NCBI GenBank assembly: GCA_015233235.1
Contig: JADFYD010000001.1
Coordinates: 1-41,908 of the forward strand
Length of the DNA: 41,908 nucleotides
From: Candidatus Omnitrophota bacterium
GTDB taxonomy: Bacteria > Omnitrophota > Gorgyraeia > Tantalellales > Tantalellaceae
Direction of reading: 5' to 3'
The notes below the pieces were generated by a model, which made no database searches, was not told the DNA's origin, and saw nothing but the letters and a program-made list of their open reading frames with translations. Positions 1-41,908 of this stretch are shown one piece after another. Made by a program: the position numbers and the translations under genes. Each line of letters begins with the position of its first letter. Position 1 is the first letter of the stretch.

Positions 1-2
1 GG

Positions 3-365
3 GATATTTCCGACGTCTCGTTTAATACGCATCCGGAACAAGCTTTACCGAATACGCTGAATGTTTCTTTCAGCGGCGCCGAAGGGGAGGCGCTTCTTCT
101 CTATTTGGATCTTGAGGGTATCGCTGTTTCGACTGGGTCAGCCTGCGCTTCGGGTTCGTTGGAACCCTCACATGTGCTTATGGCGCAAGGCGTAGGCGAG
201 GAAATGGCGCATAACTCCATACGTTTTAGTTTGGGCAGGAACAATACGGCTGAAGATATAGAATATGTTCTTGCCGCTCTTTCCGGCATAGTAAAAAAAG
301 TTCGGGACATATCAACGAGTTATTCGGCGAAAATGTGCGCGAAAGACGGCGGGGCTATCGATTGA
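3..365 (+). CDS. iscS: Cysteine desulfurase IscS/NifS, C-terminal part (runs off the window start; the N-terminal part is at 7050-7727 on the minus strand)
   Basis: Frame is open from nt 3: DISDVSFNTHPEQALPNTLNVSFSGAEGEALLLYLDLEGIAVSTGSACASGSLEPSHVL...SIRFSLGR. Has the group I SxGSAC catalytic-Cys motif and lies directly upstream of iscU. Confidence 0.93.
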   Translation, partial: DISDVSFNTHPEQALPNTLNVSFSGAEGEALLLYLDLEGIAVSTGSACASGSLEPSHVLMAQGVGEEMAHNSIRFSLGRNNTAEDIEYVLAALSGIVKKVRDISTSYSAKMCAKDGGAID

Positions 366-415
366 CAAGCTTTTTGCCGTTCCTCTTTCGCGTCATAAAA
401 AAATGCGAGGCTTAG

Positions 416-832
416 ATGGAATGGGTATATACTGACGAGGTTAAAGACCACTTTATAAATCCGCGCAATGTGTTTTTGGATGAAGAAAAATTTGTCTATA
501 ACGCGTCCGGCAAATCCGGGAATATCAAATGTGGTGACGAAATGGCGTTTTATCTCTTCGTGGACGATTCTACAAAAGTTATCAAAGATTGCCGCTGGAA
601 AACCTATGGCTGTGCCAGCGCTATAGCGAGCACGTCGGTACTTTCTGAGAAGATAAAAGGTATGACAATTTACGATGCCTATAAAATCACCCCGAAGGAG
701 ATAGTTGATACCCTTAAAGGGCTTCCGGCCCACAAGATCCACTGCTCTGTTCTGGGCGATGACGCCCTTCGTGTCGCTATTGACGATTATTGCTCTAAAA
801 ATGGCATTAATATAAAAACACAAAAAAAATAG
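416..832 (+). CDS. iscU: Fe-S cluster scaffold IscU/NifU N-terminal domain protein
   Basis: Motifs [28 protein letters not shown] and KIHCS give the three conserved Cys. Confidence 0.93.
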
Positions 833-843
833 GAAGGTGGAGA

Positions 844-984
844 ATGGACAAATTTGTATGTACGGTATGCGGATATGTGTACGATCCGGCTCAAAATGAC
901 AACGTTCCATTTGATAAACTTCCGGAAGATTGGGTATGTCCCGAGTGCGGTGTAGGGAAGGACTTATTTGAAAAGGTCAGCTGA
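844..984 (+). CDS. rub: Short rubredoxin (46 aa), not in the ORF track
   Basis: My translation: [46 protein letters not shown]. Two CxxCG motifs; RBS-like GGAAGGTGGAG upstream. Confidence 0.95.
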
Positions 985-1009
985 TTATCTTTAGAACAAG
1001 GAGGAGAGA

Positions 1010-1546
1010 ATGATAGGTGATAAAATGGCAAAAAGTATAAGCCAGCAGATCACGCGTGAGCTATATTCCGCGTATTTGTATGTCGGCATGAGCGCATATG
1101 CTGATGGTATAGGGTTGAAAGGCGTTGCAAATTGGTTTTTTGTGCAAATGCAGGAAGAAATGGTCCATGCGTACAAGTTCTATGCCTACGTTAATCAACA
1201 AGGCGGAAAAGTTTCTCTTGGAGGGATCGATAAACCGACACAGGACTTTACTTCCGTTAAAGATGCGTTCAAAAAGACACTTGAACATGAACGGACAGTG
1301 ACGGCGAATATTAATCAACTTATGGCGCAGGCGAAAGAAGAGAAAGACGCGGCGACGGAAATCCTGCTTCAATGGTACGTGACCGAACAGATCGAGGAAG
1401 AAGCGAACCCGACTGAAATACTTCAAAAACTTAATTTAGCGGGTGAAGGGAATGGACTGTTCCTTATAGACGCGGAACTAGCCAAAAGAACTTTTGTCGT
1501 GCCGGCGGGTGTTCAGGTAGGTTACGCTCCGGCGGCTGTGGCATAA
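1010..1546 (+). CDS. ftn: Non-heme ferritin
   Basis: Ferroxidase-centre motifs QITRELYSAYLY, QMQEEMVHA and LQWYVTEQIEEE; AGGAGG RBS. Confidence 0.93.
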   Translation: MIGDKMAKSISQQITRELYSAYLYVGMSAYADGIGLKGVANWFFVQMQEEMVHAYKFYAYVNQQGGKVSLGGIDKPTQDFTSVKDAFKKTLEHERTVTANINQLMAQAKEEKDAATEILLQWYVTEQIEEEANPTEILQKLNLAGEGNGLFLIDAELAKRTFVVPAGVQVGYAPAAVA

Positions 1547-1589
1547 GATCGGTTGCACATGAACACATTTTTGGGGGCGGGTCCCCAGA

Positions 1590-1617
1590 GTAGGGGCACG
1601 GCGTGCCGTGCCCCTGC
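1590..1617 (+). repeat. GTAG-type REP-like palindrome
   Basis: GTAGGGGCACGGC-GT-GCCGTGCCCCTGC: 13-bp arms with one G-T wobble, starting with GTAG. Confidence 0.6.
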
Positions 1618-1660
1618 CCTGAACGATGAACCATGAATCATGAACCAAAATAGGAGCGCC

Positions 1661-2350
1661 ATGAATAAATGTGTACTGCAGAATATTTCCTACGGTGTGT
1701 ACGTCATTTCATCGGTAAAAGATGGCAAATACAACGGGCTGATCGGCAATTGCGTCATTCAGATAACAAATGAGCCGATCACGATCGCCATCAGTATTAG
1801 CAAAAAGAACCTCACCCATGATTTTATTATGTCCAGCGGATTGTTCACGATATCTATTCTTGATAGGACGGCGCCTTTGAAGTTTATCGGACAGTTCGGG
1901 TTTAAGTCAGGGCGCGATACAGATAAGTTTGTGGGAGTAGGATATAAGGTTCTCCCATCCGGTTGTCCGTTGGTAACGGACCATACACTTAGCTGGATAT
2001 CGGCAAAAGTGCTGAAAAATATGGATTGCGTCACACATACACTGTTTTTAGCCGAAGTTATGGATGGTGACACACTAAAAAACGGCGAGCCCATGACATA
2101 CGAGTATTATCATCAGGAAAAACGCGGTACAACACCAGAAAACGCTCCGACTTTCATAAAAAACTCGGATCAAAAGATCTGTGCCACGGGTTCAAAATAC
2201 CGGTGCTTGGTATGCAACTATATTTATGACCCATTGTTGGGAGATAAAGATAGCGGTATTGAACCGGGCATTCCTTTTGAAAAATTGCCTGATAACTGGG
2301 TCTGCCCGATATGCGGTGTCGGAAAAGACCAATTTGTAAAGGTGGACTAA
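1661..2350 (+). CDS. hrb: Flavin reductase-rubredoxin fusion (high-molecular-weight rubredoxin)
   Basis: N-terminal flavin reductase domain ([37 protein letters not shown]) and C-terminal rubredoxin ([10 protein letters not shown]...WVCPICG). AGGAG RBS before ATG 1661. Confidence 0.9.
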
Positions 2351-2351
2351 T

Positions 2352-3512
2352 ATGAAAGCGCTGGAGATCAAAAAGAACGTATACTGGGTTGGGGGGATCG
2401 ACTGGACGCTAAGGAATTTTCACGGATATTCTACAAAAAGCGGTTCCTCATACAACGCATATCTTATACTGGGCGAGAAAAAGATACTTATCGACACGGT
2501 GAAAGAGTATCTTTTCGATGAAATGCTGTCCCGAATAGAATCTGTATGCGATCCAGCATCGATCGATATTATAGTTTCCAACCATACCGAAATGGACCAT
2601 TCTGGTTCTATCGAAAAATTATGCCGTATCGCCAAGAACGCGGTCGTTATGGCTTCGCCGAACGGCGAGAAGGGCCTTAAAAAACATTTTTTCGGCGATC
2701 TGAACATAAAACCGGTCGCCAGCGGAGAAACTTTAGACTGTTCGGATCACAAACTGCAGTTTTTCCATATGCCGATGGTGCACTGGCCTGATTCCATGGC
2801 GACATATTGTCCCGAGAAAAAAATTCTTTTTCCTAATGACGCTTTTGGCCAGCATATCGCATCAACCGAACGTTACGATGACGAAATGGATTTTGGTTTC
2901 GTAAAACAAGAGGCCACTAAATATTACGCGAATATCGTTCTTCCGTACGGGTCTCAGGTCAACGCGGCTCTGGGCGCTCTGGGGGGACTTGACTTTGATA
3001 TTATTGCGCCAAGCCACGGGCTGATTTGGAGGAAGCATATTCCGGAAATACTGGCGTTATACAAAAAATGGTCGGATAACGAGACGGAGAACCGGGGGGT
3101 CATAGTTTATGATTCCATGTGGCATTCAACCGAACGGATCGCGTATGCGCTTTATGACGCTTTTTGTGAGAAAAAAATATTCGCGGAATTATCTGACCTT
3201 AAAACGAACGATATTTCAGACCTTATGACCAAAATACTTGAAGCTAGATATATTTTTGTAGGTTCGCCGACGCTTAATAACGGCATGTTGCCCACTGTCG
3301 GAGGGTTTTTAACCTACTTAAAAGGTCTTGCTCCGAAAAAGCGTGTAGGTATGGCTTTTGGCTCTTATGGATGGGGCGGGCAAAGCATCGGTCAGATAGA
3401 AACGGTGCTGAAAGATTCCGGTTTCGCTATGCTTGACAGCATTAAAGTTCAATATGTGCCCGACAAAGCGGTCCTTAAGGGAATAACGGAACGCGTTACT
3501 AAACTGCTGTAA
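2352..3512 (+). CDS. fprA: Flavodiiron protein FprA (O2/NO reductase)
   Basis: Diiron ligands NHTEMDHSG, HWPDSM, DAFGQH and PSHG; flavodoxin domain (YDSMWHST, GSPTLNN, FGSYGWGG). Confidence 0.95.
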   Translation: MKALEIKKNVYWVGGIDWTLRNFHGYSTKSGSSYNAYLILGEKKILIDTVKEYLFDEMLSRIESVCDPASIDIIVSNHTEMDHSGSIEKLCRIAKNAVVMASPNGEKGLKKHFFGDLNIKPVASGETLDCSDHKLQFFHMPMVHWPDSMATYCPEKKILFPNDAFGQHIASTERYDDEMDFGFVKQEATKYYANIVLPYGSQVNAALGALGGLDFDIIAPSHGLIWRKHIPEILALYKKWSDNETENRGVIVYDSMWHSTERIAYALYDAFCEKKIFAELSDLKTNDISDLMTKILEARYIFVGSPTLNNGMLPTVGGFLTYLKGLAPKKRVGMAFGSYGWGGQSIGQIETVLKDSGFAMLDSIKVQYVPDKAVLKGITERVTKLL

Positions 3513-3573
3513 AATAAATCGGTCAGCGGTAAATAACACTCAAAATCAAGAACTGTAAAAATGGAGGTAGCGA

Positions 3574-3951
3574 ATGACGGTCCTAAACGATGTTTACAAG
3601 TGCGCTGTTTGCGGTAATGTTGTCGAGGTCGTGAATGCAAGTGCCGGCACGCTCGTATGTTGTGGTCAGCCAATGAACCGACTCGAAGCCAAAACTGCCG
3701 ATCAGGGGAAAGAAAAACATGTTCCGGTAGTTACTGAATCGGGCGGTAAAGTTACCGTTGCAGTGGGCAGCGTTGAGCATCCGATGCTCGATAATCACTA
3801 CATAAAATTCATAGAGGTTTTGACGAAAGACAAAGTCTTGCGAGCGGATTTGAAACCGGGTATGAAGCCTTCGGCAGTGTTTGATGTCGCAAAAGCAGAC
3901 ATTGTCACGGTGCGGGAGTATTGCACGGTGCACGATTTGTGGAAAGCGTAA
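3574..3951 (+). CDS. dfx: Desulfoferrodoxin (2Fe superoxide reductase)
   Basis: Desulforedoxin domain CAVCGN...LVCCGQPM; SOR ligands EKHVP, HPM, HYI and CTVHDLW. Confidence 0.95.
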   Translation: MTVLNDVYKCAVCGNVVEVVNASAGTLVCCGQPMNRLEAKTADQGKEKHVPVVTESGGKVTVAVGSVEHPMLDNHYIKFIEVLTKDKVLRADLKPGMKPSAVFDVAKADIVTVREYCTVHDLWKA

Positions 3952-3975
3952 ATAAAAGAAAAACTGGGGGTATCA

Positions 3976-4551
3976 ATGGCATGTTTGAAAGGATCAAAGA
4001 CGGAGAAGAACTTGTTAGCGGCATTTGCGGGAGAATCACAGGCTAGGAATAGGTACACGTATTTCGCGAGTATCGCGAAAAAGGCCGGATACGAACAGAT
4101 AGCGGCGATATTCCTTGATACGGCCGAAAACGAAAAGGAACACGCTAAGAGATACTTTAAATTTCTGGAAGGCGGAATGGTCGAAATCCAGGCGAAATAT
4201 CCCGCCGGTGTTCTGGGCGAAACAGTTGAAAATTTGAAGGGCGCCGCCGCCGGTGAACATGAAGAATGGACTAAGCTTTACAAAGAAGCCGGTGATGTCG
4301 CCGAAGCCGAGGGATTTAAAGATGTAGCCGTCGCTTTTCGCAGTATTTCTAAAGTCGAGGAGCAACATGAAAAGAGGTACAGGAAACTTATCGAAAATCT
4401 GGAAAAGTCTAAAGTCTTTAAAAAAGACGTTCCTGTGAAGTGGAAATGCCGTAACTGTGGGTTTGTACATGAAGGTAAAGAAGCAGTGGAAAAATGCCCG
4501 GCGTGTCTGCATCCTCAGGCGTTTTTTGAGGTATTGGGGGAAAATTATTAA
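3976..4551 (+). CDS. rbr: Rubrerythrin
   Basis: AFAGESQARNRY, ENEKEHA, GEHEE and EEQHE, plus C-terminal WKCRNCG...CPAC. Confidence 0.96.
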   Translation: MACLKGSKTEKNLLAAFAGESQARNRYTYFASIAKKAGYEQIAAIFLDTAENEKEHAKRYFKFLEGGMVEIQAKYPAGVLGETVENLKGAAAGEHEEWTKLYKEAGDVAEAEGFKDVAVAFRSISKVEEQHEKRYRKLIENLEKSKVFKKDVPVKWKCRNCGFVHEGKEAVEKCPACLHPQAFFEVLGENY

Positions 4552-4560
4552 GGAGAAAGC

Positions 4561-4794
4561 ATGAAGAAAGTCACTGTATATTCAACGCCTATGTGCGGGT
4601 ATTGCATAAGGCTGAAGCAGTTTTTGGATCAGAAGGGTGTGGAATATGAAACGATCGACATATCGAAAGACCCGTCGAAACTCCAGGAATTGGTAAAAAA
4701 ATCCGGGCAGATGGGCGTGCCGGTGACGGACATCGAGGGGAAGATCATTGTTGGGTTTGATAAGCAGGAGATAGTTGAGGCGTTGGGAATATAA
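4561..4794 (+). CDS. Glutaredoxin-like NrdH/YruB redoxin
   Basis: VYSTPMCGYC active site, SGQMGVPV and IVGFD. Confidence 0.9.
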   Translation: MKKVTVYSTPMCGYCIRLKQFLDQKGVEYETIDISKDPSKLQELVKKSGQMGVPVTDIEGKIIVGFDKQEIVEALGI

Positions 4795-4820
4795 TTCGCT
4801 AGCAACTCCATGGATAATAC

Positions 4821-5729
4821 ATGGCACACGTATATGATCTCATAATCGTCGGCGCCGGGCCGGCCGGGATAGCGGCTAGCGTTTATGCCGCCCGTAAAAA
4901 ACTTGATTTTCTTGTTCTCACCGGAAATATCGGCGGGCAGGTCACCTGGACCGCTGATGTCGAGAACTACGTTGGTTTTCAGTTTATTACGGGTCCGGAC
5001 CTTGTAGGAAAGTTTGAAGAGCATATACAAAAATATAACGTACCGGTCTATGAAGACGAGCTGCTTGATAGAATAGAAAAAAAAGACGACACTTTTATTT
5101 TGACGACTCGTAAAAATGTTTTTTCGTCACGGTCCGTCATACTTGCCACCGGAAAAAGATCAAAAGAATTGAATGTTCCGGGCGAACAACAATTCAGGAA
5201 TAAGGGCGTGGCTTATTGTGCCACCTGCGACGGCCCTCTTTTTTACGGCAAACGCGTGGCTGTCATAGGAGGGGGAAATTCCGCCATGGAGGCCGCCCTT
5301 CAACTTCTGTCTATAGCAGATAAAACCTATTTACTTACTGTTAATAACGAGCTTTACGGCGACGCGATCCTGAAAGAAAAAATAATTAGTGCTGGCAGGG
5401 TTAATGTTATCACCGGTGCCGTCGTAACTTCTATAACGGGGGATAGCTTTGTCGGTTCTATTACTTATGAAAAAAATACCGTGCAAAATTCACTTCCGGT
5501 GGATGGCGTGTTTGTTGAGATAGGGCTGGTTCCTAACACCCAATATCAAAGTGGGCTTGAATTAAATGAGATCGGTGAAATTAAAGTTAACCTCAGGAAC
5601 GAAACTAATATCCCCGGGATATTTGCCTGCGGTGATGTTACTGATGTCCCTGAAAAACAGATTATAATAGCGGCCGGTGAGGGCGCGAAAGCGGCGATCA
5701 TGGCGGGGAAGTATTTGAGCGCCAGATAG
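4821..5729 (+). CDS. trxB: Thioredoxin-disulfide reductase
   Basis: GAGPAG FAD motif, YCATCDG, GGGNSA NAD(P)H motif and GIFACGDVT. Confidence 0.92.
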   Translation: MAHVYDLIIVGAGPAGIAASVYAARKKLDFLVLTGNIGGQVTWTADVENYVGFQFITGPDLVGKFEEHIQKYNVPVYEDELLDRIEKKDDTFILTTRKNVFSSRSVILATGKRSKELNVPGEQQFRNKGVAYCATCDGPLFYGKRVAVIGGGNSAMEAALQLLSIADKTYLLTVNNELYGDAILKEKIISAGRVNVITGAVVTSITGDSFVGSITYEKNTVQNSLPVDGVFVEIGLVPNTQYQSGLELNEIGEIKVNLRNETNIPGIFACGDVTDVPEKQIIIAAGEGAKAAIMAGKYLSAR

Positions 5730-5759
5730 ACATAACGTTGTTCGTCGTTCGTGGTTCGT

Positions 5760-6395
5760 ATGAAAATAGAAGATCTCTTTAAACAATATGCGAAGCGAAA
5801 ACAAGGGATCCGTGCGAGGCTGCGCGAGTTCAGGAGCATCCTCGATGCGGGAGAAGAAGATGTTTTCGCGGAGCTGTGTTTTTGTATATGCACGCCGCAA
5901 TCAAACGCTGTCCTTGCCGACAGGGCGATATCACGGTTAAAAAAGAGCGGCAGACTTTATGACGGAACATTCGATGAGATGCGGCCGGGTATGTCGGGGG
6001 TGCGTTTTCCTAATAACAAGACGCGATTTTTATTAGAAGCACGGCAACTTTTTATTGAAGACGGCAAGATCGGGATAAAGAAACACATTAATGCGCGCGA
6101 CGTCTTTTCGACACGACAGTGGTTTTATGAGCATGTGAAAGGTTTGGGGCTAAAAGAGTCCAGCCATTTTTTGCGGAACATCGGATTGGGTTCGTCGCTC
6201 GCGATACTTGACGTTCATATTTTAAGGCGCATGGTCGCGTTTAATGTGATAAAAGAAGTGCCTAAAACATTGTCCGTTAAAACATATTTTGATCTCGAAA
6301 AAAAACTTGCTCATTTTTGCTCATCCATCGGTATACCGATGGATGAGCTTGACCTTTTGTTCTGGTCGGATGCCACAGGCTTTATTTTCAAGTGA
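5760..6395 (+). CDS. ogg: 8-oxoguanine DNA glycosylase/AP lyase (archaeal/Thermotoga Ogg2 type)
   Basis: ELCFCICTPQS, HhH motif KGLGLKESSHFLRNIG, AILDVHILR, LDLLFW and a C-terminal Lys. Confidence 0.88.
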   Translation: MKIEDLFKQYAKRKQGIRARLREFRSILDAGEEDVFAELCFCICTPQSNAVLADRAISRLKKSGRLYDGTFDEMRPGMSGVRFPNNKTRFLLEARQLFIEDGKIGIKKHINARDVFSTRQWFYEHVKGLGLKESSHFLRNIGLGSSLAILDVHILRRMVAFNVIKEVPKTLSVKTYFDLEKKLAHFCSSIGIPMDELDLLFWSDATGFIFK

Positions 6396-6437
6396 TCTTT
6401 ACACTCGGCGTGCCGTTAATTTTATGTGAGGAGAATT

Positions 6438-7055
6438 ATGTTTAAGAGGTTTTACACCTGGCAAGTAAGGTTAGCGATCGGTCTCGTGCTGGCGTCGACG
6501 GCGCTTTATGCGGTACATTACTTTATTTTTCGTGATGCGCGTCACATATATTTTTACCTTCTTCACGATATTGGTTTTATCCCTATACAGGTTCTTATCG
6601 TGACGCTCATACTTGACAGGTTCCTTAACGAGTACGAAAAACAAGCTCGTCTAAAGAAATTGAATATGGTCATAGGTACTTTTTTTTCTGAGGTCGGGAC
6701 GGACCTTATAAAGATGGTCTTGAGATACGCGGAAATGGACCAGGGCGTCAAAAACGACATCGCTGCGTTGAAGGATTGGGAAATTAAAAAGTTCTATAAA
6801 ATGGGATGCAGTTTGAGAAAATGTCAGTGCACCGTTAAGGCTTCGAGAGGGGAACTTTCAGATCTCAAGGTTTTTCTGATGAGTAAAAGAGATTTTATGC
6901 TGGCTCTTCTTGAGAATCCAAATCTTTTAGAACATGAGTCGTTTACCGAGCTATTGTGGGCAGCTTTTCATCTTATCGAGGAACTGGCCAACCGGCCCGA
7001 TATACACAGGATACCCGACAAAGATCATGAGCATATTTTGCTTGATACGAAAAGG
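6438..7055 (+). pseudogene. Conserved membrane protein, truncated at the inversion junction
   Basis: Two TM helices, then KKLNMVIGTFFSEVG and [23 protein letters not shown]. After ...DTKR (7055) the track ORF (to 7424) is only the antisense of iscS. Confidence 0.75.
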
Positions 7056-7727
7056 AACACCGCGCTTTACATAAAGCCCTCCCACCCCTTTGGGACCGTA
7101 AAACTTGTGTCCGGAGAAAGTCAGAAAATCAACTCCCAGCTTTTTCACATCGATCGGCACCTTACCCACTGCCTGTACCGCGTCAGTGTGGAAAAAAGCG
7201 CCGTGACTGTGAGCTATTTCGGCTACTTTCGCGACATCGATCAGAGTTCCGGAAACATTATTAGCCATCATGACAGAGACCAGGGAAGTTCTTTCGCTGA
7301 CCTTCGATTCAAGATCGGCAAAGTCCAAGCGCCCGTAACGGTCGACGCCAACATAGTGGATCTTTTGTCCCTTACCGGCGAGACACTTAGCCGTCTCTAT
7401 TATGCATGGGTGCTCGATTTTTGAAGTGACTATTTCGCGGGCGGAGTGAGACTTATCGGTACAGGACATGCAATCGCAGCAGAAAGTGTTAAGTACGGTA
7501 TTATTTGCCTCGGAACCGCTTCCAACAAATATTATCTCTTCCGGAGTGGCACCGATAATTTTCGCGGTAACAGCCCGGGCATCTTCTATTCTTTTACGTG
7601 CCGCCCGCCCTGGTGCGTGTAAACTTGAAGCGTTCCCATAGACGTCAAAATTATCTATTAAAACTTTTTTGACTTCCTCATGCAGCGGGGTAGTCGCGTT
7701 ATTGTCGAGATATATGTGCTTTTTCAT
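7050..7727 (-). pseudogene. iscS: Cysteine desulfurase IscS/NifS, N-terminal ~226 aa, truncated at the inversion junction
   Basis: [38 protein letters not shown] and the PLP-Lys motif [10 protein letters not shown]. Homology stops after VKRGVPF; the rest of the track ORF is antisense to the membrane-protein gene. Confidence 0.9.
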
Positions 7728-7753
7728 TTTTCCTCTTTCAGCCGGAAAAACTA

Positions 7754-8149
7754 TCATACCAGCTCCTTTATTCTAATGTTTTTCAATCGATTTGCAACAG
7801 TTTGTTCAAGTCCGTCAATGTGTATTTTCAATTTACAGCTATTCATCCCGGGACAGGCGATTTTTCCCGATGTGTGGTCGCTCAACGAAAAATCACCCTG
7901 AAATATCATGACGACATTGAAAAGGGTTGTCTCCGGAAGAGAAGATGAGCCTTTAAATCCCCCGCCCTTGCCTTTCATCGCGGTTAAAATACCCTCTTTG
8001 TGCAGTTTTTGCAGTATTTTTCGTAAAAAAGGACGCGGTATACTCAAGCTTGAGGCCATATCTTTCACGGAAATGACCTCTCCCCCTTTAGCCGCCATGC
8101 AGCACAAAGCTCGTATAGCATAATCCGTGTCACGCGTTATTAACTTCAT
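7754..8149 (-). CDS. Rrf2-family transcriptional regulator
   Basis: [17 protein letters not shown] and KGKGGGF wing, with C-terminal H-x6-C-x5-C; directly upstream of iscS. Confidence 0.92.
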
Positions 8150-8634
8150 TTTATCCCCAAACGCGCCTGCATTTCGTTTATATCATAGCCGAAATACAGC
8201 ACTTTCCCAGACTGGTCAATAGCAATTACCGATGGTATACCTCTCACGCCATAAAGGTTGCCTACTTCACCGGTCGTGTCCAAAAGTATCGGATATGTCA
8301 TACCGTTCTTCTTGGCGAAGCCGGAGACTTTCTCCCGTGATTCCTGCACATTTACCCCGAAGACGGCGATCTTCCCTTTATGTTTTTCATAGAATTTTTC
8401 TACAGCCGGTATCTCTGCCCTACACGACGGGCACCAGGTAGCCCAGAAAACCAGTACTGTTTGGTTTGATTTAAGTATGTTATATAAATTGACGTCCTCA
8501 CCTGTCGTGTTCTTAAGAGTGAAATCAACCGCGGTATTCTTCATCTCCGCATTGCCTGTCCCAGAGAAACAAACCTGCAGCAAAAATACTCCTATAAATA
8601 CAAACACGGACAAAATCCTGATTACCCCTTTCAT
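8146..8634 (-). CDS. TlpA/ResA-like exported thiol-disulfide oxidoreductase
   Basis: N-terminal signal or anchor, FWATWCPSCRAEIP and YGVRGIP. Confidence 0.9.
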   Translation of the reverse strand: MKGVIRILSVFVFIGVFLLQVCFSGTGNAEMKNTAVDFTLKNTTGEDVNLYNILKSNQTVLVFWATWCPSCRAEIPAVEKFYEKHKGKIAVFGVNVQESREKVSGFAKKNGMTYPILLDTTGEVGNLYGVRGIPSVIAIDQSGKVLYFGYDINEMQARLGIK

Positions 8635-8662
8635 AACCCCCTCCTCTTTTATGTGACTGCCT

Positions 8663-9364
8663 TTATACGCTCAGAGTTCCGGCCTTGAATATGAAATACG
8701 CTCCAAGCGCAAGCATCAAAAAACCCATTAATTTTTCAATAATACGAACAAACTTGTCCGATTTGGGTAGCGCTTTCATTAACCCGGCAAATGTGCCAAT
8801 AGCCATAAGGACCGTCCCGAGACCGAACGAAAACGTAAATAGGAGTAAAAATCCGAATACTGCATTCTGTTTCGAAGCCGCGAAAGCAAGAAGCGCACCT
8901 ATGACTGCCGTTGTACATGGGGCCGCAATAAGCCCTGAAGCGACGCCCATTACGAAAGCGTTCAAATAAATGCTGTTATGCCTTACCACTTTACCGGCAC
9001 CGACCCTGTTCAAGAAATATGTCGGCAAGGTTATCACGTTGAAAAAAGATAAAGCGAAAAATATTATAAAAGTGCCGACGATCAAATGCGCTATCGGGCT
9101 CGATTGCACCGCCCCGAAAAATTTGCCTGTCAATGCGGCAAAAAGACCTAAAATGGCGAACATCAGCGACATACCGACCACATAAAACAAAGAAACTAAA
9201 AAATTGGTAAATCTGGATTTTTCCTGGGAAGCCCCTATTACACCAACAACTATCGGTACAAGCGGGTAAACACATGGCGTGAATGCAGTAAGTATCCCCG
9301 CGCCATATACTATAAGGAACGTCAGCACATTAATGTTTTCCAACGACAAATGCATATTATTCAT
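8663..9364 (-). CDS. ccdA: CcdA/DsbD-beta disulfide transporter
   Basis: About 6 TM helices with FTPCVYPLVP and AAPCTTAV, the two redox Cys. Start is approximate. Confidence 0.9.
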   Translation of the reverse strand: MNNMHLSLENINVLTFLIVYGAGILTAFTPCVYPLVPIVVGVIGASQEKSRFTNFLVSLFYVVGMSLMFAILGLFAALTGKFFGAVQSSPIAHLIVGTFIIFFALSFFNVITLPTYFLNRVGAGKVVRHNSIYLNAFVMGVASGLIAAPCTTAVIGALLAFAASKQNAVFGFLLLFTFSFGLGTVLMAIGTFAGLMKALPKSDKFVRIIEKLMGFLMLALGAYFIFKAGTLSV

Positions 9365-9378
9365 ACTCAAACCTCAGA

Positions 9379-9408
9379 TAATGATACCATAAATGTATCA
9401 TTAGTCAA
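9379..9408 (-). promoter_or_regulatory. Sigma70 promoter with an overlapping palindromic operator (candidate Rrf2 site)
   Basis: Minus strand TTGACT-16-TATCAT with an extended -10 TG. Perfect inverted repeat TAATGATAC-N7-GTATCATTA at 9379-9403. Confidence 0.65.
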
Positions 9409-9502
9409 ATGTTTTCTTCTTTGAAATCGTAAAGTTTACGTGATTTTGGTGTTTGCAAATTCGGCGTGACGTTTTAAGAGATTAGAAGTTAGAGATATGA
9501 CC

Positions 9503-9560
9503 GCATTAGAAATTCGAGATATTCCGACTAATCTAATATCTAATCTCGAATTTCTAATGC
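9503..9560. repeat. 18-bp inverted repeat within degenerate 7-mer repeats
   Basis: GCATTAGAAATTCGAGAT (9503-9520) / ATCTCGAATTTCTAATGC (9543-9560); units TCTAATA, TCTAATC, TCGAATT, TCTAATG. Confidence 0.7.
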
Positions 9561-9563
9561 TCT

Positions 9564-9618
9564 ACCAAAATAAAAAAGCCTTCAGACATCTTGAGCGTGA
9601 AGGCTTTTTTATTTTGGT
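9564..9618 (-). terminator. Bidirectional Rho-independent terminator downstream of the tRNA locus
   Basis: 21-bp perfect inverted repeat ACCAAAATAAAAAAGCCTTCA / TGAAGGCTTTTTTATTTTGGT with A/T tracts on both sides. Confidence 0.75.
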
Positions 9619-9819
9619 GGAGCTAAGGGGAATCGGCGCCTCCGTCCCGCCTTGCATATTTTTGGCTTCACCTACGTTCGCCAAAAATATGGCGGGACTC
9701 CGGTCGGCCACCCGCCGCCTCAGTTGATAGGAACTGCTCCCTAAGGTCGCAGTTCCCTGTATAAGGCTCGGCGGCTCCCTTCGATTCCCCTTCTGATGAT
9801 GCGTGTAAACAGATAGTCA
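9617..9819 (-). mobile_element. 203-bp structured non-coding element at the tRNA 3' end, with a duplicated att-like tRNA 3' end
   Basis: 19-bp direct repeat GTGGAGCTAAGGGGAATCG at 9617-9635 and 9820-9838; internal hairpins; inverted T-arm copy at 9780-9792. Confidence 0.65.
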
Positions 9820-9820
9820 G

Positions 9821-9893
9821 TGGAGCTAAGGGGAATCGAACCCCTAACCTCCTGATTGCGAACCAGGCGCTCTGCCAATTGAGCTACAGCCCC
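9821..9893 (-). tRNA. tRNA-Ala (anticodon CGC), CCA not encoded
   Basis: GGGGCTGTAGCTCAATTGGCAGAGCGCCTGGTTCGCAATCAGGAGGTTAGGGGTTCGATTCCCCTTAGCTCCA folds as a cloverleaf, with the G3-U70 Ala identity pair and anticodon loop TTCGCAA. Confidence 0.96.
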
Positions 9894-9948
9894 ACGAGAA
9901 AAATATTGTATGTACTGCGGATTTTAGAACAAAATTCCGGAGAAATAC

Positions 9949-10158
9949 TTAAATAGGCTTGGCAAGTTTGACAACAAAATTAGGACCGTCACCTTCCAAT
10001 GTCACATGGCCCTCACGAGCAAGCCACCCAATGCTCATTAAGACATATGACCTGTCTTTACCTAGAGCCGTAATCAGATTCTCCATGGTTTCCTGATTAT
10101 GGTTATTATCAAGGTAGTTCCATATATCCCCGGCGACAAGCCCTATCCTTGTTATCAT
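9949..10158 (-). CDS. Small winged-helix protein (DUF2582-like)
   Basis: IGLVAGDIWNYL...MSIGWLAREG signature; GGAGG RBS before ATG 10158. Confidence 0.8.
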   Translation of the reverse strand: MITRIGLVAGDIWNYLDNNHNQETMENLITALGKDRSYVLMSIGWLAREGHVTLEGDGPNFVVKLAKPI

Positions 10159-10250
10159 TGAATGTCCTCCTTTTGTACAACAAAACTCAAATCGCATTCT
10201 AATACACAATCAATAGAATATCAAACATATTTTAAAATTATTCGCAAACT

Positions 10251-10493
10251 TTATTTTATCTCCCCGGACTTCTTTTCGATGTAACTGGAGCATTTAGGAC
10301 ATTTCGAGATCTCGTCGTTCATGCTGTCAACATATGTATTGCCGCATATGTGGCAATACCAAACATGTTTTTCATCAGAACTAAAGCTCTTGAGCTTTGT
10401 CCCAAGATCATAAAAGATCCACAGGACCAGAAGCGCGATCACGGACAAGAACAGATATATAAATATGAGAACGGAAAGATCGATCCTGATCAC
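10251..10493 (-). CDS. Small membrane-anchored zinc-ribbon protein
   Basis: One TM helix, then CHICG...CPKC; 4-nt overlap with the upstream gene. Confidence 0.7.
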   Translation of the reverse strand: MIRIDLSVLIFIYLFLSVIALLVLWIFYDLGTKLKSFSSDEKHVWYCHICGNTYVDSMNDEISKCPKCSSYIEKKSGEIK

Positions 10494-10900
10494 GAGCTCA
10501 CCCGTCGGTTTGAAGAGATCGCCTCATCACTGCCCTCAAGCATATAATTCGGCAGCGCTTTCTTTTCTTTAAGCTCCTTAGGCAGCGTCTCTTCGTTATC
10601 TTTAACTTCCGGAATAACCAGGCCAACGCCAGGCCCCCCGGACACGATTGGCGCTTTCACTTTCAACGCGTCAGGATAACTTTCCCTGGGCAGCATCTGA
10701 TAAGCCGATATGGCCGTCGGAAGTGCTCCTTCCATCATAATGCCAAAGGCGTTTTTCTTTAACACAGGCCCCAGGAAATTCATTTTTACCAGTTGCTTCT
10801 GCTCAGGTTTTATTTGCGGCATTGATATCCCGAAAACACTCATGGCAAAAATGTGCAGGCTTAAGGATATGATCAACGCACCAAACAGATCCCGACTCAT
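10490..10900 (-). CDS. Short TonB/TolA-like energy-transducer protein with no recognisable C-terminal domain
   Basis: TM segment ALIISLSLHIF has the S-x3-H motif, followed by a Pro-containing linker; directly downstream of exbD. Confidence 0.55.
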   Translation of the reverse strand: MSRDLFGALIISLSLHIFAMSVFGISMPQIKPEQKQLVKMNFLGPVLKKNAFGIMMEGALPTAISAYQMLPRESYPDALKVKAPIVSGGPGVGLVIPEVKDNEETLPKELKEKKALPNYMLEGSDEAISSNRRVSS

Positions 10901-10918
10901 ATTCTCCCCCAAAAAGCT

Positions 10919-11320
10919 CTATTCTTGCGCCGTAGCGACATTGATCTGTTTCACGCCTTCACGGCGGCACATATCCCATATTTCTATGATCTTTCCGAAA
11001 TCAGCTTTTTTATCCGCATTGATCAGGATAGGCTGGCAATCTTTAGTCGCCAACGCGATCCGCGATAAAAGAATATCGCGCTCCGTCCGACGTTCGTTTA
11101 TATAGACATCCCCTTTCTCGTCCACGGATATGATAAAAAGGTTTCTCGATAACACTTCACCCGTAACAGCTTTCGGCAAATTGACGCGTATCCCTGGTTG
11201 AAGAATAAAACTCGAGGTCAACATAAAAAATATCAGGAGCAGAAAAAGGATATTAATAAGAGGCGCTATGTCAAGGTACCCTTTTTTTATTTCCAAAGTG
11301 GTTTTTGTCCTAAACTTCAT
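10919..11320 (-). CDS. exbD: ExbD/TolR family protein
   Basis: LDIAPLINILFLLLIFFMLTSSF, VNLPKA and INADK. The usual PLID Asp appears as Asn. Confidence 0.9.
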   Translation of the reverse strand: MKFRTKTTLEIKKGYLDIAPLINILFLLLIFFMLTSSFILQPGIRVNLPKAVTGEVLSRNLFIISVDEKGDVYINERRTERDILLSRIALATKDCQPILINADKKADFGKIIEIWDMCRREGVKQINVATAQE

Positions 11321-11942
11321 CATCTTCCCTTTTGGACCCTAAAATATTTATCACATCAGTAGCGCTTTTCTCCATCTCGAGCACGAAACCCTTTACTTTA
11401 CTAACCAGAAAATTATAGGCGACATAAGTCGGGATAGCCACTACCAAACCACCGACCGTGGTAATGAGCGCCTCCCATATACCGCCGGCGAGGTCTCCGG
11501 GATTCACCGGAGAAAGGGCGGTCGCTTTTTGTTCTATCACCTGAAAGGCTTTCATCATACCTGTCACAGTGCCCAAAAGACCCAATAGCGGCGAAATATG
11601 TGCTATTGTCGCCAGAATATCTATGTTCTTTTCGAGCCTCGGGATCTCGTGTATGGCCGCGTCTTCTATCGCTTCCCTTATCTCGGGTTTGGACCGGTCA
11701 TGTTTAAGAATGCCCGCCTTAACGATAGAGGCAATAGGTCCCGGCGTGGCGTTACAAAGGTCGATCGCGTCTATTATTTTATTTCTTTTCAGAACACGCG
11801 AAATCTCATCCATAAAGCTTTTCGTATTGATTTCAGCTCTTCTTAAATGCCATATCCTTTCGAATACGATAGCCACCGCTACAACGGACGCCAGCATGAT
11901 AAGCAGCATTATCGGCCCGCCCTTCACCATAAGTTCCCACAT
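11310..11942 (-). CDS. exbB: MotA/TolQ/ExbB proton-channel protein
   Basis: SPLLGLLGTVTGM and LAGGIWEALITTVGGLVVAIP. Confidence 0.93.
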   Translation of the reverse strand: MWELMVKGGPIMLLIMLASVVAVAIVFERIWHLRRAEINTKSFMDEISRVLKRNKIIDAIDLCNATPGPIASIVKAGILKHDRSKPEIREAIEDAAIHEIPRLEKNIDILATIAHISPLLGLLGTVTGMMKAFQVIEQKATALSPVNPGDLAGGIWEALITTVGGLVVAIPTYVAYNFLVSKVKGFVLEMEKSATDVINILGSKREDDEV

Positions 11943-11953
11943 ATTTTGCTCCT

Positions 11954-14488
11954 TTACGCTCTACCTTTCAATAACCGGATCTTTTCTTTCGCGAATTCCG
12001 CTTCATTCCCTTCACCTTCGGAAAGTTTGCGGTACAGGTTTAACGCCTTGTCAAACTGACCTTTTTTTTCCAGAAGTAACGCGCAGCGCTCCTCGGCCTG
12101 CATAAGCCAAGGTTTCCCCCGCGGATACTTGTATTCTACGTTCAAATATTCCTCGATAGCCCTATCGGTATCTCCAAGTTTCTCGTAAGAATCGGCAATG
12201 TCAAACTGGATCTGCGAATTAACCTCTGTATTCTGTTCATTGAGCGACAATTTGAAATACTCTATAGACAGTTCGTACTTGTTCTGGTCCTTTAGCATTA
12301 TCCCGATCCGGTTATTGGCTGTACTTGCAAATTTACTGGAAGGATATTTCCTAAGCAGACCTTTATACTGTTTTACCGCTTCATCAATTTTACCACTTTT
12401 TGTAAAAATGTCACCAATTGTTAAAATGGCCTGCGGCGCCCATTCGCTGTCGGGATAACGCTCAATTATTTCCAGAAATTTCCCGGCGCTGGCCTCATCC
12501 TTAGCAATATCATAATTGATCCACGCTAAAAGATAGCAGGCGTCGGCCACGAAAACACTTTCGGGATAATTCTTCACGATATCCTCAAAATACTCCCTCG
12601 CCCGCACGAAATCACCCTGATTGTAGTAGTACTCGCCAAACCAGGGCTTTATCCCGGGTAAAATAGAAACATCTGAGCAAGATTTTAGGATATCGTTAAA
12701 TATAGCCAGTGCCGAACCGTTATTACCAATTTTATAGTATGCCCACCCAAGATAATATCTGGAAGAAATACGTATCTCATCGCTGGAAGATTCGGTTATG
12801 ATGCTGTTAAATATTTTTATTGACCCGTTAAAATCACCGCTATTGTATAAGGCCTTACCTTTTAAAAGCAGCGCGTTGTAATAAAGAACGCTTCTGGGCT
12901 CCGCGCCGAGTATTTTATCAAACTGGTTCACGGATTCAGCATAATCGTCGGTTTCAGCGTACAACGTGCCCAGCTGATAGGCAGCTTTATCCGACAGATC
13001 CGACTTCGGGAAATTTACCTGTAAAGACCTGAAGGCCAATATTGCCATATCGTATTTTTTCAATTTTTTCAGAATATCACCGACCCTGTATTGGGCATAA
13101 TCTGCAAGACCGCTGTCAGGGAATTCTCTAAGCACACGGTCAAAAACATCCGAAGCGGCAAGAAGTTTGCCCTGCCTTTCAAACGCGACGCCAATATCAC
13201 AAAGAGAGCTGGCGACAAAAACTGGTTCCCTGGAGACGGCCGCAGTTTTTTCAAACTCCGTGATAGCTAGATCGTCTTTTGCCATACTTAAGTAACACTG
13301 TCCCAGAAAATAATGCATCCGGCCAGAATATTTACCGTCAGGAAAGATTTTTATACCGACGGTTAGGGTCTTTATCGCCTCATCGTATTTCCCGTTCCTG
13401 CAATAAAGTTCACCCAAAAGATTATATGCATATTCCGCGCATGGGTTAGACTGAATATCGTCGATGATCTTTTTGTATAACAGCATGGCGCCGGAGACAT
13501 CATTCCGTTTGATGCAAACAGACGCAGCCCCCATGAGAGCGGCGCATTTTGTCGAGGGATCGGTAGCGCACGAAGAGGCGTCGTTAAAATACTTCAAACT
13601 CGAAGCGAAGTCAGATCTTGAAGCGTAGGCATCCGCAAGTTTAACCAATATTTTATCCTTCAAATATCCGATCTTTTCTCCCTGTATGAGTTTTTCAAAA
13701 ACAAAAATTGCTTTTTGTTTTTCCCCTATTTTAAAATAACAATCCCCCAAGAGATAATAAGCCTCAAAAACATTTTCATTGACGGGGTATTTTTCGGTAA
13801 ATGAAATGAGAACGGAAGCAGCTTTGTTAAATTTACCGGTTTTATAGAGTATCTCCCCGGTTTTGTATAGAGCTTTTGCCTCTGGCACGGTATTCGGGTA
13901 GTTTTTTGAAACATCACTCAGTATTTCGACCGCCGTATCGACCTCTCCAAGCGCCTCATAGCACCACGCTTCGGAATAAAGCGAAAATGGAGCGTATTTA
14001 CTCACAGGATAATCGTCGATAACTTTCTGGTACGCAGGAATTGCCTCTTTGTAGTTTTTTTCGCGGTAATACGTTTCCGCCAACCAATACATCGCCGCGT
14101 CAGCGAAGGGGGAAGCGGAAAACTGCTCGAGTATCAGATTGAACTCTTGAGATGCGTCTTGAAATTCGCCTTTTTCAAGATCAATACGCCCCAGGATGAG
14201 ATGAACTTCGGCAAGCGACTCGAACGGAAGGTTCATTTTTAGCATCTCGCTAAGTTTCTTTTCGGCGATGTCAAAAAAACCGTCTTTAATGGCCTTTTTG
14301 GCGAATGCCAGACTCCCCTCTATGTCAGCCGGAATATTCCCAGGAGAAAAGTTTGAGCTCTCATACGTCCCTTTCACTCCACCATCGACACATAAAGCCG
14401 GCGTCGTAGAAAAGAACGAAACAATAATGAAAACACAAAATATATGATAAAAAAAACAACGCATGTGATTTAAGTGGCGAATTTTCAC
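11954..14488 (-). CDS. Large exported TPR protein (CpoB/BamD-like repeats)
   Basis: Signal peptide followed by roughly 18-20 TPRs of the form A-x-Y-x-LG...YP-x-S. Confidence 0.88.
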   Translation of the reverse strand: MKIRHLNHMRCFFYHIFCVFIIVSFFSTTPALCVDGGVKGTYESSNFSPGNIPADIEGSLAFAKKAIKDGFFDIAEKKLSEMLKMNLPFESLAEVHLILGRIDLEKGEFQDASQEFNLILEQFSASPFADAAMYWLAETYYREKNYKEAIPAYQKVIDDYPVSKYAPFSLYSEAWCYEALGEVDTAVEILSDVSKNYPNTVPEAKALYKTGEILYKTGKFNKAASVLISFTEKYPVNENVFEAYYLLGDCYFKIGEKQKAIFVFEKLIQGEKIGYLKDKILVKLADAYASRSDFASSLKYFNDASSCATDPSTKCAALMGAASVCIKRNDVSGAMLLYKKIIDDIQSNPCAEYAYNLLGELYCRNGKYDEAIKTLTVGIKIFPDGKYSGRMHYFLGQCYLSMAKDDLAITEFEKTAAVSREPVFVASSLCDIGVAFERQGKLLAASDVFDRVLREFPDSGLADYAQYRVGDILKKLKKYDMAILAFRSLQVNFPKSDLSDKAAYQLGTLYAETDDYAESVNQFDKILGAEPRSVLYYNALLLKGKALYNSGDFNGSIKIFNSIITESSSDEIRISSRYYLGWAYYKIGNNGSALAIFNDILKSCSDVSILPGIKPWFGEYYYNQGDFVRAREYFEDIVKNYPESVFVADACYLLAWINYDIAKDEASAGKFLEIIERYPDSEWAPQAILTIGDIFTKSGKIDEAVKQYKGLLRKYPSSKFASTANNRIGIMLKDQNKYELSIEYFKLSLNEQNTEVNSQIQFDIADSYEKLGDTDRAIEEYLNVEYKYPRGKPWLMQAEERCALLLEKKGQFDKALNLYRKLSEGEGNEAEFAKEKIRLLKGRA

Positions 14489-14493
14489 CAGGA

Positions 14494-14862
14494 TTATTTA
14501 CCGGCGGTATATTTTTCAAGAGCGTGCGCTATCTTGTCACGTGCTTTGGCGTCTAAATCAGAAAAGTTAACTGCGACCAAAAACATATGCGGTACGATGA
14601 CTTTCTCGGCGCGTATCACCTTTCCGAAATATGTCGTATCGCTCGACCCGTCGGCCAGGTCGATCTTGATATCAAGGATCGTCCCGACTTCAACCGGTTT
14701 ATTGTAATAGAAAAGAAGTCCACCGGCGCCGATATCCAGCACCGCTACCATATCCCAGGTAGAGGAAGGTTGCGTATCGGGATGTTTGGGGTTCATACGA
14801 AATTTAACCATTACGGGTTTTTTCACCCTCTGGTATTTACGCCTTTCCTGCCCGTTATACAT
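14494..14862 (-). CDS. PilZ-domain protein
   Basis: ERRKYQR (RxxxR) and DIGAGG. Confidence 0.85.
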   Translation of the reverse strand: MYNGQERRKYQRVKKPVMVKFRMNPKHPDTQPSSTWDMVAVLDIGAGGLLFYYNKPVEVGTILDIKIDLADGSSDTTYFGKVIRAEKVIVPHMFLVAVNFSDLDAKARDKIAHALEKYTAGK

Positions 14863-14890
14863 GTTGCCCTCCTCGTAGGTAAATATAAAA

Positions 14891-15160
14891 CTATTTTACC
14901 TGGTTGTCGAATTTTACTTTATCAACTTTTGGCAGATCCTTTTTGGCCTCATCAAATGTAACAGCGCTGGCCTTTGCTTTTTCCTCCTGCTGCATTTTCT
15001 CAAGCGCCGTCAGATATTTCTGCTGCAGTTGCTGAAGGTCTCGCTGCCTCGCTTTTTTTTCGTCAACAACTACCGCGGAGATAGTAAGCACCATAAGGAC
15101 AACCGTGATAACCGCGATAATTATAAGCTCTTTAACTACTTTATCGTCAATCTTTTTCAT
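14891..15160 (-). CDS. Small single-TM hypothetical protein
   Basis: GGGGGA RBS, one TM helix and a coiled-coil tail. Confidence 0.65.
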   Translation of the reverse strand: MKKIDDKVVKELIIIAVITVVLMVLTISAVVVDEKKARQRDLQQLQQKYLTALEKMQQEEKAKASAVTFDEAKKDLPKVDKVKFDNQVK

Positions 15161-15216
15161 TCTCGTCCCCCCGAGTTATAAGATACCATAGTAATATATC
15201 CTATATTCCAGGATTT

Positions 15217-16056
15217 TCAATAACGATTATGAAAAAAGCCGAAGAATTCATGTTCATGCATATAAAACTCCTTGATCGAGTGTCTTTCCGCAAAGATCCG
15301 TATTTCCATTTTTACAGCATCCCAAACTTTCCGGAATTGATCGCCGTTGGTGATCATTTGTCCGTAACGCTCTCCCAGACTTTCATCAATATTTCTGATC
15401 GCCTCAATTATTTTTGCGATATTTCCCAGATTGAAATTTAGAAACTCAAACTCGATCCTCGAGGCCCCGGGGAAAAGCTCAGATACAGCATCATAGCGGG
15501 ATATCCACGGCAGAACAGGAGAAAAGTACGGTATAACGCGAACATCCTCGCTCAAAAGTTCTTTAACACACTCTATCCGGGACTCAAACGAAGGCGCTTT
15601 GGGCTCGAATATGGACCTAAACGGTTCGGAGTAATTATTCACGGTAAAGTAAATGCCCTTGCATGAATCGGACCTCAGCAAATTAACATAATCGCAAGAG
15701 AGCGGTGAGCGAGTCAAAATATAGTATGGAATGCGTTCTGAATTCAATATTGTCAGGATATCACGCATTACCCTGGACTTCTCTTCGAAAGGCTGGAAAC
15801 ATTCAGTTGTTGAGCCGAGCAAGATTGACCGCGGTTTTTTTAATACTATCTCTTTTTTTAGTAAGTCCACAATATTTGTTCTAACCTCGAGATACTCACC
15901 CCATTTCCTCGAGTCTTTCTTGTTAACTTTATTAAAGCGATTATAACAGTATAGACAGGCGAATTCACAACCGCGGTACGGGTTCAGGACATATTCCGCC
16001 AGATTTATCGACGTGCGGTTAAGCGCGTTTACTGCCTTGATTTCATTAATTTCCAT
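15217..16056 (-). CDS. Radical SAM protein, spore-photoproduct-lyase-like family
   Basis: LNPYRGCEFACLYCY, GSTTECFQPFE, ILTRS and FEPKAPS. Confidence 0.85.
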   Translation of the reverse strand: MEINEIKAVNALNRTSINLAEYVLNPYRGCEFACLYCYNRFNKVNKKDSRKWGEYLEVRTNIVDLLKKEIVLKKPRSILLGSTTECFQPFEEKSRVMRDILTILNSERIPYYILTRSPLSCDYVNLLRSDSCKGIYFTVNNYSEPFRSIFEPKAPSFESRIECVKELLSEDVRVIPYFSPVLPWISRYDAVSELFPGASRIEFEFLNFNLGNIAKIIEAIRNIDESLGERYGQMITNGDQFRKVWDAVKMEIRIFAERHSIKEFYMHEHEFFGFFHNRY

Positions 16057-17359
16057 GATAACCTTCACCAACAAGATTATTCACGAACGCATTTGTAATT
16101 TTAATTCCCGCCTCTCTTGCCTCGCGAATAAAGGTGTCTACCCGTCGCGCGGCTTCGTTTTCTGGCACACACCCTAACCCGTCCAGGACATGCGTACCAT
16201 CGTAATGCTGGAAAGGATTTATCTGCTCGATCTTCGGTATAAACTCTTTATTCCGGACCACAAAGTCAAGGCTATCATAAAAATCATCCTCCGTTTCGCC
16301 GGGATACCCGACGATCATGCTCACGCCGAAGGAAATGTCATACTTTTTCAGTTTCTTAAAAAACGCTAATGCTTCATCGGATGTAAAACCTTTTCGCATA
16401 GTTTTAAGTGTTTTCTCGGAGCCCGATTCCAGCCCCACAAACAGGTGGTAACATCCGCTTTTTTTTATCGATTCAAATATCTTTTCTCTCATGTCGGCGC
16501 GCACGGCGATCTGGGCCTCCCAGTTCACAGTTCCAAACCTATATATCATCCCTTCGAGGAGCTCTTCAAAAACCGCCAATGAACCGTTTATCATTGAATC
16601 ATGAAAAATAAACCGGTTTATGCCTCTTTGGCGATAAGAAGCTATCTGGTCAAGCATATTATCGGCCGTATATACGCGATATTTATTATAAAGTAACGTT
16701 TCCGAACAAAAACCACATTTTCTTACGCACCCTCGCGAGAACATAAGGCTCACGGCGGACTTTTTCGGGTATAGATCAAAATCAAAATCGGAATAGTCGG
16801 GAAAAGGAAGAGATCTTTCATCCTGGATCTCAATAAATTTCTCCACCCGCTCCCCGCCATTATAACCGCACCGGATAAATTTCAGGAAGGGTTCTTCTCC
16901 CTCTCCAACAACCACAAGGTCACAAAAGCTCTTAAGGCCCGAAAAGAACTCTTCGCCATGTTTAAAATAGAGCCGCGCGATCTCGGGTCCGCCCAAAATG
17001 ATCCTGATATCGTTCTTCAATTTTTTTAAAAGAGACGCCGCGTGACGCACGGTGTTGATATTGCTTTTAAAACATGAAAACCCGACTACGTCATATGCGG
17101 CAAGTTTGTCTAAAACATGTGAAAACCCGCCAAACCTCTCATCAATGATACTCACAATGTTCTCTTCCAATAGCGCATTACAACTTTTTCTCCACTCTTT
17201 CTTTAATTCGTCATCCGCAAGATTAAAGAAATAATTATTAAAATCTAGAGTGTCGCACGCGATATCATTCCTCCCCAAATATCCTTTAATACACGCCAAC
17301 CCTAACGGAGGCAACCCCGGCCAAAAAAGCGGCAAAAGCACAACAGCGACCTTCTTCAT
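16046..17359 (-). CDS. B12-binding-domain radical SAM protein
   Basis: PPLGLACIKGYL, IILGGPE, GEGEE, SRGCVRKCGFC, GLESGS and GYPGET. Confidence 0.9.
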   Translation of the reverse strand: MKKVAVVLLPLFWPGLPPLGLACIKGYLGRNDIACDTLDFNNYFFNLADDELKKEWRKSCNALLEENIVSIIDERFGGFSHVLDKLAAYDVVGFSCFKSNINTVRHAASLLKKLKNDIRIILGGPEIARLYFKHGEEFFSGLKSFCDLVVVGEGEEPFLKFIRCGYNGGERVEKFIEIQDERSLPFPDYSDFDFDLYPKKSAVSLMFSRGCVRKCGFCSETLLYNKYRVYTADNMLDQIASYRQRGINRFIFHDSMINGSLAVFEELLEGMIYRFGTVNWEAQIAVRADMREKIFESIKKSGCYHLFVGLESGSEKTLKTMRKGFTSDEALAFFKKLKKYDISFGVSMIVGYPGETEDDFYDSLDFVVRNKEFIPKIEQINPFQHYDGTHVLDGLGCVPENEAARRVDTFIREAREAGIKITNAFVNNLVGEGYHGN

Positions 17360-17389
17360 AAAGCTTTCCTTCAATTTGATTTATGATGA

Positions 17390-17418
17390 ATTATAGCCTC
17401 ATTAAACCCATCTCGCAA
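17390..17418 (-). promoter_or_regulatory. Sigma70 promoter for the radical SAM pair
   Basis: Minus strand TTGCGA-17-TATAAT. Confidence 0.6.
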
Positions 17419-17490
17419 GTAGACATGCCCCATTTCTTTTGGTATTATATCAGCAATGTAAGAGACTGAAACGCAATGAAACACTGATTC

Positions 17491-17560
17491 GCGGCACACA
17501 GGGCATATTCTGCGCGCGGCTGGTTATAGCGGCCGTGCTCGAACATGCCCTATGTGCCGC
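17491..17560 (-). repeat. Long imperfect hairpin element, copy 1
   Basis: 20-bp arms with 2 mismatches that are G-U pairs on the minus strand; shares a core motif with 17599-17745. Confidence 0.7.
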
Positions 17561-17598
17561 TCATCAACGTATTTGATGGAAGTTGCGATGAACAAGTA

Positions 17599-17745
17599 AG
17601 GCGGCTTTAATGGTATGTTCGAGCACCGTATGAGTCGGCGCCGCGGCCTTAATTAACATACTCTACAGCGTTACACTACGCCTGCTTGATAATAATGGAC
17701 GCGGCGTCCGACCAAGGCGCGCAGAACATACCGTTAAAGCCGCCT
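17599..17745 (+). repeat. Long imperfect hairpin element, copy 2
   Basis: 22-bp arms AGGCGGCTTTAATGGTATGTTC / GAACATACCGTTAAAGCCGCCT and an inner GTCGGCGCCGCG / CGCGGCGTCCGAC stem. Confidence 0.7.
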
Positions 17746-17760
17746 CTCATCAGGTAATTT

Positions 17761-19434
17761 ATGCTGACAAGTTTAACGGTTAAAAATTTCGGGTTGATGG
17801 ACGATTGCTCGGCTGAGTTCTCGCCTAAGCTCAACATTTTTACCGGCGAGACCGGCGCCGGCAAAACCCTGCTTATCGACGCGCTCCGATTTGTTCTTGG
17901 AGATAAGATAACCTCCTCACACCTAAGGGACGCTCAAAAACCGTGCGTTGTCGAGGCCGTTTTCGAACTTTCAAAAGATTTTCTAGCCAATAACGAGGTG
18001 TTCAATGAATACAAACAGGACGACGAAAGATCGTTCGTCATACATAGATCTTTCTCTCCCGACAAGCCTCATAAGATAAAGATTAACGGGTTCAATCTTA
18101 CCGTCTCCGAGCTAAAAAGCCTGGGCAACACGTTAATCGATTTTCACGGTGCTAACGAGCACCAAACGCTTTTTGAATCCGAATACCACATAATGATACT
18201 CGACAGACTTTCTAATTTTGCCGAACTTAAAGAAGAGTACAAAGCAGCGTTCCTCACCTACTCGGAAAGCCTGCATGAACTGGAAAATCTGGAAAAACTC
18301 GCGTCCACACGGGAACGCGAGATCGAAATATTATCGTCGCAGGTTAAAGAATTAGAACAGCTGCCGCTCTCTGAAGACAAATTTTTTGAAACCCAAAGCA
18401 AGTTAGCCCGCCTTGAAAACTCGGAAAAACTTTACGAGTCGGTGAATTCCTTGTTAGAACTGCTGCAGAATGAAGAAATAGGGCTGACTTCTACAGCGTC
18501 CAAACTTTTCGCCCCCATGGAGAAACTTAACGATCTTGACGCAAGCACCGAAAAATACGGTGTTATGCTTACTGACCTTGACGAAAATGCCAGGAACTTA
18601 ACGAGGCTACTTTCCGAATACGCTTCGTCCCTCGAGTACGACCCGGAAGAAGCGGCCGATATTTACAGACAAAATGACATCTATTATCAGCTGCAAAGAA
18701 AATACGGTCCTACGATCGGCGACGTTGAAAGGTTTTATGCCGAGACAAAAATTAAATACGGGACATTGTGTAACCTAGAGAACAACACAAGCGAACTGAA
18801 CAAAGAAACTATCCGCAAAAAGAATAAAGCTTTTTCACTTGCCAAAAAACTATCTGAAAAAAGATTAAAACAGTCCAAGATCCTGGCGAAGATCATCGAG
18901 GAGGAGCTTAAGGAACTGGGGATAAAACACGTTCAATTCGAAACAAGGATAACCGAATGTCCTCTCAACAAGAACGGGATCGACAACGTGGAGTTCTACA
19001 TAAGTCCCAACGCGGGGGAAGAACTTAAGCCTATGGCTGAAATAATATCATCCGGCGAAGCCGCCCGCGTCATGCTGGCGCTCAAAAAAGCGCTTATTAA
19101 CGTGGATCCCGTACCGGTACTGATCTTCGACGAGATAGACGCGCAAATCGGAGGACGCCTGGGAACCGTCACCGGCAAAAAGCTTAAGGAACTTTCTAAA
19201 AATCATCAGGTGCTTCTTATCACTCATTTGCCGCAGATAGCCAGTTTCGCGGACCGTCATTTTAAAGTCGTAAAGAACGTGACGGGTGGAAAAACTTCCA
19301 CGTCTCTTGAAGTACTCGAGAAGGACTTACGCGTTGAGGAACTAGCCAAAATGATGAGCGGCGAAAAAATAAACGAAACTTCCATAAAACACGCCCGAGA
19401 AATGCTTAAAACAGCTACAGATTTAAACTCTTGA
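17761..19434 (+). CDS. recN: DNA repair protein RecN
   Basis: Walker A TGETGAGKT, coiled coil, SSGEAARVMLALK, LIFDEIDA and ITHLPQIA. Confidence 0.96.
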   Translation: MLTSLTVKNFGLMDDCSAEFSPKLNIFTGETGAGKTLLIDALRFVLGDKITSSHLRDAQKPCVVEAVFELSKDFLANNEVFNEYKQDDERSFVIHRSFSPDKPHKIKINGFNLTVSELKSLGNTLIDFHGANEHQTLFESEYHIMILDRLSNFAELKEEYKAAFLTYSESLHELENLEKLASTREREIEILSSQVKELEQLPLSEDKFFETQSKLARLENSEKLYESVNSLLELLQNEEIGLTSTASKLFAPMEKLNDLDASTEKYGVMLTDLDENARNLTRLLSEYASSLEYDPEEAADIYRQNDIYYQLQRKYGPTIGDVERFYAETKIKYGTLCNLENNTSELNKETIRKKNKAFSLAKKLSEKRLKQSKILAKIIEEELKELGIKHVQFETRITECPLNKNGIDNVEFYISPNAGEELKPMAEIISSGEAARVMLALKKALINVDPVPVLIFDEIDAQIGGRLGTVTGKKLKELSKNHQVLLITHLPQIASFADRHFKVVKNVTGGKTSTSLEVLEKDLRVEELAKMMSGEKINETSIKHAREMLKTATDLNS

Positions 19435-20341
19435 TATTGCTCGATACGACCGACGCTGAATCACCCAGCAACTTTTTCTCTTCCGCTGTTAGAGGCAACT
19501 CAAGGACTTTTTCGACCCCGGACGCACCGAGGATAACAGGTACGCCGATATAGAGATCTTTTAGGCCGTATTCACCATTTAGATATGCGCTTGCCGGCAG
19601 CAAGCGTTTTTTGTCTTTTAAAATACACTCCACCATTTCTACGACGGAGGCCGCCGGAGAATAATAGGCGCTGCCGGTCTTGAGGTGAGCTACAACTTCT
19701 GCGCCGGCATTTTTCGTACGTTCGATGATCTTATCCAACTTTTCTTTTGATAATAATTCAGTGACAGGAACACCGGCGACCGTACAAAATCTGGCAAGAG
19801 GAACCATGCTGTCACCGTGGCCGCCTAATACCATAGCTTGTATGTCCCCTGCCGAAACCTTAAGTTCCTTAGCCAAAAAACATCTGAACCGCGCCGAATC
19901 CAGTACACCGGCCATACCGATAACCTTATTCGACTTAAAACCGCTTATTTTCCAGGCAAGATAGGACATAACATCTAAAGGATTTGTCACAACTATTATT
20001 ATGCTTTTAGGGGAACGCTTTGATACATCTTCCGTTACTGACTTCACAATCGCGACGTTCTTCGCTAGCAGGTCTTCACGAGACATCCCTGGCTGGCGGG
20101 CTAGCCCCGCGGTAATAACAACAATATCAGAATCAGCCGTATCCGCGTAATCGTTACTTCCCTTTATGTCAGCGTCAAACCCGCGTGAGGGACCAGCCGC
20201 CATCATATCGAGTGCTTTCCCCTGCGGCAATCCTTCCACCTTATCCACCAACACTACGTCGGCTAGCTTGTTTTCAAGTATATACTGCGCGCATGTCGCG
20301 CCCACATTCCCCGCGCCTATAACAGATACTTTATGTCTCAT
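19415..20341 (-). CDS. mdh: Malate dehydrogenase (LDH-like)
   Basis: IGAGNVG, ITAGLARQPGMSREDL, VTNPLD, LDSARF, GGHGD and GSAYYSP. Confidence 0.95.
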   Translation of the reverse strand: MRHKVSVIGAGNVGATCAQYILENKLADVVLVDKVEGLPQGKALDMMAAGPSRGFDADIKGSNDYADTADSDIVVITAGLARQPGMSREDLLAKNVAIVKSVTEDVSKRSPKSIIIVVTNPLDVMSYLAWKISGFKSNKVIGMAGVLDSARFRCFLAKELKVSAGDIQAMVLGGHGDSMVPLARFCTVAGVPVTELLSKEKLDKIIERTKNAGAEVVAHLKTGSAYYSPAASVVEMVECILKDKKRLLPASAYLNGEYGLKDLYIGVPVILGASGVEKVLELPLTAEEKKLLGDSASVVSSNIKSLNL

Positions 20342-20370
20342 AATATTTCTCCCCTTTTTCAACTCGAATT

Positions 20371-20398
20371 ATTCTATCGCACTTACCATGAGAGTCAA
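20371..20398 (-). promoter_or_regulatory. Sigma70 promoter for mdh
   Basis: Minus strand TTGACT-16-TAGAAT. Confidence 0.55.
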
Positions 20399-20510
20399 GG
20401 AGTTTTGAATATGAGTATGATACAAACGATGCCGAAGGGAAAAGCTTCCGTGCGGGGACGCTCATGAGCAAAATATAGGAAGGTATGTCTAATACGGAAT
20501 CACATGTTCA

Positions 20511-20796
20511 GGGGTGATATTTCAAGATATTTCCGAGCCTTTTTAACAGCGCAAAAGTTCGCCCGCACTTGTAGATGCCGCGGTAGATACTTTCCGGACG
20601 AACCCCCGGCAGCGACGTCGGGCTTGGACTTCGAGCCGACAATTTGTTTTCTAATCAAGGCGAGAAGCCGACTCGCTGCCGGATGAGCCCGACTGGCCGC
20701 CGGAGCCGGTCGGGCGTGTTCGGACGGAAAGTATATACCGCGGCATCTTGATATAAACCTTAAAACCAGCTCGAAAATGTCTTAAAATATCACCCC
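20511..20796. mobile_element. MITE-like element with 28-bp terminal inverted repeats enclosing a branched structured core
   Basis: TIRs at 20511-20538 / 20769-20796 (25/28 match), inner inverted repeat at 20573-20596 / 20725-20748 (23/24), several internal hairpins, no credible ORF. Confidence 0.65.
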
Positions 20797-20818
20797 AGAC
20801 ATGTATAACACGCATTAA

Positions 20819-21091
20819 TCAATACAGCACCCGGTATGCGCATGAGGGATGAAGGCCTCTTTTGGGGATGTTCTCGCGGATCTCGACGCACCTGAATTTT
20901 TTTCCGGAAATGGTCTCTCTTTCTCCAAGGCGGGTCTTGTAGATCCTGCAAAAATACGTGCCGTCGGGGTTCTTGCTCAGGAAAAAACACGGGTCATCTC
21001 CCGCCCCGCAGCACATGCCACATTTCTTGCATAAACTCTCGAACTCGGAGAATTTGTTGGCAAGATATTCTTCGTAATCCTGACCGTTCAT
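20819..21091 (-). CDS. Small Cys-rich protein (CxxCxxCC, YkgJ/FliB-like Zn or Fe-S binding)
   Basis: CKKCGMCC...PCFFL...CRIYKTR...C...CAY; ATGA overlap with the upstream gene at 21088-21091. Confidence 0.75.
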   Translation of the reverse strand: MNGQDYEEYLANKFSEFESLCKKCGMCCGAGDDPCFFLSKNPDGTYFCRIYKTRLGERETISGKKFRCVEIRENIPKRGLHPSCAYRVLY

Positions 21092-21306
21092 TTGGGTGTT
21101 TTTTTGGGGAGGAAGGAGCGGAATAAAAAGCCGATAAAAACGATGAAATAAAAAAGGGCGACGAATAAAAGAAGGAGCATAAAAAACGCGATAAGTATCG
21201 ATGAAGCGCCGAGAATGAGCTGCCAACCGATAAACCCGAAGAAAATAACAAAGGGCGCGAGAATGAGAACCGCGAGTCCCACAAGAAAGTTTTTTAATGT
21301 TTCCAT
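21088..21306 (-). CDS. Small hydrophobic membrane protein
   Basis: Nearly all hydrophobic (about 2 TM) with a basic tail; translationally coupled to the next gene. Confidence 0.65.
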   Translation of the reverse strand: METLKNFLVGLAVLILAPFVIFFGFIGWQLILGASSILIAFFMLLLLFVALFYFIVFIGFLFRSFLPKKTPK

Positions 21307-21332
21307 GTTCACGCGCCTTGAAGTGTTGTACC

Positions 21333-21719
21333 TTATATTTGGTTTGAAGTAAGCGACTGGACTTCAGCGTCAGACATATTCTTCCTTCTCAGGAAACAAG
21401 CGCCGACGTCGTAGGAAACCCCCGGCTCGCCTTCGGAGATCCTCACCACGCGGGCAAGTATGCCATTCTTGACTATTACAAGATCCTCTTCTATCTCACT
21501 ACAGACATTAACCATTTTGTCATCCATGATGATCCATACTATTGAAGACAATGCCGGCGGTATCTGAGTAGTATTGAAAAGTATGCCGCTAGCGCTTACA
21601 TTTTTTGTCTGTATGTTGGCCTTATTCGAGTATTTATTGGTCTTGAGTTCTCTGAACTCAACCTGAGCCGCGTGGTCTATCCGGAGAAATTCCCTTTGTT
21701 CCTGAAATTCATCGCTCAT
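21333..21719 (-). CDS. PilZ-domain protein
   Basis: EQREFLR and NVSASG; GGAGG RBS. Confidence 0.8.
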   Translation of the reverse strand: MSDEFQEQREFLRIDHAAQVEFRELKTNKYSNKANIQTKNVSASGILFNTTQIPPALSSIVWIIMDDKMVNVCSEIEEDLVIVKNGILARVVRISEGEPGVSYDVGACFLRRKNMSDAEVQSLTSNQI

Positions 21720-21765
21720 TATGTCCTCCACTGTTTAGAAAATATTATCCGAATGTCCGTTGTAG

Positions 21766-22566
21766 CTATGCTTTATTAACAAATTGTACAGCATTCCTGA
21801 AAATTTGCAAGCCTATACCCGTCTCTTTTCCTTTTTTCACACAGCGCTGCCATCTCGGATGCTGCGTAAAAAAGATGTGCCTTTCAGGATGCGGCATCAT
21901 CCCGAGAATACGGCCGGTGCTATCGCAAATTCCGGCGATATTATCAACCGAACCGTTGGGGTTTACCGGATATGCGCCTTCATTACCCGCTTCGTCGGAA
22001 TATCTAAAAACGATCTGTCCGTTAGCTCGGAGTTTCTTCAGCACCTCGCTGCTTTGAGGGACAAACTTACCCTCGGCATGCGCTATAGGAAGGTAAATGA
22101 TCTCCGGGAGTTGCTTTGTCCATACACACAAATTTTTTACGGGATCTTTTTTTAGATATATCCATCTGTCAATATAATGTCCCGCATCGTTAAGGGTCAG
22201 TGTGACTTTAGGAGCGAAAAGCTCGTCCTTAGTAAAAAGCGGTAAAAGCCCCATTTTTACCAGCACCTGAAAACCGTTACATATCCCGATGACCAGCTTT
22301 CCCCGTGAAACAAACTCACTTAACTCATTTTTTAAGCTATGTTTCATCTCGTTCGCGAGTATTTTTCCGCTGGCGATATCGTCCCCGTATGAAAACCCGC
22401 CAGGTATCGCGAGTATATTGAATTTCTTCATCGCAGATTTGTTCTTTATAAGGGAATTAATATGCATGACATCCGCGAATGCGCCCGCCAAACGGAACGC
22501 GTGCGCTGTTTCGACGTCACAATTAGTTCCCGCCGTCCTGATGACCAGTGCCTTCGCCTTACTCAT
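21766..22566 (-). CDS. purQ: FGAM synthase glutaminase subunit PurQ
   Basis: GTNCD, PGGFSYGD, GICNGFQ, AHAEG and GMMPHPER. Confidence 0.97.
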   Translation of the reverse strand: MSKAKALVIRTAGTNCDVETAHAFRLAGAFADVMHINSLIKNKSAMKKFNILAIPGGFSYGDDIASGKILANEMKHSLKNELSEFVSRGKLVIGICNGFQVLVKMGLLPLFTKDELFAPKVTLTLNDAGHYIDRWIYLKKDPVKNLCVWTKQLPEIIYLPIAHAEGKFVPQSSEVLKKLRANGQIVFRYSDEAGNEGAYPVNPNGSVDNIAGICDSTGRILGMMPHPERHIFFTQHPRWQRCVKKGKETGIGLQIFRNAVQFVNKA

Positions 22567-25435
22567 GCATTACCTTTCTTATTGTGTTCTGCCAGGAATA
22601 TTTCAATTTATCAATATCGGCGTTAACGACCGTTTTGCCGCCCAGCCCTTTAACCAGCATTTTTTTATCTTTCCTGACTTTACCGACAAAACCTAAATGC
22701 ACGCCGCGAAGAGCTTTTTCAAACTCTTCCTTTTTGCCGGCTGGAACTTCTGCGATAAAGCGCCCGTTTGATTCCGAGAAAAGCACGACGTCATCCCTTT
22801 TAACGGATCTGTCGCGGGGAAGTTTCCCGAGGTCTATATCTGCGCCATATCCTCCCGCAAAAAACATTTCTGCTGCGCTTACGGCGAACCCGCCGTCCGA
22901 AATGTCATGACATGAAACTACCAATCCCTTTCGTATGGCGACGCTGAGTTTCCGCATAAGCTGGGCGGACACTTTAGCGTTGACACGCGGGACGACACCG
23001 CCCGAAAGTCCATTAACCAGGTTATACTGAGAGCCCCCAAGTTCCTGAAAAGTTTTCCCGAGAACATAAATGAGGTTCCCGGGCTCTTTCACATCCATAG
23101 AAATGGTCTTACGAACATCGTCTATGACTGCTATCGCGGAAATTAAAAGTGTCGAGGGGATAGCGACTACCCCCTTACCTGTATTGAACTCGTTATTTAA
23201 ACTGTCTTTCCCGGAAATAAACGGTGTTCCAAAGGCTTTACCGAAATCGTAACATGCCTGGGAAGCGCGCACCAATTTCCCGAGCTCGACAGGGTTTTCG
23301 GTTGAACCCCAGCAAAAATTATCAAGGATGGCGATTTTGTCGGGATCACCGCCCACGGCGATGATCTGTCGTATCGCTTCTTCAATGACGCTGGCGGCCA
23401 TCCAGTAAGGATCGATATCGCCATAACGTGGATTAATACCATTGGATATGACTATTCCTTTGTTACTCGTCAAAACAGGACGGATAACCGCGGCATCCGA
23501 CGGCCCGTCGTTCTCGGCGCCTACGAGGGGTTTTAAAACACTTCCAGCCTGCACCTCATGGTCATACTGCCTGATGATCCACTCTTTGCTTGAAATATTC
23601 CATGATGCGAGTATCCGCGCAAGATCTGTGTTATAATTCGTTCTTACAGGTGTCGCAATGCGTGGGTCTTCATGCCGATTTTTCCAAATGGCCTTACGAA
23701 CTACACCCGGAAGTCCGCCGTGCAGAAATTCCATATCGAGGTCCGCGACTTTGTGTTTCTTATAGAAAAGCTTCAGTTTCTTATCACGTGTAAATTTACC
23801 TATAACAACGGCCTCGACATTTTCACTCTCAAATATACTAAGAAGCTTTTTCAGCTTTTTTGGTTTTACCGCCAGCACCATCCGTTCCTGAGCTTCGGAT
23901 ACCCATATTTCCCACGGTTTCAGACCTTCGTACTTGAGAGGCGCTTTTTCAAGATATACCTCGGCACCGGTCTCCTCTCCCATCTCACCGACGGCGCTTG
24001 AAAAGCCACCCGCGCCGCAATCAGTAACGGCATCATACAGGCCGAGATCACGCGCTTTTAAAAGTGTATCAAGCACTTTCTTTTCGGTGATCGGGTCGCC
24101 GATCTGAACGGCAGTTGCAGAAATAGTCTCCGATTCATGCGTGAGCTCAGAAGAGGAAAAAGTCGCGCCATGAATGCCGTCGCGACCGGTCCTTCCGCCT
24201 ACGGCCACGATAAGATCGCCCGAGGAAACTTTTTTAAACGAACAAGCCTTTGGCATAATTCCGATATTACCGCAATAAACAAGCGGGTTCCCGGTATATC
24301 TTTCGTCAAAGTAAACCGCACCGTTCACCGTCGGGATGCCCATTTTATTGCCATAATCACGGACACCCGACACAACGCCTTTCATTACTCTTTTGGGATG
24401 TAACGCGCCTTTTGGTATTTTTGCGTTCGGCGCGTCCGGAAAACCGAAACAAAAGACATCAGTATTAGCGATTGGTTTTGCTCCAAGCCCTGTGCCCAGC
24501 GTGTCGCGAATAACGCCGCCGATACCTGTCCCGGCACCGCCGTACGGCTCAAGCGCGGACGGATGATTGTGAGTTTCCACTTTGAAACACACATTATGCT
24601 TATCGTCAAATTCTATGATACCCGCATTATCTTTAAAAACCGAAATACACCATGGCTTTTTAAGTTCAATAGTGGCTTTCATTACGGTGTTCTTGAGGAG
24701 TTTTCTGACAAGTTTACCATCAAAAAGAATATCTCCGAGCATGGTCTTATGCTTGCAGTGTTCGCTCCACGTCTGCGCGATCGTCTCAAGTTCACAATCC
24801 GACGGATTGCGGCCTATCGTCTTATAATGTTTTCTAATAACCTTCATTTCGGCCAAAGACAAATACAAACGTGCATCATAGCTCAATTTAGACAAACCCG
24901 GATCATCCAGTGTGATAACCGGCACCTCTGTATAAGAGAAATCATATTGAGCGGCATTTTCGGCAGTTTCGGAATGCGTTACGATGTGCTGTATCAGTTT
25001 GTTGTATAAAAGTTTGTCGGCGACATTACGTGATGTACCGGCGTTGAATCTGCCGGCAAAAATATATTTTTTAGATGTCGTCACCGAAACACCGACAATA
25101 CCCATGTCGTTCATTGCTTTTATCACGCTATCACGCACAGGGTCCATGACGCCGGGATTCGACGCGATCTCGACCGTGTTTTTCTGCGCAAACCGCTTGT
25201 CGCGTAACGCACAGGGGTAAACACGGCATTCCTGGGAGACGGAGTCAGCAAGAAGAGTCCTGGCAACGTCCTTAGCTTTTTTCGCGGTAACATCACCGGT
25301 AAGAGTGAAAACATCGACTATGTCCACATGCTTAACACCGTTTATACCGATGTCTTTTATGTCTTTAAGAAGATTACCGCTTCTTGGGTCAGGGAAATTT
25401 TTTTTATTCCCAATTTCTATTCTGAAAGTCAGCAT
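22559..25435 (-). CDS. purL: FGAM synthase PurL with N-terminal PurS-like domains
   Basis: WSEHCKH, KVETHNHPS, DCGAGG, QYDHEV and SGKDSL. The N-terminal ~150 aa contains two PurS-like units (DPRSG, PGVMDP). Confidence 0.96.
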   Translation of the reverse strand: MLTFRIEIGNKKNFPDPRSGNLLKDIKDIGINGVKHVDIVDVFTLTGDVTAKKAKDVARTLLADSVSQECRVYPCALRDKRFAQKNTVEIASNPGVMDPVRDSVIKAMNDMGIVGVSVTTSKKYIFAGRFNAGTSRNVADKLLYNKLIQHIVTHSETAENAAQYDFSYTEVPVITLDDPGLSKLSYDARLYLSLAEMKVIRKHYKTIGRNPSDCELETIAQTWSEHCKHKTMLGDILFDGKLVRKLLKNTVMKATIELKKPWCISVFKDNAGIIEFDDKHNVCFKVETHNHPSALEPYGGAGTGIGGVIRDTLGTGLGAKPIANTDVFCFGFPDAPNAKIPKGALHPKRVMKGVVSGVRDYGNKMGIPTVNGAVYFDERYTGNPLVYCGNIGIMPKACSFKKVSSGDLIVAVGGRTGRDGIHGATFSSSELTHESETISATAVQIGDPITEKKVLDTLLKARDLGLYDAVTDCGAGGFSSAVGEMGEETGAEVYLEKAPLKYEGLKPWEIWVSEAQERMVLAVKPKKLKKLLSIFESENVEAVVIGKFTRDKKLKLFYKKHKVADLDMEFLHGGLPGVVRKAIWKNRHEDPRIATPVRTNYNTDLARILASWNISSKEWIIRQYDHEVQAGSVLKPLVGAENDGPSDAAVIRPVLTSNKGIVISNGINPRYGDIDPYWMAASVIEEAIRQIIAVGGDPDKIAILDNFCWGSTENPVELGKLVRASQACYDFGKAFGTPFISGKDSLNNEFNTGKGVVAIPSTLLISAIAVIDDVRKTISMDVKEPGNLIYVLGKTFQELGGSQYNLVNGLSGGVVPRVNAKVSAQLMRKLSVAIRKGLVVSCHDISDGGFAVSAAEMFFAGGYGADIDLGKLPRDRSVKRDDVVLFSESNGRFIAEVPAGKKEEFEKALRGVHLGFVGKVRKDKKMLVKGLGGKTVVNADIDKLKYSWQNTIRKVMHE

Positions 25436-25436
25436 T

Positions 25437-26987
25437 TTATTCCCATTCGATTGTGCTGGGCGGTTTGGAACTCACGTCAAACACGACCCTGTTCACGCCT
25501 TCTACTTCGTTTATTATACGGTTTGACATCTCTCCGAGAACATGGTAAGGGACCTTGGCCCAATCCGCCGTCATACCGTCAACACTGGTTACCGCCCTGA
25601 TCGCGAGGACATTCTCATAAGTTCTCATATCGCCCATGACACCTACGCTTTTCACCGGAAGAAGCACGCCGAATATCTGCCAAGTTTCCCCGTAAACACC
25701 CGTTTTTTTCGCTATGTCTATAATGATCCAGTCGGCTTCGCGCAGAATTTCAAGCCGTTTTTTAGTAAGGTCACTGATGATACGCACAGCCAGACCCGGC
25801 CCGGGGAACGGCTGCCTGTCAGTGATCTCGGACGAAAGACCAAGTTCTTTACCGACTTCACGAACCTCGTCCTTAAAAAGTTCTCTGAGGGGTTCAACAA
25901 GTTTAAGCCCCATTTTTTTGGGAAGCCCGCCGACATTATGATGCGATTTTATAACCTTACTCGGCCCACCATAAAAAGACTGAGATTCAATAACATCGGG
26001 ATAAAGTGTACCTTGAGCGAGATATTTCACGCCTTTAGTGCTCTTAGCGGCTTTCTCAAAAACACGTATAAAAGTATGGCCGATTATCTTACGTTTTCTC
26101 TCTGGGTCCGTCACGCCTTTAAGCGCGTCTAGAAATATTTTTTCGGCTTTTATAACCGTTAGTGGAAGTTTAATATTACGTTCAAACAGTTCCTTGACAC
26201 GTTCGCGTTCACCTTTACGCAAAAGACCGTTATCCACAAAAATGCATCGTAATTTGTCCCCTATCGCTTCCTTCAGCAGCACCGCGGAGACCGTGGAATC
26301 GACACCGCCGGAAAGTCCCAGAATGACCTTATCCTCGCCTACAACTTTTGATATTTCCTGTATCTTGTTCTCTATAAACGATTTCATGGTCCAGTTTTTT
26401 TCGGCTGCGGCAATGTTAAAAATAAAATTGCGTAGAATCTTACTGCCACCAACCGTATGAACCACTTCGGGATGGAACTGTACCCCGTAAATTTTATTTG
26501 CGATGTCGCAGAACGCCGCCGCACGCGTATTACCGCTTCCGGCGATAATCTCAAAGCCCTTCGGCAGAACCTCCACTTTGTCGCAATGGCTCATCCAAGT
26601 GACCCCGGACCCGCTAAGACCTTTAAAAAGCGGATTTGTTGTCTTAAAAGACACTACTGTACGGCCATACTCTTTTTTGCCGCTTTTCAATATTTTCCCG
26701 CCGGCAAGCTGGCCGATAAGCTGCATCCCGTAACAAATACCCAAAATAGGTATACCGCTTTTCAAGATGCTTTTTTCAATGCGCGGAGAGTTCGTATCAT
26801 AAACGCTTGATGGCCCGCCGGAAAATATTATGCCCTTCGGCTCCAGTTCCTTGATCTTTTTGACTGCCAACTCCGGGGGGCAAACTTCGGAATGCACGTG
26901 AAGTTCACGTATGCGCCTGGCAATAAGTTGCACATACTGCGAGCCAAAATCGACCACTAAAATTCCCGCTTTTCGATAATCATTCAT
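25437..26987 (-). CDS. guaA: GMP synthase (glutamine-hydrolysing)
   Basis: DFGSQY, GICYGMQ, QFHPEV, SGGVDS, IKSHHNVGG and KPPSTIEWE. Confidence 0.98.
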   Translation of the reverse strand: MNDYRKAGILVVDFGSQYVQLIARRIRELHVHSEVCPPELAVKKIKELEPKGIIFSGGPSSVYDTNSPRIEKSILKSGIPILGICYGMQLIGQLAGGKILKSGKKEYGRTVVSFKTTNPLFKGLSGSGVTWMSHCDKVEVLPKGFEIIAGSGNTRAAAFCDIANKIYGVQFHPEVVHTVGGSKILRNFIFNIAAAEKNWTMKSFIENKIQEISKVVGEDKVILGLSGGVDSTVSAVLLKEAIGDKLRCIFVDNGLLRKGERERVKELFERNIKLPLTVIKAEKIFLDALKGVTDPERKRKIIGHTFIRVFEKAAKSTKGVKYLAQGTLYPDVIESQSFYGGPSKVIKSHHNVGGLPKKMGLKLVEPLRELFKDEVREVGKELGLSSEITDRQPFPGPGLAVRIISDLTKKRLEILREADWIIIDIAKKTGVYGETWQIFGVLLPVKSVGVMGDMRTYENVLAIRAVTSVDGMTADWAKVPYHVLGEMSNRIINEVEGVNRVVFDVSSKPPSTIEWE

Positions 26988-28200
26988 TAGTGTATTTTTC
27001 CCATTTGGTTAACAAGTCAACGGAGTTAATCAGGTCTAAAATGTAAGTCGTGTAGTCTTCGCCGGTAGCGCCGGTGCTGCGTCCGGTCAGAACAAATTTT
27101 CTTTCAAATTGTCCCGCGATGTCCAGCGCCTTTTCGACTATTTCGGATTCTTTAGCAAAACCAATATGGCCAAGAAGCATGCTGCTTGCTCTTATCATAG
27201 ACGATGGGTCGGCATATATGTCCCTGCCTTCCTGGACCATTCTGGGAGCGCTGCCGTGTATCGCCTCAAACATGGCCCATTTTTTTCCTATATTCGCGCT
27301 TCCGGCCGTACCGACCCCGCCCTGTATCTGCGCTGCCTCATCAGTCAGGATATCGCCATAAAGGTTGGGGAGCACAATAACCTCAAAATCTCCGCGCCGT
27401 TCCGCATCAAGCAGTTTTGCCGTCATTATATCGATGTACCACTCGTCAAGTTTTATCCCGCACCCGGCATATTCCGAAGCGATCATTTTGGCGATCTCAG
27501 AGAATTTGCCGTCGGTTGTTTTTATGACATTAGATTTTGTCACGGCGGTCACCCTCTTGAACCCGTTCCTCTTCGCATATTCGAACGCCATGCGTATTAT
27601 GCGCTCGGTGCCTTGTCTGGTAGTGACCGTAAAATCTACAAAAAGATCATCCGTTACGCATATCCCTTTCGAGCCAAGGATATAAGCGCCTTCTGTATTC
27701 TCCCTGAAGAATGTCCAATTAATGCCTTCTTTGGCTATTTTAACTGGTCGCACATTTGCGAAAAGATCCAACTCACGCCTCATTGCTACGTTGGCGCTCT
27801 CGATATTAGGCCATTTATCGCCAGCCTGGGGTGTTGTCGTCGGGCCCTTAAGGATTACGTGACACTTCTTTATTTCTGCGAGCACATCGTCCGGGATAGC
27901 CTTCTTATGCTTGACACGGTTCTCAATTGTCAGACCTTCGATAGTGCGGAACTGTACTTTACCGTTTCTAGATTGTTCCCGAAGAACATGCTTCAGGATG
28001 CGTTCCGAATGTTTGGATATCTCCTTTCCTATGCCGTCACCCCAGCATATTCCTACAACAATGGATGGAAGGCGTGAATAATCGGTCCATTCTGAACTTT
28101 GTTTCATTACTTCAATTCTGGCCAACTGATCTTTGATTATGCCGCTGAAGTGCGTAAGCGCTCTATCGACATATGCTGTTCCGCAAAATTTTTCATCCAC
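26980..28200 (-). CDS. icd: Isocitrate/isopropylmalate-family dehydrogenase (probably isocitrate dehydrogenase)
   Basis: GDGIG, LKGPTTTP, SANVAMRRELDLFANVRP, RENTEG, NLYGDILTD and FEAIHGSAP. Start is GTG 28200 or TTG 28215; substrate uncertain. Confidence 0.8.
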   Translation of the reverse strand: MDEKFCGTAYVDRALTHFSGIIKDQLARIEVMKQSSEWTDYSRLPSIVVGICWGDGIGKEISKHSERILKHVLREQSRNGKVQFRTIEGLTIENRVKHKKAIPDDVLAEIKKCHVILKGPTTTPQAGDKWPNIESANVAMRRELDLFANVRPVKIAKEGINWTFFRENTEGAYILGSKGICVTDDLFVDFTVTTRQGTERIIRMAFEYAKRNGFKRVTAVTKSNVIKTTDGKFSEIAKMIASEYAGCGIKLDEWYIDIMTAKLLDAERRGDFEVIVLPNLYGDILTDEAAQIQGGVGTAGSANIGKKWAMFEAIHGSAPRMVQEGRDIYADPSSMIRASSMLLGHIGFAKESEIVEKALDIAGQFERKFVLTGRSTGATGEDYTTYILDLINSVDLLTKWEKYTNE

Positions 28201-28254
28201 AATACTTTCCCCCAATTTTACACAGTGGAACTACTCGGCGTTTTTGAATAGCAT

Positions 28255-28283
28255 ATTATAAATATCTAAACTGATATTTTCAA
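28255..28283 (-). promoter_or_regulatory. Sigma70 promoter of the icd-guaA-purL-purQ run, with a palindrome in the spacer
   Basis: Minus strand TTGAAA-17-TATAAT; inverted repeat AAATATC-N6-GATATTT at 28260-28279. Confidence 0.6.
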
Positions 28284-28409
28284 CCTATATTTTCGTGTGC
28301 CGAGAACTTAGCATGCTCTTTTTTTACTCTTTTACTTGAAAAATTCACGCATTTAAACAATAATATAACGCGGTAAACAAAAAAACTTAAAGGAAGGACG
28401 CCAACTATT

Positions 28410-30074
28410 ATGAAAACACACAAAATTATCGCGTACATTTTGAGCGCAGCTTTCGTAATTACGAGCACTAGAGTTCCGGCTTACACAGACGACACTGCGG
28501 ACATCAAGGGAGTCTACAAACAACTTACGGACTCGGAAGTCTCAAAGTCGGTCGACAAGATCGACAAAGACATGCAAAATCTCCGAAACGAGAAAAAGTT
28601 TATTACCCTGGTGGCAGAAGAGAAAAAATATGAACAGTCTGGCAACACCGTAGTCGCAGAATACATTCAGAAAAAGATCGATCACCTGATGAATGATAGG
28701 TCATTCGAACGATATTTGTGTAACAAAAACTCTCAGGAGATCGCCGCCAGTGCTGAAAAAAAAGCCAAACTCGAGGCCGAAAAGAAAGCGCGTCTTGAAT
28801 CAGAAACAAAAGCGAGACTCGAATCCGAAAAGAAGGAAAAACTTGCCGCCGAAAAGAAGGCAAAATTAGATGCTGAAAAAAAGGCAAAATTTGAAGCCGA
28901 AAAACAGGCCAAACTCCAGGCCGCAAATAAAGCTAAAATGCTCGCCGACCAAAAAGCCAAGCTGCGGGCCGAGGAGACTGCTAAAGAAGAAGCGATGAAG
29001 GCCGCTAAGCTGGAAGCCAAAAGAAAAGCGGCTCTTGAAGCTGAAGCTAACGCCAAAAAACTTTCCGAACAAAAAGAGGCGCTCCGTGCCGAAAAAGCCG
29101 CTAAACAGGAAGCCGAGAAAAAAGCCAAACTTGAAGCGGACGCAAAACTAAAAAAAGAACGCGAACTCGCAAGACAGGAACGTCTTCGCCGGGAAGAAGA
29201 GAAGAGAGCGGAAATGAGCGCTAAAGAAGACGCGCGCAAACAAGCCATTAAGGAAAAGACAAAAAGGGATAAAGCCGAAAAAGCCGCTAAAAAAGCCGCG
29301 GAAAAACAAAGCGCTGCCGATGAAATTAAACAGCTTCGCGAAAGCGCCCTCAAGGCCAAGGAAGAAACCCAGCGAAAAGCTATCGAGAAATCAAAAAATA
29401 CTGAACTCATGCAAAAACATACCGATGAATTGAAACTCGAAAAAGAAGCCAAAAAGAAAGAACTTGAAGAAAAACGGAAGAAAGAGGAATCCATAAAGGC
29501 TGCAAAACTCGAAGCCAAAGCAAAAGCAAAAAAAGAAAAAGAACTTGCCGCGCAAAAAGCAAAAGAAGAATACGAGGCTAAACAGGCCGCTCTTAAAGCC
29601 CAAAAAGAGCTCGAAAAACAGCGGCGCGAAGAACTGGAGAAAAAACGCGAAGATGAGCTACGAGAGAAAGAAGAAGCGAGAAAAAAGGAACTTGAGGAAA
29701 AACGTCAAAAGCAAGTGGCAGAAAAAGCGGCGAAACTTGAAGCCGAAAAGAAACTCAAAAAAGAACGCGAACTCGCGGAACAACAGCTACGAGACTCGCA
29801 GGAGTTAAAGCGCCGTGAGACAGAGGCAAAACGCGCGGCTAAACAGGAAGCCCAGAATTCGCTTGCTGATAAAGAACGATCAGAACGCGAAAGACAGGAT
29901 GAAGAATCCCTTAAAGTAAAGAAGCAGGAATCTCTTCTGGCGGAAGTCAAAGCACACTATGACAAGGCCGAAAAGTTATATGCCGCGGGAAAATATGACC
30001 AGGCAAAAACTGAATGGCAGAAAGTACTGGACCTTTCCAACGATCCGCTCCTGAAAAAATCCGGACAGAACTGA
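28410..30074 (+). CDS. Exported Ala/Glu/Lys-rich long helical protein with a C-terminal TPR-like motif
   Basis: Signal peptide, 8-aa repeats (AEKKAKLE), about 400 Pro-free charged residues, and C-terminal HYDKAEKLYAAGKYDQAKTEWQKVL. Confidence 0.85.
   Translation: MKTHKIIAYILSAAFVITSTRVPAYTDDTADIKGVYKQLTDSEVSKSVDKIDKDMQNLRNEKKFITLVAEEKKYEQSGNTVVAEYIQKKIDHLMNDRSFERYLCNKNSQEIAASAEKKAKLEAEKKARLESETKARLESEKKEKLAAEKKAKLDAEKKAKFEAEKQAKLQAANKAKMLADQKAKLRAEETAKEEAMKAAKLEAKRKAALEAEANAKKLSEQKEALRAEKAAKQEAEKKAKLEADAKLKKERELARQERLRREEEKRAEMSAKEDARKQAIKEKTKRDKAEKAAKKAAEKQSAADEIKQLRESALKAKEETQRKAIEKSKNTELMQKHTDELKLEKEAKKKELEEKRKKEESIKAAKLEAKAKAKKEKELAAQKAKEEYEAKQAALKAQKELEKQRREELEKKREDELREKEEARKKELEEKRQKQVAEKAAKLEAEKKLKKERELAEQQLRDSQELKRRETEAKRAAKQEAQNSLADKERSERERQDEESLKVKKQESLLAEVKAHYDKAEKLYAAGKYDQAKTEWQKVLDLSNDPLLKKSGQN
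28752..29160 (+). repeat. Degenerate 24-bp (8-aa) coding tandem repeat, about 17 units
   Basis: AEKKAKLE AEKKARLE SETKARLE SEKKEKLA AEKKAKLD AEKKAKFE AEKQAKLQ... Confidence 0.8.
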
Positions 30075-30087
30075 CAAAGTGGCCCGC

Positions 30088-31785
30088 TCAGGGTTTATTT
30101 TGGATGGTGCAGACAATATTGCGGCCCTTTTCTTTTGCGACATAGAGCGCTTCATCCGCGCGCTTAATGACCGAGTCTAAAGTGTCACCCTTAATGTATG
30201 AGGACACACCAACGCTGGATGTGACAGGATAGCGTTGTTTTTCATCCCTGATCTCTTTGTTTTGGATATTAAGCCGTATCTTCTCGCCTATCTCCAGAGC
30301 GTATTCAAGCGTCGTGCTTCTTAGTATAACCAGCATCTCTTCACCGCCGTAACGCGCGACGATATCCGAACCCCTAACGGATGTTTTTAGAACCGAGGCA
30401 GTCTCCTTAAGCACCAGATCGCCAATCTGATGGCCGTAGGTATCGTTCACTCTTTTGAAATGGTCCAAGTCACACATAATGATCGAAAAAACTTTTGTCA
30501 TCCCGTGAAGAACGGCCTGGATCTCATTTTCAAGCATCATCTTAGCGTAGCGTATATTGTATAGACCGGTAAGACCGTCAGTGATCGATATTTTCAATAA
30601 CTGTTTTTTCTCAATATTTGAGCATACAAAGTTGTACGTCCCTAGCGCGACCGAATTGAGCAGCGTTGAAAATAAGACCGTAAACACAGGCAATTTGTAT
30701 CCACACACGAACACTAAATAACTCGCGACTAGATAACCGCACACCAGGATTGCCACAAAAATATTTTCAATGACCGGATTTTTACCCTGCAGTATAAAAA
30801 CAAGAAGAAAAGAGATGACAACCATTATCAGTGCCCCCATCCAGAACGGCAGGACACGCATAAAACTCTTGGAAAGTATAGTATCTAAAGCGTTCGCAAT
30901 AATACCTATCCCGGGGTACTCAGACTCAACCGGTACCGGTTTTATGTCGTACAGACCATACGCGGATATCCCGATAAGGCATATTGAATTCTTAAAAACC
31001 TTAAGGTCCATATCGGGTGCCTCTCCGTCGGCCGATTTTTGGAACGCAGCTAAAACATCCAAAAAATCATAATGCCTGAACGATTTCGTCCATGTGCCGC
31101 GCCAATTGATCAACAGATTCGTATGATCAATAAGAGGCACCACGATCGCGTTTCGCCCGGGAGCTCCGGATAAAATGAGTTTTTCATTCTTTATTTCCGC
31201 TGTATCGATCTTTTGCCCCAGATAGTCCGATGCCATGCGTAACACAACATGCGGCGACGCTTCCCCCTTACCAGATAAAAATACCATCGGCATGCGTCTT
31301 ATAGAACCGTCCATGTCAGGGTAAATGTTCATGCTTCCCATATTCTTTACAGAGGAAGAAAACCTTTCTATTGGATAAAGAGCGCTATCGTTATCATAGT
31401 TCTTTCCCGAAAATATATATGGAAGGTAAACTTTACCGCTCGCCTTTATCGCCTCTGCGAATAGGGCGTCGTCGACGTCATCTGCCTTTTCCGAAAATAT
31501 CACATCGAAATATATGACTTTTGCGCCCAGATCGGTCAGAACCTTGGTCATAGCGGCATGCCACATGCGTTTCCAAGGCCACCTGCCGATTTTGTCTATA
31601 TCTGCATTGGTTATTTCTATGATGTTTATCGGTTGAGTTGATAGGGAGTTTCCTTTAATGCGGAAAAAAACGTCACTAAAAGCGTTTTCAATGTTCGAGG
31701 CAAACTGGAATCCGCATGCTGCGATAATGCACGCGGTGATAACCCCAACAATACTGATCCTGGATATAACCGTCTTTGAAAACAC
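30088..31785 (-). CDS. CHASE2-domain diguanylate cyclase
   Basis: CHASE2 (GRWPWKR, FDVIFSE, DMDGSIRR), 3 TM helices, then GGDEF (DGLTGLYN, DLDHFKRVNDTYGHQIGD, RGSD I-site, RYGGEE). Confidence 0.93.
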   Translation of the reverse strand: MFSKTVISRISIVGVITACIIAACGFQFASNIENAFSDVFFRIKGNSLSTQPINIIEITNADIDKIGRWPWKRMWHAAMTKVLTDLGAKVIYFDVIFSEKADDVDDALFAEAIKASGKVYLPYIFSGKNYDNDSALYPIERFSSSVKNMGSMNIYPDMDGSIRRMPMVFLSGKGEASPHVVLRMASDYLGQKIDTAEIKNEKLILSGAPGRNAIVVPLIDHTNLLINWRGTWTKSFRHYDFLDVLAAFQKSADGEAPDMDLKVFKNSICLIGISAYGLYDIKPVPVESEYPGIGIIANALDTILSKSFMRVLPFWMGALIMVVISFLLVFILQGKNPVIENIFVAILVCGYLVASYLVFVCGYKLPVFTVLFSTLLNSVALGTYNFVCSNIEKKQLLKISITDGLTGLYNIRYAKMMLENEIQAVLHGMTKVFSIIMCDLDHFKRVNDTYGHQIGDLVLKETASVLKTSVRGSDIVARYGGEEMLVILRSTTLEYALEIGEKIRLNIQNKEIRDEKQRYPVTSSVGVSSYIKGDTLDSVIKRADEALYVAKEKGRNIVCTIQNKP

Positions 31786-31834
31786 TTCTTCCCGGCCTTC
31801 TTGTTGTTAAAATAAAAAATAAGCGGGTTTGTGC

Positions 31835-32296
31835 TTACGACTCTACCGTTACAGAGAAAGTAGTTCCACGCACTCCCACAATGGATGTCGGAGTTTTAAC
31901 TTCAAATTTCGATTTTTCCGATTGAAGTTTTTTGGCTTTTATAAGCACTTCTCCCACGGAAAGGTCTAAAAGTGTCTTATGCGACTCTGGATCAGCGGCA
32001 TCTTTCCCCTTAAATAGTTCCGAGAGCGTCAAATTGCTGTTTGGCTTAAGTTCCACATCAGCCCCTTCTTCACCGCCTTCTAAACGTATCACGGCTTTTG
32101 AATCCGGACCGGTCTTGATTATCGCTCCCTCTCCAAGCAACATACCAGCCGTAGCTTTCGCCCACTGGACGCCGGTAGTGCTTACATCGACGGAGCCTTC
32201 CACGGAAACTACCGAAGCGTTCTCACAAAATCCCTGCTGCAAATGGACGGCATACATCGCTGCGATAATACCAACTATAAGAAATACTTTCTTCAT
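31835..32296 (-). CDS. Exported FecR-domain protein
   Basis: Signal peptide, IKTGPDSKA and FEVKTPTSIVGVRGT. Confidence 0.88.
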   Translation of the reverse strand: MKKVFLIVGIIAAMYAVHLQQGFCENASVVSVEGSVDVSTTGVQWAKATAGMLLGEGAIIKTGPDSKAVIRLEGGEEGADVELKPNSNLTLSELFKGKDAADPESHKTLLDLSVGEVLIKAKKLQSEKSKFEVKTPTSIVGVRGTTFSVTVES

Positions 32297-32421
32297 GCCT
32301 TTCCTCCTGTTTTCGATTAAGTACTTACCTCTTGCGCGACGTTCCTCAAGAACACTTCTTCAAGTTCGACATCTAAATGATACACAAGGTTGAATGAAAA
32401 TGCAATATGTGAAAGACTCAA

Positions 32422-32468
32422 AAAACAAAAAGAGGGACATCAAAGAACGATATCCCTCTTTTTGTTTT
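32422..32468 (-). terminator. Rho-independent terminator
   Basis: AAAACAAAAAGAGGGA ... TCCCTCTTTTTGTTTT inverted repeat just after the stop at 32482. Confidence 0.75.
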
Positions 32469-32481
32469 AATTCAGAACTTA

Positions 32482-32853
32482 TTAAGAAACCTGTTCCTGG
32501 GTCTTCTTGCCGGCTTCAACCGGTACCATTACGGTCTGTTCCGTAGCCACTTTTACTGTTTCAGCGCTTTTCACAACAGGTGTAGTTACAATTTCAGGAG
32601 CTTTGTCTACTTGCCCTGTCAGTGTTTCGCCGGTAACTTTTACCGTATCAACGACTACGCCTACAGTATTTTTCGCGGCAGTGCCTACAGTATTCGCCGA
32701 CTCATTAACAACATTGGCGGGATAGTTCACTACTGTCTTACCCGCTTTTTTCGCCATTTCCTTCGCACTTTTTTGTTCCGCCGCGAACGAGGAACCCGCG
32801 ACAAGAGTCACAGCAAAAAAGCAAACTGTTACCGCTGCAATTACTTTCTTCAT
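32482..32853 (-). CDS. Small exported Val/Thr/Ala-rich protein
   Basis: AGGAGGA RBS, signal peptide ending SFA, own terminator. Confidence 0.75.
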   Translation of the reverse strand: MKKVIAAVTVCFFAVTLVAGSSFAAEQKSAKEMAKKAGKTVVNYPANVVNESANTVGTAAKNTVGVVVDTVKVTGETLTGQVDKAPEIVTTPVVKSAETVKVATEQTVMVPVEAGKKTQEQVS

Positions 32854-32877
32854 GTTTCTTACTCCTCCTTTTTTATG

Positions 32878-33327
32878 TTACGATATTTTTTTAGACACTA
32901 ACCCACTTATCACTTTGCCATCCGCCTTACCGGATACTTTTCTCATGACTTCTTTCATCACTCTACCCATATCTTTTTGGGATACCGCGCCAAGTTCTTT
33001 GATCGTATCATCCACTATTTTAGACAGTTCTTCTTCCGATAGAGGCTTCGGGAGATACACCGAAAGAACTTCAATGTGAGTTTTTTCTCGCGCCGAAAGA
33101 TCGGGGCGGTTGCCCGCATTGAATTGATCGATCGAATCCTTACCCTGCTTAACGAGCTTATTTACAAGAGATATCACGCCTGGGTCGTCGATCTCCTTGG
33201 AAAGATTTTCGATCTTTTTATTTTTGATCTCTGCTAAAAGCAGTCTTATCGCGGTAAGGGTCTCCGCCTCGCCTTTCTTCATAGCAGCTACCATGTCTTT
33301 TTTTATCTGTTCTTCCAGCATTCCCAT
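32878..33327 (-). CDS. yqeY: GatB/YqeY domain protein
   Basis: DMVAAMK, IRLLLAEIKN, YLPKPLSEEE, KDMGRVM and GKADG. Confidence 0.92.
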   Translation of the reverse strand: MGMLEEQIKKDMVAAMKKGEAETLTAIRLLLAEIKNKKIENLSKEIDDPGVISLVNKLVKQGKDSIDQFNAGNRPDLSAREKTHIEVLSVYLPKPLSEEELSKIVDDTIKELGAVSQKDMGRVMKEVMRKVSGKADGKVISGLVSKKIS

Positions 33328-33333
33328 GATTTA

Positions 33334-33831
33334 TCAGAGCTTCTTATTTTGTGAAGATCTTTTTTTATTCACGGCAAAAACCCTCTGGAAAGGGTTTAAG
33401 TAGTCCAAAAGCAACTTCCCTTCAAGATGATCTATCTCGTGCTGAATACATTTTGCCAAAAGGCCCTCACATTTTTTTATGATTAAATTCCCACACACAT
33501 CACGACCTTCCACTTCTACTATGGTGGGGCGTGCGATCTTTATCGCAAGCCCGGGTAAGCTCAAACAGCCTTCATCCATTGTATCACTTTTTTCAGATCT
33601 TGATACAATACTCGGGTTGACCATCACTTCCAGACCTTTGCCAACATCAACCGTGATAATCCTGGCGCTGAGCCCGACCTGCGGAGCGGCCAAACCGATG
33701 CCGTTATTGATATACATCAGTTCGGACATGGCTTCGACTATACTCAAAAGCCTTTTATCAAAGATCTCTACTTCCTTAGCTTTTTTACCCAAACATGGAT
33801 CAGGATAAATTCGAAGCTTGAGCTGTTCCAC
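33334..33831 (-). CDS. def: Peptide deformylase
   Basis: GIGLAAPQVG, EGCLS and QHEIDHL. Confidence 0.97.
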   Translation of the reverse strand: MEQLKLRIYPDPCLGKKAKEVEIFDKRLLSIVEAMSELMYINNGIGLAAPQVGLSARIITVDVGKGLEVMVNPSIVSRSEKSDTMDEGCLSLPGLAIKIARPTIVEVEGRDVCGNLIIKKCEGLLAKCIQHEIDHLEGKLLLDYLNPFQRVFAVNKKRSSQNKKL

Positions 33832-34187
33832 TATTTACCCTTAGTTATCTTATTCCCTTTAGAAAGTTCCACAACACGCGGCTTCATATTTTTGCATTCA
33901 TCAGTTTCAAGATGACAATATGTGAGTACAACTACGGTGTCTCCAACCTCGCCGCGTCTGGCCGCCGGGCCGTATAAGACCACCTTTCCAGAACCGGCTT
34001 TTTCCTTAATTGCATAGGTTATAAGGCGTTCGCCGCTGTGCTGATTTAAAACATGCACCTGTTCTCCGGGAAAAATATCCGCCGCTTTCAGTATTTTTTC
34101 GTCGATACCAATGCTGCCGTTGTAGTGCAGCGACTTACCGGTCAAAACAGCTTCTTTTATTTTGGATTTGCACAGAATTCTCAACAT
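33831..34187 (-). CDS. panD: Aspartate 1-decarboxylase
   Basis: KSKI, LHYNG|SIGID self-cleavage site, TYAI and GPAAR. Confidence 0.92.
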   Translation of the reverse strand: MLRILCKSKIKEAVLTGKSLHYNGSIGIDEKILKAADIFPGEQVHVLNQHSGERLITYAIKEKAGSGKVVLYGPAARRGEVGDTVVVLTYCHLETDECKNMKPRVVELSKGNKITKGK

Positions 34188-34210
34188 AGAAAGTCGTCCT
34201 CGTCAGATGA

Positions 34211-34567
34211 CTAGTTTTTTTGCTTACCAAGAGGTTTGTTACTGATATTCGTCAGCGAATCGCCGTCAAAATAGAGATACATATCCTCCGAAAAATAATC
34301 CGCACCGACAGGTAAAGCTGTTGTCATAGCTTTATAGTACCATTCTTCCCTTTCTCCGTCCCATGCGCCGGCTGCAATAACTACACTTTTAAAATTTGGC
34401 TCCCCAAAGACATGCACAACCTCGGATTTGGACATGCCCACCTTAGCGGCGCTTGTGCCTATCGGGTTTTTAAGTATTTGTTTTGGCCCCGGGATAGTCA
34501 TATCCGCGCAGCCGGAAAAAAACGCAAGAACAGTAACAAGCCCGACAAAGCAAATAAGATTTTTCAA
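34211..34567 (-). CDS. Lipoprotein, SmpA/BamE-like
   Basis: Lipobox FSGC; KVGMSKSEVVHVFGEP...EEWYY. Confidence 0.75.
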   Translation of the reverse strand: MKNLICFVGLVTVLAFFSGCADMTIPGPKQILKNPIGTSAAKVGMSKSEVVHVFGEPNFKSVVIAAGAWDGEREEWYYKAMTTALPVGADYFSEDMYLYFDGDSLTNISNKPLGKQKN

Positions 34568-34592
34568 TTTTCCTCCATTTTGTCGTTAAAAA

Positions 34593-34958
34593 TCACGCGG
34601 AGTGGTAATCCGAACTATATAAAATGTCGCACAAGTATCTCAACAAAAAATTCTTATGGGCATCCTCGATATAGATAATCTCCGCGCCTACGTCGTACGG
34701 GGAATTGTCTTCTAGTGTCACCTTTTTTACCCATATGATCTTGCCTTTTAGGCTGATAGTTTTGTCATAGGTGGGAAGGTCCATTTTGATGGATATCTGC
34801 TCTATCGGATCGATCTTAAAAGGCACCTCAAATTTCAAACCAACCGGCGATATGTTCTTCGTAATGGTCTCATGGTGCCACGTTTTCCCGGAAACCTTCA
34901 CCCTGACCGGCACCTCAATTCTTATGTACCGTCTTCGTTCTGATAGGTTGATCGTCAC
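34593..34958 (-). CDS. PilZ-domain protein
   Basis: ERRRYIR, NISPVG and GKIIWV; GTG start downstream of the promoter at 34984-35012. Confidence 0.85.
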   Translation of the reverse strand: MTINLSERRRYIRIEVPVRVKVSGKTWHHETITKNISPVGLKFEVPFKIDPIEQISIKMDLPTYDKTISLKGKIIWVKKVTLEDNSPYDVGAEIIYIEDAHKNFLLRYLCDILYSSDYHSA

Positions 34959-34983
34959 GTATATCCCCTGGTTATTTCCCGGA

Positions 34984-35012
34984 AGTATAGCATATATGCA
35001 ACTTAACGTCAA
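34984..35012 (-). promoter_or_regulatory. Near-consensus sigma70 promoter
   Basis: Minus strand TTGACG-17-TATACT with an extended -10 TG. Confidence 0.7.
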
Positions 35013-35078
35013 TATTATCTTGGATCATTCGCGCGCCGAATTTTTACATGTTAAGTCTAACTATTTGCTCGCATACCA

Positions 35079-36821
35079 TCACGTACCTAGTTTTTCAACC
35101 CAATTGTCCACAAGCTTGATCAGATCCTCATCGATCACGAACCCCGGTTTATCCGGATCGGCAGAATCGCGGCCCAGGAATTTTCCCAGGGATCGGTATT
35201 CGAACACTTTGAACTTATTATTTCCTTTCCCTAACAGTTTGAGTTTATCAGCAACCTCGATCCTGAAATCTTCGTCATCTTTTCCAAACAGAAGAAGTAA
35301 CGCCCCTTTCGAATTGATCAGCGTCTCGTAAGGACGTCTGTTCATAAAATCCTTGAGCGGTTGCGTGAAAATCTTTTTATTGGCGAAAAAAAAGAAACTG
35401 TCCGAGCTTCCCAGAATATTTTGGAATTGGTTCTCCACGTTAGTGCAGAGATACATCATATATTTCGCATCAAATTGTTTAAATCCAAAACTCGACAGAT
35501 ATTTGGCCAGATCACCTTGTTTAAAACCGCCCTTCAGAAGATCTATCTGTGATATAAAAGGCAGTCCCAGAACGACGGTCGGAACACCTCCCTCTATATT
35601 CGTAGATGCAGAAAGCGCCAGATAACCGCCGCTGCGGAGACCCAAAAAAACAATTTTATCCTTATTAAAAAGCGGCAAACGGCGCATAAAATTGTAGGCG
35701 GCTTTTATATGATTGCTTTTTTCAATATCACCCAGCGCGTTATAACTGCCTTGGCTCTTGCCTTGTCCGGGCATATCAAAATCAAACACCGCGATCCCTT
35801 TTCTGTTCATGCTTGATATGAAATTTTTGTAGAAGAATTCTTCGCTCTGTGGTCGGGGAATGCTATCGGAAACTATAATCATAACCGGAAATCTGCTGCC
35901 GGATACCGGCAAAAAAAGCCTGCCGGAAAGTATAATGTTCCCCTCTCCCTCGAAAAAAACCGTTTTTTCCCTGCCTATCGGATACAACTTGTCGATCTGC
36001 ACAGGACCAGGTATTTTTTCAGTAAAAAGCAGGTCGGGTTCGAAGTTTTCATAGAATATCAGGAGCATTTTAAAGAGCTTCTCAAACCTTCTGTGAAAAC
36101 TCACGATCGAATACCGTGCGTTAATGCCAGGGGCATCCACGTGCAGAATGATATGTGTGTACTTGCTTACGTTAACTGATATGTCTTTGAACGCGGGGCA
36201 GGAAACAATATATTTTTCGGTTTCAACCCTTTTTCCGTTTACCGGTATAAATTCATCCCCGAAATATTTTACAGACATTTTGTCTCTAAAGATCGGGAGC
36301 ACCCCATTTACGGGCATCATGACCTCGAAAAACTGTGTTCCTCTTCTCCAGTAGCTGTATTTGTCAAAGAGTGCCATGTAGGTGGCCACCTTATCCGGGC
36401 TAAAAACAAAAGTCTTAACACCGGTTGAAAATTTGTTCAACATAGAAAAAAGCGGATGACTATAGAACAGAATATCGGCTGTCTCTCCCTCCTGTTTTAG
36501 AATGTAGTAGCCTTCTTCATTTCTGGTACCAAAAAATTTAGCGACATATTTTACCGGCATTCTTTGATGCCTGTTTAAAAATAGCTCTTCCTCCCGAACG
36601 GGAAAATCCAATGAATCGGGATAGTTCTCGATCGTTTTATAAATTATGTTATTTTCGGTCGTATACTTTTCTATTTGCACCTTGGCGGACAATCTTTCAC
36701 CAGAGTATTCACCATACTCGTAAACTTCGCTCCCGATGAACGCCACATACAGAAAAGCGATAACAAAAAGCGCAAACATAAAAAACAAAGACGCAAAGAA
36801 AATTATTATAAGTTTTTTCAT
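35079..36821 (-). CDS. Membrane-anchored two-domain protein: beta-rich N-terminal domain plus degenerate alpha/beta-hydrolase fold
   Basis: C-terminal half has LSGRLFLP, FPVMIIV and GIAVFDFDMPGQGKSQG; the nucleophile elbow reads LGLRSGG. Confidence 0.7.
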   Translation of the reverse strand: MKKLIIIFFASLFFMFALFVIAFLYVAFIGSEVYEYGEYSGERLSAKVQIEKYTTENNIIYKTIENYPDSLDFPVREEELFLNRHQRMPVKYVAKFFGTRNEEGYYILKQEGETADILFYSHPLFSMLNKFSTGVKTFVFSPDKVATYMALFDKYSYWRRGTQFFEVMMPVNGVLPIFRDKMSVKYFGDEFIPVNGKRVETEKYIVSCPAFKDISVNVSKYTHIILHVDAPGINARYSIVSFHRRFEKLFKMLLIFYENFEPDLLFTEKIPGPVQIDKLYPIGREKTVFFEGEGNIILSGRLFLPVSGSRFPVMIIVSDSIPRPQSEEFFYKNFISSMNRKGIAVFDFDMPGQGKSQGSYNALGDIEKSNHIKAAYNFMRRLPLFNKDKIVFLGLRSGGYLALSASTNIEGGVPTVVLGLPFISQIDLLKGGFKQGDLAKYLSSFGFKQFDAKYMMYLCTNVENQFQNILGSSDSFFFFANKKIFTQPLKDFMNRRPYETLINSKGALLLLFGKDDEDFRIEVADKLKLLGKGNNKFKVFEYRSLGKFLGRDSADPDKPGFVIDEDLIKLVDNWVEKLGT

Positions 36822-37393
36822 AGCACGTTCATTCCGGTAATTTTAATTTCTGGCCTATAATCTTTTTCGCCTTTTTTCGCGAATCCCTTAACTCCTGAAA
36901 TTTTTGCGAGAATATTTCTTGGTAATTTCGCCAGCACATGCCTTATCTCCAGGGAATCACCCAGGTCAACCCTTTTAGATTCCCTTCTCGTACCGGCATA
37001 AAAAGGAGACTCCGGCACCATGGAGCTGTCCAGGGGATAGAAAACATCCTTAAATACGACCACACCGTCTTTGGTGGCACATACGAACTCAAGCCCAAGA
37101 GAGGTCAGCACCTTTCGTGTATTGTTCTTTATTTTTAGCTCCAGGACCGGTGGGTATTTCCTGTCTAGCGTGCCTTGTTCCGCGTCTATTGAGATACTGG
37201 AAATTTCGAGTTTGTCCCTATATATCTCCGCCAGCATTCTGTAGAGTGAATTTTCATACTTTGAGGTGAAAATATCGGATTTTATCTGCACATAAAAATC
37301 GTAACCCGCCAAAGTCAACAAAATCACGATCGAGATCAACGCAGAAGAAATGAGCACGGTACTCATATTTTTCAGTTTTAATCTTAAACGCAT
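36818..37393 (-). CDS. Single-TM hypothetical protein
   Basis: 191-aa ORF with an N-terminal TM helix, tightly packed with its neighbours. Confidence 0.7.
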   Translation of the reverse strand: MRLRLKLKNMSTVLISSALISIVILLTLAGYDFYVQIKSDIFTSKYENSLYRMLAEIYRDKLEISSISIDAEQGTLDRKYPPVLELKIKNNTRKVLTSLGLEFVCATKDGVVVFKDVFYPLDSSMVPESPFYAGTRRESKRVDLGDSLEIRHVLAKLPRNILAKISGVKGFAKKGEKDYRPEIKITGMNVL

Positions 37394-37394
37394 G

Positions 37395-37925
37395 TCATCG
37401 CCTCATCCCGCTTTCGCACCTGTAGATCTCCCGCAACATGTTGAAATATTTCCTAATTTCCTCCTGCCCATAATCAGGGTACGTCCAAGGCCATGTATCA
37501 AAAGAGCCGGCCTTGAATTGCAGAGTATTTTCCGCGAATATCCCGCTTCTGAGGTATATTCTATGAACATAGTCCTTGGTCGTCAGCAGAGAAAGCTTCG
37601 CTTCTGATAAATACCCCGGGTCGACGTTCACGTTCCGCCTGCCGAGTTTAGTATATTTTCTTTCGATGGCGTTGGAGTAGAGTTTCGTTTTGTAAATATC
37701 TTCCGGGGAAACCAGTTTCTTGAACGCGTAAAAACACCGGTTCAAAGGCTTGCCCATTTCTTTGCAGTAATATTCGGTATAGTCGAAGGGTCCCTGCCAG
37801 GCGGGAAAATGGAATGCCCCATATCGTTTGACCAAAAGTTTCACGGCAAGATCGCGGTATTTCTCATCGCGGTAAATAACGCTGGCTATCAGCATTACTG
37901 TTTTATGGCAAGCGGCCGTTCCCAT
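37395..37925 (-). CDS. DUF4416-like protein
   Basis: FDYTEYYCKEMG, RRNVNVDPGY, TTKDYVHRIYL and WPWTYPDY. Confidence 0.85.
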   Translation of the reverse strand: MGTAACHKTVMLIASVIYRDEKYRDLAVKLLVKRYGAFHFPAWQGPFDYTEYYCKEMGKPLNRCFYAFKKLVSPEDIYKTKLYSNAIERKYTKLGRRNVNVDPGYLSEAKLSLLTTKDYVHRIYLRSGIFAENTLQFKAGSFDTWPWTYPDYGQEEIRKYFNMLREIYRCESGMRR

Positions 37926-37954
37926 TTCACTCCAAGACGATCCACACTAAACGT

Positions 37955-38317
37955 TTAACTGGAAACCCGGCCGATATAGTCCACCAGGAGCTGTTTTTCC
38001 TTAGGATCGATAGTGTTGAAAAATATCGCCAGGTCATAATGATCGATCTTTCCGTCATGCACAACGGGATGCTCCCTGACGACTACGCCTTCCACGTTCA
38101 AAAGCACGGGTTTACTTTCGGATTTATTTCCGGGAAGAGCCAGGACAATATCCAATTTTGTCATAAGCGGGATCTCTTTTTTTACTTTACAGTAAATGCC
38201 GCTTGCGCTGACATCCAAACTTTGCGTTATGGTGTCGAAATCGAGGTGTTTCACCTGAATGGATATCGCCTTGTGTTTAATCCTTGGATACGCGCGTCTT
38301 TCTTTTTTTCCGTCCAT
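37955..38317 (-). CDS. PilZ-domain protein
   Basis: ERRAYPR, DVSASG and GVVVR. Confidence 0.85.
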   Translation of the reverse strand: MDGKKERRAYPRIKHKAISIQVKHLDFDTITQSLDVSASGIYCKVKKEIPLMTKLDIVLALPGNKSESKPVLLNVEGVVVREHPVVHDGKIDHYDLAIFFNTIDPKEKQLLVDYIGRVSS

Positions 38318-38340
38318 CTTCTCTCTCCGTGAATTTTTTG

Positions 38341-38688
38341 TCATTCCGGCGGCCAATTCAATTGTTTCCCGCCTAAAACATGAAAATGCACATGAAAAAC
38401 TTCCTGCCCGCCGTTCTTATTGCAATTTGCCACTACTCTATACCCGTCAGCCGCTATTTTATGTTGCGATGCAAGCTCCGCTATCTTGAGAAAAATCCCA
38501 CCGACAAGTTCCTTATCTCCGGGGCCCAAGTCGTTCAGAGTGCTTATGTGCTTTTTGGGCACCGCTAACCAATGGACCGGAGAAATGGGATGAATATCCT
38601 TAAAAACAACCATATCTTCCCCGTCATAAACCCGGTCCGACTTAATTTCACCGGCAGCGATCCTGCAGAAAATACAGTTTTTTTCCAT
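38341..38688 (-). CDS. hinT: Histidine triad nucleotide-binding protein
   Basis: CIFCRI, FKDIHPISPVHWL, GQEVFHVHFHVLGG and WPP. Confidence 0.95.
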   Translation of the reverse strand: MEKNCIFCRIAAGEIKSDRVYDGEDMVVFKDIHPISPVHWLAVPKKHISTLNDLGPGDKELVGGIFLKIAELASQHKIAADGYRVVANCNKNGGQEVFHVHFHVLGGKQLNWPPE

Positions 38689-38701
38689 AGGGGTATCTGC
38701 A

Positions 38702-38986
38702 TCAGGCCGTTTTTTCTGATTCTTTTGCGGCCTTCTTCTTATCGTCTTCAATTTTTTTCTTGTAACATTGCACATTGCAGAAAAAATTCGCGTTGCGGTA
38801 ATACCACATTTTTTTGGGGAAATTCTTGCCGCACGCGGCGCATGCCGCCGGAACCTGTCGGGCCGTATTTTTTGGGGTGAATGCTGGTTTCGCGATCTTC
38901 CCGGCCTTCTCGTCTACCACCGCGGGCTCAAGATTCGTCGCCGCCTCTTTGGTTTCCGTTTTTTCAATTTCCTTTTCTTCGCTCAC
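38702..38986 (-). CDS. Small charged protein with a CxxC...CxxxC zinc finger
   Basis: GGAGGAG RBS before GTG 38986; CAACGKNF...YYRNANFFCNVQC. Confidence 0.7.
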   Translation of the reverse strand: MSEEKEIEKTETKEAATNLEPAVVDEKAGKIAKPAFTPKNTARQVPAACAACGKNFPKKMWYYRNANFFCNVQCYKKKIEDDKKKAAKESEKTA

Positions 38987-39356
38987 TTTTCTCCTCCGAT
39001 CCGCTGTTTTTGTTTTTTGTATGGAGCCACTTTTCGTAAATGTAATTAAGCATTTTATTCTTATCGGACGCACCGATATTTTTTACTTTCAAACCGCCGC
39101 GGTATTTGTCTCTTCCGGATATATTATCCGAGGCTCCCCAGGCTATCTCACCGGTGACAACTATAGGGATATTATCACCCGGGATAAGGAGTTCCAGCTC
39201 TACTTCTTCGCCTTTCTTGATCGCACGTTCAGATATAATACCGATACCGTTCTGGCTGAAGTCGCTGACTGTCACTTTCTCTTTCTTCTTGCCGCTCAAG
39301 TGCAAAGCTTCCAAAAGCAGATTAAAACGCATGTATTTTCTTTTTTCTTCCATCAT
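38964..39356 (-). CDS. PilZ-domain protein
   Basis: EKRKYMR, DFSQNG and GEIAW. Confidence 0.85.
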   Translation of the reverse strand: MMEEKRKYMRFNLLLEALHLSGKKKEKVTVSDFSQNGIGIISERAIKKGEEVELELLIPGDNIPIVVTGEIAWGASDNISGRDKYRGGLKVKNIGASDKNKMLNYIYEKWLHTKNKNSGSEEKSERRKGN

Positions 39357-39464
39357 GATCCTTTCGCGCCTTAAGGACGGGTAAATTTTTGAATATATAA
39401 TACTAAGTATCGCGGTCTTTGTCCAGAAATATATAAGCAGCCATTTCCGTTAGTTTAATGGAAT

Positions 39465-39500
39465 AAAAAAGGGAGGAACTTTTTACGTTTCCTCCCTTTT
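39465..39500 (-). terminator. Rho-independent terminator
   Basis: AAAAGGGAGGAA / TTCCTCCCTTTT inverted repeat downstream of 39523. Confidence 0.75.
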
Positions 39501-39522
39501 CGACTTCACATTACCTACACTA

Positions 39523-39849
39523 CTATTCGCTGAACACAAACTCCGGTTCAAGAACCGGTTTGTAATCTTCAGGAATCGGGAACGGGAATGTGACAGTTTC
39601 ATAAACACCGGCGCCAGTCCTAACTATAGTCATCCCAACACCTTTTGCCAAACCCATTGTAATACCAGCTAAAAAATTCTGTTCCACGCTAGTATCATAA
39701 ATATTTTTCGGCAATTCCACCCAACCTGTCAACACGTTGGCAAGGCCCCTACCCAGTTTTTTAGCCGGATCCTGCGCGAAACTCTGCGTAGCCATACCCA
39801 ACAACCCGATCACTACCAAACAAATAACCATCATCTTCAAGATTTTCAT
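39523..39849 (-). CDS. Exported protein of the TIGR04073 (exosortase-associated) type
   Basis: Signal peptide; KLGRGLANVLTGWVELPKNI...RTGAGVYETVTFPFP...PVLEPEFV. Confidence 0.8.
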   Translation of the reverse strand: MKILKMMVICLVVIGLLGMATQSFAQDPAKKLGRGLANVLTGWVELPKNIYDTSVEQNFLAGITMGLAKGVGMTIVRTGAGVYETVTFPFPIPEDYKPVLEPEFVFSE

Positions 39850-39879
39850 TCTTTCACCTCCTTTAGTTCATTATTATGA

Positions 39880-39908
39880 AATATATCATGACAAGTAAAA
39901 CATGTCAA
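39880..39908 (-). promoter_or_regulatory. Sigma70 promoter for the TIGR04073-like gene
   Basis: Minus strand TTGACA-17-TATATT with an extended -10 TG. Confidence 0.6.
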
Positions 39909-39909
39909 G

Positions 39910-40272
39910 TTAAGCGCTTAACAATTTATCAACAAGCGCCTCTAACTTCTTTTTGTCTTCTTTGGAAATCTCTGTAAATTCAATTCCAATATCGTAAACG
40001 TGCTCATCTTTCACTCCAGGATGTGCAACCCTTATCACCCAAACGATCGTTCCTTTCGCCCTGACGGCATCCCCATCAGAAAGTTTCAACTCCACTTCCG
40101 CCGTTTCAAACAGCTCAAACTCTCTATTGAACGTTAAGCAAACGCCGCCTGCACCGACATTCTCGGTAATGGCGTCATAACGCAGAGTATTGTTTTTCCC
40201 TGAGATCTTAACCGCACAAGCATAATACGCACGCGGAAACTTACGTCTGTCTATCCCTTCCCATATGATCAT
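39910..40272 (-). CDS. PilZ-domain protein
   Basis: DRRKFPR, NVGAGG, GTIVWV and YDIGIEF. Confidence 0.87.
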   Translation of the reverse strand: MIIWEGIDRRKFPRAYYACAVKISGKNNTLRYDAITENVGAGGVCLTFNREFELFETAEVELKLSDGDAVRAKGTIVWVIRVAHPGVKDEHVYDIGIEFTEISKEDKKKLEALVDKLLSA

Positions 40273-40400
40273 GGTACAAATAATACATGATGAATTACAA
40301 AAATTCAAGTTTTCAGGAAAAAACTTTACAATATGTTTTAATTTCCCTTTTATAATTGAATGAGCTACGCTATAATAAAAAAAAATATGCGGGTGGTTTT

Positions 40401-41225
40401 ATGTATTTAGACTTTTACGGCTTAAAAGAAAATCCTTTCAATGTGACAAGCGATCCAAGTTTTCTTTTTTTAAGCAGGACCCACAAGGAAGCGCTTGACC
40501 ATTTACTCTTCGGCATAAACGAACGTAAAGGCTTTATCGCTATTACCGGCGAGATCGGCGCGGGCAAGACCACACTCTGCCGTGCCCTTCTTTCACATCT
40601 GGCACCCGGAACTAAAACCGCCGTTATTTTCAATTCAAACCTGCCGGAAATGCAGCTATTGGAAGCTATCGTCGGAGATTTCGGTATCACTCCGGAAAAA
40701 CACAATAAAATTAGCCTCATGAAAAGCTTCAACAAATTTCTTTTAGAACAGTTGGCCCGCAACAACAACGTCGTCCTAATTATTGATGAAGCGCAAAACT
40801 TAAAAACTTCCACACTTGAAACTATCCGCATGCTCTCAAACCTTGAAACATACAAAGAAAAACTTCTTCAGATCGTGCTCGTGGGCCAACCCGAATTGGC
40901 GCAAAAATTAAAGTCACCCGAACTTGTGCAGCTTAGACAGCGCATTGCCGTGAATTTTCATCTGCAGGCACTTTCAAAGGATGAGGTCGTAGATTACATA
41001 AACCACCGTCTTCAGGTAGCCGGCGCGGTGAAAAATATACTTTTCGGCGCTTTTGCCGCGGATTTAGTCGCGGATTTTTCCGGAGGCATACCAAGACTCA
41101 TAAATATTCTTTGCGATAAAGCGCTGCTGCTTGGTTTTGTAAAAAATACCCAGATCATAGGCAAGGCCATTATCGAGCAAAGCATCGAAGAGCTGAAAGG
41201 AAATTACACTTTCGCGGGGCGCTGA
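40401..41225 (+). CDS. exeA: ExeA/GspA-family AAA ATPase (no peptidoglycan-binding domain)
   Basis: MYLDFYGLKENPF, TGEIGAGKTT, IIDEAQNL, LVGQPEL and SGGIPRLINILCD. Confidence 0.9.
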   Translation: MYLDFYGLKENPFNVTSDPSFLFLSRTHKEALDHLLFGINERKGFIAITGEIGAGKTTLCRALLSHLAPGTKTAVIFNSNLPEMQLLEAIVGDFGITPEKHNKISLMKSFNKFLLEQLARNNNVVLIIDEAQNLKTSTLETIRMLSNLETYKEKLLQIVLVGQPELAQKLKSPELVQLRQRIAVNFHLQALSKDEVVDYINHRLQVAGAVKNILFGAFAADLVADFSGGIPRLINILCDKALLLGFVKNTQIIGKAIIEQSIEELKGNYTFAGR

Positions 41226-41226
41226 C

Positions 41227-41856
41227 ATGAGCATAATATCCGAAGCGCTAAAAAAAGCCGAAGCTGAAAAGGCGCAAAAGGCCACGAAAGAAACACCGTC
41301 CCCGGAGCCTCTTCTCTCCGGCAACAAACCCGCGCCTCATAACAACAAAAGTCGGAAAAACCCCGCCCCGGCGATCGCGATCACTGTTTTCGTGTTAATA
41401 AATATTTTGAGCGTCATCCACTATGTAATGTTCCCTAAATATTATGAGAATATGATAAACAAAATCTCACCTGTAAAAATCGCCATCCGCGGACCGCTGA
41501 AGTTCGAGATACTTAATCCTGAAGCTTTCGTTATGCCTGACGACACTTCCCGCGTAATGATCCCTCCAAAAAAAATACCCGCCTCCATGGTGCCAACGAT
41601 CATACCCATAAAAAAAGAGAGCATCCCTCCCGTTCCGGCCTCAATCAAAGAGGAAATCATTCCTATGCAGCAAAACGCGCCTGTTCTTCCCTTGCTTACC
41701 GGCATTATGTATGTCCCCGGTGATCCTAAAGCCATAATCGACGGACGCATAGTCAGCCTCAACGAAAAGGTTAAAGATTTCACCGTTACGGAAATCACAA
41801 AAACCAAAGTCATGCTCCGCCGCGGCGCGGAAACCCAGGAACTGGTGTTGAATTAA
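41227..41856 (+). CDS. ExeB/GspB-like protein
   Basis: MSIISEALKKAE N-terminus, TM helix, Pro-rich linker and C-terminal LTGIMY...AIIDGRIV; follows exeA. Confidence 0.75.
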   Translation: MSIISEALKKAEAEKAQKATKETPSPEPLLSGNKPAPHNNKSRKNPAPAIAITVFVLINILSVIHYVMFPKYYENMINKISPVKIAIRGPLKFEILNPEAFVMPDDTSRVMIPPKKIPASMVPTIIPIKKESIPPVPASIKEEIIPMQQNAPVLPLLTGIMYVPGDPKAIIDGRIVSLNEKVKDFTVTEITKTKVMLRRGAETQELVLN

Positions 41857-41908
41857 TAACGATGCGGCGGGTGGCAACCGTGAAGTCTGAGCGACGAAAA
41901 AATCGATG

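Follow-up and report, generated by a model that had tools for sequence, protein, structure and literature searches.

The window analysed here, 41,908 nt in length, comprises positions 1–41908 of contig C87 (88,575 nt in total) in assembly G000, the sole member of its genus, and its first nucleotide is the end of that contig. In the left part of the window, the open reading frame list contains a 5′-open frame at 3..365 (+), a 332-amino acid frame at 6426..7424 (+) and a 268-amino acid frame at 6951..7757 (−). The genes and features found in this region are as follows.

3..365, plus strand: iscS C-terminal fragment, approximately codons 284–403, open at the contig end (Aminotran_5 profile positions 297–371 of 371, E = 3.8e-12)
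416..832, plus strand: iscU, NifU_N scaffold protein (Pfam NifU_N, E = 5e-40; directly after iscS in six of six relatives)
1010..6395, plus strand: oxygen-defence block (Pfam; order and strand as downstream of iscU in relatives G004, G005 and G008)
6426..7055, plus strand: membrane-protein gene, first 210 codons, with the last 42 absent (homologues in 10 relatives)
7050..7055, no strand assigned: junction hexamer AAAAGG, readable as KR in the membrane-protein gene and as PF in iscS
7050..7727, minus strand: iscS N-terminal fragment, codons 1–226 (Aminotran_5 profile positions 1–215 of 371, E = 2.2e-59)
7754..8149, minus strand: Rrf2-family (IscR-like) regulator, upstream of iscS (Pfam Rrf2, E = 2.1e-24; same place in G004, G005 and G008)
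8146..9370, minus strand: TlpA-like thiol-disulfide oxidoreductase and DsbD/CcdA-type membrane protein (Pfam Redoxin/AhpC-TSA and DsbD_TM)

According to Pfam, the oxygen-defence block begins with genes for a ferritin, a flavin reductase-rubredoxin, a flavodiiron protein and a desulfoferrodoxin, and its remaining genes encode a rubrerythrin, a glutaredoxin, a thioredoxin-reductase-like protein and an Ogg glycosylase. The order of tlpA and dsbD upstream of the cluster is the same in G003, G004, G005 and G008. The context of an IscS/NifS protein is found here, with the Rrf2 gene (7754–8149) beside the N-terminal piece and the NifU_N gene (416–832) beside the C-terminal piece.

The original prediction held that iscS is split over opposite strands, with its C-terminus at 3–365 on the plus strand followed by iscU, and both pieces were recovered by Pfam and by orthologue alignments. 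The Aminotran_5 domain is incomplete in any one frame at this locus, positions 1–215 and 297–371 of the profile being encoded on opposite strands. The N-terminal fragment is 56–60% identical to residues 1–225 of six intact orthologues, and the C-terminal fragment is 61–68% identical to the same six proteins from residue 283/285 to their end. When searched by tblastn against one and the same orthologue, the two pieces gave E values of 1e-90 and 4e-42, which rules out a chance match. In the alignment with the six orthologues, homology ends right after F226 of the sequence YVKRGVPF, and the read-through beyond it is nonsense. In the relatives, the regions matched by the two halves are separated by 174 nt, and the C-terminal match begins at residue 2; therefore, 57 codons (171 nt) are absent, in line with the earlier estimate of 55–60 codons missing to the left of nucleotide 1. 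The pieces do not overlap, contain no stops and show no decay, and each retains the neighbours of its own side.

The minus-strand iscS codons 1–226 (7727→7050) directly abut the plus-strand membrane-protein gene, which is itself cut after codon 210 (6426–7055). The truncated membrane protein is 42–51% identical to homologues in 10 relatives with nearly the whole query aligned, and matches them through residue 210 (LLDTKR at its end). All nine full-length homologues extend 42–43 residues further, the usual length of the family being 246 amino acids. The hexamer AAAAGG at the joint can be seen to be in frame in both genes, as had been claimed. Among the membrane-protein homologues, the R that it encodes is conserved in nine of nine and the K in six of nine; among the IscS orthologues, the F is conserved in six of six and the P in four of six. 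An MDA-type joint is expected to have 2–21 nt of complementarity; judged by residue conservation, the most economical reading of AAAAGG would be a microhomology of up to 6 nt. The GC skew switches sign at ~7000; it tracks gene orientation and would look the same under a real inversion or a chimera. A frame-specific codon log-odds score also detected a switch at 7050 with small margins, and served solely as a filter for candidate joins. An initial version of this score was dropped, as it did not separate sense from antisense.

The relatives indicate what the locus should look like. Orthologous iscS is intact and followed by iscU in all six family genomes that have it, and the six proteins are all complete (389–392 amino acids). 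In G004, G005 and G008, the genes run on one strand in the order dsbD-tlpA-rrf2-iscS-iscU-…-ogg, and in G004 and G005 they continue to the membrane-protein gene. Flipping the left piece of C87 (1–7049), as originally suggested, gives a co-directional rrf2-iscS-iscU-…-membrane cluster that matches these genomes; the synteny comparison that the original prediction had called for shows an intact, co-directional iscS cluster in the related genomes. On the order inferred from the relatives, the joined points would natively lie ~7.2 kb apart, that is, 171 nt (from the relatives) plus 7049 nt (from the contig). With the left 7 kb turned round, the locus resembles an iscRSU-type operon combined with anaerobe oxygen-defence genes (desulfoferrodoxin, rubrerythrin and flavodiiron protein), in which the Rrf2 regulator comes first, the class-V cysteine desulfurase next and the NifU_N scaffold protein after it, as in G004, G005 and G008. 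It differs from such an operon in that iscS is in two opposite-strand pieces with 57 codons absent.

We searched the assembly for the missing parts, and found no significant match anywhere in it to iscS residues 227–283 or to the tail of the membrane-protein gene. Since the assembly holds neither, it provides no direct proof of the intact form in the organism; we infer that an intact iscS is present. A second class-V aminotransferase paralogue (91 bits) is located on C125. DNA of the same species was not found in metagenome contigs with the membrane fragment as query (best 51% identity among the 80 loci listed, most of which do not share the wider synteny), nor was a same-species protein found among 5.8 billion clusters (best 55% identity among 6647 proteins).

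Contig ends across the assembly were audited. Exact matches to another place over at least 40 nt were found for 24 of 350 ends, giving 30 matches, of which 11 are exactly 127 nt (a k-mer overlap) and 28 fall on internal sites. Five cases lie within one contig, four of them inverted at a distance of 1.1–8.1 kb (C153, C155, C161 and C162) and one direct. C161 is the native downstream neighbour of the iscS locus, as it carries the orthologue of the gene (Memo/AMMECR1) that follows the membrane-protein gene in G004 and G005, and both of its ends are chimeric: at the left, the 3′ end of dnaG is joined to an inverted 127-nt piece of the Memo/AMMECR1 gene, and at the right, the Memo/AMMECR1 gene is joined to part of a MiaB-like gene.

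A scan for internal joins gave seven other tail-to-tail and five head-to-head candidates, and the seven were followed up. On C30, at ~2421–2432, a NuoD-like gene (profile positions 2–113 of 271) meets an antisense antiporter subunit (1–69 of 294) in a convergent join with an ambiguous zone of 6–12 nt, and in all three relatives that have both genes, these lie on one contig in the same direction. Another convergent join, on C131 at ~5029–5051, sets an AA_kinase gene (2–147 of 234) against PlsY (1–138 of 164). Neither NuoD nor PlsY has another copy in the assembly. C113 probably carries a further short-range inverted, gene-truncating join, and C114, C118 and C158 yielded nothing for or against a join. 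Simply listing open reading frames that overlap on opposite strands produced 865 pairs, mostly shadow frames, and could not be used.

We conclude, with a probability of roughly 85%, that the junction at 7050–7055 is a chimeric join that arose during amplification and assembly and not a chromosomal rearrangement. The original prediction had considered a chimera at least as likely as an inversion. The chimera stands, but the near-equality does not, because several more inverted joins over short distances, which also truncate genes, are present in the assembly and tip the balance clearly in its favour. The true locus would be one co-directional cluster, dsbD-tlpA-rrf2-iscS-iscU-ferritin-(oxygen-defence genes)-ogg-membrane gene, with the Memo/AMMECR1 gene, now on C161, next in line. 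During library preparation, most likely by phi29-type whole-genome amplification, a growing strand would have copied the sense strand from mid-iscS to membrane codon 210, been displaced, and then annealed by a few complementary bases (AAAAGG at most) to the opposite strand at iscS codon 226, 7.2 kb behind, where synthesis restarted. From the resulting chimeric reads or read pairs, a de Bruijn assembler could have joined on the 7-kb piece backwards. What natively follows at the two breaks (171 nt of iscS; ~0.7 kb with the membrane tail) may have been uncovered, or may have formed pieces below a 2-kb assembly cut-off; the smallest contig in the assembly is 2013 nt, so neither could have persisted as a contig.

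That amplification was the origin of the join is what we infer, and the published chimeras are similar in form. In the study by Lasken and Stockwell (2007; PMC1855051), inverted joins made up 85% of MDA chimeras, the two segments were <10 kb apart in 337 of 406 inverted cases, and at least 2 nt of complementarity was present in 93.5% of the inverted joins in this <10 kb class. The join at 7050 is likewise inverted, its segments would natively lie 7.2 kb apart, placing them in the same class, and a few bases may be common to both at the joint. As also described in that study, the joined segment can be located upstream of the first, and this is the case at 7050. The present assembly contains several further joins of similar form. 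The chimeras described there were single reads of amplified DNA from a known genome, whereas the join on C87 is known from a finished contig alone. A separate observation, which counts against a chimera, is that a simple two-branch graph predicts a contig end at iscS codon 227, and the actual end lies 171 nt further in.

The alternative that survives best, albeit as an unlikely one, is a real and very recent 7.2-kb inversion in the cell or population by microhomology-mediated illegitimate recombination, with breakpoints after iscS codon 226 and membrane codon 210. Such an event would have inactivated both genes and parted iscU and the oxygen-defence genes from the rrf2-iscS promoter region. 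The joint reads cleanly within a single contig, a short hexamer that both genes may share fits illegitimate recombination in vivo too, and the absence of both the native iscS middle and the membrane tail from the assembly is also what an inversion would give. The C125 paralogue might even cover the loss of iscS. However, an inversion would destroy a gene that is intact in six of six relatives, and neither half of iscS is decayed. Neither a recombinase gene in 1–20362 nor an inverted repeat at the visible end was found, and the reciprocal junction is not seen, as the contig ends first. Moreover, the other inverted joins cut the core genes NuoD, PlsY and DnaG and cannot all be viable rearrangements. 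The fuller scenario of an in vivo flip in one uncultivated cell or lineage, in which iscU and the oxygen-defence genes became uncoupled from an Rrf2-controlled promoter and survival depended on the C125 paralogue, is about as unlikely. With the junction a probable chimera, the earlier idea that the oxygen-defence genes are severed from their promoter probably does not apply.

It is very unlikely that the join was made purely in silico, by scaffolding or gap closing that merged two contig ends through a 6-nt end overlap; the junction would then exist on no single molecule, and the hexamer would reflect the rule by which ends are merged and no chemical event. Scaffolders of the SPAdes type may join ends on an overlap of only 6 nt; the ambiguous zone of 6–12 nt at the C30 join is neutral on this point. 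The assembly is scaffolded: it contains 39 stretches of N, of which three have a length of exactly 10 N, and the sequence beside two of these three gaps is an exact inverted copy of sequence 0.2–1.5 kb away on the same scaffold (C173, 5218–5338 versus 5546–5666; C168, 5293–5337 versus 3735–3779). On the other hand, two ends seldom overlap exactly over 6 nt by chance, and normal read pairs could not support the orientation. The join would still require abnormal (chimeric) fragments, so this is a variant of the chimeric join more than a true rival.

The locus was also compared with site-specific invertible switches. Like the Hin/Gin/Cin and FimB/FimE systems, the locus has a segment of a few kb that is opposed to its neighbours near a regulator and the start of an operon. 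Unlike them, it has no recombinase gene and no inverted repeats at the visible end, and its breakpoints cut two coding sequences, where those systems leave coding sequences whole: iscS is without 57 codons and the membrane-protein gene without 42. The original prediction, too, had noted no recombinase or long inverted repeat. This was borne out by the finding of a recombinase or transposase domain in none of the 24 open reading frames in 1–20362 and of no inverted repeat at 7050, in a search that covered the visible end of the segment, the second end being off the contig; the longest inverted pair in 1–9500 is 26 nt with 73% complementarity. Finally, the idea of two iscS paralogues, one intact on the plus strand with its N-terminus to the left of nucleotide 1 and the other a truncated copy on the minus strand at 7050–7727, has the region beyond the contig end in its favour, that region being out of view, but it can practically be dismissed, given that the pieces (1–226 and ~284–403) are non-overlapping and show similar identity to the same orthologues, that the N-terminal piece keeps rrf2, tlpA and dsbD and the C-terminal piece iscU onward, as a single gene does in the relatives, and that the minus-strand copy stops inside a membrane-protein gene which is truncated as well.

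Read literally, the contig would describe an organism that has lost iscS, has a truncated membrane-protein gene and keeps its oxygen-defence genes without a promoter, and none of this should be concluded. The split iscS is most likely not a real biological feature, and the finding is then an ordinary one. Its practical value is as a warning about an assembly with several short-range inverted, gene-truncating joins, among which we flag C87 at 7050, C30, C131, probably C113, and both ends of C161. Any other seeming pseudogene, split gene or odd fusion in this genome should be checked in the same way before it is given a biological reading.

The window runs from the start of contig C87 (88,575 nt) to its position 41,908, and nt 1 is therefore a contig end. 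The assembly of the organism (G000) comprises 175 contigs and 1.59 Mb, and is rated 78% complete. The features bearing on the junction at 7050-7055 are listed here.

Features of the split locus (ORF listing and Pfam)
3-365, plus strand: ORF open at its 5′ end
3-365, plus strand: class-V aminotransferase domain, profile positions 297-371
6426-7424, plus strand: 332-aa ORF
6951-7757, minus strand: 268-aa ORF
7050-7727, minus strand: class-V aminotransferase domain, profile positions 1-215 of 371
Around the split ORFs, plus strand: iscU, ferritin, flavin reductase-rubredoxin fusion, flavodiiron protein, desulfoferrodoxin, rubrerythrin, glutaredoxin, thioredoxin-reductase-like protein, Ogg
Around the split ORFs, minus strand: Rrf2, TlpA-like redoxin, DsbD-type membrane protein

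As the original prediction held, the two domain matches place iscS on opposite strands. Both pieces were aligned with six orthologues that are intact, 389-392 aa long, and 56-68% identical to them. Homology of the N-terminal piece ends right after F226 (...YVKRGVPF), beyond which the read-through is nonsense, and the C-terminal piece begins 57 residues past that end, in agreement with the 55-60 codons predicted to be absent. The gap between the matches to the two pieces is 174 nt in all six relatives. The abutting plus-strand membrane gene is homologous through residue 210 (...LLDTKR), and full-length homologues extend 42-43 residues further (9/9).

The hexamer AAAAGG (7050-7055) does read in both truncated genes, as KR in one and PF in the other. 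Because the R is conserved in 9/9 membrane homologues and the F in 6/6 IscS orthologues, the simplest reading is that most of the six bases were probably present in both parental sequences, as a microhomology joint would have it.

In the six family genomes that carry the orthologue, iscS is whole and followed by iscU, and in G004, G005, and G008 the order dsbD-tlpA-rrf2-iscS-iscU-...-ogg lies on one strand; in the first two of these the cluster reaches as far as the membrane gene. Reversing 1-7049 and adding 171 nt rebuilds this co-directional cluster, as had been anticipated for a flip of the left ~7.2 kb, and the joined points then lie ~7.2 kb apart. The interval between ogg and the membrane gene is ~0.9-1.1 kb in G004 and G005 (L023:9349-10273, L024:9258-10336), where it holds open frames of 124 aa and 371 aa, respectively; in G000 this spacer is 30 nt only (6396-6425). 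In both relatives, a small additional rubredoxin-like match also follows iscU, ahead of the next gene. In the window, the 3′ part of ogg contains a perfect palindrome of 30 nt (6319-6348), whose 15-nt arms meet without a loop.

Lasken & Stockwell (PMC1855051) describe 475 chimeras from multiple displacement amplification (MDA), 85% of them inverted. Among inverted chimeras, 337 of 406 joined segments <10 kb apart, of which 93.5% had complementarity of at least 2 nt at the joint, and the second segment was upstream of the first in about as many cases as it was downstream. The 7050 join resembles those described there in being inverted, spanning 7.2 kb, and jumping upstream, and it may share up to 6 nt.

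We asked whether the assembly shows joins of this kind elsewhere. A contig-end audit found exact matches of at least 40 nt to another place at 24 of 350 ends, 30 matches in all. Of these matches, 28 fall on internal sites and 11 have a length of exactly 127 nt, the signature of de Bruijn assembly at k = 127. Five are to the same contig, four inverted at 1.1-8.1 kb (C153, C155, C161, C162) and one direct. In its native position, contig C161 lies downstream of the iscS locus: in G004 and G005 the membrane gene is followed by a gene for a Memo/AMMECR1 protein, whose G000 orthologue sits on C161, from residue 177 on, with RsmE-like, MiaB-like, and dnaG genes. Both ends of C161 are chimeric (L118, C161:1-127 and 6289-6418). 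At the left, the dnaG 3′ end runs into 127 nt of the Memo/AMMECR1 gene in inverted orientation (C161:1-127 repeats 5726-5852 exactly, inverted); at the right, the Memo/AMMECR1 gene is joined to a piece of the MiaB-like gene (6292-6418 repeats 4260-4386 exactly, in direct orientation). Consequently, MiaB, Memo, and AMMECR1 appear fused in one ORF, and dnaG is cut at its 3′ end.

A scan for internal joins (convergent, coding-looking ORF pairs overlapping by at least 90 nt) gave eight tail-to-tail candidates, including 7050, and five head-to-head ones. Pfam was run on the seven other tail-to-tail candidates; it gave evidence neither way for C114, C118, and C158.

Tail-to-tail candidates with informative Pfam matches
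C30 ~2421-2432 (L111): NuoD-like cut at 113/271 against an antisense antiporter subunit (Proton_antipo_M) cut at 69/294
C131 ~5029-5051 (L116): AA_kinase cut at 147/234 against PlsY cut at 138/164
C113 ~7613-7721 (L113): P-type ATPase (E1-E2) cut at 116/181, beside the end of a complete glutamyl/glutaminyl-tRNA synthetase gene
C102 ~10961-11070 (L112): HemD domain matching only to 132/231

On C30, homology of both genes ends within 2421-2432, and the pair is co-directional on one contig in all three relatives having both (G008, G004, G002). The C131, C113, and C102 candidates are probably further gene-truncating joins. NuoD and PlsY each lack a second copy in the assembly. The C113 ORF carries a complete PTS EIIA-2 domain ahead of the ATPase N-terminus.

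We conclude that the 7050 junction is most likely an amplification or assembly chimera and not a biological feature, which goes further than the earlier, sound caution that a chimera was at least as likely as an inversion; the anatomy described there was sound as well. Chimeric molecules in the data set account for the iscS, nuoD, plsY, and dnaG joins at once. Overlap of k-mers by itself cannot produce a join that shares at most 6 bases; we infer that the join was present in reads or came from scaffolding on abnormal read pairs, and both need chimeric fragments. The scaffolding route was active too, since at two of the three 10-N gaps (C173, C168) the flanking sequence recurs nearby as an exact inverted copy. 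A simple graph branch would have taken C87 171 nt further left than its nt 1. The smallest contig is 2013 nt, so the missing 171-nt iscS and ~0.7-kb membrane-tail pieces could not have been kept as separate contigs.

A real, recent inversion through iscS in the organism is improbable, as separate inversions through iscS, nuoD, plsY, and dnaG in one living cell are unlikely. As first noted, no recombinase is encoded among the 24 ORFs of 1-20362 and no inverted repeat lies at the joint. An intact iscS was not seen in this organism, and searches of metagenome contigs and of the protein collection gave no sequence from the same species: the best identity was 51% among the 80 metagenome loci kept and 55%, to the membrane gene, among the proteins. 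Two iscS paralogues are very unlikely: each half retains the genes that flank that side of iscS in the relatives, and we therefore read the two halves as a single split gene.

The window also carries dispersed repeats. One copy of a ~143-nt family, which looks like a small MITE-like element, lies at 17601-17743, and BLAST gave 18 further hits, of about 84-93% identity, spread over 11 or more other contigs. A second family (~150-180 nt) is found at 20574-20749 and C87:75406-75557 (77% identical), with related copies on C64, C10, C11, C137, C33, and C5 (74-95%). A ~155-nt element at 41861-41908, running on to C87:42015, recurs at C87:68036-68190 (99.4% identity) and on C59, C123, and C98 (97-99%).

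The membrane-gene family is very large and uncharacterised (6647 proteins at E <= 1e-30, usual length 246 aa; precomputed Pfam labels PF27246/PF27232), and the fragment at 6426-7055 had no match in our local Pfam copy. Same-strand flavodiiron, desulfoferrodoxin, or rubrerythrin genes adjoin a member in 7 of the 80 metagenome loci kept (L040, L043, L083, L084, L094, L095, L097), which hints at a link of the family to oxygen defence. The 7050 join itself is of low interest, other than as a caution in using this assembly.
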